Origin: Candidatus Aenigmatarchaeota archaeon
GTDB taxonomy: Archaea; Aenigmatarchaeota; Aenigmatarchaeia; GW2011-AR5
Length of the DNA stretch: 64,000 bases
Reading direction: 5' to 3'
Assembly (NCBI GenBank): GCA_016198685.1
Contig: JACQID010000004.1
Coordinates: forward strand, 273,874 to 337,873
Positions within the stretch are counted from its first letter, which is position 1; every line of letters starts with the position of its first letter. The notes below the pieces were generated by a model. That model was not told where the DNA came from. It saw nothing but the letters and a program-made list of their open reading frames with translations, and did no database searches. The translations under genes were made by a program, and so were the position numbers. Positions 1 through 64,000 of this stretch are shown here, in pieces.

Positions 1-3000
1 CTTGAGTGCAATGCCGGATACCTCGCTTCGCGACCATGTTGCCCTGTCGTATTTATACACGGTAATCTCGGGTGAGCCGGAAGTATAAGAAGTGTTAAGC
101 GTTACCTGCTGCCCGGAAAGTGTTCCTTGGGCATATATTGTAATGTTGTCCGAAGACCCATAAGTCCATTTTTCTGTCCAAGCACTGGGAGTAAAGTCCC
201 TTACATCAAACCATACATAAGTTCGCTTGACGTCGCTGCTCTCGTTTATCCTTATGGCGATCTGGTAAAACCCGTTCGGCAAACTCTGGCTCAGGCTCAC
301 GTTTGCCGCTGCGCTATACTTGTTGTTTGAAGTCGTGGCATCTGACCACAACGAACTTGAAACCGGTGCTCCTGTCATTGAATTTATCACCGATTCAATA
401 TTGGTTTCGGTACTGCCTGTATATGCGCGTCCGCTTGAAGGATCTGTTATCGTGCAACTTATGTTAACTGAAACTCCTGACTGTATGTCTCCCCATGAAA
501 CCCTGTTGCAGCTCGCAAAGAAGGTTTCTATCTTGAATCCCCATTCGGCTTTTTCCGTGCCAAGGGAATTATTGAATTCTGCGGAGACAAAATAATCTCC
601 CGAATCCCATGTCCCGCCTGCCGCCCCATCGTCGAGTGGTTTCAAGACGAAAGTGCCAACGCCGGGTATTAGAATATTGCCCGTGCCCTTTATTGTCCCG
701 TCTTTGCTTGTGACATTGTAATCTACTTTTTCCTGAAGCACGGTCTCCCCTGATGAAAAGTCAAACTTGGCTACTTTTACGGATTTTAGCGTCACGTTGT
801 AATATGATGTCTGCGAATTATCTCCTACTGAAACGCCAGACGAGCCTCCTAATCCTGAAGTTTCTCCAAGATCCTGTATGTATCCAATAGACCAATTCGA
901 AACATTTCCTTCGGAGTTTCCAGGCCCTCTCATTCCTAACTTGTAGTATTTGCCTGTCGTGCTATTGACGCAGAAATATCTTGTGTGCGTTGCATTGTAA
1001 GAGCCTGCTAATGTCATGTTCGTCGTGTTTCTGTATCCCTGATTGCTATACACAGGCGCAAAACCCGGACCGGTGCACTTGAAGCCCTGGAAAGGCCCGC
1101 CACTATCATAGTCGCTAAGTATCTTTTCTCCTGAAACGCATTTGCTGAAAACGGAATTCATGCATCCCATGAAAGCTATGGTCGAATTCTTTGTGACGCC
1201 CCCGCTCGTAAGGTTAACCGCAGAGAGGTTCGCCATATCTATATCTGACACGTTGCTCGTTGTCATGTTGATGTCCGGGAAAGTATCCCCGTCAAGATCA
1301 AATCCTCGGCCGGCTACAACCACTCCTTCCTCCAATATGGCTTCAGGAGTTCCGATAGGGCCGCCTCCGCCACCGCAAGTCGTATCTTCAGGAGGACAAC
1401 CACCACCGAATTGGTTTCTCATCCATGAAGGGTCGGAAGAGATAGTCGCTGTGAAATTTATGTTGTCGCTTCTACCATATCTCCAGTTGCTGCTGCTTAT
1501 TTCGGCAAAGAAGTTTCTTACCATGAAGAAACCTTCAACCTGGTCCGTAACCGTCCCGTTTGTAACATCAAAAACGATGAGATACTGGCCGTTGCTCCAT
1601 CCTCCAGTAGGCGGCTCAAGGGTCATAAGCACTCTTCCGGAAGCGTCTGTAGTTCCTTGGGTGACCGTCTTATCATATGTTAATTCGGATGGAGGGAAGC
1701 TCGCAAAGCTTAATATTTTTTTCAGCGAAACCGTAAGGTTGGCTGCCGGCCTGTAATTCACTACATTGAACACGTCGATCTTCATGCTCACGTTCTCATT
1801 TTTGCCTATTGTGAAGTCGGGCACGTTAGTTTCTGGGTTTACCGGCATTCCAAATCCTTCGAATATTTTTGACATGAAGAATCCTTCGCCGCTGTCTATT
1901 CCGCCCGAAAAGTTCACAATGACTTTAACTATGTAGAAGCCGGATTTCCAGCCTGTTGCAGGCGCGGATATGACCGTGCTGTTCGAACCTCCGTCTATTC
2001 GTATTGTCGTGTTAGTAGAATCTATCTTCTTGGGCGGGAATATGAATTCACCTGCATTCCCTCCATAAAAAACGCCGCTTATCGTAAGCGTGCCTGTCCT
2101 ATTTGCCGTCTGCCATGTTCCAGGTTCTCTTACAGTCACTGAGACATTTACAGCCGTGTTCGGGCCTACGTTCCAGTTTTGGAAGCTATTGAAACCCAAC
2201 GAAGAAGCATCGGTCGTTGTGTTTGCACGAACCGTGACATCCATGAAGTATTTCCTTACGTCGAAGAAGCCCTGGGCACGATCGGTTTTGTTGTCCGACG
2301 TTGAAAGATTGAAAAATGCGATATAAAATCCGCCAGTCCAGTTCTGGCCGTTGACGCTCGATTTCATGCTGATTGCGCAACTGCCTGAAGAATCTGTAAC
2401 GCAATTCGTCAGTGTTACGGATGAAGTCCAGTCTTCTTCGGTATTAAGATTGATTATTTTAGTAACTGTTACTTGTGCTCCCTGTACTGATGAACCGCCG
2501 CCTATGCCAAACAACCCGCCTTCAACGCCTCTTGGGCCGCCTCCAAATGATCCCTTGGACATGAAGCCTTCATTGCCCTGCTTCTCGCTTGCCGTTGTAA
2601 CGCTTACATTGAGCTGAACAGTGTCATTGGGTCTGAAGAACCAGAAAAATCCCGGTCCCGGACCGCCTGCGCCCGGTGTAGGAGTAGTGCTTCCAGGGCT
2701 TCCCGCGCTTACAGGGCGTATAGTTACATCCAGCGACCTGACTTTGAAATTGCCGTCAACAGAAACCGAGCCTACAGGCGTATCTGTCTGGGCTTTTACA
2801 AAATAATCCCCGCCTTTTACAGGAGCCGTCAAATTAATGTATGTATAATTTCCAGACGTGTATGTTGCATTCGTCCCGAATAATGAAGTCTTGTCATTTC
2901 CTTCACTATCTGCAATCGAATAACTTGAAATGCCCGTGACGGGTACTGTGCCAGAAACATTCTGCGCAGAGAACCTAAGGACTATTTTCTTGCCTGCAAC

Positions 3001-4332
3001 GAAGTCTCGTTGTGAGACGCCGTTCGGGAACGTATCCATCGACACAACAAAGCCTTTTGCCCTCTGGATCGTGAAGTACCCTATTCCAGAGCCTGATCCA
3101 AAGGTATCGTTTATGCTTATCAGGACTTTATAAGTGCCGGAAGCCGAGGTCCCCGGAATCAAAAATGACATCTTGTATTTGCCGTCAGTACTGACTTGAT
3201 CCGTGACAGTAGGCGAGATCGCCGTATCTACTCCTGAAGGATCATATATTTTTGCGCCTGAAGTTATCGTAGTCGCCTTGCCTGCGATGTTATCGCTTGT
3301 AGATGCGTTTTTCAATTTCAACCCAAGGGTCACGGTCGAACCCGGATAAAAAACAAGCTGACCGTCCCATGCACTAATTTCCATTACGTATGCCCTGACT
3401 TCAAAGCTGCCGAGCAGTTCCTTTGTTATATTTGAACCCTGTGCAGTCACGGTAGCTGTAACAGAATATATGCCTTCGCCTGTTGAAGAAAATTTGTCCT
3501 CATAAACGCCTGTGAGGCTTGTAGCAGAGCTGTCCGTAGCCTGAGTCATTGCAGTTACGGTTGTCTTGGTTCCGTTCGGTGCAGTTATCACGAGTTGCCT
3601 TGTTGAAGCCGTGGCTCCATTGCCATTTGCATTCTTCACCGTGATCCTGATAGTTACATTGTCCCCGCGGCCGACTACTGTAGGCGATATTTTCATTGAA
3701 GCGCTGAAACCGCCTACAAGAAGCGGAACTGCCTGCTCGAATTTGTTTATTTCGACTATGTATTCACCTTCCGTGCTTGGAACTGTGAAGGAAGTCGAGC
3801 ATTTACCTACGCTGTCGGTTGTGCAGGAAGTTATTTCACTTATCAAGGTCCCATTCTTGTATCGTAAATTCGGCATTATCAAAACAGAAGGAACGCCGTT
3901 GCCGTTCGAATTCACGACAGTGGCAACAAGACTTGCAACCGTATCGGTGCTATATGAAGGCTTGTTAAGCGATATCAAAATTTTTGAATAGGGGAGAACC
4001 TTGATAAAGTGGCTAACTACCGTGCCGGAAGCGTTTGCAAGTATGGTATAGTTACCGGATGAAGAAAGTGAGAAAGTATAATTTGCGCCTCCTGTAGAAT
4101 TGGTCGTCAATGAAGAAGATGAAACCGCCGCGCCTGATGAGTCTTTAACTGTCAGCAAAACAGATTCGTTCGAGATAGCGGTTGTATTGTCAGACACTAC
4201 AACAGACGAGTAGATGCTCTCGTTTACATTGAACGAATACTTGTTTGTTTTCACTGAAACATCAAGCGAAAAAGAAGGCATAGCAATGAGAAGAATCGCA
4301 GCGACCAAAACAAATTTTGATGCTCTTCCCAC
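1..4332 (-). CDS. Giant secreted surface protein with tandem Ig/macroglobulin-like repeats (3'-partial, >1444 aa)
   Basis: GTG at 4332 gives MGRASKFVLVAAILLIAMPSFS (signal peptide). The frame was open wherever I translated it, through to position 1. The ORF track lists no stop-terminated ORF in this frame, consistent with run-off. Ser/Thr/Asn-rich beta-sandwich-like repeats. Confidence 0.85.
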   Translation of the reverse strand, partial: MGRASKFVLVAAILLIAMPSFSLDVSVKTNKYSFNVNESIYSSVVVSDNTTAISNESVLLTVKDSSGAAVSSSSLTTNSTGGANYTFSLSSSGNYTILANASGTVVSHFIKVLPYSKILISLNKPSYSTDTVASLVATVVNSNGNGVPSVLIMPNLRYKNGTLISEITSCTTDSVGKCSTSFTVPSTEGEYIVEINKFEQAVPLLVGGFSASMKISPTVVGRGDNVTIRITVKNANGNGATASTRQLVITAPNGTKTTVTAMTQATDSSATSLTGVYEDKFSSTGEGIYSVTATVTAQGSNITKELLGSFEVRAYVMEISAWDGQLVFYPGSTVTLGLKLKNASTSDNIAGKATTITSGAKIYDPSGVDTAISPTVTDQVSTDGKYKMSFLIPGTSASGTYKVLISINDTFGSGSGIGYFTIQRAKGFVVSMDTFPNGVSQRDFVAGKKIVLRFSAQNVSGTVPVTGISSYSIADSEGNDKTSLFGTNATYTSGNYTYINLTAPVKGGDYFVKAQTDTPVGSVSVDGNFKVRSLDVTIRPVSAGSPGSTTPTPGAGGPGPGFFWFFRPNDTVQLNVSVTTASEKQGNEGFMSKGSFGGGPRGVEGGLFGIGGGSSVQGAQVTVTKIINLNTEEDWTSSVTLTNCVTDSSGSCAISMKSSVNGQNWTGGFYIAFFNLSTSDNKTDRAQGFFDVRKYFMDVTVRANTTTDASSLGFNSFQNWNVGPNTAVNVSVTVREPGTWQTANRTGTLTISGVFYGGNAGEFIFPPKKIDSTNTTIRIDGGSNSTVISAPATGWKSGFYIVKVIVNFSGGIDSGEGFFMSKIFEGFGMPVNPETNVPDFTIGKNENVSMKIDVFNVVNYRPAANLTVSLKKILSFASFPPSELTYDKTVTQGTTDASGRVLMTLEPPTGGWSNGQYLIVFDVTNGTVTDQVEGFFMVRNFFAEISSSNWRYGRSDNINFTATISSDPSWMRNQFGGGCPPEDTTCGGGGGPIGTPEAILEEGVVVAGRGFDLDGDTFPDINMTTSNVSDIDMANLSAVNLTSGGVTKNSTIAFMGCMNSVFSKCVSGEKILSDYDSGGPFQGFKCTGPGFAPVYSNQGYRNTTNMTLAGSYNATHTRYFCVNSTTGKYYKLGMRGPGNSEGNVSNWSIGYIQDLGETSGLGGSSGVSVGDNSQTSYYNVTLKSVKVAKFDFSSGETVLQEKVDYNVTSKDGTIKGTGNILIPGVGTFVLKPLDDGAAGGTWDSGDYFVSAEFNNSLGTEKAEWGFKIETFFASCNRVSWGDIQSGVSVNISCTITDPSSGRAYTGSTETNIESVINSMTGAPVSSSLWSDATTSNNKYSAAANVSLSQSLPNGFYQIAIRINESSDVKRTYVWFDVRDFTPSAWTEKWTYGSSDNITIYAQGTLSGQQVTLNTSYTSGSPEITVYKYDRATWSRSEVSGIALK

Positions 4333-4483
4333 TGAATCACCGGAATAATAAAACGTTTATGTGAAGAAGTTGTATATAAAGCTAACGCAATTTTTATCGG
4401 AATTCCGCTTTTTTTGCGCGATAAAGGAAAATTTTCATATTTTTGGAACGAATAAATATCTTCTGAAAGTAATTAATCAAGCC

Positions 4484-4554
4484 GCCGGGTTGACAGAGCG
4501 GCCATGTGCTCGCCTGCAAAGCGAGATAGAGGCGTTCAACTCGCCTACCCGGCT
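4484..4554 (+). tRNA. tRNA-Cys(GCA), intronless
   Basis: Acceptor GCCGGGT/ACCCGGC, anticodon arm CTCGC-CTGCAAA-GCGAG, T arm AGGCG-TTCAACT-CGCCT, U73 discriminator. Confidence 0.95.
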
Positions 4555-4563
4555 TCGTAATGA

Positions 4564-4865
4564 TGCAACGAATGGACAACCTCCGATTCTTCAAACGCAG
4601 CCATGTCAGGATATATTCATGGCACGACAGACTGGTCTTCTGCTGTAGATATGCAGTGCAATTCAAATTTTCGAATATACTGCTTCGAAAAAGCGTATCC
4701 TTCATCAACTACCACCACAGTCGTGGTTTCGGCGTGCGGCGACTCTGATGGAGGGGGTCGGGAGAATCTGCTGCGGTTAATGTAAGAACAACTTCTCGTT
4801 TCAGTACTGGCAGCATCGAAAATGGCAATCCTGCCAAAGTAGACATAGAATACTACGAGCCGTAG
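4564..4865 (+). pseudogene. Fragment of surface/adhesin gene (DUF1554/endostatin-like C-terminus + Thr linker + CxDSDGG motif)
   Basis: Frame reads CNEWTTSDSS...DWSSAVDMQCNSNFRIYCFEKAYPSSTTTT...CGDSDGG. No N-terminus; begins after a stop right behind the tRNA; the frame then breaks. Confidence 0.5.
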
Positions 4866-5001
4866 GGAATGATATTTACTTAATCGATTAATGAATCTAT
4901 TAACTGTAGAAAGCTTTATTAATTTTTAGTTGTAATTATATATATTCATATTTTCTTGTTAGTTTTCTTGTTAGTTTATAATCAAAACTTGAGGTAAAAA
5001 T

Positions 5002-5202
5002 ATGACAGAATATGAAAAAGGGCCTGAAGGACCAGAGTATAGACCTGAAGATCACTATAGGAGTACAGGTATACGCAAACTCATTCGGGACATTGTCGAA
5101 CTTTATGGTACTGAGCCAATGAGTAGAGAAAATAGGCCAACGGCCCGAAGTGACTTAAAAGCTATGTTACATCGTTTTACACAACCTTGGAGAAGACCGT
5201 AG
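5002..5202 (+). CDS. Small protein upstream of PIN toxin, putative antitoxin
   Basis: 66 aa, GAGGT RBS upstream, 12 nt from the PIN gene; operon geometry typical of type II TA. Confidence 0.5.
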   Translation: MTEYEKGPEGPEYRPEDHYRSTGIRKLIRDIVELYGTEPMSRENRPTARSDLKAMLHRFTQPWRRP

Positions 5203-5214
5203 ACAAATATCATA

Positions 5215-5721
5215 GTGCCCTTTTATTATCTTGATACATCAGCTTGGGTAAAGCGATATATAACTGAAAATGGCAGTGACTTTGTCGATCAACTTTTTGA
5301 TGGAAAAATGTCAAACGAAAAATTTCTGACTTCCATCTATACAGGACTGGAGATGCAAATATCTCTTCAACGCGCGCGACATATGAGAAAAATTGATCTT
5401 TTAGATTTCAATCGCATAATGAGGAATTATGGCCATGACGTTGTTACCGACAATGTTGAGATAGTTTCCATTGACGATGATATAATACGATCAGCTTCCG
5501 TTTTATCTGGTAAGTATCCCAAACTAGGCGAAGGAGATACGATCCACCTCGCTACAGCGCTTGATTTAGAATATTCTGAAGGCAATGATCTGATAATGAT
5601 TACAGCTGATAGAGATCTTCTTGAAGCCTCAATAGCGGAAAATCTATTTTCCCTACACCCTGTATATAACTCTTCAAGACGCGAACTGCGCAGAATAAGA
5701 ACAGGAAGACGAAGAAGATAA
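5215..5721 (+). CDS. vapC: PIN-domain (VapC-like) ribonuclease toxin
   Basis: YYLDTSAWVKRY, GLE, GDTIHLATA, ITADRDL: the four acidic PIN residues are present. Confidence 0.85.
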   Translation: MPFYYLDTSAWVKRYITENGSDFVDQLFDGKMSNEKFLTSIYTGLEMQISLQRARHMRKIDLLDFNRIMRNYGHDVVTDNVEIVSIDDDIIRSASVLSGKYPKLGEGDTIHLATALDLEYSEGNDLIMITADRDLLEASIAENLFSLHPVYNSSRRELRRIRTGRRRR

Positions 5722-5736
5722 GTAACTACGATAATT

Positions 5737-6783
5737 TCATTTGTTTTCATTTCTCTGCATTTTATCAACGCTTATTTCCATCCATTTGCCTGCATAATCT
5801 TCAGCGCCTACAGCATCCAAGGCTCTTGATAAAAGGTTATCAGGCGCAAAAACATGCGGTGATCCGGCATCGGTTAGATCAGGTCCTTTGTAAGGAGGGG
5901 TATAATCAGGCGTATAGAAAAAAGGCATACCCTTATCTATCCTGCTTTTCCTGACGCGCGGATTTTTTATCGCTGAGCCGAAACGTCCCGGACGCTCCGC
6001 GTCTATGAAATAAATTTCCCGACCAAAGCGCTCGTATCTTCCTTCTCTATTCATGCCTTCGGCATCTATTGCCTCTATTTCATCGGAGTGAATAGGCAAA
6101 TAGAAACCCTGCAATAACGTCATATTTGTTTCAGATTCATATACTATGTCTACGAAGCCTCCCGCAACGAACAATATATCGCCATTTTCACGCCTGGCGG
6201 TTATGGTATCTGAAGGATCAATGATTTCTGCGTTAATATGCATCGTTGGCAATTGCAATCCTATCTTTTTCGCTGATTCTGAAATGTAAGGCTCCATGCC
6301 GACAGGCGCAAGAAGCCGATGATCATCTTTTGTCACTATCAGGCATTCCTCGGCCGCCTCGCGCATCGCCGTGCTATAAAGCCCGCTGGGGAGATAGACC
6401 TCATCATGTGTAGGATGACCCGCAGGGATGCTGTGGTATAGGGCATGCGTAGGCGCTCTGATGTCCCGCCTGTGGGATATAATTTTTCCGTCTTTTGTCA
6501 TGTAAAATATACCTGCACATGGCGGCCTTATCGGATGCACCTCGTCAGCTATCGCTGAAACACCCTCTTCCTTGAGACGTTTCATGACAGTTATTCCATA
6601 TTCAGGATTTTGTGGTAAACGTCCACGAAACGTTTCCGGAAGATTTGGATAGAGAAGGCTTATAGAGAGCCTGCCATCCCGTAGACTTGCAATGGCACGG
6701 TCTACCTTCAAATTTCCGGTTCTGTAAACTGCCGGATTCATAAAACAATAGATTTGTAAACCCTTTTTAAGTTGTAAATTCAA
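5737..6783 (-). CDS. Divergent Nudix-fold protein (true start may be 6741)
   Basis: GIFYMTKDGKIISHRRD...HSIPAG...AMREAAEECLI resembles a Nudix beta-strand plus a degenerate Nudix box. Confidence 0.6.
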   Translation of the reverse strand: MNLQLKKGLQIYCFMNPAVYRTGNLKVDRAIASLRDGRLSISLLYPNLPETFRGRLPQNPEYGITVMKRLKEEGVSAIADEVHPIRPPCAGIFYMTKDGKIISHRRDIRAPTHALYHSIPAGHPTHDEVYLPSGLYSTAMREAAEECLIVTKDDHRLLAPVGMEPYISESAKKIGLQLPTMHINAEIIDPSDTITARRENGDILFVAGGFVDIVYESETNMTLLQGFYLPIHSDEIEAIDAEGMNREGRYERFGREIYFIDAERPGRFGSAIKNPRVRKSRIDKGMPFFYTPDYTPPYKGPDLTDAGSPHVFAPDNLLSRALDAVGAEDYAGKWMEISVDKMQRNENK

Positions 6784-6801
6784 TGAATTCTCGGTGATGG
6801 A

Positions 6802-7383
6802 ATGGAAGAGCCGGGAAACGTAAAGGATCTTATTCAGGATGTGAAGAACCTATCTGGGCTTATGTTGAATCTTGCTTATTCGTCCGTGTTTTTCGAAAGC
6901 AAGGAGATAGCCAAGGAAGTGATCATATTGTACAACGATATAGAGAGTCTTGAAGAAAACTTGTATCTGCATTTGTTCGCAGCATCACGCGGCGGCCACC
7001 AAGCCAAGAGGCTCATTGGCGTCATAGATGTTGCCGAAAGCTCTAAATTTGTTGCAAATGCCGCAAGGAATATGGCCGAGATGGTACTTGAAGGCAGGGA
7101 ACTGCATCCCGTCATTAAAGACGCCCTCCGTGAAAGCGACGAAAGCATAGCACGCGAGACCGTGCTGAAAAAATCTATACTTGTAAGCAAGACACTCGGC
7201 GACATGAAGCTTAGGACAGAAACAGGCGCCAACGTCATTGCCATAAAAAGGAATGGGAAATGGATGTTCAATCCCGAAGAAACTACAACCGTTCGCGAGG
7301 AAGATGTGCTTATCTTCATCGGCTCCAAAGAAAGCTGCAAACGCCTCCATAAGCTGGCTAGAGGGGAATTGAAAAAGCTCTAA
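6802..7383 (+). CDS. PhoU-like + TrkA-C domain protein (potassium channel regulator family)
   Basis: KNLSGLMLNLAYSS N-terminus; TLGDMKLRTETGANVIAIKRNGKWMFNP TrkA-C motif. Confidence 0.85.
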   Translation: MEEPGNVKDLIQDVKNLSGLMLNLAYSSVFFESKEIAKEVIILYNDIESLEENLYLHLFAASRGGHQAKRLIGVIDVAESSKFVANAARNMAEMVLEGRELHPVIKDALRESDESIARETVLKKSILVSKTLGDMKLRTETGANVIAIKRNGKWMFNPEETTTVREEDVLIFIGSKESCKRLHKLARGELKKL

Positions 7384-7410
7384 GTATAATATCCTTCGCG
7401 GAGGAATATT

Positions 7411-8646
7411 ATGAATTCACTGCGTAGCTTTCTGAGTGCGGAGGCACTGGCCTACGTCAAGCTACGCTACAGCATTTTTTCGCTTGTTATTAGCGGCATA
7501 ACATCGATTTTTGCGGGAGTCTTGCTTAGCAAATCAGAAGCTCTGATACTTGCAGTCCCTGGGCTTCTTGTATTGTTGCCTGCAGCACTGGATATCCGCG
7601 GCTGTATTTTCGGAACCTTGGCATCAAGGCTCGGCTCTGCGTTTCACATAGGCACGCTCAAAAATTTTGACCTGAAAAACAAGGTATTGCGCATAAATGT
7701 TTTTGCATCATTGTCTCTTAGCGTGATTCTTTCCGTATATCTTGGTATCATATCAAAAATTCTAACGTATCTTTTTGGATTGCCCGCCATACCTTTGCAG
7801 GAGCTTGTTTCCATATCGCTGATCGCAGGATTGCTATCCGGCGTCCTTCTCACGATTGCTTCAATATGGATATCCTTTCTTGCCTACAAAAGAAGCTGGG
7901 ATCCTGATAATGTAACATCCCCTCTTGTCACGGCAATAGGCGATTTCTTTACTATACCTAGCCTTATTGCAGCAGCTATGATAGTGCAATATATAGGGCA
8001 TTATTCTGAAATGATATTCTACGCATCCGTTATGTTGTCTCTTCTTAGCATGTTTCACGTCCTTATTTCCTCTGGTGTAGTTCCAAATTCCATCAATTTC
8101 AAGCGCATAATGACGGAGTCTATGCCTGTACTCGCATTGTCAGGATTGCTCAGCGCGGCTTCCGGCGTTGTACTGGAAGCATACGTGCACAGCATAATAG
8201 CGATACCTATTATATTGATGTTCATCCCTTCGTTCCTTGAAACCGCAGGCAATATAACAACCATACTCTCGTCACGCGTTGGAAGCAAGCTGCATCTTGG
8301 TTTGATCAAGCCTGACTTCAAAATGAAAGGCGAAAAGCTCCAGGAAATACTCAATTCAATGCGCCTTGCCTATTTCATTTTCCCGCTTTTAGGAATAATG
8401 GCTTATTACATAGGCGCATTTGCAGGGGTCAACGGCTTGACACTCTGGGATATAGTAATCCTATCGGTTTCATCCGGAATTATCCTGCATCTCTTTCTCA
8501 TCCTGATGTCCATGGCCATATCGATAATATCCTTCAACCACAACGTCGATCCGGATAACGTGACAATACCTATAATGACAAGCGTTGCCGACATAGTATC
8601 GGTTCTGGTTATAGTAGGAATGGTACACGTTCTTGGCTTTGTCTAG
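7411..8646 (+). CDS. mgtE: MgtE-family integral membrane Mg2+/divalent cation transporter (two MgtE repeats)
   Basis: RGCIFGTLASRLGS / DPDNVTSPLVTAIGD and AGNITTILSSRVGS / DPDNVTIPIMTSVAD. Confidence 0.88.
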   Translation: MNSLRSFLSAEALAYVKLRYSIFSLVISGITSIFAGVLLSKSEALILAVPGLLVLLPAALDIRGCIFGTLASRLGSAFHIGTLKNFDLKNKVLRINVFASLSLSVILSVYLGIISKILTYLFGLPAIPLQELVSISLIAGLLSGVLLTIASIWISFLAYKRSWDPDNVTSPLVTAIGDFFTIPSLIAAAMIVQYIGHYSEMIFYASVMLSLLSMFHVLISSGVVPNSINFKRIMTESMPVLALSGLLSAASGVVLEAYVHSIIAIPIILMFIPSFLETAGNITTILSSRVGSKLHLGLIKPDFKMKGEKLQEILNSMRLAYFIFPLLGIMAYYIGAFAGVNGLTLWDIVILSVSSGIILHLFLILMSMAISIISFNHNVDPDNVTIPIMTSVADIVSVLVIVGMVHVLGFV

Positions 8647-8738
8647 TCCAGATACGGCACGACTAAATGCAGATACAGATAAAGTGAAAATATCAGAAAC
8701 AATGCCAATATGACGAAATATCGCCTATCACGGTCCAT
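8643..8738 (-). CDS. Candidate 31-aa single-TM microprotein
   Basis: Hand translation: MDRDRRYFVILALFLIFSLYLYLHLVVPYLD*; stop overlaps the mgtE stop (CTAG). Confidence 0.4.
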   Translation of the reverse strand: MDRDRRYFVILALFLIFSLYLYLHLVVPYLD

Positions 8739-8822
8739 GACGATTAAATATGCAAATAAGAATTAATAGAGAAAGCAGGTAATGTCTGCCCGTTTGCGTA
8801 GAGAAGCTTATTCTCTATTGCA

Positions 8823-8991
8823 GAAAATCCTGACCTGCGCCCGCCGGGATTCGCACGGAGGACATTCTTCCTCCGGCGCAGTGAAGACTTCGTCTTCCCT
8901 GTGAACCTTCGGTTCTGTTGAAGTGGCGCCTTCAACATCCAGAGAAGCGAAGCTTGTCCTCGGAAAATCCCAGTATGCGCCCGCCGGGATT
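8823..8991. repeat. 140-bp structured element bounded by a duplication of the tRNA-Gly 3' end
   Basis: TGCGCCCGCCGGGATT at 8836-8851 and 8976-8991; GAAAATCC 5 nt before each copy; several hairpins in between. Confidence 0.8.
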
Positions 8992-9085
8992 TGAACCCGG
9001 ATCAACAGCTTTCTTCGTTTTCCGCCGGCGCTTTTTCTAAAAGGGCCGTTGGAAGGCTGTGGTCCTGCCGTTAGACTACAGGCGC
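8976..9085 (-). tRNA. tRNA-Gly(TCC) with 39-nt canonical 37/38 intron (9011-9049)
   Basis: GCGCCTG/CGGGCGC acceptor, ACAGC-CTTCCA|intron|A-GCTGT, T-loop TTCAAAT; CTTC pairs with intron GAAG giving a BHB. Confidence 0.93.
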
Positions 9086-9172
9086 TTCTTTCTCATATCC
9101 ATTATAGACAAAGAAATAAAAATGGTTGGTTTGGCTCAGAATTGCAAAATGTGCGACATAAGTTCTTGGAGT

Positions 9173-10693
9173 CTATTCGAAGAACTTCCTTACAGCCGGG
9201 TTCATGTCTTCTACATAACGCTGAGATATCTGCTCGTAGAAGTTATAGATTATCATGACCGTGAGCAGTATGCCTGTTCCGGTTCCGAGAGCACCTGTGA
9301 AATCACCAAGCGCGGCAAGCGTGCCTATCGCAAGACCGGAGATTATTGTGAGGGAAGGTATGTACCTGTTCAATACTTGCTCAACTATACGCGGGTCGCG
9401 CCTGAAGCCTGGCACCTGCATGCCCATGGATTCTATCTGGTTGGCAACGCTGCGCGCATCCATGCCTGCAGTCGTAACCCATAGAATCGAAAAGAGCACT
9501 GAGCCCGCAACAAGTATTATCAGGTATACAAATACCCTGAATATGCTTTCCGCGCTTGGCGCGCCGGTGACGCTGAGCGTTACCATTGATGCAAGGATAA
9601 GCGAAATAATTGAAGATGCGCCCAGGAATTTGCCGAGATTTGGATGCTTCATGTAGTATGCAAGAACCACCGAACCCAGCATCGCCAAAAGGAAGCTTGT
9701 GAAGAATAATTCTATTGATGTCTCACGCGGAACCTGAAGGTAATGGGCAAGGCCCGATACTGCCTGATTATTACCATCAAAGCATCCCAGTAGCCCGCAT
9801 CTTAAGCCTCCGCCAACGTCCCTTGCAAGAGCATGGCCTATGAGCTGGATGTTTGCAAGCAAGGCCGCTATAAGGATGACGGGTATGTTGCTGGTATAGA
9901 TAAGCTTGAGAGGCCAGCTTCTCGCAAAGCCCCGTACAGAAGCGAAAGCAAGAGGTATCTGCACTTTCATGGCCTGTATATACACGACCATCAAGAAAAC
10001 TATTACAGTTGAAATTATCGGCAGGAATGCGGTAAACGCCTCATAGAACTGCTGTGAGCCTATGTATTGTATCGCCTGCGGAATAAGACCAAATGAGAAC
10101 TCACTGCCTTCTCCTGCAAGCGGATTTAATGCCCGGACAAATATCGTCTTTGAAACTCCGGCTGCAATGAAAAGCGATATTCCTGACCCTATACCCCACT
10201 TGGACACAACTTCGTCCATGAAAAGTAATATTAACGCGCCGAACATGAGCTGGACTACAAGAAACGCTATGGTAACGAAATCCCGGCTTACAGGAGAAAC
10301 CGCGCCCAAGCCTACGAATATTATAGCCTCAAATATGCAGAATAATATTGCAAGCAATTTTTGCGTGCTTTGGAATTTGGCTTTGCCCGCCTCAGTGGAT
10401 GTATCTATATTGATTATCTTGGATCCTGCAAGAAGCTGTAAGATTATAGATGCAGTGACTATAGGGCCGATACCTAAGGTAATTATGGAACCAAGAGAAG
10501 AACCAAGTATCATTTCAAATGTCTGAAATTGCTGAAGAGAAGTTTCAGAGACGCCCCAAAGCGTTATCTGACCCATTATGAGAAAGATAAATAATATAAG
10601 ACCTGTCCATTTGATGCGGGATGAGAAATTAAGATAAGTGGAAGGTCCCTTGACACTGGGCAATACCCCTATGATTTTCTCGTACGCAGACAT
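9173..10693 (-). CDS. secY: Preprotein translocase SecY
   Basis: TLGIGPIVTASIILQLL, WGIGSGISLFIA, IPGFRRD-like VPGFRRDPR, GTGILLTV; terminal gene of the spc operon. Confidence 0.98.
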   Translation of the reverse strand: MSAYEKIIGVLPSVKGPSTYLNFSSRIKWTGLILFIFLIMGQITLWGVSETSLQQFQTFEMILGSSLGSIITLGIGPIVTASIILQLLAGSKIINIDTSTEAGKAKFQSTQKLLAILFCIFEAIIFVGLGAVSPVSRDFVTIAFLVVQLMFGALILLFMDEVVSKWGIGSGISLFIAAGVSKTIFVRALNPLAGEGSEFSFGLIPQAIQYIGSQQFYEAFTAFLPIISTVIVFLMVVYIQAMKVQIPLAFASVRGFARSWPLKLIYTSNIPVILIAALLANIQLIGHALARDVGGGLRCGLLGCFDGNNQAVSGLAHYLQVPRETSIELFFTSFLLAMLGSVVLAYYMKHPNLGKFLGASSIISLILASMVTLSVTGAPSAESIFRVFVYLIILVAGSVLFSILWVTTAGMDARSVANQIESMGMQVPGFRRDPRIVEQVLNRYIPSLTIISGLAIGTLAALGDFTGALGTGTGILLTVMIIYNFYEQISQRYVEDMNPAVRKFFE

Positions 10694-10697
10694 TATA

Positions 10698-11075
10698 TCA
10701 CTCGGTGATTATCTGGCCTCCGGCCTTCTCCACTTTTTCCTTAGCTGACGGAGAGCACAAAAGCACTTTCACCTTTAGGGGTTTGGAAATCTCTCCTTGC
10801 CCAAGAAGCTTGCCATATCCCATCTCTGTGAGGTTGACTTCTCCTTCAAATTTGGCAAGTTCAAAAACATTTATGACTTTAGCTCTCTCTTTCAAAGACG
10901 TGAAGCCTTTCTTGCCGAAATGACCGGGGTCCTTGGCATATACAAAGCTTCTATTGTGCTTGGAGCTGCCTCCGAGTCCCTTGCCTCCCTTGCTTCCCTT
11001 GCCTCGGTGCTTTTTCTTGGCGCCGAAGCCGTGCGTATGGCTTCCTCTTTTCTTGTTGGCTTTGTCGCTTGTCAT
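10698..11075 (-). CDS. rpl15: 50S ribosomal protein uL15
   Basis: RGSHTHGFGAKKKHRGKG, FGKKGF, YGKLLGQG. Confidence 0.96.
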   Translation of the reverse strand: MTSDKANKKRGSHTHGFGAKKKHRGKGSKGGKGLGGSSKHNRSFVYAKDPGHFGKKGFTSLKERAKVINVFELAKFEGEVNLTEMGYGKLLGQGEISKPLKVKVLLCSPSAKEKVEKAGGQIITE

Positions 11076-11395
11076 TATAACATTCTCTTTATGAGTTCAT
11101 TTATCTTTGCGCCGTTGTAGCCCAAATCACCCTGCGGTGCCTTAAGGCTGATGGATTTTATTCCCTTCCTTGGGGGCTTCAGATGTGCAACGCCTTTTAT
11201 GGCCTTCTGCGTCTCCGCATCGGCTTCGCCCCATGCAACGAAGTCGGTAACTTTCATTATCATTCCCCTGTATGTCTTGTTGTCTTCCAAGATTATAGCA
11301 GAGTTTATTTTCTTCAGGCCCATGACTCTCAGGGTTTCTTTTATATCCGCCCTGACATTCACGCTACCTCGGATTCTTACAACAACAAGCATCAT
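11075..11395 (-). CDS. rpl30: 50S ribosomal protein uL30
   Basis: VVRIRG, GMIMKVTDFVAWGE, GDLGYNGAKINELIKRML. Confidence 0.95.
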   Translation of the reverse strand: MMLVVVRIRGSVNVRADIKETLRVMGLKKINSAIILEDNKTYRGMIMKVTDFVAWGEADAETQKAIKGVAHLKPPRKGIKSISLKAPQGDLGYNGAKINELIKRML

Positions 11396-12051
11396 TTCAC
11401 CTTATGAAGATTCATCTTTTTCAACGCATCAAAAACGGCATAAGAGTAGTTTACGTGGCTGGATGTGTGGCCGTAGCTCTTGGCCCATATGTCCTTTATG
11501 CCGGCCAATCTCATCATCTTCTTGGCTTCATTGTTGATACACAATCCTATGCCTTTTGGCGCAGGTATAAGAACGACCTTGACTGAGCCTGCCTTGCCTT
11601 CCGCCATCATAGGTATTGAATGAGGCTCATTGCATGAGCATTCCCAAGAACCGCATCCTCTCTTGACAGGTATCATGTTGAGCTTGGCATTTTCAATTGC
11701 CTTGCCAATGGCTATTCTATTTTCCTTTGCACTGGCCTTGCCTATTCCAATGTATCCATTCTTGTTGCCTATGCAAGCAACGGATGAGATAGTATATCTT
11801 CTGCCGCTCATGTGCATTCTTGTGGTTCTCTTCGTCGAGGTCATCCTCTTTCCCCCGCCTTTTCCGGAAGAACCGCCTACATAAATAAGATCATTCTCAA
11901 GCATTGGGACGAGCTTGTCAACTATCTGCGGCTCCTTGATTATCTTGCCCGAGCTAAATATGTCATCAAGCGATGCCACGGAGCCGTTCAATACGTTCCT
12001 GCCCAGCTCCGTTCTTGGTACCCAATTTTGCATGTTATCGTTTGCCATCAT
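11392..12051 (-). CDS. rps5: 30S ribosomal protein uS5
   Basis: WVPRTELG, PVKRGCGSWECSC, LIPAPKGIGL. Confidence 0.97.
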   Translation of the reverse strand: MMANDNMQNWVPRTELGRNVLNGSVASLDDIFSSGKIIKEPQIVDKLVPMLENDLIYVGGSSGKGGGKRMTSTKRTTRMHMSGRRYTISSVACIGNKNGYIGIGKASAKENRIAIGKAIENAKLNMIPVKRGCGSWECSCNEPHSIPMMAEGKAGSVKVVLIPAPKGIGLCINNEAKKMMRLAGIKDIWAKSYGHTSSHVNYSYAVFDALKKMNLHKVK

Positions 12052-12614
12052 TCATTCCCCTTAGCGTTTTTGATTGCCAATTTGACTTCATCGAAGTTCT
12101 TGGCTATATCTTCCGGATTGAAGCCAGATTTGAGATACGATGAAAATTGCTTTTCATAGGCTGCTTTGTTCTTGGACTTTAAGAGTTTTGCGTATTGGGC
12201 AATATGCTCGCCGCGTATTCTTGCATCATCAGGGAACGCCTCGCCGGCTGATATGTTCAGGCCAGCATCCTTTGCGCCTTTGATGGCTGCATATATCGCA
12301 ACGCCCTTTCTTGAATATTGAAGGCCTATATCGGCTATAGCTTCCTTTACGCCATGCTTGATCGCTTTTGTTGCGGCAAGCATACCTGCAAGATATGCCG
12401 CAGGCACGCTTCCGCTGTGCCCTTTCCACCCAAGCGAAGCAAGATCAAGAGAGCTTGCTTCTGTTAGTGTCTTGTCGCCGGACCTTATGAACTCGACAAT
12501 TTGAATAAGTATTTTGTTGTTGGTTTTTCTGATTACAAGCCTCGGAAGGCCTGATTTCAGTAATGCCAGTCTCTGCCTGTAATCCGTTTTCTCATTAAGC
12601 CTTCTTTTTAGCAT
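12048..12614 (-). CDS. rpl18: 50S ribosomal protein uL18
   Basis: KTDYRQRLALLKSGLPRLVIRKTN, PAAYLAG, AILDIG-like AIADIGL. Confidence 0.96.
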   Translation of the reverse strand: MLKRRLNEKTDYRQRLALLKSGLPRLVIRKTNNKILIQIVEFIRSGDKTLTEASSLDLASLGWKGHSGSVPAAYLAGMLAATKAIKHGVKEAIADIGLQYSRKGVAIYAAIKGAKDAGLNISAGEAFPDDARIRGEHIAQYAKLLKSKNKAAYEKQFSSYLKSGFNPEDIAKNFDEVKLAIKNAKGNE

Positions 12615-13062
12615 TTGAATCCCTCAGCATCTTGTTTCTTTCTAAGTATGTCATCATGTGAGCCCTGCTTCTGAAGAAGCCGCTGCCCGCTTTCCTGTAA
12701 ACCTGTCTGTATATCTTCTGATCCATGGAACCACGAACCAAGTTCAATTGGTCCCGCAACGCGCGGATAGTCTTCATCCAGCTTTCTTTTCTTGAAAGGC
12801 CCACAGTGGCTTTTCCTTTTCTGGAACCTATCCCTTTTCTTCTGCCCTTTCTCTTCTGGGCAAGCACGGCACGCGCCCTGCCTCTGCTGTTGCCCTTAGC
12901 AGGCAGCTCCTTTATGGCACCCTGCATGGAGAGTCTTCTTATGTCCGCGGCCGTTATAGCCTCAGCTATATCAGCGCCTCTTGCCGGATCGAACCATACT
13001 CGGCTCTCTCCGCATTTCAGCACGCGGGCCGCTATTTTCTTCTGAGATGTCAGTTGTGCCAT
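12595..13062 (-). CDS. rpl19e: 50S ribosomal protein eL19
   Basis: QKKIAARVLKCGESRVWFDP, GIGSRKG, WMKTIRALR; start placed at ATG 13062. Confidence 0.96.
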   Translation of the reverse strand: MAQLTSQKKIAARVLKCGESRVWFDPARGADIAEAITAADIRRLSMQGAIKELPAKGNSRGRARAVLAQKRKGRRKGIGSRKGKATVGLSRKESWMKTIRALRDQLNLVRGSMDQKIYRQVYRKAGSGFFRSRAHMMTYLERNKMLRDSNAKKKA

Positions 13063-13066
13063 AATA

Positions 13067-13231
13067 TCAGTTCCACATTGCTTCTCCTTCGTTCGGGTAT
13101 CCAAAGAATCCGAACTTATCGTATGCCATTTCGCACTTTCCGCACTGGAACAGGCCCTTGCTTATCTTATTAAGCCTGTCGCCTGCGTTGCCGCATACCG
13201 GGCAATTCTTGTCTGCAAATTTTATGAACAT
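13067..13231 (-). CDS. 54-aa zinc-ribbon protein of unknown function inside spc operon
   Basis: Hand translation MFIKFADKNCPVCGNAGDRLNKISKGLFQCGKCEMAYDKFGFFGYPNEGEAMWN*; 2 nt after the rpl32e stop, 4 nt before the rpl19e ATG. Confidence 0.8.
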   Translation of the reverse strand: MFIKFADKNCPVCGNAGDRLNKISKGLFQCGKCEMAYDKFGFFGYPNEGEAMWN

Positions 13232-13233
13232 TT

Positions 13234-13665
13234 CTATTCAGCCTTCTTTTCCTTTTTTGAAGCTTCTTTCTTGGCTTCCTCTTTCTTGACATTGGTTTTT
13301 TTCGCTTCTGCCGCTTTTGCGAGCTTCTCTGCACTTCTGATCCTTTGCCTGTTAAATATTTCAATGCCAAGTTCTTTGGCTTTAGCTGCGATCTCAAGAA
13401 CGCTCTTCCGCCCCAGAGTTGAAGAAAGCATGGCAGTATCGCCCTTGTTGAGCTTCTGCAGATCTGTCAAGCCACAAACATATATTACATTCGTGCCTTT
13501 GATAGTTCCTCTTGTGGATCTCTGGGTTCGGTAGCCGATCTTCGGAACCTTTCCAGCGCCTCCCCTGCGCTCACGCATCTTGCTTTGGCCGCCCTTAGGC
13601 GCTCTCCATTTTGTTCCAAGCTTGCTGTGGAACTGATTGTCCTGTCGTCTGAATCTTTTGCTCAT
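13234..13665 (-). CDS. rpl32e: 50S ribosomal protein eL32
   Basis: FRRQD, WRAPKGGQSKMR, PKIGYR. Confidence 0.95.
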   Translation of the reverse strand: MSKRFRRQDNQFHSKLGTKWRAPKGGQSKMRERRGGAGKVPKIGYRTQRSTRGTIKGTNVIYVCGLTDLQKLNKGDTAMLSSTLGRKSVLEIAAKAKELGIEIFNRQRIRSAEKLAKAAEAKKTNVKKEEAKKEASKKEKKAE

Positions 13666-14210
13666 AGCTTCTCCCCTGTCTGAAGTTTCTTGTCAACCAC
13701 ATAAATGCCATCATTGAAGACTCTGCCGTCCCTTTCGACTATCTTGCAGATTTCCTCGATGTTCCTGCAAGTCTGGCCTACATCTTCCAAATCTGTTCCC
13801 TTTACAATTACGGTGTCCTTTGTTGCCTTGACGTCCACCTTGCCCTTTATCTTTGTCATTCGCGGGGCCTTTTCGCCAAGGAAGTTCTTGACAAGTATAT
13901 CCTTGTCCTTCACTTCAACATTTATTGGAAAGTGCGAATAGTGAATCTTCATCGTGTATTCGTAACCTTTTGTCACGCCTGCTATCATGTTCTTGGCATG
14001 AGCCGCTATTGCCCCTACCATGGCCTTGATCTGTCGTCTCTCACTCTCCGAGGATACGACAAAATTATCATTTTTCTCCATCTTCACTATGCCGTTAAAC
14101 AATGGATTCTCAAAATTCTTTGATAGTTCGCCCTTGGGACCCTTGATCCTAAGTTCCATTCCCTGGATCGTGACATCAACGCCCTTTGGTATAGCAACTT
14201 CTTTCTTCAT
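13662..14210 (-). CDS. rpl6: 50S ribosomal protein uL6
   Basis: IKGPKGEL, YSHFPINV, NFLGEK, DGRVFNDGIYV. Confidence 0.97.
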   Translation of the reverse strand: MKKEVAIPKGVDVTIQGMELRIKGPKGELSKNFENPLFNGIVKMEKNDNFVVSSESERRQIKAMVGAIAAHAKNMIAGVTKGYEYTMKIHYSHFPINVEVKDKDILVKNFLGEKAPRMTKIKGKVDVKATKDTVIVKGTDLEDVGQTCRNIEEICKIVERDGRVFNDGIYVVDKKLQTGEKL

Positions 14211-14248
14211 TTTTACATCCTCGATTTAGCTATAGCGATTTTTTCCCC

Positions 14249-14635
14249 TCAGTAAACATAAGCCACAAGCTTTCCGCCTGTGCCCTTCTCCACGGCGGTC
14301 TTCTTTGTCATAACGCCTGTTGGCGTGGAAAGTATGAGAGTTCCCATGTCTCGCGCAGGAAGAAATCTTGTTTCCCATTTCTTGAAACCTGAAGTCTTTG
14401 CTGCAAACCTGGGCCGCACGGCTCTTGACATGTTTATCTTGCCCTTCATCTCGACTCGGAATTTGCCAGACTTCTGGTCATCAACGAACTCGAAGCTTCC
14501 GATGTATCCTTCTTCCTGAAGTATCTTGAGCACGCTCTTTACAGTACTCGACGCAGGCACGATGCATTCCTGCTTGCCGAACTTATCGGCATTATTGAGC
14601 GAATACATGACATCCGGCAAAATATCGTGCCTCAT
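14249..14635 (-). CDS. rps8: 30S ribosomal protein uS8
   Basis: VLKILQEEGYIGSFE, RFLPARDMGTLILSTPTGVM; AGGAGG RBS before ATG 14635. Confidence 0.96.
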   Translation of the reverse strand: MRHDILPDVMYSLNNADKFGKQECIVPASSTVKSVLKILQEEGYIGSFEFVDDQKSGKFRVEMKGKINMSRAVRPRFAAKTSGFKKWETRFLPARDMGTLILSTPTGVMTKKTAVEKGTGGKLVAYVY

Positions 14636-14679
14636 GCTGTCGTTCCTCCTGTATATTTCATTGAAATTTTCATCATTCT

Positions 14680-14838
14680 TCACCTGTACTTATGGAAACC
14701 AAGATCAGCCGCAACCTCACGGAAGCATCTTCTGCAATACATGAGGCTATATTTTCTTATGAGGCCTCTCATGTTGCCGCATCTGACGCACTTGCGTGCG
14801 CCCTCGCCTTGTTTTCTCTTTGTAGCTTTCAAGCGCAT
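14680..14838 (-). CDS. rps14: 30S ribosomal protein uS14 (zinc type), below ORF-track cutoff
   Basis: [52 protein letters not shown]. Confidence 0.97.
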
Positions 14839-14843
14839 AATTA

Positions 14844-15335
14844 TCACTCCACCTTAACGTTGAATTTCTCCTTCACGAACTGGACGGCTTCGTCCTTTGT
14901 TATCACATGCTTCTTGCCCAGCTTGTGCGGATGTCTCTTCTTCTTGACTGCGTAGCCAGGCCTTTCCAGAGTCACGCATACATCCATGCCTATAACGCCT
15001 ATCTTTGGGTCATAGTCCATTCCAGGTACGTCAATGTATTCCTTGATGCCGAAAGCAAAATTGCCCTTGTCATCGAAACTGGATGTCTTGATCCTGTTTT
15101 CATTTGCTTCAAGCATCCTCTTTGCGAACTTTGCCGCATCGTGTCTTATTGTGATCTTGCAGCCTATAGGCTTGTTCTTCGGAACTCCGAACGTGTTTCT
15201 CTTTGCAGTCTTGATTATTACAGGAGTTTTCTCGGTCAGCCTTTCCAGTATCTTTTTGGCGTTCTCGACAGGCGTATGAGTGCCGCAACCGATGTTGCAC
15301 ACTATTTTTTCAATGCGTATCTCTTTCATGGCCAT
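14844..15335 (-). CDS. rpl5: 50S ribosomal protein uL5
   Basis: [41 protein letters not shown]. Confidence 0.97.
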
Positions 15336-15336
15336 T

Positions 15337-16032
15337 TCATTCACCGCGAGTCTCCGCAACGTTTATTACGGGCGAGTCTTCTCCTATGACGAACACATAA
15401 TCCTTAGGAACTACGACATCCTTACCTTCGCTTTCCAGGACTATTATTTCAGATTCAGAGCCGGTTGTTGATATCATCTTCTTTATCTTGCCTGACGTGC
15501 CCACGTTCTTTCCTTCAAGTATAAGGCCGTGAGAGCCTGTCTTCATTTTGAGAACGCCCTTTATAGTGCCTGTTTGAACGTCAATCATTAGCGTGTCTCC
15601 TGTGCTATACTCTCCTGTTTCGGCAATTATGTTCCTGCCGTTGTAGAGGTTAAGCTGCATTCTGCCTTTTTTGAGAACAGTCTTGTTACTTATTTTAGCG
15701 AGCTTTGTTGCTGCAGCAGATTTGAGGAACCTCATGCCGTTCTTCTTTGGCAATGCAAGATATGTTTCCTTTCCTATCGTGATTATATCCATAAATCCTA
15801 CGGGGAACTTAACATCCCTTCTAGTTATGCCGTCGACCTTGATAAGGCCCCGATTCACCAGCTCCTTGGCTTCCTTCATTGTGCCTGCAAACTTCATCGC
15901 ATCCCTGAGGAAGATGCCTATCGGCATTGAAGTCTTGCTGTTGTGAGGTCCTGGCAATAATTTGAGTGCATATTTCTTCGTTTTTCTCTCAAGTGGCCAG
16001 AACACCGGCATCACATAACGCTTAAGGCTCAT
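15337..16032 (-). CDS. rps4e: 30S ribosomal protein eS4
   Basis: LKRYVMP..W, PGPH, VDGITRRDVKFPVGFMD. Confidence 0.96.
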   Translation of the reverse strand: MSLKRYVMPVFWPLERKTKKYALKLLPGPHNSKTSMPIGIFLRDAMKFAGTMKEAKELVNRGLIKVDGITRRDVKFPVGFMDIITIGKETYLALPKKNGMRFLKSAAATKLAKISNKTVLKKGRMQLNLYNGRNIIAETGEYSTGDTLMIDVQTGTIKGVLKMKTGSHGLILEGKNVGTSGKIKKMISTTGSESEIIVLESEGKDVVVPKDYVFVIGEDSPVINVAETRGE

Positions 16033-16397
16033 TTCTTAATCCTCCTCTTCTTGTCATCTCTAAAGATTTTTATTATTTTCACGTTGCTTGGGTCAACAGG
16101 CACGTTGGCTTCCTGTCCGGATACCTTTTTTCTCTTTACGCCTTCAATATAAACCTTCAGCGCCTTGGCATCGACTCGCGTGACTGCGCCCCTGATTTTC
16201 TTGAATTCTCCTCGTGTGATTATGACTTCGTCGCCCTTTCTTAATTTCATGCTTCGTCTTCCTGTCTCCTCCCTCAAAGCCTTGTCTAGGTGAGCCGAAA
16301 GGAAGGCCTGCCTGATGTGACCAGGCGCATTATACCTGAACTTCCTTTGCTTCCTTGGCTGGGAGCTTGTCTTCCATTCTGCTGAATATGCTTTCAT
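16029..16397 (-). CDS. rpl24: 50S ribosomal protein uL24
   Basis: SSQPRKQRKFRYNAP, KGDEVIITRG, PVDPSNV. Confidence 0.96.
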   Translation of the reverse strand: MKAYSAEWKTSSQPRKQRKFRYNAPGHIRQAFLSAHLDKALREETGRRSMKLRKGDEVIITRGEFKKIRGAVTRVDAKALKVYIEGVKRKKVSGQEANVPVDPSNVKIIKIFRDDKKRRIKK

Positions 16398-16402
16398 GAT
16401 TA

Positions 16403-16804
16403 TCACACTACCAAACTTGCTATCTTCCCTATCATTGAAAATCTTTCCACGGCTTCCTTGGCTATGACGGTCCTGATTTCAGTTCCCGTCGGTTCGAATG
16501 TTTTTGAGTTGACAAGAACAGCCGCGTTGTCGCTGAATTTTACTCTTGTTCCGTCCGATCTTCTGAATTCCTTCTTCTGCCTGACTATGACGCAATACAC
16601 CATCTGATGCATTACTTTTTCCTTGCCTTTCTTGACCGCGCATATGACCACGTCGCCTACGCCGGCCTTGGGATTTCTTCTCTGAACTCCCTTGTATCCC
16701 TTGACTGCTATTATCTCAAGTTCCTTTGCGCCGGAATTGTCAGCGCACTTTATCCTTGACATTATCTGCAGTGCCTTGGGAATTCTTGCTGATACTGCTT
16801 TCAT
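16403..16804 (-). CDS. rpl14: 50S ribosomal protein uL14
   Basis: CADNSGAK, VIVRQKKEFRR, FSDNAAVLV. Confidence 0.98.
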   Translation of the reverse strand: MKAVSARIPKALQIMSRIKCADNSGAKELEIIAVKGYKGVQRRNPKAGVGDVVICAVKKGKEKVMHQMVYCVIVRQKKEFRRSDGTRVKFSDNAAVLVNSKTFEPTGTEIRTVIAKEAVERFSMIGKIASLVV

Positions 16805-17133
16805 TTCTTATCAACCACCACGAACTTCTTTGTCTTTGAGAGTGGTCTGCACTCGGCTATGGTCACCATGTCTCCTATTGAAGCAGACAAGCATTCCGGA
16901 TTGTAAGCCGCAACTTTTGTGTTCCTTCTCTCGTACCTCTCGTACTTAGGCACATAATTATAATAATGCCACTTGACTATTGCGGTCTTCTGGGCCCTGT
17001 TGGACACTACTTCACCCCTGAATATCCTTCCGCGGACCTTAAGGTGACCGTGCCATGGGCACTTGTTGTCAGAGCACTTGCCCTTCGGCGCGTTAACGCC
17101 AACGCCTATGTCCTTTTTTGATTCTTTGTCCAT
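16801..17133 (-). CDS. rps17: 30S ribosomal protein uS17
   Basis: CPWHG, PKYERYERR, AECRPLSKTK. Confidence 0.98.
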   Translation of the reverse strand: MDKESKKDIGVGVNAPKGKCSDNKCPWHGHLKVRGRIFRGEVVSNRAQKTAIVKWHYYNYVPKYERYERRNTKVAAYNPECLSASIGDMVTIAECRPLSKTKKFVVVDKK

Positions 17134-17137
17134 CTTT

Positions 17138-17413
17138 TCACCATCTTGATATCTTCTTCTTTATCCTGTCCTCGGGCCTTGCGATTATAAAATTTCCATC
17201 CACGTCCACTTTTTTTCCATCCAGCATGAATCGGAAAACCGAGTTTTTCTTTTCGATTTTCTTGTCCCCTGACGAAGTTCTCACGACCATGACCCGCATA
17301 CCCTCATCTATCACCCGGCCGTTGATGCCGGTTTGCGACAAGTTCGAGGATTGCACGATTTCGCATTCAAGCCCTATGAATTCGTGACGTACAAGATTCC
17401 TTGCGTTTCTCAT
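17138..17413 (-). CDS. rnp1: Ribonuclease P protein component 1 (p29)
   Basis: HEFIGL, GINGRVIDE, RPEDRIKK; conserved position. Confidence 0.93.
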   Translation of the reverse strand: MRNARNLVRHEFIGLECEIVQSSNLSQTGINGRVIDEGMRVMVVRTSSGDKKIEKKNSVFRFMLDGKKVDVDGNFIIARPEDRIKKKISRW

Positions 17414-17719
17414 TCACTTCACTTCTATCATGTCTTCGGGAAATCCTTCCTGCACAAGTATTTTCTTGACCTTCTCCTTATGGTTTCCCTGAAGCTCTAT
17501 TTCTCCGTTCTTGTGGGTTCCCCCGCAAGCTAATTTCGATTTGAGCTTTGTCGTCACTTCCCTCAGGCTTATTTGCTTCTCGTCTATGCCCTTTATCACG
17601 GTAGTATATTTGCCGTATCTTTTTTGTTGCGTGTTTATAGTTATTTTTCTAGACTCTTTTGCTATCGTCTCGCATACGCATAGTTCTTTTGGCAAACCGC
17701 ATTTTGGGCAAACTGCTAT
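17414..17719 (-). CDS. sui1: Translation initiation factor aIF1/SUI1; proposed ATA start at 17719
   Basis: (M)AVCPKCGLPKELCVCE..., KLACGGT, IELQGNH; first in-frame NTG (TTG 17695) truncates the CPKCG motif. Confidence 0.93.
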   Translation of the reverse strand: MAVCPKCGLPKELCVCETIAKESRKITINTQQKRYGKYTTVIKGIDEKQISLREVTTKLKSKLACGGTHKNGEIELQGNHKEKVKKILVQEGFPEDMIEVK

Positions 17720-17916
17720 TGTGAACCACCTCTCTTTTTGGTCAGGAGCCTCGCTATAGTACGCCTCATTTCCCTGATATTTCCGGGATTCTTGACAGTA
17801 CTTCCGATTTCACTCAGCGCCATTTCTTTTGACATTTCGAGTTTTATCTCCTGTATCTTGGCGTCTATTTCTGATGCCTTCATGGCCTTCAACTTGTCTT
17901 TCTTTATTAACGCCAT
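17716..17916 (-). CDS. rpl29: 50S ribosomal protein uL29
   Basis: NPGNIREMRRTIARLLT; position after rps3. Confidence 0.93.
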   Translation of the reverse strand: MALIKKDKLKAMKASEIDAKIQEIKLEMSKEMALSEIGSTVKNPGNIREMRRTIARLLTKKRGGSQ

Positions 17917-17918
17917 AA

Positions 17919-18581
17919 TTATTCCTCTTTCATCTCTTGAACAGCATCTACTTTTACCGTCGTTGCTTCCTGCATCGGTACAGCAGCCTCGGCTATCTTT
18001 CTTACGCTGTTTGCGATCGACTGCGGATAATCAACCATTATCTGCACTGTCACGCCTATGTTACCGAGCTTGGGATTGGCAACCGCAAATCCCGTGCGAA
18101 CATGCTGCTTTGCAAGTTCGCCGGATTTCTTCACATATCCTGCAACGAACCTGTCTCTTCTTGAGCGCTCGCCCGAAAGTTTTCCGGACATCACTATTTC
18201 GCATCCTACTGCACCTGACCTCATTATCTTCTCAAGATAAAAGTTTCCAAGCCTCTTGTAGTTGACTCCTGATTCTATCTGCGAAGCCAGACTCTTTGCC
18301 ATGATAACAGCATCAAGGTTTGCATCATCTATCTTCTGAACGTCTATCTGCGGATTGTCTATCTTGAAATGAAGTCTCAATATGTCCGTTATTTCCCTTA
18401 TTTTTTCGCCACCTGATCCTATTATGAGCCCGGGAGTAGTTGTATGAAGCACTATTCTCGTCATTATAGGCGTCTTCTGGATTTCTATATCGCCCACCTT
18501 GGCTGTTGAGAAGTGCTTCCTGATGAACTCTTGCATATTGACTTCTTCCTTGGCCTTGGCTATGAATATTCTTTCTTTCAT
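17919..18581 (-). CDS. rps3: 30S ribosomal protein uS3
   Basis: PGLIIGSGG KH motif, GAVGCEIVMSGKL; start placed at ATG 18581. Confidence 0.96.
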   Translation of the reverse strand: MKERIFIAKAKEEVNMQEFIRKHFSTAKVGDIEIQKTPIMTRIVLHTTTPGLIIGSGGEKIREITDILRLHFKIDNPQIDVQKIDDANLDAVIMAKSLASQIESGVNYKRLGNFYLEKIMRSGAVGCEIVMSGKLSGERSRRDRFVAGYVKKSGELAKQHVRTGFAVANPKLGNIGVTVQIMVDYPQSIANSVRKIAEAAVPMQEATTVKVDAVQEMKEE

Positions 18582-18585
18582 TGTT

Positions 18586-19011
18586 TCACCGTTTTTGCTG
18601 CAGGTACTTCTTTTGGCTTGGCCTGCTTTGCCTTCCTCTTTCAGCAAGTATCATTTCTACATTAGCCGTCTTCATTATTGCACCGAATCCGGATTTTCTT
18701 CTTCTTCTCCTGAACATCGTGCCCTTGTGCGATGAAGCAAGGACGAACATCTTTGTCGTATCCAGACCTTGAGACACCGCATTCTTTTCGCAGCTTAAGA
18801 GCAAATCCAGCATTTCCTTTACGGTCTTGCTGTAGTATTTGCCTTTCATGCTTCGCTTGCCTGAATACAGGTCCTCAAGCATTTTCTTGACAACGCTCAA
18901 TTTCTTTCTCCTTATCATATTGCAAAGTATAGCTCCCTTCTTAGGGCTCATCCTGAGGTTGCTGCCATATGCTTTGGCATGCTTCTCTTCTGGTGCAAAT
19001 GTATAGGGCAT
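18586..19011 (-). CDS. rpl22: 50S ribosomal protein uL22
   Basis: AKAYGSNLRMSPK, LLLSCEKNA..GLD; position in S10 operon. Confidence 0.92.
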   Translation of the reverse strand: MPYTFAPEEKHAKAYGSNLRMSPKKGAILCNMIRRKKLSVVKKMLEDLYSGKRSMKGKYYSKTVKEMLDLLLSCEKNAVSQGLDTTKMFVLASSHKGTMFRRRRRKSGFGAIMKTANVEMILAERGRQSRPSQKKYLQQKR

Positions 19012-19017
19012 TTTTTA

Positions 19018-19401
19018 TCACTTCAATGATACTGCCTTGCTGGATCTCGTGGCTCCGATACCAGGCGAGGAGTGTTTCACGCGTCCGCGCGTAAGCGCGA
19101 ATTCACCGAGTCGGCGTCCAAGCATTTCGGTCTTGATGTCTATCGCTACAAATTCCTTCCCATTGTGAACTGCTATCTTGACACCTACCATCTCCGGCAT
19201 TATGACCATGTCTCTGCATTGCGTTCTCACGAGCTTGCCGTCGTTCTTTCTTATGTCCTCGATCAGCTTCTTCTCGTGCTTCGTGTATCCTCGAAGGAGC
19301 GCTCTTCTGGCGCGCGAGTCTACAACCTTGCTGAACTCCTCCATATTCATGGCCTGAAGTTCTTCCGTGGTTCTTCCCTTGAACAAAAATTTCTTTGCCA
19401 T
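19018..19401 (-). CDS. rps19: 30S ribosomal protein uS19
   Basis: RTQCRDMVIMPEMVG, VHNGKEF, LGEFALTR. Confidence 0.98.
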   Translation of the reverse strand: MAKKFLFKGRTTEELQAMNMEEFSKVVDSRARRALLRGYTKHEKKLIEDIRKNDGKLVRTQCRDMVIMPEMVGVKIAVHNGKEFVAIDIKTEMLGRRLGEFALTRGRVKHSSPGIGATRSSKAVSLK

Positions 19402-19405
19402 AGTA

Positions 19406-20095
19406 TCACTTCTTTCCTGTTCTTCTTGGCGCGAGGCTTCCTACCTTTCTTCCAGGCGGTCTGTTTCTCCCGACTGTCTTGTGCTTACCGAGGTTCTTGC
19501 CTCCGAACGGATGCTGCACTGCGTTCTTGTGAGTGGCCGATGTCTTGCCTGCGAACTTGCCGAGCGCCTTCATGGCATGGAATCTCGTTCCTGCCTTCAT
19601 GAAAGGCTTATCCTTCCTGCCGGCACCGGCAGTCATTCCTACAGTAGCCCTGCAATCTGCAGGGATTTCTTTCTTTTTCTTTGAAGGCATCAGCACGACA
19701 ACTTTCTTCTCTTCTCTTGCAACTACAACTGCAAATGTGCCGGAGCTTCTACAGAGTCTTCCTCCGTCGCCCGGTCTCAATTCGATATTATAAATCTTGG
19801 TTCCTTCAGGAATGTCCTTCACTGTGACTATGTTGCCTTCCTGCACGGAAGACATGGATATTGTTTGTCCGACTGCTATGCCCTGGTTAGGCAAATGCAA
19901 TACTCTTTCGCCGTTGTAATCAACCTCTGCCAATGGCAATGTCTTGCCCGGCGCATCTATTATCTTTGTAACTATGCCCAACGTAGCTCCTTTCGGTATC
20001 TTGTCATACGTAGCAAGACCTGGGAATCTATGAGAAGGCGATCTATATCTAGGATTGCCTTTTCCTCTTCTTTGCTGTATCAAATTCTTTCCCAT
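19406..20095 (-). CDS. rpl2: 50S ribosomal protein uL2
   Basis: MGKNLIQQRRGKG, RSSGTFA, AVQHPFGG. Confidence 0.98.
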   Translation of the reverse strand: MGKNLIQQRRGKGNPRYRSPSHRFPGLATYDKIPKGATLGIVTKIIDAPGKTLPLAEVDYNGERVLHLPNQGIAVGQTISMSSVQEGNIVTVKDIPEGTKIYNIELRPGDGGRLCRSSGTFAVVVAREEKKVVVLMPSKKKKEIPADCRATVGMTAGAGRKDKPFMKAGTRFHAMKALGKFAGKTSATHKNAVQHPFGGKNLGKHKTVGRNRPPGRKVGSLAPRRTGKK

Positions 20096-20105
20096 TTTTT
20101 CACCA

Positions 20106-20453
20106 TCATATTATTCCAAGCTTGATTGCAATATCGCCTGCTGCGCCTGCGTTCTTGAATTTCACATAGGCACGCTTCCTTCTCTTCTGGTCTATTGATG
20201 TTCTGATTGATGTCACCGGTGCCGCGAACATGCTTTCAACTGATTTCTTTATGCCGTCCTTTTCAGCTTTCATGTCAACTACAAAAACGATCTTGTTGTC
20301 CCTCTCTATGGACTGAACCGCTTTTTCTGTCATGAGCACGAACTTGACTGTTTTGTAAGGATCAACCTTGAGTGCTACAACTGCCTCAGCTGGCGTTGCC
20401 TGAACAACAGGCTCCTTTTTTATAGCAGCCTTCATTTTCTTTTCTTCAGCCAT
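20106..20453 (-). CDS. rpl23: 50S ribosomal protein uL23 (N-terminal extension)
   Basis: MTEKAVQSIERDNKIVFVV, KRAYVKF, DIAIKLGII. Confidence 0.95.
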   Translation of the reverse strand: MAEEKKMKAAIKKEPVVQATPAEAVVALKVDPYKTVKFVLMTEKAVQSIERDNKIVFVVDMKAEKDGIKKSVESMFAAPVTSIRTSIDQKRRKRAYVKFKNAGAAGDIAIKLGII

Positions 20454-20455
20454 AA

Positions 20456-21247
20456 TTATGCAAACCTCTTTTCAAGCTCCTTGAGAGCTGACACAGTGTA
20501 AACTGCGAGTCTTCCGGCATGCGTGCCCGGTGCAAGGAATTCTGCATTCACATTGGATGCAGTAACTACATTCACGCCGGGGATTGCGGAACAGGCTTTC
20601 ATGGCATCACATTTTGCAGATACCACAAGCAGAGGGCCTATCTTTTGTCTGTATTTTCTTCCTCTTGTTTTTCCCTTGCCTGCCCTGATTTTCTTTTGTC
20701 CGGACCTTGCCATCTCTTTGGAACCCAGGACTTTTTCAAGGGCGACTGCCATTTCTTTGGCCTTGGCAATTTTCTCGAAATCATTCGTGACTATTACCGG
20801 AAGCTGGTTCTCGTAAAGATGTCCTCTTGCCTTGACTATTTCTGCATTGGCTGTAGCTGCTATCAAAGACCTGACTGCAGCTCTTGCCTCCTTCTTGTTA
20901 ATCTTCTGCGTCCAGACTTTTTCTGCAACAGGAGGATGAGCCTTTCTTCCCTTGACTGCCTGCGGAACGAATCTTGCAGTAAATGCAAGGTATCCTATCC
21001 TTCCGTGTATTCTCGCAATTCTTGCCATCTCCTTGTTCATCATTGTATACCTATAATGCCTGCTTCCGTGGTAGTGAGCAGAAGTCTTTTTTCCTGCCAA
21101 CGGGTCTCTTCCATAAGCCTGTCTTTTGTTCGCCTGCATAGCCAGGACTGCCTTCTTTATGAGTGAAGGCTTGTATTCTGTCTTGAATACTGCAGGCAAT
21201 TCTACAGTTCCCGCTTCTTTCCCATGAACGTCATATATCTTTGCCAT
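20456..21247 (-). CDS. rpl4: 50S ribosomal protein uL4
   Basis: VPQAVKGRKAHPP, RAGKGKTRGRKY, LAPGTHAGRL. Confidence 0.97.
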   Translation of the reverse strand: MAKIYDVHGKEAGTVELPAVFKTEYKPSLIKKAVLAMQANKRQAYGRDPLAGKKTSAHYHGSRHYRYTMMNKEMARIARIHGRIGYLAFTARFVPQAVKGRKAHPPVAEKVWTQKINKKEARAAVRSLIAATANAEIVKARGHLYENQLPVIVTNDFEKIAKAKEMAVALEKVLGSKEMARSGQKKIRAGKGKTRGRKYRQKIGPLLVVSAKCDAMKACSAIPGVNVVTASNVNAEFLAPGTHAGRLAVYTVSALKELEKRFA

Positions 21248-21249
21248 AA

Positions 21250-22185
21250 TTATACACCTTGTTTGCTGTGAAGTGAAACAAATGAAAGTTCCACTGGATT
21301 AGCTTTGCCCTTTGTTTTTCTAAGCATCACGAGTCTCTTCTTCGTTCCGGGTACAGATCCTTCAATGAGCATATAATCGCCCTTGACCATTCCGTAGCCG
21401 AGCATTCCGCCCTTGGCGTTTATTTTCGCTGCATCGTTACCTATGAATAGTACTCTCTTGTTCTTGTCTGTCCTGTTAAAGAATCCATACTGACCTGCCT
21501 GAGGGACTCTCCAATCCACCTTCCCTGGCGTTGTCGGGCCAAGAGAACCTACGTGCCTGTGCATCTGCTTGTCTTTTCTGAACTGTATCCTTATGCCGTA
21601 TCTCTTTACAGGACCCGTATAACCGTAACCCTTCGTGACGGCTGTCACGCTTATGCTTTCTCCCGAAACAAATATGTCCTTCGCAGATATTTCCTTGCCG
21701 AGCAAGGATTTGGCGTATTCGACCTTGTCCTGGACTTTTCCGCCTATTCCTATCTCGAAAACTTCCGGCATGCTTTTCTTCATGCCGCTCTTTTCCGGCT
21801 GTGTTGCAACTATGATCCTGACATCGTCTGCTTTTTCTACGAAAGAGCCTAACTGCTTGCCTGCTTTGTCTTGAACACTCTTGGGAAGATTGTCCATCCA
21901 TTTTTCAGAGATGGTTCGGGCACCGGCGTAAAATCTTACGCCGCAAACAAGAAGAGAAGGAATTTCGATTATGGTAGCGGCTTTTGTGATAACTTTTCCG
22001 TATGTCGGGGACTTGGAATTAGAATCGGTGTATTTAACGTGCGTCATCCCGGCCTTCCAGCCTGCGAACATCAAAGGCTTTGTTTCATCGATTTCTGAAT
22101 AGAACGAAATTCTTGGGTATATACGTGCAGCTCTTACTCTCTTGTACTGCAATGATCCTCGTCTTGGTCTTCCTTTATGGGGCAT
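21250..22185 (-). CDS. rpl3: 50S ribosomal protein uL3
   Basis: PRRGSL, GWKAGMTH, TKGYGYTGPVKRYG, PQAGQYG. Confidence 0.98.
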   Translation of the reverse strand: MPHKGRPRRGSLQYKRVRAARIYPRISFYSEIDETKPLMFAGWKAGMTHVKYTDSNSKSPTYGKVITKAATIIEIPSLLVCGVRFYAGARTISEKWMDNLPKSVQDKAGKQLGSFVEKADDVRIIVATQPEKSGMKKSMPEVFEIGIGGKVQDKVEYAKSLLGKEISAKDIFVSGESISVTAVTKGYGYTGPVKRYGIRIQFRKDKQMHRHVGSLGPTTPGKVDWRVPQAGQYGFFNRTDKNKRVLFIGNDAAKINAKGGMLGYGMVKGDYMLIEGSVPGTKKRLVMLRKTKGKANPVELSFVSLHSKQGV

Positions 22186-22461
22186 ATTCTCTCCTCTTTA
22201 TTATAAGCTTACTTATTTAACTCTTTCCCGGACATTCACCAACGTAGAACAAGACTGCAACGGTACAATCCTTCCGGGTACGTGAGAGAGGATATTAATT
22301 AAAATGAAAGATATTTAAGCGCGAATTACGGCCATTTATTCAAATAGTCCTTACGAATGACCAAATATGCAGATTCAGGATATAATATTGATTACATGTG
22401 ATGCCAGTTGGAGAAAGAACTCGCTTGATATTATCGAATTTATTATGATGCAATTTATTTC

Positions 22462-22902
22462 TCAATTTTTATTTCTTGTCATTATCACGTGTCGGGCTGT
22501 GCCGTATGCGGCATAGGCACCAAGTGCCATGAATACGAAATCAAGAATGCCGGCGATCCCTGAATCTGTAATATAGATGAACATGAACTCAGGGAACATG
22601 ATCATATAATCCAATGAAAATCCTCCTGAGATGTCAACGAAAGTCTTTATGAACAGAAGCATGTAGCCTGTAAGGACGCTTACTATACCGAAAATCACAG
22701 AAGTCACCATGAGCGATTTTTCTTCGCTCTTTAGGTGTTTGAGCGGCCACATATATCCTATTACTATGCCCGGTATTATTCCGGCAACAAGCGCCGTTAT
22801 ACCAAAAATTCTGTCAAAAAGCATTATAGGCAGAAAGAATATCATTCCGCCCAGAACGGATGCGAAAAAAGCCACAACAAGAATTTTTAGATCAATATTC
22901 AT
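22462..22902 (-). CDS. Hypothetical multi-pass membrane protein
   Basis: 146 aa with about four hydrophobic segments. Confidence 0.7.
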   Translation of the reverse strand: MNIDLKILVVAFFASVLGGMIFFLPIMLFDRIFGITALVAGIIPGIVIGYMWPLKHLKSEEKSLMVTSVIFGIVSVLTGYMLLFIKTFVDISGGFSLDYMIMFPEFMFIYITDSGIAGILDFVFMALGAYAAYGTARHVIMTRNKN

Positions 22903-22943
22903 TACAGGATATATTCTTCGTGATATTTAAATGCTATGAAAGA

Positions 22944-23046
22944 TGGGCTGGGGCAGATTTGAACTGCCGGCCGCCCGATTATCAGTCGGGTGCTCCAACC
23001 AGACTAAGCTTTGCTGACTGCCGTCAATCGCGGCAATTACCAGCCC
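22944..23046 (-). tRNA. tRNA-Ile(GAT) with 28-nt non-canonical intron at 8/9 (23011-23038)
   Basis: GGGCTGG/CCAGCCC acceptor, CCCGA-CTGATAA-TCGGG anticodon arm, GGCAG-TTCAAAT-CTGCC T arm; 28 extra nt between U8 and the D stem. Confidence 0.9.
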
Positions 23047-23269
23047 TTAATTTCCAACCCATGCATAGCCGTATATACCTAAACCAGCTATACTTTACAT
23101 TCTTAGGTGCGATTACGTTAAAAACCTTGTTGTATGCTCCAATTGCCCAAGTCATAGAGTTGACACAAACATAGCATGTGAAGAAATCAAAAGTGAAATA
23201 ATGACTGCATATTTTCCAAGGTTTTTCTTGGTGTAAACTCCGAACATTTCTTTTCCCAAAAGAAAGGGA

Positions 23270-23431
23270 TGGACTGGTCGGGATTTGAACCCGAAGCCTC
23301 TTGCATTCCGAACCGCGAAACCCATGGTTTCTTCAGTTGTAGGCTGTTCCGGATTCCTGTTGGAATCGATAACTATGCCGCAGCCAGCGTGCGGATGCCA
23401 TGCAAGCGATCTTCCGTTGATCTACCAGCCC
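23270..23431 (-). tRNA. tRNA-Ala(GGC) with 90-nt insertion at 37/38 (23306-23395)
   Basis: GGGCTGG/CCAGTCC acceptor with G3-U70, CTTGC-ATGGCA|insert|T-GCAAG, TTCAAAT T-loop. Confidence 0.88.
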
Positions 23432-23471
23432 GTGTGCAAATATTATGGCGCAATGTTTTAATTATGATATT

Positions 23472-23936
23472 TCAGCACTTGTGCGGACTTTCAATGTCCT
23501 TGGCCATGAAAGCTATGGAGAAACAAAGTAAAACAATGCTCAAAGCCTGCGCTTCAAGCCCGCCAAATGGAAGAATTGCAAATGCCGCCGGAATCCCGAT
23601 GACGGCCAAGAGGAATGGATAGCAAACAGAGCATGCAGACGTTAAAAGCCCCAAAACGCCTCCAATCATAGCCATTCTTTCGCCTTTCTGCGATTTTAAA
23701 ATCATGCCGGCTCTATATTCATAGAGCATAAGGCACAATGCACCAAGCAATGAGAAAACAATCAAAAAAATAACCGATACGATAGAATAAGAATCCGCAA
23801 CTATCATCTTCCCTTGCAAAAATCCGGGAAAGCTTACGAAATTCATGAGAAATAAGGACATTGCAAGAATTATTGCAAATCGCAGAATAAATTTTTCTCT
23901 GTGAGATGCGTCAAATAAACCAATGATATATTTCAT
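23472..23936 (-). CDS. Membrane protein with CxxC (ACSVC), copper/heavy-metal cluster accessory
   Basis: About four TM segments, LLTSACSVCYP motif, last gene of the copA operon. Confidence 0.65.
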   Translation of the reverse strand: MKYIIGLFDASHREKFILRFAIILAMSLFLMNFVSFPGFLQGKMIVADSYSIVSVIFLIVFSLLGALCLMLYEYRAGMILKSQKGERMAMIGGVLGLLTSACSVCYPFLLAVIGIPAAFAILPFGGLEAQALSIVLLCFSIAFMAKDIESPHKC

Positions 23937-23941
23937 GTTTT

Positions 23942-24865
23942 TCACTGCACAACAATGGAACCCGATGCCATGGACATGGTGCATGCAAACCTATACGTTC
24001 CGGCCCTCGTAGGCGTGAATTCCACAATATCAGCCCCGCCTGCCGGAACTGTCTTTCTTATATTAAAATCAGGGAAGACTATTGAGCGCGTGCAGCCTGC
24101 ATTCTTATCCGCTTCAAGCCTGATCCTCAAAGGAATATCTTTTTTCACGACAATATAATTAGGCGTGTATTGCAGCAGCCCCATACGGATAGTGACTTCC
24201 TGTATGTCGCCGGATAGGATCGCAGAAGTCTCAGTCTTCTCTCCGGAACTTGCAAGCGCAAAACTAGCTCCGCTTGGATAGGCATTCACAAATGCTGAAG
24301 ATATTGCAAGAACCGAGATTACAGCGCCTGCATAAAGAAAACCTCTTGATATTTTTGCCGAACTTTTGATGACCTTGGTCATTTCCCAAACAGTAAATGT
24401 AACTATTATCACAAGGAACGGCATGAACAGCCCGACGTTAAAAAACTGCACCATGACGCCCGTCATCCCTCCCATTATGCCCCCCATGGGGCCTGCCATC
24501 ACTCCTTCCATTGCGCTTAATGGTCCGCCGGCCCTTCCTACAGGTATCCCGAAAAGGATGCCGGATACCGCTCCTGCAATCATCGCGATCATGAAATCCG
24601 TCGTTGCAAGCCCTGCCATGGCCCCAATGAAAAATCCCGATGTCATGCCGTATGTCATCCCGCTCATCATGCAGCACATTTCCGACATGCTTTCTTTGCT
24701 GCTAACGGCATAATACGCTCCCCATGCGAGGAGCATCGTTGTGAATACGAAAACCGGGGTATAAGGCGATGGAAACTGAAGAAAAATTACCGGCACGGAT
24801 AATATCCCGCATACCGCCAAGATTTTCAGCAGCAGCTTTTTATTTATTTTTATCGCTTCTTCCAT
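23942..24865 (-). CDS. Met/Gly-rich membrane protein with C-terminal cupredoxin-like domain
   Basis: MCCMMSGMTYGM, MAGPMGGIMGGM; C-term YTPNYIVVKK...GCTRSIVFP...FTPTRAGTYRFACTMSM. Confidence 0.8.
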   Translation of the reverse strand: MEEAIKINKKLLLKILAVCGILSVPVIFLQFPSPYTPVFVFTTMLLAWGAYYAVSSKESMSEMCCMMSGMTYGMTSGFFIGAMAGLATTDFMIAMIAGAVSGILFGIPVGRAGGPLSAMEGVMAGPMGGIMGGMTGVMVQFFNVGLFMPFLVIIVTFTVWEMTKVIKSSAKISRGFLYAGAVISVLAISSAFVNAYPSGASFALASSGEKTETSAILSGDIQEVTIRMGLLQYTPNYIVVKKDIPLRIRLEADKNAGCTRSIVFPDFNIRKTVPAGGADIVEFTPTRAGTYRFACTMSMASGSIVVQ

Positions 24866-24877
24866 GGTGTTCCCCTT

Positions 24878-27112
24878 TCATTCCATTGATCGTAAACTAT
24901 GCTTTTTCATTATAAGAGCATTTCCGACTACCGTGATCGACGATATCGCCATGGCTCCGGCTGCGATCACCGGATCAAGCATGATGCCGTAAGCCGGGTA
25001 CAATGCGCCTGCGGCAACCGGGATCAATGCAACGTTATATGCAAACGCCCAGAACAGATTCTGCCTTATCTTCTTTATTGTATATTTGCTTAATTCTATT
25101 GAACGCGCAACGTCCATTATGTCGCTTTTTATCAGCACTATGCCGCCTGTCTCCAATGCCACATCGGTCCCGGAGCCTATCGCTATTCCTATATCGGCCT
25201 GCGCAAGAGCTGGAGCGTCGTTTATCCCGTCGCCGACCATCGCCACCTTGTGGCCATCGCTCTGCAGCTTCTTTATCCTTGCCGCTTTATCTCCCGGAAG
25301 AACTTCGGCCATGACTTCATCAATGCCAAGCGTTTGCGCTACTGCATGCGCCGTGCGCTCGTTATCGCCGGTCATCATCATAACCCGCTTCCCCATTTTT
25401 TTAAGCGCCGCCACCGCTTTAGCGGAATTTTCTTTCACGGTGTCCGCTACTGCTATAATACCAGCTACTTCCGCGTTTTTGGCAATTACTATGACGGTCT
25501 TTCCCTCCTGTTCAAGCGGCATTATGTCGTTATCGTATTTCGTGATTTTCACCGCATTATCCTTCATGAATCCTGCATTTCCTGCCAAAATCCTGTCTTT
25601 CCCTATGCGTGCCGAAACGCCTTTGCCGGAATGTGCAAAAAATCCGCTTACGGATTTCGGCCTTATACTTCGTTTCCGCGCCTCGTTCATTATGGCCTCT
25701 GCAATCGGATGCTCGGATCCGGCCTCTACCGATGCTGCCAAAGAAATAAGTGTATCATTCCCTCCGACATAAGAAAATATATCCGTAACCTCCGGTTTTC
25801 CCTTGGTCAGCGTCCCGGTCTTATCCATAACGATCACATCTGCTTTATGCGCGGTTTCCAGAGCCTCGCCGCCCTTGATGAGGATTCCGTTCTGCGCGCC
25901 AATGCCCGTGCCTACCATGATCGCAGTCGGAGTTGCCAACCCCAATGCACACGGGCATGCTATTATGAGTACAGACACGAGAGCCGTAAATGCGAACGTG
26001 AATCCCATTGAAGGATACCAGAACGCAAAAGTTGCAAGAGCTATCACGATGACAGCCGGGACAAAATAAGAAGAAACAGAGTCTGCCAGCCTCTGGATAG
26101 GCGCCTTCGACCCCTGCGCTTCCTCGACAAGGCGCACTATCTGAGATAGCATAGTGTCTGTGCCTACGTTTGTCGCCCTGAAACGAAATGAGCCGAACTT
26201 GTTTATCGTGGCTCCTATTACAGTATCACCCTTCTTCTTTCCGGCCGGCATGCTTTCGCCTGTTATCATTGATTCATCAACACTGCTCTCCCCAGAAAGT
26301 ACAACTCCGTCAACGGGTATCTTTTCGCCCGGCTTCACCACGATAACCTCGCCGACTTTGACTTCATCAACGTCAATTATGACCTGCTTTCCTTTTCTGA
26401 TCACAGTTGCTGTCTTAGTTCGCAGGCCCATCAGCTTTTTTATTGCATCCGATGCCCTGCCTTTTGCTATGGCCTCAAAGTATCTCCCAAGAAGAATTAA
26501 TGTTATTATCACCGCGGCGGTGTCAAAATACATGCTGCCTCGCATGCCCAGCAGCACTAAGGAAGCACTATAAAAGTACGCTGCGCTTGTTCCAAGAACT
26601 ATCAAAGTGTTCATGTCAGCGCTTTTGTTGCGAAGCGCCGTCCACGCGCCAACATAAAAATCACGGCCCGTCCAAAACTGAACGATGGTTGCCATCGCCA
26701 AAAGAACGCCGGGATGGGAGAGCAATGAAACAGAGAACCATTCCGGAAAGCTTCCTATAAATATAAGGGCGGATAATGCCGCTCCGACATAGAGATTTTT
26801 TCTGAGAGCAGACAGCTCCTCTTTCTTCATCTCTTTCATATGGTCAGCATGCGTCCCACCTTTATTCTCATGCGACCCATTTTGCACGATAGCTTTGTAT
26901 CCCGCCCTTGTTATCGCATCCGCTACTGCATTCTCGCTTGTTTTCTCCGGGTCAAAATCCACCACCGCATTTTCTGTTGCGTAGTTGACTCGCGCCAAGA
27001 TTACGCCTGGCTCCTTCTTCAGCTTCTTTTCTATCGTGCCTGCACAAGTCGAGCAATGCATGCCGAAAATTCCGATGACGGAAGTTTTATTTCGCTGCGT
27101 ATTGTTTTTCAT
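24878..27112 (-). CDS. copA: Cu(I)-exporting P1B-type ATPase
   Basis: HMA GMHCSTC, TGES, CPCALGL, DKTGT, EHP, GDGIND, YN and MAISS motifs. Confidence 0.96.
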
Positions 27113-27178
27113 TCCTTCACCAGCCCATGATGCAATTCCTCCCTTGCCATATACGACATCTTATAATTATATCCAACT

Positions 27179-27190
27179 TAGATATATCTA
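27179..27190. promoter_or_regulatory. Perfect palindrome in copA/padR divergent promoter, candidate operator
   Basis: TAGATATATCTA is self-complementary; the region is AT-rich, so chance cannot be excluded. Confidence 0.35.
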
Positions 27191-27229
27191 TATTAACAAT
27201 TATTTAAACCATTTACGGCTATTAATGAC

Positions 27230-27640
27230 ATGGAAAAGCGCTCAAGCATGATAAAATACTTCATATTGCAGCATCTAAGCGCAAAACAAATGACAGGATA
27301 TGAAGTGATTGCAGAAATACGAAACATTACGGGAAAACTCCCCAGCACAAGCCAAGTATATCCTGTCTTAAATACCATGAAAAAGTCTGGATACCTCACG
27401 GCAACGGATAAATTTCACGGAAAACGAAAAATAAAGATTTACAAGCTCACTTCTTCCGGAAAGACTCTTTTTTCCGTGATAGAACGCCAGTTTGAATCCA
27501 TGATAAGAGCCATGCTAAGCAATAAAATACGGGTATGCGCCCACTGCAATTGCGAGATACTGAAAGGGCATTACAGCAAAATTACGCACGGCAAGAAACT
27601 CGATTTCTGCTGTACTGCATGCGCCGGATCATTCAAGTAA
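27230..27640 (+). CDS. PadR-family regulator with C-terminal TRASH-like metal-binding domain
   Basis: MTGYEV..EI, SQVYPVL, KIYKLTSSG PadR motifs; CAHC...FCCTAC. Confidence 0.85.
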   Translation: MEKRSSMIKYFILQHLSAKQMTGYEVIAEIRNITGKLPSTSQVYPVLNTMKKSGYLTATDKFHGKRKIKIYKLTSSGKTLFSVIERQFESMIRAMLSNKIRVCAHCNCEILKGHYSKITHGKKLDFCCTACAGSFK

Positions 27641-27661
27641 TCCCAGTGCCATTCCGAAGAC

Positions 27662-27848
27662 TCAAACAGAAGATACCGCTTTGCCTATTATTATCCTGGC
27701 CTCATCAATCATGCCGTGAAAGAACGTAGCTCCGTTTGCAGCGCCAATCTGAATGCTGCTGGAAGAATACTGATGTGAAGCCGATGATGGATATTGTGAC
27801 TAAAAGCAATAAAATAATAATAGCTATAACAGGCGATATGCCTTTCAT
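27662..27848 (-). pseudogene. Collapsed pilin-LamG gene remnant
   Basis: MKGISPVIAIIILLLLVTISIIGF class III signal joined out of frame to IQIGAANGATFFHGMIDEARI (LamG C-terminus). Confidence 0.7.
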
Positions 27849-27944
27849 GAAGCTTATTTAGATATTCTATATATAAATGTTTAAACAATCCGACATAATC
27901 ATTCAATTCTGTGATTTGCAACATAGCTTTTCTTTTGTAAAAAA

Positions 27945-28056
27945 TGGACTGGTCGGGATTTGAACCCGAAGCCTCTACCTCTCATCGAAGTTTTTGGTCA
28001 GGCTTTTGCCAAAAAACTTGTGCGAAGGTAGCGATCTTCCGTTGATCTACCAGCCC
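27945..28056 (-). tRNA. tRNA-Ala(CGC) with 40-nt 37/38 intron (27981-28020)
   Basis: Same body as tRNA-Ala(GGC); CTACC-TTCGCA|intron|A-GGTAG; intron stem AAGTTTTT/AAAAACTT. Confidence 0.92.
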
Positions 28057-28119
28057 ATAACAATACCTATAATTTACATCATACAGCAAACTTTAATGCT
28101 CTTTGCAGCAATTAAAACA

Positions 28120-28614
28120 ATGGAAAGACTTTGGGCTCCATGGAGGCTTGAATATCTCAGAAGAGCCTTCAAAAAACAGAAATGCATTTTCTGCTATCTC
28201 GCTAAAGAAAAAAAGGACGAAAAGAACCATATTCTCTACAGGGCCGAGAAAGTCTTTGTAATGCTGAACAAGTATCCTTACTCGCCGGGACATCTGATGG
28301 TATCACCCTATCGCCACGTCGACCGTATTGCGCGCATGACCGAAGAAGAACGGCACGAAATGACGGATGTTGCGGCAAAATTCTCCGTCATGCTTGAAAC
28401 GGCGCTAAAAGCCGAGGGATTTAACATGGGCATCAATCAGGGCAGGCTTGCAGGCGCCGGATTTGACAAGCATGTTCATATGCACGTCGTACCTCGCTGG
28501 AAGCATGACGTCAATTTCATGGTCCCGGTTGCCGGAACAAAAGTGATACCAGAAACATTGGAACAGACTTATGCAAAAATAAAGGCAGCTATGAATCAGG
28601 CTTCTCTCAAATAA
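28120..28614 (+). CDS. HIT-family nucleotide hydrolase/phosphorylase
   Basis: LWAPWR, CIFC, LNKYPYSPGHLM, HVHMHVVPRW. Confidence 0.93.
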   Translation: MERLWAPWRLEYLRRAFKKQKCIFCYLAKEKKDEKNHILYRAEKVFVMLNKYPYSPGHLMVSPYRHVDRIARMTEEERHEMTDVAAKFSVMLETALKAEGFNMGINQGRLAGAGFDKHVHMHVVPRWKHDVNFMVPVAGTKVIPETLEQTYAKIKAAMNQASLK

Positions 28615-29888
28615 CCCCAGTTATGCAATTTGTCGCTGTCTTCGAACCAGCGGTCGCCTATGTCTTTTCTGTAATACATATTGGGGATCATTATGTTCTC
28701 TATCCTGTTGTATGCTTGTGCTTGTGCTTGTTTCATTGTCTGGCCAAGGCCGACAACTATCAAAGCAACGCCCTTTATGCTTGTGACAAGCCATTCGTCA
28801 TTCAGCTTCCTGATGTCCTCTATGTGTATGCCTGCAAAATCCGGCTTCTTGAACATGATGACCGCATCCTTCGAATACGTCTCAAAGAGCCTCTTATCTT
28901 TGTACGGATAAGGCGGAACTACTATTCTAACGCCGACCTGAAAGCCGCTTCTCGTCTTGAACTTGGACAACGTTCCTTCTGCCATGCCATGCAGGAATTC
29001 TCCCATCGGCGTAAGCATGCCTTCCTGCTGTATACTTATCGTTGGATATCCGAAACGTGACGTGAATTCAAGCGGATAAATTCCATTGTTGTTAACTATG
29101 CAGTTTATGTCTATGTATCCGACGTATTTCTCTCGCCTGAGTAAAGGTTCCATCTTTTTCAGCGTTGCCGAAAATATCCTGTTTGGCTCGCTCCAGAAGC
29201 AGCTTGTTCCCATCTCGCCGGTAGATGGCCCTATGTTGCCCGGGAATAGTTTCTTGTGCTCAAAGTTGACATTTATAGGCTGCATGAACTCATAACCGTT
29301 GAAGAACGCTCCTACCGCAACTTCAACGCCGTTTATTTTTCTCTGCAGCTGGAATTCCTTTATCCTGTTGGACCATGTAGCCTTATAGTCCTCAAGCATG
29401 TGAAGTATGTCCTTGCCATCCTCTTCCTCCCCGACAAAGAGCAATTGTTTCACGTTCTGCGCCTCCCCGCTGGGTTTTATGACATATTTATTAGGATTTT
29501 TCTTGACATATTGTATGGCGTCATCAAAAGAAGTAAAATTCTCCTGCGGTATGATCGCAACGCCGGCCTTCTTGAGTTCCATTTGGCCAAAGCCGCGATC
29601 GTCCTCAAGCTTATCTGTGTACGGTGTTCCGCCAACAACGAGCTTGCCCTGCTGCCGTAGCTTCTGCGCTTTCTCGCCTTGGCCAAGAACATCATCAAAA
29701 ACTATGACATCGGCCCATTCTATCTCCTTTTCCCAGTCATCTGTCTTGGGGACAAAGCCGTCAGCAACTGCCTTCTCATCCTTACTATCAATGAAATACT
29801 TGACGTTGTGGCCCTCTTTCATGACCTGCCAAGCTACATCGCTTATAAGACCTTCCAGAGAAACAAACAGGAAATTTTTGGGTATCAT
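28596..29888 (-). CDS. PurD-like ATP-grasp ligase (divergent)
   Basis: YVIKPSG, EHKKLFPGNIGPSTGEMG, LEFTSRFGYP; lacks the GSGGREH motif of canonical PurD. Confidence 0.8.
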   Translation of the reverse strand: MIPKNFLFVSLEGLISDVAWQVMKEGHNVKYFIDSKDEKAVADGFVPKTDDWEKEIEWADVIVFDDVLGQGEKAQKLRQQGKLVVGGTPYTDKLEDDRGFGQMELKKAGVAIIPQENFTSFDDAIQYVKKNPNKYVIKPSGEAQNVKQLLFVGEEEDGKDILHMLEDYKATWSNRIKEFQLQRKINGVEVAVGAFFNGYEFMQPINVNFEHKKLFPGNIGPSTGEMGTSCFWSEPNRIFSATLKKMEPLLRREKYVGYIDINCIVNNNGIYPLEFTSRFGYPTISIQQEGMLTPMGEFLHGMAEGTLSKFKTRSGFQVGVRIVVPPYPYKDKRLFETYSKDAVIMFKKPDFAGIHIEDIRKLNDEWLVTSIKGVALIVVGLGQTMKQAQAQAYNRIENIMIPNMYYRKDIGDRWFEDSDKLHNWGYLREA

Positions 29889-29927
29889 GTAAGGTATCTT
29901 GCCTCATTTAATTAGTAGTAAAATAAT

Positions 29928-30461
29928 TTATACTTTTCTCTTCGCAAAGACCATGATTTCCGAAACCGTTTGTTCCGGAGTTTTGTCTGAAGTGTCAATG
30001 ACAATATCTGCCTCTTTTTCCTGGGAAAACGTGTCAAAGCCATACAAGCTCTTAAATGTCTTCCTCTCAAGATCGTCCTTCTCTTTCACCGTTCTCGCGG
30101 CCGATTCAATGCTTACACCGTCTCTTTTAGCGTATCTTTCGGCTCTTTTTTCAACTCTCGCCTTAAGCCATATCTTAACGTCGGCTATTGTATTAAGGAA
30201 ATGAATAGCCAGCTTGCCATCTATGGCAATATTGCCCTTTTTCGCGTTTTCGACCATCAGCTTGTCTATGGCATGATGGAAATCTTTTGATGAGCCTTTT
30301 TCGCTTCCAAAAAAGTCCACCGCTTCTTGAGTCTTGCCTTTGGAAAAGCTCTTGAAATATTCGCCGGCGGAAAAGAATCCAAGGCCGAGTTTCTTGGCAA
30401 GAAGCCTTCCTGTTGTCGTGGAACCGCATCCTGGCTGGCCTGAAATAGCTATAACGACCAT
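29928..30461 (-). CDS. cmk: Archaeal cytidylate kinase
   Basis: IAISGQPGCGSTT P-loop, IDGKLA, KIWLKA...RAERYAKRD, IVIDTS. Confidence 0.88.
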   Translation of the reverse strand: MVVIAISGQPGCGSTTTGRLLAKKLGLGFFSAGEYFKSFSKGKTQEAVDFFGSEKGSSKDFHHAIDKLMVENAKKGNIAIDGKLAIHFLNTIADVKIWLKARVEKRAERYAKRDGVSIESAARTVKEKDDLERKTFKSLYGFDTFSQEKEADIVIDTSDKTPEQTVSEIMVFAKRKV

Positions 30462-30498
30462 GTGATCATCATTGACAGAACAAATTAAATAGAAATAC

Positions 30499-32163
30499 TC
30501 AGCCGAATATCATTCTGATAATGGAGTTAATGTTGTCAATATATGAACGCGTCGGGAACTGTTCAGTTCCAGCCCTGACGCTCGGAGTAAGATTGACGCT
30601 TACAGTCACGTTCTTCGATGTTATGACCTCAACGATTCTTGTCTCGTTTTTATACCCCGTTTTCTGCAATCTCAGCGTATAATTCTTGCTCTCCAGGCTG
30701 ACATTCAGCGGACTGGTTCCGATATAAGTATCGTTGATATAAACAGAAGCCTTGTCAGGATTCGTCAAAACCATGAGCGAACCGTTGTTGGAAGTCGGTA
30801 CTATAAGAGACAAATATGCAGCCACGCTTGTTGTTTTGCCCGGAAGAACTTCTTCCCTGAATTGCCTTGCCAAATATCCAACTTTGCCTACGGACACTGT
30901 GTAATTGCCTATGACAAGGTCATTCACAACAAGCGGCGTTACCCCACGGTAGGCACGGTCGATAAGAACGAATCCTCCTGACGGGTTCGATGTTATTGTC
31001 ATGTTGCCTTTGTATGGCGGCAGAGGCTTAAGCGTGAGGTTCACTATTGCAGTTTTCCCGTCTGGTACTGTGACTGTCATGAATTCCGTGAGATATCCTG
31101 GTTTGTCGAGCATCAAAGAATGCATGCCTGGTGCAACCCGTGTGATGGTCAGAGGTGCGATGCTGTATTCGGAAACAGAGCCGTCAAGGTATACATAGAC
31201 TACTCGCGGCGATACGTCTATCGTAATATTACCATACGCCGATACAGATGGCATTGTTGTTGTCGTGGTCGTTATCGTAGTTGTCGTAATATTAGGAATC
31301 GTGGTTGTTGTGACATTCGATGGAATCGTGGTTGTTGTGGAGATTGTTGTGGTAGTAGTATTAGAACTATTCCCGGATGGCATTGTCGTTGTTGTAACAT
31401 CTGAGAATACTGCATATACGCGGGATAGCCTTCCCGAAACTACCACTACCTTTGGATAGAACTTTGGCTCATATCCTGCCAGTTCGAGCTTGACCGAATA
31501 ATTCCCCGCGGCATACGTGCCCTCGTAGGGCGTGACGCCGGAATATTTATCATTGATGTAAACATTTGCCCCAGAAGGCGTGGATATCGCAGATAAGTTG
31601 CCGAACTGGAGGGGCTTCAGGCCAACCTGCAAAGCTGTATGATGGGATCCTGTTATGTTGAACGCAACTTCGTGATTTTCATACCCATCTTTTGATATCT
31701 TTGCAACATAGCTGCCGGCGTTAAGCACAAGGTTCTTGAAATTGCTTATCCTGAAGGCAGAATCATATTTTCCTTGGGAATATACATTGACAATAGCTCC
31801 TGATGGGAACGTATATAGTGTCAGATTGCCCGTAGGCCCGGGAACAAGATTCACGCTGAGGAAAGATGTATTCCCGCCTTTTATCCCAACAACAGCATTA
31901 TAAGGAAGATATCCTATTTTTTCCAGCCTTATTGAATGCTGTCCTGCAGGAAGAGGCAGTTTTGTAGGAGTGCTCCATACTGTTAAAGGGTGCGCATCGG
32001 TAAACACATATGCTCCAGACGGCACGGAGACGATGGAAACATTGCCCATATCTGTTGCTGAGAAACCTATGCTACTTAACATTGCAATTAACGATATTAT
32101 GAAAAGACCGTTGATAATAACCGATTTTTGCCTGTTTAAATTATGCATTCTTGCAATATGCAC
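30499..32163 (-). CDS. PEGA-domain surface protein with Thr-rich linker
   Basis: Repeated SxPSGAxVYI...GxTP...GxY.V.L.K.GY units; TTTTIP low-complexity tract. Confidence 0.88.
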   Translation of the reverse strand: MHIARMHNLNRQKSVIINGLFIISLIAMLSSIGFSATDMGNVSIVSVPSGAYVFTDAHPLTVWSTPTKLPLPAGQHSIRLEKIGYLPYNAVVGIKGGNTSFLSVNLVPGPTGNLTLYTFPSGAIVNVYSQGKYDSAFRISNFKNLVLNAGSYVAKISKDGYENHEVAFNITGSHHTALQVGLKPLQFGNLSAISTPSGANVYINDKYSGVTPYEGTYAAGNYSVKLELAGYEPKFYPKVVVVSGRLSRVYAVFSDVTTTTMPSGNSSNTTTTTISTTTTIPSNVTTTTIPNITTTTITTTTTTMPSVSAYGNITIDVSPRVVYVYLDGSVSEYSIAPLTITRVAPGMHSLMLDKPGYLTEFMTVTVPDGKTAIVNLTLKPLPPYKGNMTITSNPSGGFVLIDRAYRGVTPLVVNDLVIGNYTVSVGKVGYLARQFREEVLPGKTTSVAAYLSLIVPTSNNGSLMVLTNPDKASVYINDTYIGTSPLNVSLESKNYTLRLQKTGYKNETRIVEVITSKNVTVSVNLTPSVRAGTEQFPTRSYIDNINSIIRMIFG

Positions 32164-32331
32164 GTTCTTCTATTTAAATTTATTTTTCGTGGTTTTTAGA
32201 TGTTCTTTGCGCATTTGACAACGCATTTATAAGTTTAATCCACAAAGTAGCTTCATGATATGCGGTTTCGCAGATCTCATTTTCAGGTAACTTTCCCGCA
32301 CATATTTAGCCGTGCGTTTCAATAATCAAAG

Positions 32332-34698
32332 ATGATAGCTATGGACAAGAATTACGATCCGAAAATCGCCGAAGAGAAGTGGCAGGAACAATGGAACAGG
32401 GAAGGCGTTTACCGCTTTGATCCCCAAAGCGCAAAGCCTCTATTTTCAATAGATACGCCGCCGCCTACGGTCTCAGGAAGCATGCATATAGGACATGCGT
32501 TTTCTTATTCGCAGATGGATTTCATAGCGCGATATCACCGCATGAAAGGCGAGAACGTCTTCATGCCTTTCGGAACCGATGACAACGGCCTTGCAACCGA
32601 AAGACTCATAGAAAAATTAAATAATGTCCGTTCAAAAAAAATGGACAGGGGCAAATTCATAGAACTTTGCCTTGCAACGCTTGAAAAAATAAGACCGGAC
32701 TTTGTTGCGGACTGGAAGAGAATGGGCATATCTGCGGACTGGACGATATTTTACTCTACAATAAACGATCATTGCCGAAAAATCTCCCAGCAATCTTTCA
32801 TAGAATTATATAATAAAGGGCTTGAATACAGGGTCAAGGCACCGTTCATGTGGTGCCCGCAGTGCCAGACTGCAATAGCGCAAGTGGAGCTTAAGGATGT
32901 GGAAAAAGAATCCAAATTAGTCTATATTAAACTTGATGTTGAAGGCAGCAATCAGATAAGCATAGCAACCACAAGACCGGAACTCTTCGGCTCGGCGGCT
33001 GCCATATATGTGAATCCCGAAGACAAGCGTTACACAAAACTTATAGGCAAGAAAGCCACTATACCGATTTACAACAGGAATATTCCCATAATGGCCAATG
33101 AAGAGGCAGATATGGAATACGGAACAGGAGCAGTCTACCAGTCTACGTTCGGCGACATGACTGATGCCGACTGGGCCAAGAAGTTCAGAACAGAGGTCAC
33201 AGAAATACTAAATCCGGACGGCACTCTCACTGCAGCAGCCGGCGCTTATGGAGGCATGAAGACCGGCGAAGCCAGGGCCAAAATAATAGAGGATTTGAAG
33301 CCATGGATAGAGAAGATAGTGCCGCTGAAGCACGCGGTGAATGTGCATGAAAGATGCGAGACGGACATAGAAATTCTTCCGACCTACCAGTGGTTCATCA
33401 AATATCCTTCAAAGGAAGTGATGCTTGCTGCAGGCGCTGCGCTTAAGTGGCATCCCGAGCACATGAAAAACAGATATGATAACTGGGTAAGAGGCTTGAA
33501 ATGGGATTGGTGCATTTCACGGCAAAGATACTTTGGCATACCGTTTCCTGTATGGTACTGCAAGGATTGCGGGGAAATAATACTTGCTGATATTAACAAG
33601 CTTCCGGTTGATCCGCTGGTTGATAGGCCTGGAAAGAAATGCAAATGCGGCTCTTTGGACGTTGAACCTGAAAAGGATGTCATGGATACATGGGCTACAT
33701 CATCATTGACGCCGCAAATAACCAGAGAACTCATGAAAGACACTCCCGCTTACAATAAATTCTTTCCGATGAGTCTTCGTCCTCAGGCACACGACATAAT
33801 ATCATTCTGGCTTTTCAATACCACCATAAAATCACTCCTCCATCAGGGAAAGCCCGCATGGCATAATGTCATGATATCCGGCTGGGCGCTTGATCCACAG
33901 GGCAGGAAGATGTCAAAAAGCAAGGGCAACACAATAATCCCGCAGGAAATGGCCAAGAAGTATTGCGCTGATGCCCTAAGGTTCTGGGCGGCATCATCGA
34001 ATCTTGGAGAGGATTTACCCTTCCAGGAAAAGGAACTCGTCACAGGCATGAAAACTATCACAAAACTATGGAACGCCGCCAAGTTTGTTGCATCATCTAC
34101 CGAAGGCGCCGTAGCCAAGCCTGATGCGCTGCACCCGGCAGATGCATGGCTTCTCACTAAGCTTTCTAAGGCAGTGAATGCTTCCACAGAAGCTTTTGAG
34201 AATTATGAATATTCAAAAGCCAAGATAGAAACCGATCTTTTCTTCTGGCGCGTTTTCACCGATTATTATATAGAAATTGTTAAGGATAGGATATATAATC
34301 CCGGCAATTACAGCAAGCAGGATGCGGATTCGGCTAAGTATACGCTAAGGACTGCCATGCTGGCTGTTCTCAAACTTTTTGCGCCGATTATGCCCCATAT
34401 CACCGAAGAAATATACCGCATTATATTCACAATGAAGGAAACCATCCATAAGTCCGGATGGCCGAAGATGGATTATAATTATGACAAAGAAGAAATCGAG
34501 GGCGATGAAATCGTAAAGGCAATTGATTATATAAGAAAATACAAGAGCGATAACAAGCTTGCCATGAACGCCCCGCTTAAGGAAGTCATAATCGGGCAGA
34601 AACTGTCTGCACCTATGGCCGATGCGCTCAAAGCGACCATGAAAATAGAAAAAATAACCTTCTTTGAAGGCAGAGATCCGACGGAAATAGTTCAGTGA
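32332..34698 (+). CDS. valS: Valyl-tRNA synthetase
   Basis: PPPTVSGSMHIGH, WDWCISRQR, KMSKSKGN. Confidence 0.96.
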   Translation: MIAMDKNYDPKIAEEKWQEQWNREGVYRFDPQSAKPLFSIDTPPPTVSGSMHIGHAFSYSQMDFIARYHRMKGENVFMPFGTDDNGLATERLIEKLNNVRSKKMDRGKFIELCLATLEKIRPDFVADWKRMGISADWTIFYSTINDHCRKISQQSFIELYNKGLEYRVKAPFMWCPQCQTAIAQVELKDVEKESKLVYIKLDVEGSNQISIATTRPELFGSAAAIYVNPEDKRYTKLIGKKATIPIYNRNIPIMANEEADMEYGTGAVYQSTFGDMTDADWAKKFRTEVTEILNPDGTLTAAAGAYGGMKTGEARAKIIEDLKPWIEKIVPLKHAVNVHERCETDIEILPTYQWFIKYPSKEVMLAAGAALKWHPEHMKNRYDNWVRGLKWDWCISRQRYFGIPFPVWYCKDCGEIILADINKLPVDPLVDRPGKKCKCGSLDVEPEKDVMDTWATSSLTPQITRELMKDTPAYNKFFPMSLRPQAHDIISFWLFNTTIKSLLHQGKPAWHNVMISGWALDPQGRKMSKSKGNTIIPQEMAKKYCADALRFWAASSNLGEDLPFQEKELVTGMKTITKLWNAAKFVASSTEGAVAKPDALHPADAWLLTKLSKAVNASTEAFENYEYSKAKIETDLFFWRVFTDYYIEIVKDRIYNPGNYSKQDADSAKYTLRTAMLAVLKLFAPIMPHITEEIYRIIFTMKETIHKSGWPKMDYNYDKEEIEGDEIVKAIDYIRKYKSDNKLAMNAPLKEVIIGQKLSAPMADALKATMKIEKITFFEGRDPTEIVQ

Positions 34699-35921
34699 TT
34701 GTTATGGCAGAAGATCATACAAAAAGTTCAGGCTACAAATTGAAAAAGATACTGAAATTTCTCGGCTCGATAAGAGGAAGGCACACCGAACTCGTGACGG
34801 TTTACGTGCCTGCCGGTTACAGCTTGCATGAAGTTTCGGCGCAATTAAGGCAGGAGCAAGGCACAGCGGAAAATATCAAATCCAAGGCCGTCAGGAAGAA
34901 CGTGACAACTGCTCTGGATAAAATAATACGTCATATGCAGCTCTATAAGGCGACTCCCGAGAACGGTCTTGCATTCTTTTCTGGTAACGTCTCTGAAAAA
35001 GAGGGAGTGAATGACATAGAACTATGGGCAATAGAGCCGCCTGAGCCAATCAGAACGAAGATGTACTGGTGTGACCAGACATTCATACTCGAGCCCCTGC
35101 AGGCGATGGTTCAAGAAAAGGAAGTTTACGGCCTTGTCGGCGTGGACAAGAGTGAAGCAGATATAGCAATATTGAAAGGCAAGAAGATAGAAGTGATAAG
35201 CCATTTCGATTCTATAGTGCCTGGAAAGACGAAAGCAGGCGGCCAGAGCAGCGCAAGGTTTGCCCGTGTCCGCGAGGGCATGCTGAATGACTGGCTCAAG
35301 GAGGTAGGCGATGCTGTCAATAGCACATTCCATGGGCACAAAGAAATGAAAGGAATACTTCTTGGAGGCCCGGGGCCGATAAAGGAAATGTTCCTGAAAG
35401 AGGATTACCTGCACATGGACATAAAGAAGCTCGTGCTCGGAACCGTGGACACGTCATATACAGGCGAGCACGGACTGCATGAAATATTGGAACGCGGACA
35501 GGACCTTATAAAAGAGGCGTCTGTAGTCAGGGAAAAGAATTTGCTCACTAAGTTTCTGGAGAATCTGCAGAAGCCGGAAGGCCTTGTTGCCTACGGTTTT
35601 CGTGAAGTGGACAAATATCTTAAGCTTGGAGCCGTTGACAGTGTTATAGTCGCAGAGACCCTGACGCTAAAGGAAATAAAATACGAATGCCGATGCGGGG
35701 AGAAGATTCGTTTTGTCAAAGAGGAGGAAAAAAACAGTCAGATATGCGAGGTCTGCAAGTTCCCGATGAAAATTCTTGGCGAAAAAGAGATAATTGAATA
35801 TTTCGAAGAGGAAGCAAAGAACTACGGAGCCAGGCTTGAAGTCATATCCGGCGAGACAAAGGAAGGCGCGCAATTCCAGGCATTGGGAGGCGTAGGAGCG
35901 TTCCTGAGATACAAAGTTTAA
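34695..35921 (+). CDS. prf1: Peptide chain release factor aRF1
   Basis: NIKS, YWCD, AGGQSSARF. Confidence 0.97.
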   Translation: MIVMAEDHTKSSGYKLKKILKFLGSIRGRHTELVTVYVPAGYSLHEVSAQLRQEQGTAENIKSKAVRKNVTTALDKIIRHMQLYKATPENGLAFFSGNVSEKEGVNDIELWAIEPPEPIRTKMYWCDQTFILEPLQAMVQEKEVYGLVGVDKSEADIAILKGKKIEVISHFDSIVPGKTKAGGQSSARFARVREGMLNDWLKEVGDAVNSTFHGHKEMKGILLGGPGPIKEMFLKEDYLHMDIKKLVLGTVDTSYTGEHGLHEILERGQDLIKEASVVREKNLLTKFLENLQKPEGLVAYGFREVDKYLKLGAVDSVIVAETLTLKEIKYECRCGEKIRFVKEEEKNSQICEVCKFPMKILGEKEIIEYFEEEAKNYGARLEVISGETKEGAQFQALGGVGAFLRYKV

Positions 35922-36004
35922 CGCTTATTGCATGGAACCAATGAATTTGTAGCTGAATACCGGTTTTCGAACTGGCATTTAAATGTTTTATCCAGATAGA
36001 GTTT

Positions 36005-36454
36005 TTGAGCAATATGAAATTAGGGCCCATGAGAAAAAAGAAGCAGACATATCCCTCCAACATGAAAAATCCTTGGAATACCGATTTAACGCCCTATGTG
36101 GGAACAGAAATCATTGTTTACCAGCATGCCATCATACCAGGCGATCATGGGCATGAGGAAAGGCATACAAGAGAACAAGGCTATTTACTACAGATATATC
36201 CGCATGATTCATCGTTCGACCTGGGGAGAGACTCTAACATGGGTTCTTCCAAACACAGAGTTCACAGAAATTGGGACGGGGGCGGCGTCAACATAACTAC
36301 CTACCGCATAACCACAGCCGACTTGCCGGAAAAAGAAGTATACGCTAGCGACCAGGATTTTAGCCGTCTAAATCTTATAGACAAGGCTTCTTTCAGGCAA
36401 AATGCGCAAACTACGATAAAAATCAGGAAAGGAATGATATCGCAGGAAGCCTGA
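36005..36454 (+). CDS. Hypothetical protein
   Basis: 149-aa ORF filling the gap between prf1 and tatD; no recognisable family. Confidence 0.55.
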   Translation: MSNMKLGPMRKKKQTYPSNMKNPWNTDLTPYVGTEIIVYQHAIIPGDHGHEERHTREQGYLLQIYPHDSSFDLGRDSNMGSSKHRVHRNWDGGGVNITTYRITTADLPEKEVYASDQDFSRLNLIDKASFRQNAQTTIKIRKGMISQEA

Positions 36455-37199
36455 AAAGTTTAGCTGCATTCTTTGCGCATATTCTGTTGACTTCTGCGAC
36501 ATCCATGCCTTTTACTTCCGCTATCTCGGCTGCAGGAATTCTTATGTTTGTTGGCTCGCCCAGAAGTTTGCCATCTTTGTCTTTTCCACCAAACCAGGGC
36601 GAATCCGTTTCAAGCATAAGATTTTCCATAGGAATATCACGGATAACTTTCTTGTGGCTTTTTGAACGTGCTGAGACAGGGCCTACAGAAACCAGCCATC
36701 CGCGATCTTTTATCGCGCTTGCGAATCTGTTCTCGCCCCACATATGGAGCTGCACGCGCTCTGCGTTATGTTTTTCAAGCATCTGTATTGCATTCGCATG
36801 CGCATCGCGCGTGTGAACTATGAGGACTTTATCTAATTCCTTGGCGAACTCTATGGATTTCGCAAAAAGCTCCTTCTGCTTCTCCTGCCAATAAGATTCC
36901 TTTATCCAGAAATAATCAAGCCCCTGTTCGCCCACGCCCACTATATCTTTTTCATGCTCCCGTATCCATGCAAATGCCTTGTCTATGTCGCTTTGCGCCA
37001 AATCCTTGACATATTCCGGATGAACGCCAGCGCCCATAAACACGAATCCCTTGTACTTGCGCGAAAGCTCAAGGCCTCTTTGGAAGTCCTTTGGGTGCGT
37101 GGAAGGGCTTATAACCGCTTTCATTCCTGCATCTTTGCATCTTGCTATGACATCATCAGCATTCTTCATGAGTTCAAGATGGCAATGCGAGTCTATCAT
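36423..37199 (-). CDS. tatD: TatD-family metal-dependent DNase
   Basis: IDSHCHL, GVHP, VGEQGLDY, VHTRDA, LETDSPW. Confidence 0.95.
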   Translation of the reverse strand: MIDSHCHLELMKNADDVIARCKDAGMKAVISPSTHPKDFQRGLELSRKYKGFVFMGAGVHPEYVKDLAQSDIDKAFAWIREHEKDIVGVGEQGLDYFWIKESYWQEKQKELFAKSIEFAKELDKVLIVHTRDAHANAIQMLEKHNAERVQLHMWGENRFASAIKDRGWLVSVGPVSARSKSHKKVIRDIPMENLMLETDSPWFGGKDKDGKLLGEPTNIRIPAAEIAEVKGMDVAEVNRICAKNAAKLFRLPAISFLS

Positions 37200-37270
37200 G
37201 CTATCACATACAAAGAGATATTTTAATGATGTTGCATTGCCCTTAAAATAACGTTAATACAGGAATAGAA

Positions 37271-37651
37271 TTATTTCGCCTTGACAAAAACAGCATTGAT
37301 TGCGCCGTCCTGGCCGGGTCGGCTTGTGATCTTTATGAGACCGATATCCGAATCAACTATGGCACCCTTGCTTAAGATGTTTCTTCTTGCGAACTGCATA
37401 TTAGCTGGATTATCTTTGACGGTAACCAGCTTGGCTTTGACACATTTGCCGTCCTTGATGACATTCGCATAATCTGATGAATATAGAACATCCTTGGAGT
37501 GGCCGCCACGAATACGTATCTGAACTGCCTTTGTTTTTCCAAGAGTAGCGGGATAGAAATCCCTTCCAGCATCCATCCTTCTCTTCTTGCCGTGGCTCTG
37601 GATGAGCTTACCGGAAGGTCCTCTCTTGGATCTGAGTCTCCATTGCGTCAT
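37271..37651 (-). CDS. rps8e: 30S ribosomal protein eS8
   Basis: RIRGG, NPANMQFARRNILSKGAI, TSRPGQDG. Confidence 0.97.
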   Translation of the reverse strand: MTQWRLRSKRGPSGKLIQSHGKKRRMDAGRDFYPATLGKTKAVQIRIRGGHSKDVLYSSDYANVIKDGKCVKAKLVTVKDNPANMQFARRNILSKGAIVDSDIGLIKITSRPGQDGAINAVFVKAK

Positions 37652-37735
37652 AATATCTTAAGTTCATAGCCAAATTATCTATTTAAACGTATCTGTAAAT
37701 ACAAGTCTTATTCCAAGTTTTGGAGGTTTTGAAAT

Positions 37736-37960
37736 ATGGAGAGACCAATAGACGTTCTAAACAACGCAAAGGGAAAAAGGGTGCTGATAAAACTCAAGAA
37801 TGGCACTGAAATCTCGGGCCAACTGCAGGCAATGGATCTGCATTTGAATATGTGGCTTGAGAGCGCGGACCAGACTTTTAACGACAAGACGACAAAGCTG
37901 GGAACCGTATTGGTTAGAGGAGATAACATACTCTACGTGTCGCCTGAAAAAAGCGAATGA
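37736..37960 (+). CDS. lsm: Sm-like archaeal protein (SmAP/Lsm)
   Basis: RPIDVL, VLIKLKNG..G.L...DLHLNMWL, VLVRGDNILYVSP. Confidence 0.96.
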   Translation: MERPIDVLNNAKGKRVLIKLKNGTEISGQLQAMDLHLNMWLESADQTFNDKTTKLGTVLVRGDNILYVSPEKSE

Positions 37961-37971
37961 AGTGAAGAAAG

Positions 37972-38205
37972 ATGGCAAAAGGAACACCCAGCTTTGGAAA
38001 GCACCAGACAATATCGCACATAAACTGCAAGAGATGCGGAAGGCACAGCTACCACATCAAGATGCAGAAGTGCTCGGCCTGCGGCTATCCAAGAGCAAAG
38101 ATACGACAGGAATCTTGGAGAAGAAAATTAACAAACAGAAGCGCGAGGAAGGCCGTCAAAGTTCTTCACATGAAACAAAAGACGACGCGCCGCGGAAGAC
38201 GATAA
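37972..38205 (+). CDS. rpl37e: 50S ribosomal protein eL37
   Basis: KGTPSFGK, CKRCGRHSYH...CSACGY; follows lsm as usual in archaea. Confidence 0.96.
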   Translation: MAKGTPSFGKHQTISHINCKRCGRHSYHIKMQKCSACGYPRAKIRQESWRRKLTNRSARKAVKVLHMKQKTTRRGRR

Positions 38206-38259
38206 CCATCCCGCGGTTCTAAGATAAGGTTTTATTTTTATCTTTGTAATTTCACGTAA

Positions 38260-38365
38260 GGGCCTGTAGCTCAGCCTGGCAGAGCATGAAACGCAATCCG
38301 TTTCATACGCAAATAGCACCTGCCTCTTAAGCAGGGAGTCGCGAGTTCAAATCTCGTCGGGCCCA
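38260..38365 (+). tRNA. tRNA-Lys(CTT) with 32-nt D-arm intron, best placed at 22/23 (38283-38314)
   Basis: GGGCCTG/CGGGCCC, CCTGC-CTCTTAA-GCAGG, GCGAG-TTCAAAT-CTCGT; insert hairpin ATGAAACG/CGTTTCAT. Confidence 0.9.
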
Positions 38366-38368
38366 TCC

Positions 38369-38908
38369 ATGCGTTCTTCTTCCGTATCACCGCATTTATG
38401 GCAGGAAGGAGACATAGTCCTCTATAAGTCCTATAGCAAGTATCTGGCTATGGTAATGGCCAAATACGGATTCTCGAAGACAGGCGAGCCTGTATATATT
38501 GTGGGAGTCATATGCCCGCCAAAACTCCAATATGCGCATATCTACGATCCCAAAGACGAATACGTGAAATCTTTTCTCCATGCCGCCATTGCAGGAAAAA
38601 TTTCTCCCCAATTTCAGAAATGCGCTGCCGGATCCGTAAAGAATGCCTTAGACGACCCCAAATATACACGATATTACGAGCAAGAAACATCCGCGCCATT
38701 CTCCCTGACTGCAGGAGAATTGCAATATTACCGCAAGCTGGTGCAAAATAATCCCCGGAGTGTCCAATTGGCTGTTGCACAAGATGATTCCAGAGAAAAA
38801 TTTATTTCCAGAATATCCAAAGTCCATCAGCATCTTCTTGCGCACCCTATCGACAATGCAAGGCAATATCATCCAAATCTTCATTCCTTAAATGAGAGAC
38901 GAAACTGA
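38369..38908 (+). CDS. Hypothetical protein immediately after tRNA-Lys
   Basis: 179-aa ORF; N-terminus vaguely SH3/KOW-like. Confidence 0.55.
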   Translation: MRSSSVSPHLWQEGDIVLYKSYSKYLAMVMAKYGFSKTGEPVYIVGVICPPKLQYAHIYDPKDEYVKSFLHAAIAGKISPQFQKCAAGSVKNALDDPKYTRYYEQETSAPFSLTAGELQYYRKLVQNNPRSVQLAVAQDDSREKFISRISKVHQHLLAHPIDNARQYHPNLHSLNERRN

Positions 38909-38946
38909 CATACACCGTATTTTCCATGCCAGAACCATGCAATATG

Positions 38947-39633
38947 TCATGCTCCGGATTCCTCTTTCCCCTGTTCAGAAACTTCCACCATCCTTTCGAG
39001 AAGGGTTCTCATCGTATCGTATTCTTCCCTGCCAAGCTGCACGGCTGTATCGCCATATCTGAGAATTCCAACGCCTGCTTCCTCAAAAAACTTCTCAAGA
39101 ACTAGGTCGTTTGCTGGAATATTTTGCAGTTCCCCTGACCATGTATTGCAGGGATAAACATAACTATATCCCCGCCGCTGCAATGTTTCTATCGCATCGC
39201 CGTATGGCGATATTCTTTGTCTTATTCTCCATATATGGGTCGTTATGCTATGATCCGTAAGCGGCTCTCCAAAAATAACTTCGGACAGTTCTCCATGGCT
39301 GACAACTCTTGGCTGCCTTTCCATGAGCTTGTATAACAGTTCAAAAGACAGCGGCGAAATGCGGCGTTCTTGCCGGTCAACATAAAGCTTTTCCTGCCAT
39401 GCATCCAGATATACCGTATCAATGTCCCCTATGTATTGCTCCGTTTCACGCGGGCGGGCATAATCCAGGGATTCCGTCATATCTTTGAGCAGTTCTGTAA
39501 ACAATCCGATCGCGTCCAGCCCTGCATTTACCAGGCGTTCATTGGAAAAGCCCGAATCATTCAAGTGCCGATAAGCATCGTCAAGTATATTTCTAAATTG
39601 ATTACGATAGGTGCCGCCTGGGCGGCCTGTCAT
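38947..39633 (-). CDS. OmpR/PhoB-type winged-helix DNA-binding protein without receiver domain
   Basis: ISPLSFELLYKLM...VVSHGEL...IF...SITTHIWRIRQRI...IETLQRRGY. Confidence 0.8.
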   Translation of the reverse strand: MTGRPGGTYRNQFRNILDDAYRHLNDSGFSNERLVNAGLDAIGLFTELLKDMTESLDYARPRETEQYIGDIDTVYLDAWQEKLYVDRQERRISPLSFELLYKLMERQPRVVSHGELSEVIFGEPLTDHSITTHIWRIRQRISPYGDAIETLQRRGYSYVYPCNTWSGELQNIPANDLVLEKFFEEAGVGILRYGDTAVQLGREEYDTMRTLLERMVEVSEQGKEESGA

Positions 39634-39635
39634 GA

Positions 39636-41531
39636 CTATCTCACCCTTTCCCCGTCCCTGACTTTGCGGACAGGAGAAAGTATGGCAGCTTCGTCCCCGG
39701 CTGCAAGGAGCATGCCTTGGGACTCCACTCCACGAATAGAAGCAGGCTCTAAGTTTGTTATTATTGCCACTTGCATGCCTTTCAATTCTTCAGGCTTATA
39801 GAAGTTTCTTATTCCAGAAACAATTTGCCTTTTTTCATTACCGAGCTTAACAGTAAGTATATACAGCTTATCGGCATTAGGATGATTTTTAACATCTTCT
39901 ACAGTACCGATTTTTAATTCCACCTTTCCAAATTCCTTTATCGGCAGCATTCCATTTTTCATCTCAATAATATCTTTAGTGTTGATTAGTTTTATGCCTA
40001 TGCCTCCTGCCTTTTTATCATGGAGATGCTCTACTGTAACAAAAAGTTTCTGAGGTTTTATCTCTACGCCCTTCTTCACGCTGTCCTTGCCCATGTCTTT
40101 TGAATCAAGTGAAGCTCCTAAAGACTCTAAGCCCTTTACTGCAGCGAAAGGTATGAATGGATAAAGCAGGATGCATAAGTCCTTCAGCCTGTTAACGGCA
40201 AAATGTATTATAGCGCCGCTTGATTCTGGATTTTCCCAAGGCTTCTTGTGCTGGAAGTATTTGTTCACTTCTGAACACAGAGACATCACAGTTTCTAAAG
40301 CTTCATTAAACCGGAAATTATCCATAAATTCCTCGAATCCAGCTCTTTTATCTTCAAAGACCTTTTCTACAGCCTCTTCATCCTTTCCGTTCTTGGGAGA
40401 AGGCACTTTGCCATCAAAATTATTTTCTATGAAGGAAGTTATTCTATAGAAAAGATTGGAAAAGTTAGATACAAGTTCTGAGTTTATCCTTTCAACAAGG
40501 GCCTTTTCTGAGAAGTCGCCGTCATCGAATGGCGGTATTTCCCGGAGCATGAAATATCTTAGAGCGTCAGCACCGTACTTTTCAACGAGCATGAACGGAT
40601 CAACTACGTTGCCAAGGCTCTTGCTCATCTTCTCTCCTTCAACTGTTATGTATCCATGCACAAACAATAACTTGGGGAGTTTGAGACCTGCAGAAAGCAG
40701 CATTGCTGGCCAATAGACTGCATGGAATCGTATAATTCCTTTTCCTATGACGTGCACATCCGCCGGCCACCATTTATTATAGCTCTTTGCATCCTTTCCA
40801 TAGCCAACTGCCGTCTGATAAACATTCAGGGCATCGAACCATACGTACATTATCTGGGAAGGATCGCCTGGCACAGGCACTCCCCATCCTTTTGCTCTTT
40901 TTACCGACCGGGAAACGCTGAAATCCTCGAGGCCAGAGCGTATGAAACTCATGACTTCGTTCTTTCTGGATTCGGGAACTATTCTGAGTTCATCGTTTTC
41001 TATCAGTTTTTCCAGCCTCTTTTGATATTTTGAAAGCCTGAAAAAATAATTCTCCTCCTCAACGATCTCGGGCTCCTTCTTATGCTCCCGGCACAAGCCG
41101 TTTTCGAGCTCGCTTTCTGTGTAGAATGCCTCGCATCCCACACAATACATGCCCTTGTATTTTTTCTTGTATATGTCGCCTGCCTTATCGCAAAGTTTCC
41201 ACATTTCCTGAACGCCTCTGAAATGTTCGTCTGGCAAAGAAGAACGCAGGAATGTATTGTAGGAGAGTCCTATCTTGTCCATGAATTGCCTGAATTTTTC
41301 TGCGTTGCGCACGCACAGTTCTGGAGGCGTTATGCCCTCCTTTTCTGCAGCTTGAACGTTCTTCAGGCTGTTCTCGTCAGAGCCTGTGGCAAGAAAAGTG
41401 CCAATGCCGCTGATTTTTTTCCAGCGCGCAATAGCATCGGTCTGTATGAATTCAAGCGCATGACCTATATGAGGCGCTGCATTGACGTATGGAATCGCCG
41501 TCGTTATATAAAATTTTTTTAGATCTTTCAT
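39636..41531 (-). CDS. metG: Methionyl-tRNA synthetase with C-terminal tRNA-binding domain
   Basis: YITTAIPYVNAAPHIGH, KMSKSLGN, HPNADKLY...GVESQGMLLAA. Confidence 0.97.
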   Translation of the reverse strand: MKDLKKFYITTAIPYVNAAPHIGHALEFIQTDAIARWKKISGIGTFLATGSDENSLKNVQAAEKEGITPPELCVRNAEKFRQFMDKIGLSYNTFLRSSLPDEHFRGVQEMWKLCDKAGDIYKKKYKGMYCVGCEAFYTESELENGLCREHKKEPEIVEEENYFFRLSKYQKRLEKLIENDELRIVPESRKNEVMSFIRSGLEDFSVSRSVKRAKGWGVPVPGDPSQIMYVWFDALNVYQTAVGYGKDAKSYNKWWPADVHVIGKGIIRFHAVYWPAMLLSAGLKLPKLLFVHGYITVEGEKMSKSLGNVVDPFMLVEKYGADALRYFMLREIPPFDDGDFSEKALVERINSELVSNFSNLFYRITSFIENNFDGKVPSPKNGKDEEAVEKVFEDKRAGFEEFMDNFRFNEALETVMSLCSEVNKYFQHKKPWENPESSGAIIHFAVNRLKDLCILLYPFIPFAAVKGLESLGASLDSKDMGKDSVKKGVEIKPQKLFVTVEHLHDKKAGGIGIKLINTKDIIEMKNGMLPIKEFGKVELKIGTVEDVKNHPNADKLYILTVKLGNEKRQIVSGIRNFYKPEELKGMQVAIITNLEPASIRGVESQGMLLAAGDEAAILSPVRKVRDGERVR

Positions 41532-41562
41532 CAGTATCTATAGTGAAAAAGGAAATTAAACC

Positions 41563-42024
41563 TTAATTTTTACGCATTTCCAGCCTTGTTCCCGTATTTG
41601 TTCGCCATAAAGGATCATATGATGTGAAATATCCAGAATCACGATGTTGACCACCGAGAACCTCATGTTTTGCCATTATTTCTGCCGCAAGCAATGGCCT
41701 TCCTTTTTCACCCACGTATGCTGCCAGCATTTCCCAGGGATATTCAGCTTCCATGCGTCTGGAAAAAGTATACTCGTCTTCGGAGGGATTCCTAAGATTA
41801 TTCATATGGACAGGAACATAAGCCGGATCGGCGGCGCCGTTCTTGATAATGGTGAGCCTGCCATCCGGAAGATAAGAATACCGCCTATTCATCACAGCAT
41901 CTTGGTAAAATTGCCCAAAAGGAGATATTTTTCCATTGTCAAGAGTCTGGAGCCATAATGCCTTTAAACCGATCTCCAACGCCCCGCTTTCACAGTACAT
42001 GACTATCTTTTTCAGAAGATACAT
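41563..42024 (-). CDS. Hypothetical protein
   Basis: 153-aa ORF between trpS and metG on the same strand. Confidence 0.55.
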   Translation of the reverse strand: MYLLKKIVMYCESGALEIGLKALWLQTLDNGKISPFGQFYQDAVMNRRYSYLPDGRLTIIKNGAADPAYVPVHMNNLRNPSEDEYTFSRRMEAEYPWEMLAAYVGEKGRPLLAAEIMAKHEVLGGQHRDSGYFTSYDPLWRTNTGTRLEMRKN

Positions 42025-42087
42025 TAAAAATATTTATTACTATATGTAATTGATATGCAAATTTGCATAAGATAATTAACAAAACTC

Positions 42088-43218
42088 TCAGAATCCTTGT
42101 CCTTCCACAAATTTCTCGACAGCGATCCTGGATTTTTGCATCTTTTGCTGGTGTTCCTTGAGGAATAAAACTATTTTTTCTATTGCAATCTGCTTCAGTT
42201 CGCCTGAGAGAAGCTTTCCTGCCTTATAATCATTGTAAACAGAATTCAGTTTTTCGTCGTCCTGTTCAAGCGCAAATTTAAGCATCTGAAAAGACACGTC
42301 TATGTCAGGATTGCCGCCTTTCTTCCTGTGTTCCTCAAGTGACTCCCTTCCGCCGGAGAAGGCGTATTTCATGATCTTCTTTGATGCCTCTTCGGGCGTG
42401 TCTGTAAGCGCTATGTAGGACGTAGGATCGGAAGAAGACATTTTTCCGCCTTTAAGGCCTGGCATGAATTTATGATACGTCGAGCTTAATTGAATGAAAT
42501 TGAATGCCTTGATTCTCTGCGACATATCACGAGCAATACGCAGATGCGGATCCTGGTCGCATCCTACGGGCACAACAACCGGCAACGGTCCCTCGAATTG
42601 CGGCAATTGCGGGTGCAGCATGTCTGATGCCTGGAGCAAAGCTGATGCCATCTTTCCCGGGCTTATATCGCCGTATATCGCCTTGAACTCGTTGAAGGTT
42701 GCATGCCTTGCAAGCATATTTGCCAAGGAATAGTATGCTGAAGATTTCTTTCCATCTTTTGAGCGCATGGACTGAAAATAAAAGTCGCATTTGTTAAGGT
42801 CAAGCCCGAGCGCTGCATAATTCATGAGGTATTCCTCAATAGCCGTGGTTCTCAATTGTCCCATGTCGGGGATTCTCGAATTATACGCTTCCACATCAGC
42901 GACTGTAATGTAGACTTTTGCCCCTAGCTTCTGGTAGAATATCATCTGCTCGGCCACCATCTTGTGCCCGAAATGGAATTTGCCGGATGGCATAAGCCCT
43001 GTCATCATGACAAATGGCTGGCGGTTCTCAACTGCACTTGCAACTCTTGCAAAATCTCGGTGCGCAAAGACTATCTTTCTTCTAAAAAGCATGTTTTTGC
43101 TGAATTGTACAGGTAGCGCACTGAAAAATTCCAGACCGAATTCCTTCACAAGCTTTTCATAGTCTATTTTAGCTGGAACTTCCCAAGGAGTTACTTTTGA
43201 TGTCATGATCTCACTCAC
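42088..43218 (-). CDS. trpS: Tryptophanyl-tRNA synthetase (archaeal type)
   Basis: VTPWEV, TGLMPSGKFHFGH, GCDQDPH, KMSSS, AFSGGR. Confidence 0.97.
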   Translation of the reverse strand: MSEIMTSKVTPWEVPAKIDYEKLVKEFGLEFFSALPVQFSKNMLFRRKIVFAHRDFARVASAVENRQPFVMMTGLMPSGKFHFGHKMVAEQMIFYQKLGAKVYITVADVEAYNSRIPDMGQLRTTAIEEYLMNYAALGLDLNKCDFYFQSMRSKDGKKSSAYYSLANMLARHATFNEFKAIYGDISPGKMASALLQASDMLHPQLPQFEGPLPVVVPVGCDQDPHLRIARDMSQRIKAFNFIQLSSTYHKFMPGLKGGKMSSSDPTSYIALTDTPEEASKKIMKYAFSGGRESLEEHRKKGGNPDIDVSFQMLKFALEQDDEKLNSVYNDYKAGKLLSGELKQIAIEKIVLFLKEHQQKMQKSRIAVEKFVEGQGF

Positions 43219-43258
43219 AATATTTAATTTCAGTACTTTAATATGTTAATCTTCCATG

Positions 43259-44413
43259 TCAATATTTAGATCCTGGGATTGAATGCATGATAATTCTTTC
43301 ACAGCCTCGGCAGGCGTTCTTATTACCGGCTGAATAGATAGGGCATCGAGAAATTACTTCATAAATTACTGAGTCCTCTATATGAGGAGAGCATATCAAA
43401 TAATCAAGAATACCTCTGCTTCCGCCTTTGCAGTGGCCTGTCGCATTTCTTAATTTTTGTGCCAGACCTAAAGCTTGTCTGAAAGCAGTCTTATCTTGAT
43501 ATCGTTCTTCTATAGGATCGCCCAATGTAAGTAATCCGTTTGCGGTTCCAGCAGCATGCATGGGCCTATCTGGATTGATTATATCAGGAAGATATACAAA
43601 GGGTACCAAATTTACATCTTCAGCGTGGGGCATACATGAATTTCTTATAATTTCGGTAGTCTGCATTTCATTAAAGCTGCCAAGAACAATAACGTTTTGG
43701 CTTCTGCCAAAAGCGATAGGATAGTATATGGTTGCTGCCGTGTCAAGTATAGCTTCTTGTATAACTTCGGGCGGCACCCCTAAAGTGCTTACTCTTTCAT
43801 ATATAGATCGCCCATCATAATGGCCTAAACGCCTTTTTACTTCCCTCTTGTTTCTTAGCACGTCTTTTATTTCACCAAGCTCTTTGTTTTTATTTTCCGT
43901 ATCCAGTATAAGATTATTAGGAATGTCGCCTGCCAAAACATAAAGCCGCTCAAGTAAGGCATCAAATTCTCCATTAAACGAGTTATTACTCATATTGTAT
44001 CTGCTGCCTGTAATATGTCTATATTCTCTGCTTGGTACTACAACGAGATTTCTACTATTTCCAAAATGATCTTTTGTATTGGCATCGAAATCTTGATGAA
44101 TTCTTATATTTTGCACAAGTTGCATGCTTGGCAAATCGTTATAAGGGGGGCTTTGCCTTGACCGCGGCAGAATACACATGCCAGAAATGACGGTCGTTGT
44201 ATCTTGTTTCCTGACAGCTTCTAACTGTCTTGCGTGCATAATATTTCTTCGTATAGGCGTTACCGAATCGAATATTGTGATATCCCTCGCACCATCAGGT
44301 TGAAAGTTAAAATATTTGAAAGGGTCGTAAAAATCACCATATATATTTCTTTGGGCGTGCAATTCGCTAAGTCTCCTGCCTTCGTCCTTAATTCTATCCA
44401 GTACATCAGTCAT
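43259..44413 (-). CDS. Highly degenerate TrpRS-like (class Ic) paralog lacking HIGH/KMSKS motifs
   Basis: Colinear manual alignment to the neighbouring TrpRS across its whole length (see findings). Confidence 0.65.
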   Translation of the reverse strand: MTDVLDRIKDEGRRLSELHAQRNIYGDFYDPFKYFNFQPDGARDITIFDSVTPIRRNIMHARQLEAVRKQDTTTVISGMCILPRSRQSPPYNDLPSMQLVQNIRIHQDFDANTKDHFGNSRNLVVVPSREYRHITGSRYNMSNNSFNGEFDALLERLYVLAGDIPNNLILDTENKNKELGEIKDVLRNKREVKRRLGHYDGRSIYERVSTLGVPPEVIQEAILDTAATIYYPIAFGRSQNVIVLGSFNEMQTTEIIRNSCMPHAEDVNLVPFVYLPDIINPDRPMHAAGTANGLLTLGDPIEERYQDKTAFRQALGLAQKLRNATGHCKGGSRGILDYLICSPHIEDSVIYEVISRCPIYSAGNKNACRGCERIIMHSIPGSKY

Positions 44414-44648
44414 ATCGCATCAGCTTCCCTCTCGACAAAATAAACCCTTTTCCTCCGATCGGAGAAGAAAATGCAGGAAGAAACATAGCCACGACTGAGA
44501 AGCGATTTGATTGCGTATTTGACCGCTCTAGGCGAAAGCCTTGTTGTAGAAATTATTTCCTTCTGGCAGACACCAAAGACTATGATTGACAGATATCAAT
44601 AAGAGTACCTTGTTCTCCGAATCCGTCAATCCAAAGGCATTCACCCAT
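44410..44648 (-). pseudogene. Frameshifted small winged-helix (MarR/ArsR-like) regulator
   Basis: GLTDSENKVLLL in one frame; CQKEIISTTRLSPRAVKYAIKSLLSRGYV...SDRRKRVYF in the +1 frame; stop overlaps the next ATG (ATGA). Confidence 0.7.
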
Positions 44649-44739
44649 CTTAATCACTTCTCTTTACTGCATGCCGGAATTTAAATACCGGACTATAGGT
44701 GCAAAACCGATATTTAAACATTGAACATAATCGTTTATT

Positions 44740-45332
44740 ATGAAACTAAAATTTGCCGGCATAGAATTAGAGCGGGAAAAAACACCGTTGGATGAATTTG
44801 TCATTGATTTTTGCCAATTGTTAAAGCAATCTGGAATACGCTATGTTATTATTTCAGGATACGTTGCTATACTATTCGGAAGAAGCAGGTCCTCTGAAGA
44901 TGTTGACGTTATAACAGAGGCCATAGATTCCGATAAATTTTCGGCATTATGGAACAAGTTGGATAATAGCTTTGAATGCCTTAATACGACCAACAAGGAG
45001 AGGCATATGCAGGCTATATATCACAAAACGTCGCCCTGCGATTTTCTAGGCCAAAAAAGTATATACCTAACATGGAGATAAAATTTCCTTCGATGAAATT
45101 GGAGACGTGGGTTTTGGATAATCGCCAGAACTGTATAATAGATAAAAATGAAATATGCATATCTCCTATAGAAACTCAAATAGCATTCAAGCTCTTCTTA
45201 GGGAGCGAAAAAGATTTGGAAGATGCCAAACACATTTACGGGATTTTTAAAAGTTCGTTGGACAATAATTTATTGGAAAGTTTACTAAACGAATTGAAAC
45301 ATAAAGAGAACTTCAGGAGGTATCTCACATGA
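44740..45332 (+). pseudogene. Nucleotidyltransferase (MNT-like) gene split by a 1-nt deletion near 44995
   Basis: YVIISGYVAILFGRSRSSEDVDV (G..A...G..R...D.D); continues in the other frame as EAYAGYISQNVALRFSRPKKYIPNMEIKF...KLFLGSEKDLEDA. Confidence 0.8.
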
Positions 45333-45460
45333 AAATCCCAAAAATAGACATGAAAGAAATGGAAAAATGGAAGCAGCGCAACTTTGAGGAGCGCATGAAA
45401 TTCATAGACCAATACGTGGAATGGCTCAAGAAGAACAAAATAAGGGAAATAAAGAAGTGA
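45329..45460 (+). CDS. 43-aa partner protein of the nucleotidyltransferase (putative antitoxin)
   Basis: MKIPKIDMKEMEKWKQRNFEERMKFIDQYVEWLKKNKIREIKK*; ATGA overlap, GGAGG RBS. Confidence 0.65.
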   Translation: MKIPKIDMKEMEKWKQRNFEERMKFIDQYVEWLKKNKIREIKK

Positions 45461-45476
45461 TGCCTTTGTTCTGGTC

Positions 45477-45953
45477 ATGTTTATGTTAGTCATCGTCTGC
45501 GGCCTCCCAGGCACCGGAAAAAGCTTTGTCGCCGAAATCGTTGCCGAAAAACTGGGCGCCGCTCTGCTGAGAACCGATGCGATAAGAAAAACGCTTTTTC
45601 CTCGCCCTGCATATACCGAAGAAGAGAAAACTAAGGTATACGAAGAGATGTTTCGCTTGGCAACGGAAAAGCTCGCCGAAGGAAACGTGGTGCTTGACGC
45701 GGTGTTTCCTCGTGAAAGCCTCCGAAAACAGGCGCTTTCCTTGTCAAAAGACGCAGTCATCCTAAGAACTGCCTGCAACAAAAACACTGCAAATAAAAGG
45801 CTGTCAGGAAAACGGCCGCTCAGCGATGCGGATTATAATGTTTATCTTAAAATAAAAGAGGAGTTTGAACCAATAAAAGAAAAACACCTCACCGTCAACA
45901 CTGATTTGCCGAAGGCTGAAGTGAAGGAAAAAATTTATAGTATTTTCGCGTAG
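45477..45953 (+). CDS. P-loop kinase (AAA_33/gluconate kinase-like)
   Basis: IVCGLPGTGKS, LRTDAIRK, VVLDAVF, SDAD. Confidence 0.85.
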   Translation: MFMLVIVCGLPGTGKSFVAEIVAEKLGAALLRTDAIRKTLFPRPAYTEEEKTKVYEEMFRLATEKLAEGNVVLDAVFPRESLRKQALSLSKDAVILRTACNKNTANKRLSGKRPLSDADYNVYLKIKEEFEPIKEKHLTVNTDLPKAEVKEKIYSIFA

Positions 45954-46837
45954 CTTTCCGCCAACAGGAAATATTTCGCCGCTTCTTCTGGTTTTTTTGA
46001 AAAGACCGCTATTTTTCCTCTCACATAGGCGCGGTAACATTTGTAAAAAGTCAGGAGACCTGTTGAGATCTCCTGCTGGCACGAAGAAATGAATATGTCC
46101 GCAAGATCCTTTCTTCCATGGAACTCAAGATCCATGGCCATGAAAGCTATATCCAAAACAGGATCGCAGAAAGCTATCCTGTCGTTGAATTCTATGGCAT
46201 CAAATATGTAGGGCGTTCCTTCAACTATGAAGATATTGCCTGAATGCAGGTCGCCATGGCACCGTATGGCTGCTCTTGACTTCAGAAGCATTTCATTGTC
46301 ATGTAGGAATCGCTCGATGCGAGCTTTAATATAACCAAGACTTTCAGCATTTAACGCATCTTTTGTCTGGAGAAAATTCTCTTCCCAGTTCAACTTTATG
46401 CCAGTTAAAGAATCTCTCTTATCAGCAATATTTCGCTTATGGAAAGCTGTTATGATGTCTGCTATTTTTTCCATTACTGTCCCGGTTATTTTTCCATCGG
46501 CCAACATGCCTGTCATTATCGACTCTTCCGGCATCTGAAGCATTTTGACCGCATAATCTACAATTTCGCCTTTGCCTATGCCTTCGCTGCCTACGGGCAC
46601 GACATCAACATACATATCCGAAAATCTTGAATTAATTCTAAGTTCTTCCTCGCAAAAACGCTTTCTTCTTTCAAGAGTCGAATAATCGAGGAACCCGAAG
46701 TTCACAGGCTTCTTGACTTTGTAGGCGTATTTCCCTGTCAGGAAAACCCAGGAAACGTGCGTTTCTACAACCTTGATTTTGGAGACCGGGTGAGTATACG
46801 CCGTTTCCTTTGAAAGTATAGAAACGATATCGGCCAT
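45935..46837 (-). CDS. Aminoglycoside phosphotransferase-like kinase (COG2187 type)
   Basis: ETHVSWVFL, YKVKKPVNFGFLD, CHGDLHSGNI, DAIEFN, DIAFMAMDL. Confidence 0.88.
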   Translation of the reverse strand: MADIVSILSKETAYTHPVSKIKVVETHVSWVFLTGKYAYKVKKPVNFGFLDYSTLERRKRFCEEELRINSRFSDMYVDVVPVGSEGIGKGEIVDYAVKMLQMPEESIMTGMLADGKITGTVMEKIADIITAFHKRNIADKRDSLTGIKLNWEENFLQTKDALNAESLGYIKARIERFLHDNEMLLKSRAAIRCHGDLHSGNIFIVEGTPYIFDAIEFNDRIAFCDPVLDIAFMAMDLEFHGRKDLADIFISSCQQEISTGLLTFYKCYRAYVRGKIAVFSKKPEEAAKYFLLAESYAKIL

Positions 46838-46887
46838 GCAAAAATACGGCGAAAAAGAAATTAATACATATACAGGATAGTAGTAGG

Positions 46888-48126
46888 ATGAGTTCGGTAA
46901 AAAACGTGTCGCTTGCAGAAGAAGGCAAAAAGAAAATAACATGGGCAGAATCCAGGATGCCTGTACTCATGAAAATACGCGAGGATTTCCAGAAAACCTT
47001 GCCATTCAAGGATATTAAGATAGGAGCATGTCTTCATGTGACCAAGGAAACGGCAGTTCTCATGAAAACTTTGAAAGCAGGCGGCGCTAAAGTAGCCCTC
47101 TGCGGCTCCAACCCACTCTCCACGCAGGATGATGTTGCAGCCGGCCTTGCCTCTGAAGGCATAGAGGTTTTTGCAGCGCACGGAATTGACAATGAAGAAT
47201 ATTACAAGAACCTGAATTCGGTCCTTGACACCCGGCCTGATATAACCATGGATGACGGCGCAGACCTGATAACACAGATACATACCAAGAGAAAAGAGCT
47301 TCTTGCCATTGTAAGAGGCGGCACAGAAGAGACAACAACAGGTGTCATACGCTTCAGGGCCATGCACAATGAAGGAAAGCTGAAATTTCCGGTAATAGCT
47401 GTCAATGATGCCAGATGCAAGAATATGTTTGATAATTATTACGGAACAGGGCAAAGCTCTCTTGATGGCATAATCCGTTCAACAAACATACTTCTGGCGG
47501 GCAAGACATTTGTTGTAGCCGGCTATGGACACTGCGGAAGCGGTGTCGCTGCAATGGCAAAAGGCATGGGTGCGCACGTCATTGTCACCGAAGTCGATCC
47601 TGTCAAGGCGCTTGCCGCCTATTATGACGGGCATGAGGTCATGTCAATGGATGAGGCTTGTATGCTTGGAGACATATTTGTTACAGTCACGGGCTGCAAA
47701 GATGTGATAGTTGAGCGCCATCTGCGCGGCATGAAAGACGGGGCTATAATATCCAATGCTGGGCATTTTGACGTGGAGATAGATGTCAAAAAACTGAGAG
47801 AATTGGCATCTGCGAGAACTCTCAAGCATGGCCTGGAAGAGTTTATCATAAACGGAAAGAAACTGTATTTGCTAGGCGAAGGCAGGCTTGTGAATCTTGC
47901 CTGCGCCGAAGGCCATCCATCTGAAGTAATGGACCAATCATTCTCATTGCAGGCATTAGCTGCAAAATATATAAATGAAAGTAAGCTTGAAGCCGGCGTT
48001 CACCGCATACCTAAGAACATAGATGACATGGTAGCGGTAATGAAGCTTCAAGCACTTGGGGTTAAGACAGATACTCTCACGCCTGAACAGGAGAGATACC
48101 TTTCTTCATGGAACGAAGGGACCTAA
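46888..48126 (+). CDS. ahcY: S-adenosylhomocysteine hydrolase
   Basis: SNPLSTQD, DDGADL, EETTTG, FDNYYGTGQS, GEGRLVNL, GHPSEVMD. Confidence 0.98.
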   Translation: MSSVKNVSLAEEGKKKITWAESRMPVLMKIREDFQKTLPFKDIKIGACLHVTKETAVLMKTLKAGGAKVALCGSNPLSTQDDVAAGLASEGIEVFAAHGIDNEEYYKNLNSVLDTRPDITMDDGADLITQIHTKRKELLAIVRGGTEETTTGVIRFRAMHNEGKLKFPVIAVNDARCKNMFDNYYGTGQSSLDGIIRSTNILLAGKTFVVAGYGHCGSGVAAMAKGMGAHVIVTEVDPVKALAAYYDGHEVMSMDEACMLGDIFVTVTGCKDVIVERHLRGMKDGAIISNAGHFDVEIDVKKLRELASARTLKHGLEEFIINGKKLYLLGEGRLVNLACAEGHPSEVMDQSFSLQALAAKYINESKLEAGVHRIPKNIDDMVAVMKLQALGVKTDTLTPEQERYLSSWNEGT

Positions 48127-48127
48127 C

Positions 48128-48763
48128 GTGGAAGAAAAGATGCTTCTTGCAGAAGCAAAAGGTCTAATGGAAAACAACGATCCGGCCCACGATTTCTCGC
48201 ATATTCTCAGGGTTCTGTCCATTGCAGAAGCAATAGGCAAAAAAGAAAACGCAGACATGGAAATCCTTATTCCCGCAGTCATACTGCATGATATAACTAA
48301 ACAAGACAAATCCACTCCGGAGAAACGGCGATTGTCAGCGGACAAAAGCGCTTCCATGGCATCACGAATATTGCAAAAATACAGCTACCCTGAACATAAA
48401 ATCGAGAAAATAGTTCACAGCATAGCGATTCATAGCTTTTCTAAGGGCATGAAACCGGAAACTATTGAAGCCAAGATATTGCAGGATGCGGACAGGCTGG
48501 ATGCAATCGGCGCGATAGGAATTGCGCGCTGTTTTGCCGTGGGAGGAGAATTACGAAGAAAATTTTATGACATTGACGATCCTCGAGCAGAGAACAGGGA
48601 AGCGGATGATGGGCAATATTCCATAGATCATTTTTACAAAAAATTGCTGCTTCTAAAGGAAAAAATGCATACTGAAACGGCCAAAGAGATTGCAGAGAAA
48701 CGCCATAGATTCATGCAAGCGTTTCTAAGAGAGCTAAATGATGAAATAAACGCGCGTCTGTAG
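48128..48763 (+). CDS. HD-domain phosphohydrolase
   Basis: AHDFSHILRV, VILHDI, HSFS, QDADRLDAIGAIGIAR. Confidence 0.92.
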   Translation: MEEKMLLAEAKGLMENNDPAHDFSHILRVLSIAEAIGKKENADMEILIPAVILHDITKQDKSTPEKRRLSADKSASMASRILQKYSYPEHKIEKIVHSIAIHSFSKGMKPETIEAKILQDADRLDAIGAIGIARCFAVGGELRRKFYDIDDPRAENREADDGQYSIDHFYKKLLLLKEKMHTETAKEIAEKRHRFMQAFLRELNDEINARL

Positions 48764-48772
48764 TGGTCAGGC

Positions 48773-49738
48773 TTACCATCCGAGAATCAGGATTATAAAA
48801 AGAAAAACGCCATATGATGAAAACAATATTGCCGCTTCACGGTACCCGAACTTTTTGTTGTTCGTTAGCAGCATGAAAAGGATATTGAAGCCCATAAGCG
48901 CAGCGGCTATGGATATTTCAGTTCTTGTCAATGCAATGTTTCCGAGTATGCTTATTGTACCGAGTATGAAAGTGAGATTGGCGACGAGGGAGCCGACAAC
49001 GTTGCCTACGGCAAGGCCTATATCGCCTCTTCTGACGGCGCTCGCGCTTATGCTGAGTTCTGGCAGCGTTGTTCCCATAGAAAGTATGGTCGCTGCAACA
49101 AGACTTTCAGCTACCCCAAGCTTCATGGCAAGCGCAATTGCCGAGTTGGTCACAAAATGCGCGCTTATGATGACTCCTATGATGGAAACAAGAATGCAAG
49201 ATGCATGCTTCAGAAGATGCGCTGCATGATCACGACCTGATCCTATGCTTTTCAGGCCCCGCCCTATTATGCCTTCCGAAAAAATATAGAATAATGAGAG
49301 GCAGAACATGCCGAATATGAGGCTCAAGGTTCCTGCCACGATCATGATGAAAGCGACCATTGACGTCAATATGACCGCATATCGTATCTGTTTGCGGTAT
49401 TTCTCCGCCATTTTGAATCCCAATAATGACATTACGCCAAATACGATAGTAATGTTGGCTATATTGGCGCCGAACAAGTTTCCAACGCTCAGAATGCCTT
49501 CACCTTTGAGCGATGATATAATGCCTATCATCAATTCGGGGAGCGACGTGGAAATTGCAATGAATATGAAGCCTATGGCTGCTTGTCCTATGCGCACAAT
49601 TTTTGACAAATTTTCAGCATTATCTATGGTCATATTGCTGAATTTAACAAGGAATGCGACCGAGACAGCCAAAAATGCGAAATCAAAAAGCATGCAGATA
49701 ATTGGGAGTGCCAATATATAAAAATAATCGCTATTCAA
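48773..49738 (-). CDS. Cation/Ca2+ (CaCA) antiporter
   Basis: Alpha repeats STSLPE...GNLFGAN and GTTLPE...GNVVGS. Confidence 0.92.
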   Translation of the reverse strand: MNSDYFYILALPIICMLFDFAFLAVSVAFLVKFSNMTIDNAENLSKIVRIGQAAIGFIFIAISTSLPELMIGIISSLKGEGILSVGNLFGANIANITIVFGVMSLLGFKMAEKYRKQIRYAVILTSMVAFIMIVAGTLSLIFGMFCLSLFYIFSEGIIGRGLKSIGSGRDHAAHLLKHASCILVSIIGVIISAHFVTNSAIALAMKLGVAESLVAATILSMGTTLPELSISASAVRRGDIGLAVGNVVGSLVANLTFILGTISILGNIALTRTEISIAAALMGFNILFMLLTNNKKFGYREAAILFSSYGVFLFIILILGW

Positions 49739-50648
49739 GTGATATTTTCATAAAATCATGGGCTATTTCCATTCCGTATTTCTTTGCTGCAGCTTCAAGG
49801 TCCTTCGGACTCTGGTATCTTCTGCTTATATGAGTCAGTATTGTCCGCTTGGCGCACGCTTCTTTTGCTACAGAAGCGACTTGATCTATCCTGGCATGCT
49901 TGTAGCCTGTCATATCAGTTACGTCCTCAAAGAAGGTACAATCATGTATGAGAAGGTTTGCATTAGCAGATAATGCGACTGTATTCCTGTTGGGCATCGT
50001 ATCTCCTGTATATACGATTTTTTTGCCGGGTATTTTGACAGAAACGTCCTCAAGAGCTATTTTCTTTCCTTTGTATGTCGCCAAACCCTTTTCTTTGATC
50101 TCCTTGAAAATCGGTCCTTTGTCCGGCAAACCAAGAGCCGCTGCCTTTGTCTTGTCTATATTGGTACGATCATTTTCAACAAATGCGTATGCTACTGCGG
50201 GTATGCCATGTTTCATTGGCATTGAAATGACACGGAACTCCGCATTTTCCAGGAGAAGTTGCGGCTCCGATCCTTCAAACTCCGCATTAACAGGGATTAA
50301 CCCAAAATCTTTGGTGCTGTAACCCAATTCCTCAAGCATCGGCACAAACTTCTCGGCCTCCGGCCCGTAAATCCTAAGCGGCTTCTTCCTTCCCTCAAGA
50401 TTCATGGTCTCAACAAGACCCAGAATTCCGGCAAAATGATCGGCATGCCAGTGGCTTATGAATATGCCTTCTATGTTCATAAAGTTCAAGCCTGCGAGAA
50501 GCATTTGCCTTTGGGTGCCTTCACCACAGTCGAAAAGCATGGAAGCTTCTTCCTGGCTTCTGTAAGTAAGATGCACTGCAGCGTGATTCCTGTATTTGGT
50601 TGGCACTCCTGCTGTCGTCCCCAAAAACGTTATCTCGACTGATGTCAT
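49731..50648 (-). CDS. rnz: Ribonuclease Z
   Basis: FLGT, FDCGEG, SHWHADH, YTGDT, HDCTF, THISRRY. Confidence 0.96.
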   Translation of the reverse strand: MTSVEITFLGTTAGVPTKYRNHAAVHLTYRSQEEASMLFDCGEGTQRQMLLAGLNFMNIEGIFISHWHADHFAGILGLVETMNLEGRKKPLRIYGPEAEKFVPMLEELGYSTKDFGLIPVNAEFEGSEPQLLLENAEFRVISMPMKHGIPAVAYAFVENDRTNIDKTKAAALGLPDKGPIFKEIKEKGLATYKGKKIALEDVSVKIPGKKIVYTGDTMPNRNTVALSANANLLIHDCTFFEDVTDMTGYKHARIDQVASVAKEACAKRTILTHISRRYQSPKDLEAAAKKYGMEIAHDFMKISLE

Positions 50649-50680
50649 AAGAAATACTCAAAGGGAAAGATTAAATCCGT

Positions 50681-51172
50681 TTAGAAATTGCGCAGGACAG
50701 GCTGCTTGCAATTCAAGGAATTGACTTCTATATTCTTCGGCTTCAGGCTTGAAAATAGGTTTATTTTCATGCTCGCAGCCGCGCCCGCAGAAAGGGGATT
50801 AGGTGCACTAAGCTCTACCTTTGTTTTATAGTTTGCCTGCGTCTCTTCAAAAGGCAATGTCACAGGCACTGCTTCTCTGTTGAGGGTGGCGTTTGCGTCA
50901 TTAAAGATAATCGATATTGTCATATTGGATATGTCGCTCGTGCTATCTATATTCCTTATCCTTATTGTAACGTTTTCATCCGCAAAAGTAAGCTGCGATA
51001 TGTCCATGGCATTGGCACAGTCAAGACTCTGCAATCTTGTTTGCGTGAAAGTAGTAGCCCATGCGGCCATAAGACCTGCTATGCTCATAGTGAATGCGAC
51101 CAAAAGAACTGCGGCTATCAACGGCGATATGCCCTTGCGGCTCGCCCTGAAAGTATCTGGATTATTTTTCAT
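50681..51172 (-). CDS. Type IV pilin-like protein (class III signal peptide)
   Basis: RKG|ISPLIAAVLLVAF. Confidence 0.88.
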   Translation of the reverse strand: MKNNPDTFRASRKGISPLIAAVLLVAFTMSIAGLMAAWATTFTQTRLQSLDCANAMDISQLTFADENVTIRIRNIDSTSDISNMTISIIFNDANATLNREAVPVTLPFEETQANYKTKVELSAPNPLSAGAAASMKINLFSSLKPKNIEVNSLNCKQPVLRNF

Positions 51173-51181
51173 AGAATTTCC

Positions 51182-51640
51182 TCAGAGACATCTAGGACGA
51201 TCATTGAAAACGTCGGATATGCCGCCGCAGCTCGTTGTAACTCTCAATTCCGAGAAAGCGTTGGGGCACGTGCTCAGGTTGACCGGGAAGAATGTAAGCG
51301 TAGCTATGGTTCCTACATTAAGGCTTGTCAGAGGTGTATTATTTGCCGTAAAATTATTTCCTGTAGTGTTGTATATCTGGGCGCTCTGAATTGTCATTCC
51401 GTCGCTTTGTCCGTTGTTTCTAACGACCACTCTTGCCGAAGCGCTTGCATTTCCTACTATGTAGATATTATCGATGGATATGGAAGCTCCGGAGCAATCA
51501 AGGCTTGTCTCTGTCTTGTTTGTCGTTGATGCGGCTGCGCTTCGCACTGTGGATGTAACCCACCCGGAAGTTAACGATGCAACTGTAACTACAATTGCAA
51601 TAAGCATTATCGAGGCAAGGAGCGGCGATATTCCTTTCAT
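51182..51640 (-). CDS. Type IV pilin-like protein (class III signal peptide)
   Basis: MKG|ISPLLASIMLIAIVV. Confidence 0.88.
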   Translation of the reverse strand: MKGISPLLASIMLIAIVVTVASLTSGWVTSTVRSAAASTTNKTETSLDCSGASISIDNIYIVGNASASARVVVRNNGQSDGMTIQSAQIYNTTGNNFTANNTPLTSLNVGTIATLTFFPVNLSTCPNAFSELRVTTSCGGISDVFNDRPRCL

Positions 51641-51688
51641 AGTATCACATGGTAAGAAGTCATATATAAAGTTTTTTTGAGCAAAAAT

Positions 51689-52405
51689 TTATCTAATCCT
51701 GTTTATCTGTATTTCAACAAAATCTGTCGACGATCTTAGCGTAAAAATGACTTCATATTGCTGGCCGGATGTTGCGCTGACAAATGCCTTTATTGAAGAA
51801 CTGGCAAGATGGGTTCCGTGTTGTGAAAGCTGGGTATACCCTGTTCCGTAGGACGATGTAAGACTATCTCCTATATAGACGCCACTCGTAGGCGTCATGC
51901 TAACGCTTCTTATCTTGTTTCGTATCAATGTTATGAAGGTTGTCGTATTGATGCTTGAAAAAGATGTTTCAGTGCCTATCTTCTTTACAGCAAATTTTAC
52001 TGCATCATTTTCCAATACCAAATCCAGATTGCCGTCAGAATCAACGTCGTCCTCGTAAGCGTTCAGGGATTTGCCGGATGTTATAACAAGATTGCCTTCG
52101 CGCCTTGAAGTGCCAGGCTCCATGATTTCCACTCCGGCAGGGATATCGAATAATATCCTGTCGTCCCTGCCTGAAACGGTGAATGTTCCGAAATCCGATA
52201 TTATCCTGACGCTTCTTGAAGCGCCGCTGCTTTCAAGCATGAGTTCCTTGATTATCCCGTCAAGAACCTGCATCGTTTCTTTCGCCCGGTTGAATTTCTG
52301 GATGTCTGACGACGTTTCCAATGTCGGGTTAATCAGGTTTATGACTATCAAGGACGATGTTATGACCACAGCAACCAATACGGCTTCCTGTATTATTCCT
52401 TTCAT
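51689..52405 (-). CDS. Minor pilin-like protein
   Basis: MKG|IIQE + hydrophobic helix; paralog of 57688-58380. Confidence 0.7.
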   Translation of the reverse strand: MKGIIQEAVLVAVVITSSLIVINLINPTLETSSDIQKFNRAKETMQVLDGIIKELMLESSGASRSVRIISDFGTFTVSGRDDRILFDIPAGVEIMEPGTSRREGNLVITSGKSLNAYEDDVDSDGNLDLVLENDAVKFAVKKIGTETSFSSINTTTFITLIRNKIRSVSMTPTSGVYIGDSLTSSYGTGYTQLSQHGTHLASSSIKAFVSATSGQQYEVIFTLRSSTDFVEIQINRIR

Positions 52406-52408
52406 CGC

Positions 52409-53719
52409 TTAATCCCTCGCTATTATCTGCGTAACATTTGTCTGATTCTTCTGCAGCGTGACAGTGAACGTTCCGGCCTTTGAGAATTCTCCTACTATGT
52501 CTATGCCGGGATATGAGAGCGCTATCTGTATGTTATTTGCAGCAGTCGCAATGAAATCCGAAATGGCAGCCAGGCTTCCTGATTCTATGTCAGGCGACCT
52601 GTCGCTTATTCTTCCGCATCCGCCGTCAGTCACTCCCAGTATGAACTTATTGCCTGTCTGGAATTGGGACATTTTCAGCACGAATGAAGATCCAGACGTG
52701 ACGTTTATGTATTTCAGTGCATCCCCTGCATATATCATCGCCAGAACCGGGCTTCCGGCTATTGAAGTGTCCTGTATGCAGGCATAACGCCTGGAAAGTC
52801 CGGGCGGGTTATAGAAACCTGCGCCCCTGCCGTCCACGCTTACGGTATCACCTCCGTTGCCGTTAAGGTTAGCCTCTATCGAAAAAGTGATAGTGTCTGC
52901 GCATCGCGCTTCAATGTCAAGCGTTATGTTCACGGACGATGAATTCTTGTCTCGGTAAAATGAGTCTGCCCAAGGCCCGCCTCTTACGTTGCGCATTCCT
53001 CCGGAATATGTACAGTCAGGGAGAAAAGACACCGAACAATTGCCGTTTGCATCTGTAGTGCAGGCATGGCCATCATCCCATACACCTGGCGATTTCTCAA
53101 CCCATATGATTCCAGAAACCCCTGAAGGGAAGATTCTCATTCCTTCATCATAAAAGTTCACCGTTATGTTTATCGGTGCATACGAAGCCGATGCGGCCAA
53201 TGCCCCTTGTCCTTGGGTGACCCGAAGAGTCAGATTTTTAGTTGTAGCGCAGATTTTTGTAGCATAGGCATCGCAGTTGCCTACATGACCGTTTGTATTG
53301 CCGGAAATCGAGGCTACGCATGTATCATAAGCATCGCAAGAGGAAGCGTATCCCATGGATATATTGCCGGTATAACTCAAGCAAACGTTAGTATTATAGT
53401 TTGTCTGATTGTTAAGCTCTGCATGCGCGTTTGTGGAAGCCGAGAGCTTGAAAAGCGTGACGTTCCTTTCATGGTCTATAGCGCAGCTGGTTCCTAACGT
53501 TCCTGAATACTGCTCTGTGCAGCATAGGACTTTAGGGTACGACCCTGATGAATCAGCATGGGCGTTTGAAGTATCCGAAATGCCTGCGACTACAGTGCCC
53601 GAACAGCTGCCCGTATTGACGACGGTGCAGGAAAGTTCGGCATGAGAAAATGATATGAAGAAGAGGAACATCATTAGCGTTTTGAAAAGATTCAGGCGCC
53701 CTTCGGCTGAAAGTGACAT
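52409..53719 (-). CDS. Secreted Cys-rich adhesin-like protein
   Basis: Signal peptide; repeated ISDTSNAHA / LSASTNAHA / ISGNTNGHV Cys-rich units. Confidence 0.75.
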   Translation of the reverse strand: MSLSAEGRLNLFKTLMMFLFFISFSHAELSCTVVNTGSCSGTVVAGISDTSNAHADSSGSYPKVLCCTEQYSGTLGTSCAIDHERNVTLFKLSASTNAHAELNNQTNYNTNVCLSYTGNISMGYASSCDAYDTCVASISGNTNGHVGNCDAYATKICATTKNLTLRVTQGQGALAASASYAPINITVNFYDEGMRIFPSGVSGIIWVEKSPGVWDDGHACTTDANGNCSVSFLPDCTYSGGMRNVRGGPWADSFYRDKNSSSVNITLDIEARCADTITFSIEANLNGNGGDTVSVDGRGAGFYNPPGLSRRYACIQDTSIAGSPVLAMIYAGDALKYINVTSGSSFVLKMSQFQTGNKFILGVTDGGCGRISDRSPDIESGSLAAISDFIATAANNIQIALSYPGIDIVGEFSKAGTFTVTLQKNQTNVTQIIARD

Positions 53720-53773
53720 TTATATCGAGAGTATATTGCATCTGATCGTATATATTTGTTCAGAGAACTGCGA

Positions 53774-54364
53774 TTATCCAAATGCACAGCCTGCCTTTTC
53801 TTCAATCAAAGCTTGGCTTTGTACGCCAAGATATGTTTCTGACCCTATAACCGTTGTCGGTAATGAAGATATGCCAACTTGCCGGCATATGTCAGCATTT
53901 TGTGAGCAATCAAAGAATACCTTTGATGCAAAGCTCGTTATTCCAAGAGCCTGAAGCTGGAGAAGGGATTTTTCGTCAGATGAACTGCCGAATATGACTA
54001 CTTTCGCGTCTTCAAGGCAATGGGCATAGGTTCTCTCTCTTATCAAGTTTTTTTTCAAATCTTCCAGAATTACCATGCTGCCGGCTGCGAGGATAAATTG
54101 TCCATCCTTAGTTACATAAACATCCTGGAGCGTTCGCCTTCCTTCGTCATCAGAAAAGACCAAGCTGACCTCGTAGAGGCCGCTTATTTCTTCGGTTTTT
54201 AGTATTTCTGTGTCTCCAGCGCGTATCTCATATAGTTTTTTCGCTTCCAGAGCGGCTTGAGGATGAGACGCTTGGGTGAAATTTATTATGATAACTGAAA
54301 GCCCGATTATAAGAATTATGTAAAGCAGTTCCCTTTTTTGCAATACTGTCTTTCTTGGTTCCAT
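53774..54364 (-). CDS. Membrane-anchored thioredoxin-fold protein lacking active-site CxxC
   Basis: N-terminal TM; HCL...FG...Q...DC...C...GI...PT...Y.G.Q...GC pattern. Confidence 0.65.
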   Translation of the reverse strand: MEPRKTVLQKRELLYIILIIGLSVIIINFTQASHPQAALEAKKLYEIRAGDTEILKTEEISGLYEVSLVFSDDEGRRTLQDVYVTKDGQFILAAGSMVILEDLKKNLIRERTYAHCLEDAKVVIFGSSSDEKSLLQLQALGITSFASKVFFDCSQNADICRQVGISSLPTTVIGSETYLGVQSQALIEEKAGCAFG

Positions 54365-54394
54365 CTTTAATAGGGACTTCTAATGTTTAAGAGT

Positions 54395-56635
54395 CTAAGC
54401 CTGTTTCATATTTATCAATGACGAAAGCACATCTATTGCAATTCTGCTGCCGGACTCAATCGCCGTGCGGTTGACGGTCAGATTTGTAGAGGACAACGTG
54501 AGGTTGCCATTTCTTCTAATTGTGAGATTAATTCCAGAGTTCAGCAAATTCTCGCTTACAACGTTGCAAGTGCCAGTTACATCCCAGATTCTCGATGGAG
54601 CCATGGGGAAAGCGCATGAATAAAGCTGCTTAATTTCGGACTCCGTAAGCATGGCAGAATATATTCTGGCTTCATCTATAGTGCCGTTGAAACCTGAAGA
54701 CGGCATTCCGCCAGCGTAGGACTCCGATGGAAATACGAATGAGCTCCTGTTATTTGTCCTGTTTATCTCTATTCCGTCCGCGAACATCAAGGCACCCGTG
54801 TCGTTGTATGCCGCAACGACGTGATGCCATCCGCTCCACGCCGTGATGTTGTAATCGATGTACGAGTCCCCGGTATCGAATATCAGCTCTCCCGCTTGCA
54901 ACCGCAGGCCCGCGCCTGTGTTGTTCAGAGCAAGAGCCTCCGCCCCTCCAAGGGCACGATTGTAGAACCGCACATCGTCTATGGTGAAGTTCATCAGCGT
55001 ATCGGGCCCAGTTACGCGGTTTCTTCCGTTTATTGACGTGTTGAAAGCCGTGTTGTATGTTTGCGTGAACCCCGACGTATATCCGCTTGCCGTGTAGTTT
55101 GTCGCGTTGCGAAATACGCCGTCTATGTAGAAGACAACATCATTGACCGTGCCTATGGTCGCATTCCTGACAACGACTATGTGATGCCAGTTGCTGTTGT
55201 TCAGTATGCCCTGGACCCCCCAGCACGGGAATTGGTTCTGCCCTTTCTGCTGCACCGTGAACACGAAGTCCTCCAGCCCGAACCCGGCGCCGCATCCCTG
55301 TCCGCCTTTGCCTGCGCCATATGCTATCCAGCCTCCGCTATCGTTGTTGGTCGCTGAAATCATGAAGCCGCGCGAATTGGAAATTGCCGGGTTGATTTTT
55401 GTCCAAAACGAAAAGCTGTAGCCGTTTGCAGGCATGAATTGCGGGAGCTGCACGGATTGCGTCTCCACAGCGCTCAACGTGACCCCGTACCCGAACCTCC
55501 CTGACGCGTTCCATAGCGGCGAATTCTGCGCGACGCCGTGATTTCCGTTGCCGCTCTGGTCATCGGCGCTCCCGTTCATCGGCCACCAGCCGGCAAGCCC
55601 GCTTGTAATGCTTGGATTTCCCAGCAGAATCTGTTCTGCAGGGAATGTTGTGTTTATGGGGTTCATCCACAGGCTCATGCTTCCGTTGCTCTCGTTGAAT
55701 GAAGCCGCGCTGAAAGACAGTGAATAATTCAGTCCGCTAAAGTACATTCCCTTGGAGTAAGGCGTCCATCTTATGTTGTTCTCGTCGTAGACCCGGGAGC
55801 CGGAAGCCTCATCAAAATCCCATGAACTCAGAAGGCCGGAAATCGCCGGGGGGCGTTCCGAGAGCATGGTCTGGTTGATTTCTTCGCCCGTTAGTGAGCG
55901 GTTGAATATCCGGACATTGTCTATCGACCCGTTGAAAAATCTGTTTTGCCCGCCATAAGAACCTATAGATTCCTGTATATTGTTATATATAGAACCTGAT
56001 AGGGTATTTTTGAATACTGCCGTGCGGTTTATCCCATTGATATATAATGTTGCACCGCCCGCGTTGCTTGAACCGTCATAAGTTGCCGCTACATGCACCC
56101 ACTCGTTTTTTGGCACCGGAATTGTCGAGTTCACTTTGATTTCGTTGGCATTATTCGTGTTAACCAACGCAAAATTAAGTGTGTTCTCCTGTCCACTGAA
56201 GATTATTAATCCCCATCCCGCAAACGGCGAGTTTCCGTCTATTTTTGTAACGATTCCCTGCGTATTATCCGAACCATACGAATATATCCATGCGGTTACT
56301 GCGAAGGGATTATCTCTCTCGAATACCATGCTGTTGTTTTTTATGGATGCATAATCGTCCACTCCGTCGAAGCTCAGCGCGCTGCCATACTTGCCAGAAG
56401 CGTTCCACGAAGCTCCGTTAACAACGCCGTCATTGAACGTGCCGCCTGCAAACGTTCCGTTGTTGCCAAATGAAGAAAAATCTGTCACGGCTGTCCTGTT
56501 GACGGCAGAAAAATTGATGTAGAGTTTAAGAGAGGAATTTGACGGCCCTAAGCTCTCGGAAAAGAAAGCTGAATTGGAAACCGAAATTGCCAGTAGTGAA
56601 ATCAACGCTGTCCAAAAGTATGCTTGTATTTTCAT
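54395..56635 (-). CDS. Secreted multi-LamG (concanavalin-like) domain protein
   Basis: Three sets of WHHV / FNGxIDxVRIxN motifs; signal peptide. Confidence 0.88.
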   Translation of the reverse strand: MKIQAYFWTALISLLAISVSNSAFFSESLGPSNSSLKLYINFSAVNRTAVTDFSSFGNNGTFAGGTFNDGVVNGASWNASGKYGSALSFDGVDDYASIKNNSMVFERDNPFAVTAWIYSYGSDNTQGIVTKIDGNSPFAGWGLIIFSGQENTLNFALVNTNNANEIKVNSTIPVPKNEWVHVAATYDGSSNAGGATLYINGINRTAVFKNTLSGSIYNNIQESIGSYGGQNRFFNGSIDNVRIFNRSLTGEEINQTMLSERPPAISGLLSSWDFDEASGSRVYDENNIRWTPYSKGMYFSGLNYSLSFSAASFNESNGSMSLWMNPINTTFPAEQILLGNPSITSGLAGWWPMNGSADDQSGNGNHGVAQNSPLWNASGRFGYGVTLSAVETQSVQLPQFMPANGYSFSFWTKINPAISNSRGFMISATNNDSGGWIAYGAGKGGQGCGAGFGLEDFVFTVQQKGQNQFPCWGVQGILNNSNWHHIVVVRNATIGTVNDVVFYIDGVFRNATNYTASGYTSGFTQTYNTAFNTSINGRNRVTGPDTLMNFTIDDVRFYNRALGGAEALALNNTGAGLRLQAGELIFDTGDSYIDYNITAWSGWHHVVAAYNDTGALMFADGIEINRTNNRSSFVFPSESYAGGMPSSGFNGTIDEARIYSAMLTESEIKQLYSCAFPMAPSRIWDVTGTCNVVSENLLNSGINLTIRRNGNLTLSSTNLTVNRTAIESGSRIAIDVLSSLINMKQA

Positions 56636-56656
56636 GCATATCCGCCATCCTGCATC

Positions 56657-57640
56657 TTAACCCTGCAGTATAAGATGAGTGCCGTTATGGTAAATCCTGC
56701 CGGATGTTCCGGTGGTTGAATTTATTACAGTTACAGTTCCATTGATTGAGAGTTTCTCATTAGGTATTGTTGTTCCTATGCCTACTTTTCCGTCAGGCGC
56801 AACGTACATCCTTGTGGTTCCGTTCATCTGGATGGCAAGGTCTGATGGAGTGAGTGAACCTACCGCGAAACGGTAAAACGCACCGCCAGAAGCTGTATTG
56901 TTTATTGTCAATATAGGCGAAGCTCCTCCCAATTGAAGAAGGCTTGTTGCGTTGGTTGTACCGATACCTACGCTTCCGGATGAAACGGCAAGATAAGCAG
57001 ATTCATTAGTTTCAAAAGAGCCTCCACCTGTACTGTTAACCTGCAACTGCCGATAAGGCGAACTTCCGCCTATCCCTATGTAGCTGTTTGATTTTAGAAT
57101 ATATAGTGTATTTCCACCCGCGCCTCCGCCGTTTCTAAAGTCCAGGTCGTATGTACTAGCAACTCTGGCTATCGCCCATCCGTTGCCTAGAGCATCTCCC
57201 CCCACTAACTCCAATGAACTCGCTGAAGTTGTGGGTGCGCTTACTCTTATGTTAGTGTTGCCCGAATTACCAAGGAACTTAGCAACTGTCCCGGAAGTGG
57301 CATTCACGTGCAAAGACGTTTCAGGTACTATCGTCCCAATTCCTAATCTCCCCCCACCGATAAAAAAATCAATGTCATTGCTTTTTACGTGAAAGACATT
57401 CCCTGGAGCACTGGTATTTATCCCGACAAGTCCGCCGGACGTTATGAAGAAGTTAGTCCCGTTTGTAGTACTGGGCGTGACATTCAACGTACCATTGATT
57501 GAATAATTTTCCGGAAACCTGCCTGCAATTACCTGATCTGCCGTATGATAAACAGAAAGATTATTGGGCGGGGCGGCAACTACAACGGAAAAGAGCACGA
57601 CGAATACAGCAAATATTGTAATTATGAACCTTGAATTCAT
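56657..57640 (-). CDS. Secreted fibre-like protein with VGIGTTxP repeats
   Basis: VGINTSAP, LGIGTIVP, IGIGGSSP, VGIGTTNA, VGIGTTIP. Confidence 0.8.
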   Translation of the reverse strand: MNSRFIITIFAVFVVLFSVVVAAPPNNLSVYHTADQVIAGRFPENYSINGTLNVTPSTTNGTNFFITSGGLVGINTSAPGNVFHVKSNDIDFFIGGGRLGIGTIVPETSLHVNATSGTVAKFLGNSGNTNIRVSAPTTSASSLELVGGDALGNGWAIARVASTYDLDFRNGGGAGGNTLYILKSNSYIGIGGSSPYRQLQVNSTGGGSFETNESAYLAVSSGSVGIGTTNATSLLQLGGASPILTINNTASGGAFYRFAVGSLTPSDLAIQMNGTTRMYVAPDGKVGIGTTIPNEKLSINGTVTVINSTTGTSGRIYHNGTHLILQG

Positions 57641-57687
57641 GCAAACGCCTTCATATATCTGGCACTAATCATATATATTTCTTTCCG

Positions 57688-58380
57688 TCACTTCTTTCCG
57701 ACGTTTCTCGCTTCAAAGACAAGAAAATCCGTGCCTGCATAAAGCGTATAGTAGCCGTCATACTCATAAGTCCCGTTCATGTAAAGATGCACAGAACATG
57801 AAGAGAGGCTGCTTCCCGGATTCAATATCTCCGTATACCCTGTCCCGTTGATGCTTAGGACGCTTCCGTCTATTTCTATGGCAGAATCCGCTATCGTCAT
57901 GTTCGTTGCCGGCTTTATCAGCACGGACTTGAAGATCCTGCTTGTGTTCAGAACGGCATGGGAAGCCTGCGATCCTATTCTTGCAAACGTCGCCTTGATT
58001 AGGCTGTTTTCCATGACAAGATCGCCCGAATCAATGCAATCGACATCCGAGCCGGATATTTTTTTGACGTTCCCCTCTGTTGTGACGGAGAAATAATCAG
58101 TCAGCCCTTTTGTCTCTATCTCCGCAACCAGAGAATTCTCCTGCGGAATTATATCTATTATTGCCTGGGACTTGATTGATACCTGCCTTTTTGCCCCAGA
58201 GCCCTCCAAAACCACCTGCTTTATCGCCGAGTCAAGCGTTTTCATCAGGTTCTCGGTGTCTCTAATCTTGGCCGTTGAAGTGCCGGAGCTGATGACGCCA
58301 TCCGCTACGTTAAGAACTACAGTACTGGCTGCTATGAATATCATGGTAACCGCAGCAAACGAAAGTATAGTGCTCATCAT
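57688..58380 (-). CDS. Minor pilin-like protein
   Basis: N-terminal hydrophobic helix; LDSAIKQVVLEGSGAKR and DLVMENSLIKATF match the 51689 paralog. Confidence 0.7.
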   Translation of the reverse strand: MMSTILSFAAVTMIFIAASTVVLNVADGVISSGTSTAKIRDTENLMKTLDSAIKQVVLEGSGAKRQVSIKSQAIIDIIPQENSLVAEIETKGLTDYFSVTTEGNVKKISGSDVDCIDSGDLVMENSLIKATFARIGSQASHAVLNTSRIFKSVLIKPATNMTIADSAIEIDGSVLSINGTGYTEILNPGSSLSSCSVHLYMNGTYEYDGYYTLYAGTDFLVFEARNVGKK

Positions 58381-59012
58381 TACCAGCTTCTGTTGTATGT
58401 TTCTTTGATCCTTGCAAATCCTTCGGGAGTCTCAATTCTTATGTCAAATAAGGCCGCCGCTGAGTTTAAAGACGACGCATTGAGCACGAACCTTTCGGCT
58501 CTGGAACCCGTGCTGTCAGTATAGTTCAATGTTATATTTATCGGAACGTTCGTTGTCCTTGAAAACTCCCTTGTAACGTTCGTTTTGTCCTGAATTACCC
58601 CTATGAAGACGCTTGATGGAGTCGAATCCGTTGCGTATATCGTAAGGTTGATGGAGTCGTCAAGATAGTTGCCTGTGATAACCCAGAATTTTTGCGATGT
58701 GCCGTTTGAAAAGGCAAAGGAGTAAAGTATTTTTGCGTCTGCGTCATGCCGGACAAGGTCGGAAAAGTTTGAAAAATACGCCATGGCACTTGCATTGACA
58801 TTCTCTTTCACCGTTGCCAGCCCTGCTATGTTCTTGTATTCTCTCATAAGATTTTCTGCTGTCAGTTGAATAGCCACGCTTTCCAGATTAACCTTCTCCT
58901 GGCCGGTATTATATATTGACAATAACGCAGAAAGCGAAAACAGCATCATAATGAGTATTATTCCTGCGATTATAAACATCTGGCCTTTTGGATTCACGGA
59001 GTCCACGTCCAC
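58380..59012 (-). CDS. Minor pilin-like protein
   Basis: PKG|QMFIIAGIILI; AGGTGA RBS before GTG 59012. Confidence 0.75.
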   Translation of the reverse strand: MDVDSVNPKGQMFIIAGIILIMMLFSLSALLSIYNTGQEKVNLESVAIQLTAENLMREYKNIAGLATVKENVNASAMAYFSNFSDLVRHDADAKILYSFAFSNGTSQKFWVITGNYLDDSINLTIYATDSTPSSVFIGVIQDKTNVTREFSRTTNVPINITLNYTDSTGSRAERFVLNASSLNSAAALFDIRIETPEGFARIKETYNRSW

Positions 59013-59389
59013 ATTTTCACCTTCCTGCCCAGGAAATCGTCCCTGTAAACCGAGACATAATAACTCACGGCAATCACGCTCCTGTTGTCCGGAACGTTTG
59101 CGGTATTGCACTCATAAGTGCATATCTCAGCATCGAACAGGTAATTTACCGGCAAAATAGCCGCAATCTCGCCTTCTATGGCGCTTTCTGTGCCGTTTGC
59201 AACCTGAACTTTCAGGATGCCTGCGTTATCCATGTATTTCAGCGCGCTGAAAGAACGCTCCTTCATGAGGCTTGCGCCTAACTGCGGCTTTTCAGGGTTG
59301 CTTCCGAAGAGAAATACTGCCGTCACGGCTATAATCGATATCGTCATCAAAACTTCCAGTGTGTATATGTAGCCTTTCATCATTACCAC
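58994..59389 (-). CDS. Minor pilin-like protein
   Basis: MKG|YIYTLEVLMTISII. Confidence 0.78.
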   Translation of the reverse strand: MVMMKGYIYTLEVLMTISIIAVTAVFLFGSNPEKPQLGASLMKERSFSALKYMDNAGILKVQVANGTESAIEGEIAAILPVNYLFDAEICTYECNTANVPDNRSVIAVSYYVSVYRDDFLGRKVKMWTWTP

Positions 59390-60192
59390 GTTTTGACTAT
59401 GAGCCTTCCCTTCATGACTGCAGCCGTCGAATTCTGGAACATTACCGGCCTTTCAAGAGAAACAACAGTGCCTCTTGTCGGCGCACTGTTTCCAAACGAT
59501 ATATATGTAGAATTCGTCTGAGCGTTCACTATTTCTATCATGTAATCACTTTTTGAGCCTGTAGAATTCCTGACATCCGAGTACTGGGAATTCTGCAGCC
59601 TTTGTATTTGCTGGTATTCCAAGAGGTTTATCTCTTCGGCATAATATATCCTTTCGGAAACGTTGTTGTTGCCGCTTACTGCGGATGACCTGTTTGAGAA
59701 ATTGCTGTTGTCATCAAAATATATGGTGAACCATCTGGCCTCGTTTGCGCTCGCCGGAGTCGAGAAAGTTATGTTTGTGCCGGCAATGCTGTAGCTTACA
59801 GGGCCTCCGGATTCATTGTAAATTGCGGTAGAATTTACGTCTATACCCGACATCCCAAGCGAAGCATAATCGATGCTGACAAGTTCCGCATCGAGTTGCG
59901 CTGCGCTGACACCTGGATTGAAGTAGTTGGAAGCTGTATTGTTCAGGAGTACTGTCAGCCTGTATGCCTTCCCTCCTATCCCAAGAATGTCAGGACCAGT
60001 ATTCCAGATTCTGGGTTCAGCAGGCTTTTCCAGGGAATCCAGCAAGTTCATGGCATCGCTTCTTAGCACGATAAGCCTTGCCGTATCCGATACGCCAAGA
60101 AAATAATCCATAGTCAGGGATACTGTAGTGCCTACCACGGCTATGAATATCACAAGCCCTATGACGTAGTCTATCTGGCTCACTCCTTTCAT
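59383..60192 (-). CDS. Minor pilin-like protein
   Basis: MKG|VSQIDYVIGLVIF. Confidence 0.78.
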   Translation of the reverse strand: MKGVSQIDYVIGLVIFIAVVGTTVSLTMDYFLGVSDTARLIVLRSDAMNLLDSLEKPAEPRIWNTGPDILGIGGKAYRLTVLLNNTASNYFNPGVSAAQLDAELVSIDYASLGMSGIDVNSTAIYNESGGPVSYSIAGTNITFSTPASANEARWFTIYFDDNSNFSNRSSAVSGNNNVSERIYYAEEINLLEYQQIQRLQNSQYSDVRNSTGSKSDYMIEIVNAQTNSTYISFGNSAPTRGTVVSLERPVMFQNSTAAVMKGRLIVKTW

Positions 60193-60623
60193 GCGCTTGC
60201 CATCTCCACAACCATGCTTCCCTGCGCTGTTCTTGAAACTTCCATCTTTGCCCTCCCGCCGGCAACCGATCCAAGATACGTTGCATTGTATCCGATTACG
60301 CAGGTTGTATTGACAATGCCGGATTCGATGCTTGCATTCCTCCCTATGAACCTTATCCTGTAAGGCTCGCCGCCTATGGCTTTAGGCAGGTTCACGTATA
60401 CCCTGCCGCTCGCCGTATTGTTGGGCGAAAGATAATTGGCCTCAAAGACGAACTTGCCCGCCGAAGACCTTATCATGGAGCACACCTCATCCGCTTCCAT
60501 CCCGCCTATGAATTCCTGGTGCGTCTCTTTGAGATGCACCGTTATTGCTATTACGGCAATTATCATCGCAGCCGAGAAGGCGGTGGAAATTACATGGCCA
60601 AGAAGCGGATCCTGCCCTTTCAT
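60189..60623 (-). CDS. Minor pilin-like protein
   Basis: MKG|Q + hydrophobic helix. Confidence 0.72.
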   Translation of the reverse strand: MKGQDPLLGHVISTAFSAAMIIAVIAITVHLKETHQEFIGGMEADEVCSMIRSSAGKFVFEANYLSPNNTASGRVYVNLPKAIGGEPYRIRFIGRNASIESGIVNTTCVIGYNATYLGSVAGGRAKMEVSRTAQGSMVVEMASA

Positions 60624-63600
60624 TCAGATTACCCTCAGCGATATTTCAGGCAGCCCCCTTGAGTTCTTCCCTTCGTTGGATATCAAAAGCTCCGCCGCCG
60701 ATGCCGGTATTCTTGTGCCATCAATTATGTCCACATCATCGTATGCAAGCTGCATGTATAATGGGAATTGTGCTGGGATATGATAATTCCAGGCGCCCAA
60801 CGCTCTTGGGGGCGCCTTCCCTTCGCCGAATGAATCCAGCTTGCCGAGTATGGTCGCGTTCGTTCCGTTGACAAAAGCAAGTATTATTTTATTATCCCGC
60901 GTCTCGCGGATTTCCAGAGCCATGTCGGATGACGTGAAGCCCTTGTTGACCCTCGTGCCTACCGTGCCGTCAGCAGAAACAAGGCTTACGGTTATCCCGC
61001 CGCTTTCTGCTGCAGTATAACGATCTTCTGCAACAATGGTGTTGTTGCTCTTTGTCGGGCCTATATGAAAGACGAGCCTTGCGCCTACCGTTCCTGCCGT
61101 TTTGTCAAAGTTTGGGGACGTCAGTATTATTTTATTCGGGTCTGTAATCACGATGCTTGTTGTGTTTTGCCCGGACTGCACCCCATACGTCGCATTCACG
61201 GGAATGGCATAAGTCCCGTCAACGCTGGGCATAGTGAAGCTTGCATTATAGTTTCCGTTCGAGTTCGCAAGGACTGCAATAGTCCCTACTGTGCTCGTTT
61301 CTCTCGGATAAACGCTTTTTTTCACGCCTGCAAGGAACGTGAAATTGCTCGCGTTTGTTGCGCCAAGATAGCTCGTTGCCCATACAGTGACGTTCCACTG
61401 GCCGCTTTCGTTCACGGCAAAATCCGTGGAGTTCCATATGTCGCGCGTGTAATTGGTGCCGCTGCCGCTGACTACGCTCCTGCCTGTCGGCGATATGACC
61501 GTGAAATTCACGATTGTGATGTTGCTTGAAACATCCGTTATATTCGCGTATATATGGGCACTATCATTGATGCTGGGCATAGGCTCTATCGCCCTGCTAT
61601 TCAAAGATGTGGTAGGCGTGATATTGTAACTTATGATAGCATACATCTGCGTGATATATCTTTTTTCACCGGCGCCTCCTGCCCATAAAAGGCCTGTTTG
61701 CAGGCCGTTTACTGCAGACCATGGCCATGCCGCGCCTGTTGCCGGATTGGTCGTCCATGCGTATGATTTCAGGGAATAGCTGCCGCTTGTACCGGTTTGT
61801 ATTCCTGTGCTCTGGTAAACCGTGCCGGAAATATTCAGAAGAATATAGAATAACGGGTCTTGTCCGCTCTCGCCTCTCGTATAGGTATAAACGGTTATGC
61901 TGTTTATGACGCCGCTCCCGTTGAAATCAGAAAGATTGAAAATCTGTCGCACGGCCGTGTTCGCATGGACATATGTGCTGTCATCATCAGGAGTGCCGTC
62001 TGTTATCTTATCCCACTTGTTGCCGCTGTCAGGGAACTGGCTCCATGAATCCGTGCCTCCGGTTCCGTCCGGGAGCAATGTCTGCGTCACGTTTATCGAA
62101 AGCAAAGGATCGTAAAGATATATCAGTTTCTTCTGCCCTGCGCCGAGCGTGATATTGAATGTTATATAATCGGAAAGCCCGAACAAGCTGTCGCCGTCAA
62201 GATCGTTGAAAATCGAAGGCAGCTTGTGGCCGTTCTGCTCCTCTGCAGTCCCTGTCATGTTCGGGTCTATAACTTCGAGCGTAGTTATGTCGATAGACGA
62301 GAGATCAAGGCCGGCAGTCGAGTCCTTGAGATTCTGGCCTGTTATATATACCGGCATGTCAGTTGCGGCAATTGTTGATTCCACGACAACAGGAAACCTA
62401 TAGTCATGTGTTATGCCGGAGCTTGAATTCGAATACCATGCAGGCAGAAAATCCGTAGCGTTGATACGAACGACAGAGTAAGGCGCCGATGTGCCATTCT
62501 GCTGCGTTACCCTGCCGGAAACCGCAACCGTCTCGCTTATTATGCCGGAGCTTGGCGACAGCGATTCCGAAACAAGAAGCGTCACGTTTATGTAAACGGT
62601 TCTTGTCGTTGAAACATTAACGTTTCCGCTCGTGTCGTTTGCCCATACGCGGAACGTGTAATTTGCATTGGCAAGATCGGTCTTGTTGCTGAGCCATGAC
62701 GTTCCGGAGCCTGTCATAGTCTCATTCACGCCATTCCATTCAAGGAATACCCTGTCTGCAACCCGCGAAGTCGTGACGTTCACGTAGCTATGATCCCTAT
62801 TAGTTATTGACTGGCCGTTATCCGTGGGCGAATTGAAGCTTATTGTGAATCCCGACGTGTCCACTATAATTACAAAATCCTCCCCTGCAAACCCGCAGTT
62901 GCCGATGGTTGAATTATCGCATACGTATGCATTCCATATGTAATACCCATCCGGCACCCCAGGAACGTTTATTGACGAATTTCCCCCATTGACTACAGGC
63001 GTGGTATTGGTATTATTTGCCGCCCATGTACCCGTGAAATTCGTGTATATTGTAGCATTTTTTATCCCGTTTTCGTCAAGCGCCGTGAAATTGAATGTGA
63101 CATTACTTCCCACATAGCTCCCGTCGGTCGGGAAAGTCAGTGTCACAATCGGCGCTGCGGCATCCACTTTTGCAAGAGGAAGATAATCGATATTGTTTGC
63201 CCTGTGGGTCACAGAGCTGTCGCATATTGAATCGGCATCAGAATCACTGCATGTCTCGCTGAATCCAGCAGAAATTGAGTTGTTGATGTAATAATTGCCG
63301 CCTATATTGGATCCTCCTACTATATTTGTTCCTGCCGTAAGCGTTGTGTTCCAGTCATTTAGGTCGCCACTGCTGACGCCTACCCCGCCGTCGCTGCCGT
63401 TCAATATGTTATTGTATATTGCATTCTGCGCAGGAACTGCCGTCAGGAACATTGCATAATATCCGGCCGCCTTTACTGTTGAATTCGTTATATTTGTGGA
63501 CGATATATTGTCAAGATAATATCCGGCCGCACTCGAGCCTGACGTGTTTATCGTGTTATTTGTCAGTGCTGAATGCCCAAGCCTTGTAAGCCTGATACCG

Positions 63601-64000
63601 TAGCCGGTAGAACCCGATGACGTGATCACGTTACCCTTCACTGCATGCCCTGCCGTCTTCGACGTTGAGCTTACGCCGGAAAAGTATATGCCATACCCCG
63701 CTGAGCCATAAGTCCTTATCGTATTATTCTCGATAACGCCATTGCTGGGATTAGATGCGCCTGAGCTCAATACAGCGATGCCGTGGCCTGCCGAATCTGT
63801 GGATTCCGAGCTCGTGCTGATAGTGTTATTATAGATACCGTTGTCGGTAGATAGTCCTTCTACGTATATCCCGTAATTCGAGTCGTCGGTATCGACCGTG
63901 CTCACAATGTTATTCGTCACGTTATTCCGTGAAGACAAAGAAAGATAGATGCCATAATTAGTGTCATCACCCTTCGTCACGACAGTATTGTTATAAATGA
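60624..64000 (-). CDS. Large surface adhesin with parallel beta-helix and Ig-like domains (5'-partial)
   Basis: NNTIxT...YGIYL beta-helix repeats, YWNxT...GGNYY motif, Ig-like segments; frame open past 63980 to the window edge. Confidence 0.85.
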   Translation of the reverse strand, partial: IYNNTVVTKGDDTNYGIYLSLSSRNNVTNNIVSTVDTDDSNYGIYVEGLSTDNGIYNNTISTSSESTDSAGHGIAVLSSGASNPSNGVIENNTIRTYGSAGYGIYFSGVSSTSKTAGHAVKGNVITSSGSTGYGIRLTRLGHSALTNNTINTSGSSAAGYYLDNISSTNITNSTVKAAGYYAMFLTAVPAQNAIYNNILNGSDGGVGVSSGDLNDWNTTLTAGTNIVGGSNIGGNYYINNSISAGFSETCSDSDADSICDSSVTHRANNIDYLPLAKVDAAAPIVTLTFPTDGSYVGSNVTFNFTALDENGIKNATIYTNFTGTWAANNTNTTPVVNGGNSSINVPGVPDGYYIWNAYVCDNSTIGNCGFAGEDFVIIVDTSGFTISFNSPTDNGQSITNRDHSYVNVTTSRVADRVFLEWNGVNETMTGSGTSWLSNKTDLANANYTFRVWANDTSGNVNVSTTRTVYINVTLLVSESLSPSSGIISETVAVSGRVTQQNGTSAPYSVVRINATDFLPAWYSNSSSGITHDYRFPVVVESTIAATDMPVYITGQNLKDSTAGLDLSSIDITTLEVIDPNMTGTAEEQNGHKLPSIFNDLDGDSLFGLSDYITFNITLGAGQKKLIYLYDPLLSINVTQTLLPDGTGGTDSWSQFPDSGNKWDKITDGTPDDDSTYVHANTAVRQIFNLSDFNGSGVINSITVYTYTRGESGQDPLFYILLNISGTVYQSTGIQTGTSGSYSLKSYAWTTNPATGAAWPWSAVNGLQTGLLWAGGAGEKRYITQMYAIISYNITPTTSLNSRAIEPMPSINDSAHIYANITDVSSNITIVNFTVISPTGRSVVSGSGTNYTRDIWNSTDFAVNESGQWNVTVWATSYLGATNASNFTFLAGVKKSVYPRETSTVGTIAVLANSNGNYNASFTMPSVDGTYAIPVNATYGVQSGQNTTSIVITDPNKIILTSPNFDKTAGTVGARLVFHIGPTKSNNTIVAEDRYTAAESGGITVSLVSADGTVGTRVNKGFTSSDMALEIRETRDNKIILAFVNGTNATILGKLDSFGEGKAPPRALGAWNYHIPAQFPLYMQLAYDDVDIIDGTRIPASAAELLISNEGKNSRGLPEISLRVI

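Follow-up and report, generated by a model that had tools for sequence, protein, structure and literature searches.

Genes for start-codon fidelity factors that limit their own expression through a suboptimal start are a known kind of regulatory arrangement. In bacteria, infC, which encodes IF3, begins at an AUU codon and is under translational autorepression, and changing AUU to AUG abolishes the feedback (Butler et al. 1987, cited in PMC4705826). In eukaryotes, eIF1 (SUI1) is autoregulated by an AUG in poor context (Ivanov et al. 2010; Martin-Marcos et al. 2011, both by way of PMC4705826 and PMC6237735), and among such feedbacks PMC6237735 discusses only this eukaryotic loop. For the archaeal factor, a 30S-aIF1A-aIF2-Met-tRNAi complex of S. 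solfataricus accepts an AUU mRNA in vitro when aIF1 is absent and rejects it when aIF1 is present (Hasenohrl 2009, cited in PMC4705826). This biochemistry and that on P. abyssi (PMC6237735) concern the same factor as the gene described below and show the activity that a feedback model needs; neither line of work describes an aIF1 gene with a near-cognate start or an archaeal autoregulation. ATGA overlaps that serve termination-reinitiation in archaea and bacteria (PMC10666635) are, like the junction described below, 4-nt stop/start overlaps within an operon. In that work they are taken to need NTG starts, non-canonical starts come up only as something that might give rise to rare -5 overlaps, and no mention is made of an ATAG overlap combined with an AUA start. 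A full-text literature search, whose coverage leaves out most subscription journals, returned no near-cognate start on an archaeal aIF1 gene and no aIF1 autoregulation.

The DNA analyzed here, called the window throughout, is a stretch of 64,000 nt from a Candidatus Aenigmatarchaeota archaeon (assembly GCA_016198685.1, contig JACQID010000004.1, positions 273,874 to 337,873), and coordinates given without a contig prefix are positions in it. Its minus strand carries an archaeal ribosomal-protein operon in the order rpl4, rpl23, rpl2, rps19, rpl22, rps3, rpl29, aIF1/SUI1, rnp1, rps17, rpl14, rpl24 and rps4e. Read from an ATA codon, the aIF1/SUI1 coding sequence (17414..17719, minus strand) has 101 codons followed by a TGA stop. 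Upstream of it lies rpl29 (uL29; 17716..17916, minus strand; Pfam PF00831, Ribosomal_L29), which starts with ATG, and downstream rnp1 (RNase P protein p29; 17138..17413, minus strand; Pfam PF01868), whose ATG directly follows the aIF1 TGA. The position of aIF1 between rpl29 and rnp1 in a ribosomal-protein operon is found in the same order in Hadarchaeota. The rps3 ORF (17919-18647, minus strand) as called begins at a far-upstream TTG (MLKEEGKAGQ...) with an extension that does not align in relatives, and its true start is probably an internal ATG (MKERIFIAK...).

The protein is an ordinary member of the aIF1/SUI1 family and shows every membership feature that we tested. It scores 75.6 bits against Pfam SUI1 (PF01253; cut-off 25.5) and 141.3 bits against NCBIfam NF002096 (cut-off 98), and no second SUI1 homologue occurs in the 0.93-Mb assembly. 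Positions 4-101 of the 102 in NF002096 align with residues 3-100 of the ATA-started protein, and residues 4-102 of M. jannaschii aIF1 (PDB 4MO0, whose chain sequence is also present in the 30S initiation-complex entries 5JB3 and 5JBH) align with residues 3-101 (E=1.1e-31), so the N-terminus of the family coincides with the ATA. The zinc knuckle CxxC...CxC typical of most archaeal aIF1 is present as C4, C7, C14 and C16, all four invariant in the family alignment (A1); their codons (CPKCGLPKELCVC) span 17672..17710 on the minus strand, and translation would have to begin at the ATA or upstream of it to include the whole knuckle.

On the minus strand the start region reads, in the aIF1 frame, GAG AGG TGG TTC ACA ATA GCA GTT TGC CCA AAA TGC GGT TTG CCA AAA GAA CTA TGC GTA TGC. 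The frame is open from 17809, following a TGA at 17812-17810, and holds no ATG, GTG or TTG before the TTG at 17693..17695 (minus strand), which is the Leu9 codon inside the conserved motif CPKCGLPKELCVC. The first-pass annotation had stated that the CPKCG half of the zinc motif lies upstream of the first in-frame NTG, and reading the frame bears this out. It had also named the ATA at 17717..17719 (minus strand) as the best candidate start; there is no NTG between the upstream TGA and Cys4, and both the family profiles and the relatives place Met1 at this ATA. A Shine-Dalgarno sequence, GAGAGGTGG (17726..17734, minus strand), doubles as Arg-Gly-Gly codons near the rpl29 C-terminus, and its GAGGTG (17732-17727) stands, as had been proposed, exactly 7 nt ahead of the ATA. 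Across the genome, ATG is most frequent 5-7 nt after AGGTG, a range that takes in the spacing of this ATA. The rpl29 stop TAG (17716..17718, minus strand) overlaps the ATA as ATAG, an overlap already recognized in the first reading and one with the geometry of translational coupling, and the 4-nt overlaps of ATGA type invoked as its counterparts elsewhere in the operon are real at rps17/rpl14, rpl14/rpl24 and rpl24/rps4e. The predicted RNA fold of 101 nt around the start was no better than that of shuffled sequences (z = 0.14).

The locus resembles infC in that a fidelity-factor gene would open with an AUH near-cognate codon, mismatched to the CAU anticodon at its third position, behind an ordinary Shine-Dalgarno sequence in a translation-related operon, and in that the unusual codon is evolutionarily conserved. 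It differs from infC in that IF3 and aIF1 are unrelated proteins, in that the codon is AUA and overlaps the stop of the upstream gene, and in that the infC feedback has been shown experimentally whereas that of aIF1 is a proposed one. Eukaryotic eIF1 belongs to the same family (SUI1, PF01253), likewise rejects poor start sites and shares the proposed self-limitation through a suboptimal start of its own. Eukaryotes, however, keep AUG and weaken its Kozak context within scanning, whereas here the codon itself would be near-cognate and positioned by the Shine-Dalgarno sequence and by coupling. Both sequence features of the infC/eIF1-type class, namely a suboptimal own start and a start that is conserved and largely gene-specific, were found, and the regulation proposed below would be a variant of this known kind.

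We scored the homologous aIF1 start codon in 56 genomes, 43 of them from the same family (Candidatus Aenigmatarchaeota) with aIF1 and 13 at the level of the order. The codon was ATA in 13, GTG in 5, TTG in 1 and ATG in 37. Aligning rpl29-sui1 junctions across archaea for non-AUG starts, a comparison that the first-pass annotation had foreseen, showed ATA kept throughout the window's genus (all five genomes) and in eight genomes from five other Aenigmatarchaeota genera, and CTG in Hadarchaeota. The position of the ATA is invariant in 11 of these 13 genomes and one codon nearer Cys1 in the other two, and its flanking codons vary: the codon just ahead of it may be ACA, AAG, CAA, AAA, AGG or GAG. 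Six genomes (L001, L002, L005, L008, L040 and L017) have no in-frame NTG before the first Cys, and a seventh has only a GTG at -1. In three of the six, stops lie one or two codons upstream of the ATA: TGA TGA AAG ATA GCA GTA TGT in L008, TAA AAA ATA GCT GTC TGT in L040 and TAA AAA ATA ATC TGT in L017. These in-frame stops exclude an NTG start in those relatives and leave one or two candidates each, and ATA is the candidate codon common to the three. Two relatives with MAVC N-termini (L035 and L046) have ATG exactly at the position of the others' ATA, and read overhangs from a co-occurring relative give GTG GCT GTA TGT at the homologous position.

Within the genus, 15 synonymous versus 2 non-synonymous changes occur between the codon that follows the ATA and Cys16, both included, whereas the count for the five codons that precede the ATA, taken in the aIF1 frame, is 0 synonymous versus 6 non-synonymous changes. 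Judged from these alignments, coding constraint of the aIF1 frame begins at the ATA. The ATAG or ATAA overlap with the rpl29 stop is conserved across the ATA-type genomes. In 6 of the 13 (L003, L007, L015, L018, L037 and L041) a TTG or GTG is also present two codons upstream of the ATA, overlapping the rpl29 stop as TTGA or GTGA in all but L041. This upstream codon lies 0-1 nt past the Shine-Dalgarno core, a placement that is poor for Shine-Dalgarno-led initiation and possible for termination-reinitiation, and those six relatives could start there. The window genome has TTC ACA as the two codons ahead of its ATA, which is therefore the sole start candidate in it.

Genes next to aIF1 served as a control. 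At the same loci the start is ATG in 54/54 cases for rpl29, 50/50 for rpl14, 52/54 for rnp1, 47/51 for rps17 and 38/40 for rpl24, as against just 37/56 for aIF1. Pooled, the control genes have ATG in 241 of 249 calls, though they are coupled equally by ATGA overlaps. In the genome as a whole, the aIF1 codon is the only ATA at 7 nt after AGGTG that opens a long ORF. A strong-Shine-Dalgarno scan of the whole genome, in which codons 4-8 nt after [AG]GGTG were taken if no in-frame NTG lay upstream (looser Shine-Dalgarno definitions were too noisy), returned 59 ATG, 8 GTG, 6 TTG and 5 ATA, and of the ATA hits only that of aIF1 gives a credible protein. The conserved ATA, the stops in relatives, the synonymous-only variation after the ATA and the clean neighbor control strongly support the AUA initiation that the first-pass annotation had proposed, and the single aIF1 gene of this genome is very probably translated from AUA at 17719-17717.

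Two further observations concern initiation elsewhere in this genome. A 588-codon membrane-protein ORF outside the window (contig C1:101822-103585, minus strand; L201/L202) begins AGAGGTG TGAACC ACG AAA ATA.... A TGA precedes the ACG by two codons, and the first NTG comes 30 codons after it, within or beyond a transmembrane-like N-terminus. At the homologous codon the closest relative (G003) carries GTG, and the ACG may be either a start or a lesion. Searches of the genome with aragorn, with and without introns, with Rfam RF00005 and for a GGG...CAU...CCC anticodon-arm motif found no clear initiator tRNA gene. The sole CAU tRNA found is a long-intron gene at C6:223654-223788 that looks to be of elongator type (elongator Met or Ile2); many of the tRNA genes, of which aragorn and Rfam together found about 30, have introns.

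The trait has arisen or been lost repeatedly. On a tree built from the neighboring genes, with aIF1 left out, the ATA state takes 5 changes, of which well-supported branches require at least 3, and one ATA pair is nested within an otherwise ATG genus. In a wider sample of 80 named loci, one genome per species, Methanomethylicota-type aIF1 has TTG in 8/8 loci (L081, L089, L096, L099, L100, L104, L112 and L133; AAC TTG AGY GAR ATH TGT), GTG occurs in a single Altiarchaeota and a single Nanoarchaeia locus, and CTG in four Hadarchaeota loci. We then sampled 66 Hadarchaeota genomes (loci L137-L199), 65 of which have aIF1 and 63 of which could be scored. Of these, 34 have CTG; ATG stands at that position in 19 and lies two codons farther upstream in 5. 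The remaining five have GTG (3), GTG at a different position (1) or ATA (1, L176, where it occupies the place of the upstream ATG). No NTG precedes Cys1 in 27 of the 34 CTG genomes, and in nearly all of them the CTG is preceded, two codons earlier and in frame, by a stop (GGAGGT GCA TGA GAG CTG CCA GAG GTA TGC; for example L137, L143 and L161). The CTG persists even where aIF1 identity to the reference is down to ~65%, no overlapping gene constrains its change to ATG, and it appears to be ancestral to a clade of 50 Hadarchaeota genomes. In L176 (G098:C4) the region reads TGC ATA ATC TCG CGA GAA ATC TGC, with 13 open codons and no NTG, and its ATA sits at the ATG of the sister clade (M S A Q E I C); L176 is a candidate for a second, independent AUA start in a different phylum. 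By these comparisons, near-cognate aIF1 starts recur in at least 2-3 Aenigmatarchaeota clades and, as CTG, in a deep Hadarchaeota clade.

Hadarchaeota neighbor genes often have GTG or TTG, and non-NTG starts in that phylum are essentially confined to aIF1. A three-genome clade (L191, L194 and L199) has rnp1 reading AGGAGG GAAAGC ATC CCC ATA ACA where its relatives have ATG CCG ATA ACT, and rnp1 appears to start at ATC there. Because of this small clade, near-cognate starts are to be described, in the genomes sampled, as strongly concentrated on aIF1 rather than exclusive to it.

These data can be read as an archaeal form of fidelity-factor feedback. The initiator Met-tRNA would pair with AUA through a third-position mismatch, aided by the strong Shine-Dalgarno sequence 7 nt upstream and by ribosomes that end rpl29 at the overlapping stop (AUAG), this coupling setting the basal flux. 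AUA falls in the same third-position mismatch class as AUU and would be accepted more when aIF1 is scarce and less when it is abundant. Since aIF1 destabilizes initiation complexes on non-AUG codons, its own synthesis should track its level inversely: abundant aIF1 would lower aIF1 synthesis and scarce aIF1 would raise it, a homeostatic negative feedback. The recurrence of near-cognate starts on aIF1, with neighbors that almost never have them, together with the in vitro rejection of AUU, fits this feedback and gives it real comparative weight without proving it. We put a negative feedback of aIF1 level on its own AUA start at about an even chance, and the statement as a whole, an AUA-started aIF1 with self-limiting feedback, slightly above that.

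The strongest competing explanation accepts the AUA start and gives it no regulatory role. On this account a change from ATG to ATA was tolerated where rpl29 termination-reinitiation and a strong Shine-Dalgarno sequence suffice, or a lower set-point was favored; drift in a small-genome symbiont then fixed the ATA, which became locked in place. The geometry of the overlap suits it: reversion of ATAG to ATGG would destroy the rpl29 stop, and part of the conservation of the ATA could thus be a ratchet imposed by costly reversion. An AUA mRNA with an optimized initiation region is as active as an AUG mRNA in E. coli extracts (PMC5499595), so AUA behind a strong Shine-Dalgarno sequence may be neither weak nor factor-sensitive; this efficiency, together with the rnp1 ATC starts, weakens the feedback reading. 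Near-cognate starts on other genes, namely rnp1 in the Hadarchaeota clade and the ACG candidate in the window genome, point the same way. Against an absence of any role, the equally coupled genes of the operon keep ATG almost throughout in the control calls, the ATA state was gained or lost at least three times, and the Hadarchaeota CTG, which follows a stop and one codon and is free of the overlap constraint, is still kept in 34 genomes. The gene affected is moreover the start-codon fidelity factor itself. We regard an AUA start with no regulatory role as rather unlikely, though it is by far the most serious of the alternatives.

The other alternatives deny initiation at AUA. Translation might begin at the TTG at 17695, giving a 93-aa aIF1 that lacks the first CxxC, with the upstream open frame untranslated. 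This TTG is the first NTG in frame, some automatic gene callers make forms of 91-93 aa for relatives, and Thermococcales aIF1 lacks the knuckle entirely (5ZCY alignment). A start there would remove Cys4 and Cys7, two of the four invariant Cys, and no Shine-Dalgarno sequence lies ahead of it. Over the eight codons between ATA and TTG, change is almost exclusively synonymous, and several ATA-type relatives, L007, L008, L040 and L017 among them, have CTG, CTT or TTA as the Leu codon itself. We rejected this start, which we consider very improbable. Public gene calls for aIF1 and its relatives (P0001-P0004, P0019, P0046 and P0075) disagree on the matter. NCBI-sourced calls give a 101-aa MAVC... 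protein from the ATA, which table 11 allows, and GenBank-style annotation thus silently takes ATA as the start for some of these genes. A JGI-sourced call gives LKIAVC... from TTG, the forms from an upstream TTG or GTG being 103-104 aa long. Calls on Logan and ENA assemblies give truncated proteins of 91-93 aa without the first CxxC, and another form of 113 aa begins at an ATG inside rpl29. Many public aIF1 entries therefore lack half of the zinc knuckle.

A still smaller probability attaches to recoding, in which the aIF1 N-terminus would come from an rpl29 frameshift or stop read-through and the product would be an L29-aIF1 fusion. The rpl29 and aIF1 frames do overlap at the junction, but there is no conserved slippery sequence, and the stops that close the aIF1 frame 1-2 codons before the ATA in L008, L040 and L017 leave hardly any window for a shift. 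The end of rpl29 also varies, with a TGA upstream in L003, L007, L015, L018 and L037, while the ATA stays, and tandem stops precede the CTG in Hadarchaeota L162. Least probable of all, to a degree that we consider negligible, is a sequencing or assembly error (G read as A; the ATA is one base off ATG in a metagenome-assembled genome) or a reassignment of AUA to Met in the lineage: four runs of one groundwater study, each assembled on its own (148x, 115x, 16x and 6x depth), yield contigs with no differences over 17400-17950 (these are DNA contigs, perhaps from the assembly's source samples, and exclude an assembly slip rather than give independent support; no RNA run turned up among those that carry the locus), the identical ATA is present in 12 other species-level genomes, and reassignment is excluded since 47 ATA codons of neighboring genes align in relatives to 1355 Ile versus 50 Met, Ile19 of aIF1 itself being encoded by ATA.

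The analysis contributes a DPANN lineage and, within Hadarchaeota, a deep clade to the cases of near-cognate aIF1 starts. Tentatively, and with somewhat less confidence than we have in the feedback itself, these starts (AUA in Aenigmatarchaeota; both CUG and AUA in Hadarchaeota) may be what shows of a homeostat widespread in archaea, by which the fidelity factor would meter its own output through a weak start of its own. It would be the third-domain counterpart of the IF3 and eIF1 loops and possibly a forerunner of the eukaryotic eIF1 loop. If the feedback is true, all three domains would regulate their start-codon fidelity factor by one trick, reached with unrelated proteins (IF3 versus SUI1) and with different cis features (AUU, poor Kozak context, AUA/CUG), which would imply that the level of the factor must be tightly buffered. 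It would also provide archaeal translation research with a natural, conserved near-cognate start on which to study aIF1 function.

Follow-up and report, generated by a model that had tools for sequence, protein, structure and literature searches.

An intron between U8 and A9 of a tRNA-Ile(GAU) gene in a DPANN archaeon

Can an archaeal tRNA gene be interrupted directly behind base 8, where the acceptor stem gives way to the D arm, and still yield a functional tRNA? The question is raised by a tRNA-Ile(GAU) gene in a 64,000-nucleotide stretch of DNA from a Candidatus Aenigmatarchaeota archaeon (hereafter the window), in which 28 nt separate U8 from A9. Non-canonical introns with relaxed splice motifs, even in the acceptor stem at position 3/4, are established for Archaea (PMC4090602, PMC3239211), and the intron positions named in one review are 3/4, 20/21, 22/23, 25/26, 29/30, 30/31, 45/46, 53/54, 56/57, 59/60 “etc.” (PMC4090602). 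Positions 8/9 and 9/10 are both unnamed in the reviews of archaeal tRNA introns used for comparison (8/9: PMC4090602). We confirm here that the insert in tRNA-Ile(GAU) is a real intron, at a rare position and of a well-known kind, and we consider it very probable that the gene is a functional, single-copy tRNA-Ile(GAU) gene with a protein-spliced archaeal intron of 28 nt between U8 and A9.

The gene and its splice motif

The gene lies on the minus strand of the window and runs from 23046 to 22944 (contig 6 of the host assembly, 296817-296919); its parts are collected in Table 1. The first-pass annotation of this DNA had placed a 28-nt insert at 8/9 of tRNA-Ile(GAU) and held that the exact tRNA is restored if both strands are cut behind the second bulge base, and both statements are borne out. 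Such cuts remove exactly 28 nt and leave a perfect cloverleaf of 75 nt: all 7 bp of the acceptor stem form perfectly, the D, anticodon and T arms are standard, and the discriminator is A73. ARAGORN run on the spliced product returns tRNA-Ile(gat) of 75 bases with all four stems intact.

Table 1. Features of the tRNA-Ile(GAU) gene in window coordinates; the arrow marks a predicted cut and negative numbers count upstream from G1.
Feature	Window position	Strand	Remark
5' exon, G1 to U8 (GGGCUGGU; GGGCUGG-U): acceptor 5' strand plus U8	23039..23046	-	Pairs perfectly with CCAGCCC, 22945-22951
28-nt intron	23011..23038	-	Cloverleaf restored on removal
3' exon, A9 to A73; CCA not encoded	22944..23010	-	Rfam tRNA model, and ARAGORN on the spliced product
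Anticodon GAU	22983-22981	-	Inside the 3' exon
Central helix H, exon strand G3 C4 U5 G6	23041..23044	-	4/4 Watson-Crick with 23013-23016; in MFE fold of first 45 nt
Central helix H', intron strand CAGC	23013..23016	-	Letters identical to acceptor positions 67-70
5' splice-site bulge G7, U8 ↓ A; predicted cut after U8	23038..23040	-	3-nt bulge closed by H and the intron helix
Intron hairpin h', AUUGCCG (23037-23031) / CGGCAGU (23023-23017)	23017..23037	-	7 bp, 7-nt loop region
3' splice site A, A ↓ A9; predicted cut before A9	23010..23012	-	No closing outer helix
Probable TATA box GTATATAC (best TATA-like element), -32 to -25 from G1	23071..23078	-	Distance as in the genome's other tRNA genes
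Imperfect tandem copy GGGUUGGAAAUUAA of the exon 1/intron start GGGCUGGUAAUUGC	23047..23060	-	10/14 identical; role conjectural
T-rich UCUUUC directly after A73, possible transcription stop	22938..22943	-	From reading of the sequence

The splice motif was judged at the intron boundary against the strict archaeal geometry, in which a central helix of 4 bp is flanked by bulges of 3 nt, each cut after its second base. In the 8/9 register, G3-G6 of the acceptor strand pair with precursor bases C31-C34 (intron CAGC) in four out of four Watson-Crick pairs, the 7 bp of the intron helix include one G·U, and the bulges are GUA on the 5' side and AAA on the 3' side, so placed that the register is exact. 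The outer helix has 0 bp, with G2 facing G10. The intron does not have the strict hBHBh' form, in which both bulges are closed by flanking helices; it has the relaxed HBh' form, with H of 4 bp, the 5' bulge closed, h' of 7 bp and the 3' cut 2 nt past H'. This is the relaxed bulge-helix-bulge drawn in the first-pass annotation: every pairing listed there is present and, since there is no outer helix, the word relaxed was correctly chosen. The 9/10 register, tried on the same gene, gives the same product but 0/4 central pairs. It is unlikely that the splice geometry arose by chance: when the exons were held fixed and the intron was shuffled, 4/4 central pairs were joined by an intron helix of 7 bp or more in 2 of 200,000 trials, and by one of 3 bp or more in 239 of 200,000.

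The MFE fold of the first 45 nt of the precursor is exactly the splice motif, and that of the full-length transcript is the cloverleaf, with the acceptor stem closed and the intron hairpin protruding. Over the full length the cloverleaf is more stable than the splice conformer by 2.7 kcal/mol, and the equilibrium probability of the splice helix is about 0.1%. In these modelled folds the splice motif and the acceptor stem both require G3-G6, and because the two helices share these four bases the acceptor stem must open for splicing. Because the first 45 nt fold into the motif by themselves, the motif can form before the 3' strand is transcribed.

Introns and splicing enzymes of the host genome

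The host is a DPANN-type archaeon with a genome of 0.93 Mb in 8 contigs (45% G+C, 93.7% complete). Its tRNA genes are heavily interrupted, many of them by introns at 37/38, and D-loop introns were placed by hand in the genes for Val-UAC, Val-CAC, Glu-UUC, Glu-CUC, Gln-CUG and Asn-GUU. The figures for the introns of host tRNAs come from hand-set boundaries combined with the strict geometry check, which replaced an automated census (every BHB-like pair, with ARAGORN run on the spliced product) that was too permissive and yielded dozens of chance motifs per gene. By this measure the intron of Thr-GGU, located after nt 28, has H 4/4, h' of 4 and an outer helix of 1, the D-loop intron of Gln-CUG has H 3/4, h' of 10 and an outer helix of 0, the introns of Val-CAC and Glu-UUC have H 3/4 and h' of 7 each, and those of Val-UAC and Glu-CUC have H 4/4. 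The relaxed class of the Ile intron is also found in Thr-GGU, Gln-CUG and Val-CAC, and most of the genome's other introns share its 3' site, AA↓A.

Both a splicing endonuclease and the ligase RtcB (568 bits) are encoded by the host. A single EndA gene was found (203 aa; contig 3, 36208-36816 on the minus strand, which is 1474-2085 on the minus strand of locus L058). Its product contains both Pfam domains, PF01974 at 97 bits and PF02778, and aligns best with the M. jannaschii homotetramer (1a79, E 2.9e-31). A second EndA-like match (C6:121531) turned out to be a transglutaminase-like protein and not a beta subunit. Because only one EndA gene was found, the host enzyme is probably a homotetramer and not an alpha2-beta2 enzyme. 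The alignment to the Nanoarchaeum equitans alpha subunit (PDB 3IEY chain A) runs gap-free through a Lys-rich insert, GVQLKKGPKSAKEH, which sits between the catalytic Tyr and His and at which M. jannaschii EndA has a gap of 6 residues. This insert is the “L3” loop that has been linked in DPANN to disrupted tRNA genes (PMC5829648). The host resembles N. equitans and the DPANN carriers of “L3” EndAs in this loop and in its many disrupted tRNA genes; it differs from N. equitans in having a single EndA gene and an Ala at the position of the third catalytic residue. This Ala aligns with the catalytic Lys156 of M. jannaschii and is followed one position later by Arg or Lys (motif AHNIRA[R/K]M), and judged from its sequence the enzyme does not have textbook chemistry, given the Ala at the Lys156 position. 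The insert is that of the broad-specificity N. equitans enzyme, and the host EndA may be able to cut relaxed motifs. An enzyme of strict specificity would not cut the 3' site of the Ile intron, which has no closing outer helix.

Among the EndAs examined in the order (relatives L072-L093), Ala at the Lys156 position with Arg or Lys directly after it is common to all except that of the same-genus genome G002, which has Asn at the position after the Lys156 site and an in-frame TAA; Tyr, His and the Lys-rich loop are strictly kept in those examined. An order-level relative (L094; G030 contig 2, 63973-64830) has an extra EndA-like ORF of 398 aa, whose active-site region is similar to that of the three-unit ARMAN-2 enzyme (PDB 4FZ2). 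The host genome also contains a candidate archaeal RNase P RNA, at 43 bits and below the Rfam threshold.

The acceptor/D-arm junction in other genomes

In several of its features the Ile intron is like the non-canonical archaeal introns already described (PMC4090602, PMC4033280). It is short and defined by RNA shape, half of its 4-bp central helix belongs to the exon, its bulges are of 3 nt with predicted cuts after the second bulge base, its removal would fall to EndA and the joining of its exons to RtcB, and like the relaxed members of that group it is without one flanking helix. It is unlike them in its site, 8/9, and in its host, which belongs to DPANN and not to the Thermoproteales or Thaumarchaeota. 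The acceptor-stem introns at 3/4 in some tRNAs of Thermoproteales (Sugahara et al. 2008, via PMC4090602) likewise have a very short 5' exon and a motif that takes acceptor-stem bases, so that the stem is unpaired during cutting; in the present case, however, the 8-nt exon is the whole 5' strand plus U8 and the intron lies at the acceptor/D-arm junction. What the Ile case adds is a splice site at 8/9 with a central helix made from the acceptor stem. Because the helix is made in this way, splicing and acceptor-stem formation are mutually exclusive, and the 8-nt exon must stay in place for ligation.

The first-pass annotation had called an intron at 8/9 at least very rare. This is in keeping with the absence of the position from those named in PMC4090602, and it has to be qualified by a conserved intron one base further on, at 9/10, in the same tRNA of ten Micrarchaeota MAGs. 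In a scan of one genome per prokaryotic species, ten ‘Candidatus Micrarchaeota/Micrarchaeia’ MAGs (L060-L066 and L068-L070) were found to have a tRNA-Ile(GAU) gene with an intron of about 26-31 nt at 9/10 in addition to an intron at 37/38, and the 371 genomes of the window's phylum include none of the ten. A further match of the pattern scan, L067 from a Methanobacteriota MAG, was discarded as a false positive, being a CAU tRNA that has no intron and is preceded by GGGC through chance. The Micrarchaeota motif consists of a 5' bulge U8-A9↓N, a helix of C4-G7 with ACGG that includes a conserved G7·A mismatch, an intron helix of 10 bp, a 3' bulge AA↓G10 and an outer helix of 3 bp (G1-G3 with C11-U13), which together make a full hBHBh'. 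Across the ten introns 93% of the pair cells hold standard pairs, as against 16-45% in slid controls, and two pairs have changed on both sides. We found no published description of this intron.

The Micrarchaeota intron agrees with that of the window in the tRNA and the junction that it interrupts, in its similar size, in a central helix taken from the acceptor 5' strand, in a long hairpin and in AA at its 3' end. It differs in its position, in its outer helix and hence full hBHBh', in its constant company of a 37/38 intron and in the phylum of its host. Since the Ile genes of both DPANN phyla have introns there, the acceptor/D-arm junction can serve as an intron site in either phylum; the retention of a 9/10 intron with a full hBHBh' in ten Micrarchaeota MAGs suggests that the site can be spliced in DPANN. 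The two introns may owe their presence to common descent, transfer or convergence.

Within the phylum of the window, 14 distinct tRNA-Ile(GAU) genes from the family and the order were compared, and in all of them base 8 abuts the D arm directly (0/14 with an 8/9 insert). These genes are intronless, carry an intron at 37/38 (including those of two same-genus genomes) or at about 30/31 (12 nt or about 50 nt), or are permuted at 30/31. A search for GGGCNNGT followed by 15-45 nt and the Ile D arm had the genome of the window as its sole match in 371 genomes of the phylum, a result that depends on the D-arm sequence used; a metagenome scan with GGGCTGGT gave 0 matches, and Logan contigs of the same population, which is present in runs SRR12113383, SRR12113384, SRR12113390 and SRR12113430, were reached via neighbouring proteins and stop short of the intron. 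In the same-genus genomes G001 and G003, which are 81-82% complete, no tRNA-Ile was found. Neither the 370 other genomes of the phylum nor the metagenome scan provided an orthologue of the 8/9 intron. Among the genomes sampled, the sequences indicate that the 8/9 intron is specific to the host lineage. In the host genome, a search for copies of the intron elsewhere, as expected of a mobile intron, gave nothing beyond chance matches of 12-14 nt, and a search of the 223-nt spacer to tRNA-Ala for an older tRNA-Ile relic gave no match better than 8 nt. One archaeal family therewith presents the same tRNA-Ile gene in intronless form, with introns at 30/31, 37/38 or 8/9, and permuted at 30/31, which makes a compact natural series for the study of tRNA gene disruption.

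The circularly permuted tRNA-Ile(GAU) genes come from three other genera of the family (L031, ~1480-1600, plus strand; L032, ~1420-1545, minus strand; L036, ~1450-1540, minus strand). Their order is the 3' half (A31-A73), a linker of 4-44 nt and the 5' half (G1-G30), and leader and trailer form a BHB at 30/31, set by hand, with H' GAUG or GGUG and the 3' bulge AA↓A31. The leader/trailer helices differ in each genome (CACAA/UUGUG, GCUUG/CAAGC and CUCACUC/GAGUGAG), and the relative L029 has a 12-nt intron at 30/31, the same site as the permutation. Permuted archaeal tRNAs have been reported from Thermofilum pendens (PMC3218864). In the same-genus genomes G002 and G004 an Ala tRNA gene and the Ile gene are divergent neighbours, and the Ala/Ile tRNA locus appears to have been rearranged within the genus.

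Proposed splicing pathway, alternatives and detection

From the sequence, the fold geometry, the enzyme genes and the comparable introns we infer the following order of events for the Ile precursor. The precursor would fold so that acceptor bases G3-G6 pair with the intron CAGC next to a 3-nt bulge and the 7-bp hairpin, with the 3' site in the AAA stretch, and EndA, acting presumably as a homotetramer, would cut after U8 and before A9. The 8-nt 5' exon would then pair, or re-pair, with the 3' acceptor strand through 7 G/C-rich bp, which would be followed by ligation of U8 to A9 by RtcB and, after this ligation, by the addition of CCA. The splice motif may form before transcription has reached the 3' strand, or else EndA might capture a minor conformer.

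The position of the TATA box is that of the genome at large: a clear TATA box precedes 18 other host tRNA genes, and in 13 of these its first base falls at -35 to -31. As the distance is typical of the genome, expression of the Ile gene and a start near G1 are supported, and the near-fixed distance from the mature 5' end suggests that leaders are very short or absent for the approximately 40 tRNA genes. Between the TATA box and G1 (-14 to -1) lies the imperfect copy of the exon 1/intron start, of which GGGUUGG (23054-23060; -14 to -8) pairs 7/7 with the 3' acceptor strand CCAGCCC. The near-copy is probably outside the transcript because the TATA position puts the start near G1. The chance of such a tandem near-copy was estimated by hand at about 0.2-0.5%, and the 14-nt repeat may be a footprint of the origin of the intron, a functional spare strand, or chance.

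A role for the near-copy is offered by the alternative that the transcript includes a leader of 14 nt or more, that the near-copy holds the 3' acceptor strand and that the splice conformer is the ground state until excision, with RNase P trimming the leader later. Such a reading would draw on the 7/7 pairing of GGGUUGG, for which chance within 40 nt was estimated by hand at about 0.5%, on the RNase P RNA candidate in the host genome and on the MFE, which changes to that of the splice conformer once the leader measures 14 nt or more (-46.4 vs -42.6 kcal/mol); in the leader-bearing fold the 3' strand is bound by the near-copy, and C11-U16 by AUUAAG (-5 to +1). However, 28% of shuffled leaders switch the MFE to the splice conformer too, which makes the leader test non-discriminating as support for a spare strand, and a TATA box at -32 to -25, modal for the host tRNAs, implies a start near G1 and a copy outside the transcript. 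Moreover, no such copy is seen by eye in the 40 nt upstream of the Micrarchaeota genes, and the 8/9 intron has no orthologue in which conservation of the copy could show. We therefore regard a transcribed leader of this kind as unlikely, and the same holds for the conjecture that the intron behind base 8 comes with a built-in helper, whereby the transcribed near-copy would both hold the 3' acceptor strand and add an outer helix with the D arm. If this conjecture were true, the near-copy would be an RNA-chaperoning leader for an otherwise awkward splice site.

It could also be that the intron is real and that recognition takes place in the cloverleaf conformer, with cuts in the 9/10 register, the 3' one between A9 and G10, to give the same mature sequence, the acceptor stem itself serving as the helix beside the 5' site (U8, A, then the hairpin). 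Both registers are possible since intron and exon 2 each begin with A, the cloverleaf with its protruding hairpin is the full-length MFE, and 9/10 is the register used by the Micrarchaeota introns. What counts against it is that the 3' site would face no helix of 4 bp (H 0/4), that the 5' “bulge” would consist of 2 nt at a three-way junction, and that the intron CAGC, the exact complement of G3-G6 at 2 nt before the cut, would be left unexplained, and for these reasons we think cutting at 9/10 quite improbable.

That the gene is a pseudogene, or keeps its insert as an extra hairpin while AUU and AUC are read by another tRNA, would agree with the absence of an orthologous intron from the relatives and with the approximately 6% of the genome that is missing, but we hold it to be very improbable given that all stems of the spliced product are intact, that the promoter is at the right distance, that the splice geometry is far beyond chance, that both enzymes and numerous similar introns are present in the host, that no other GAU tRNA was found, and that, were 28 nt to stay between U8 and A9, the tRNA core would lose its tertiary contacts at U8-A14 and at position 9.

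For protein splicing at 8/9, the reading that we prefer, the copy number of the gene is of consequence, as the first-pass annotation had named an intronless tRNA-Ile(GAU) elsewhere, together with transcripts that retain the insert, as the mark of a pseudogene. A search of the 93.7%-complete genome for GAU anticodon arms in tRNA context and for sequence-similar genes turned up neither such a gene nor any second tRNA-Ile(GAU); a second GAU gene could lie in the unassembled part. It had further been expected that tRNA finders may miss the interrupted gene, and this holds for ARAGORN, which reports it neither in the window nor in the genome, even with the intron search on, and finds nothing in the unspliced sequence. 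The match of the Rfam tRNA model is partial, covering model positions 9-63 only, at 40.9 bits. The genome would accordingly be scored as lacking tRNA-Ile(GAU), a false “missing tRNA-Ile”, and annotation may likewise overlook the tRNA-Ile genes that carry the 9/10 intron in the ten Micrarchaeota MAGs. DPANN genomes have already been suspected of hiding disrupted tRNA genes (PMC5829648), and calls of missing tRNAs feed into statements of MAG quality and into claims of a reduced translation machinery in DPANN.

Several of the window's remaining tRNA genes are interrupted as well. On the minus strand, Ala(GGC) (23270-23431), 224 nt upstream of the Ile gene on the same strand, has an intron of about 90 nt, Ala(CGC) (27945-28056) one of 40 nt and Gly(UCC) (8976-9085) one of 39 nt; the plus strand carries Cys(GCA) (4484-4554) and Lys(CUU) (38260-38365). 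The Lys(CUU) gene has a 32-nt insert near 26/27 for which no equivalent register fits the strict 3-4-3 geometry, the best having H 3/4 and no flanking helices. The two Ala tRNA genes of the window are mislabelled by ARAGORN as Pro and Ser.
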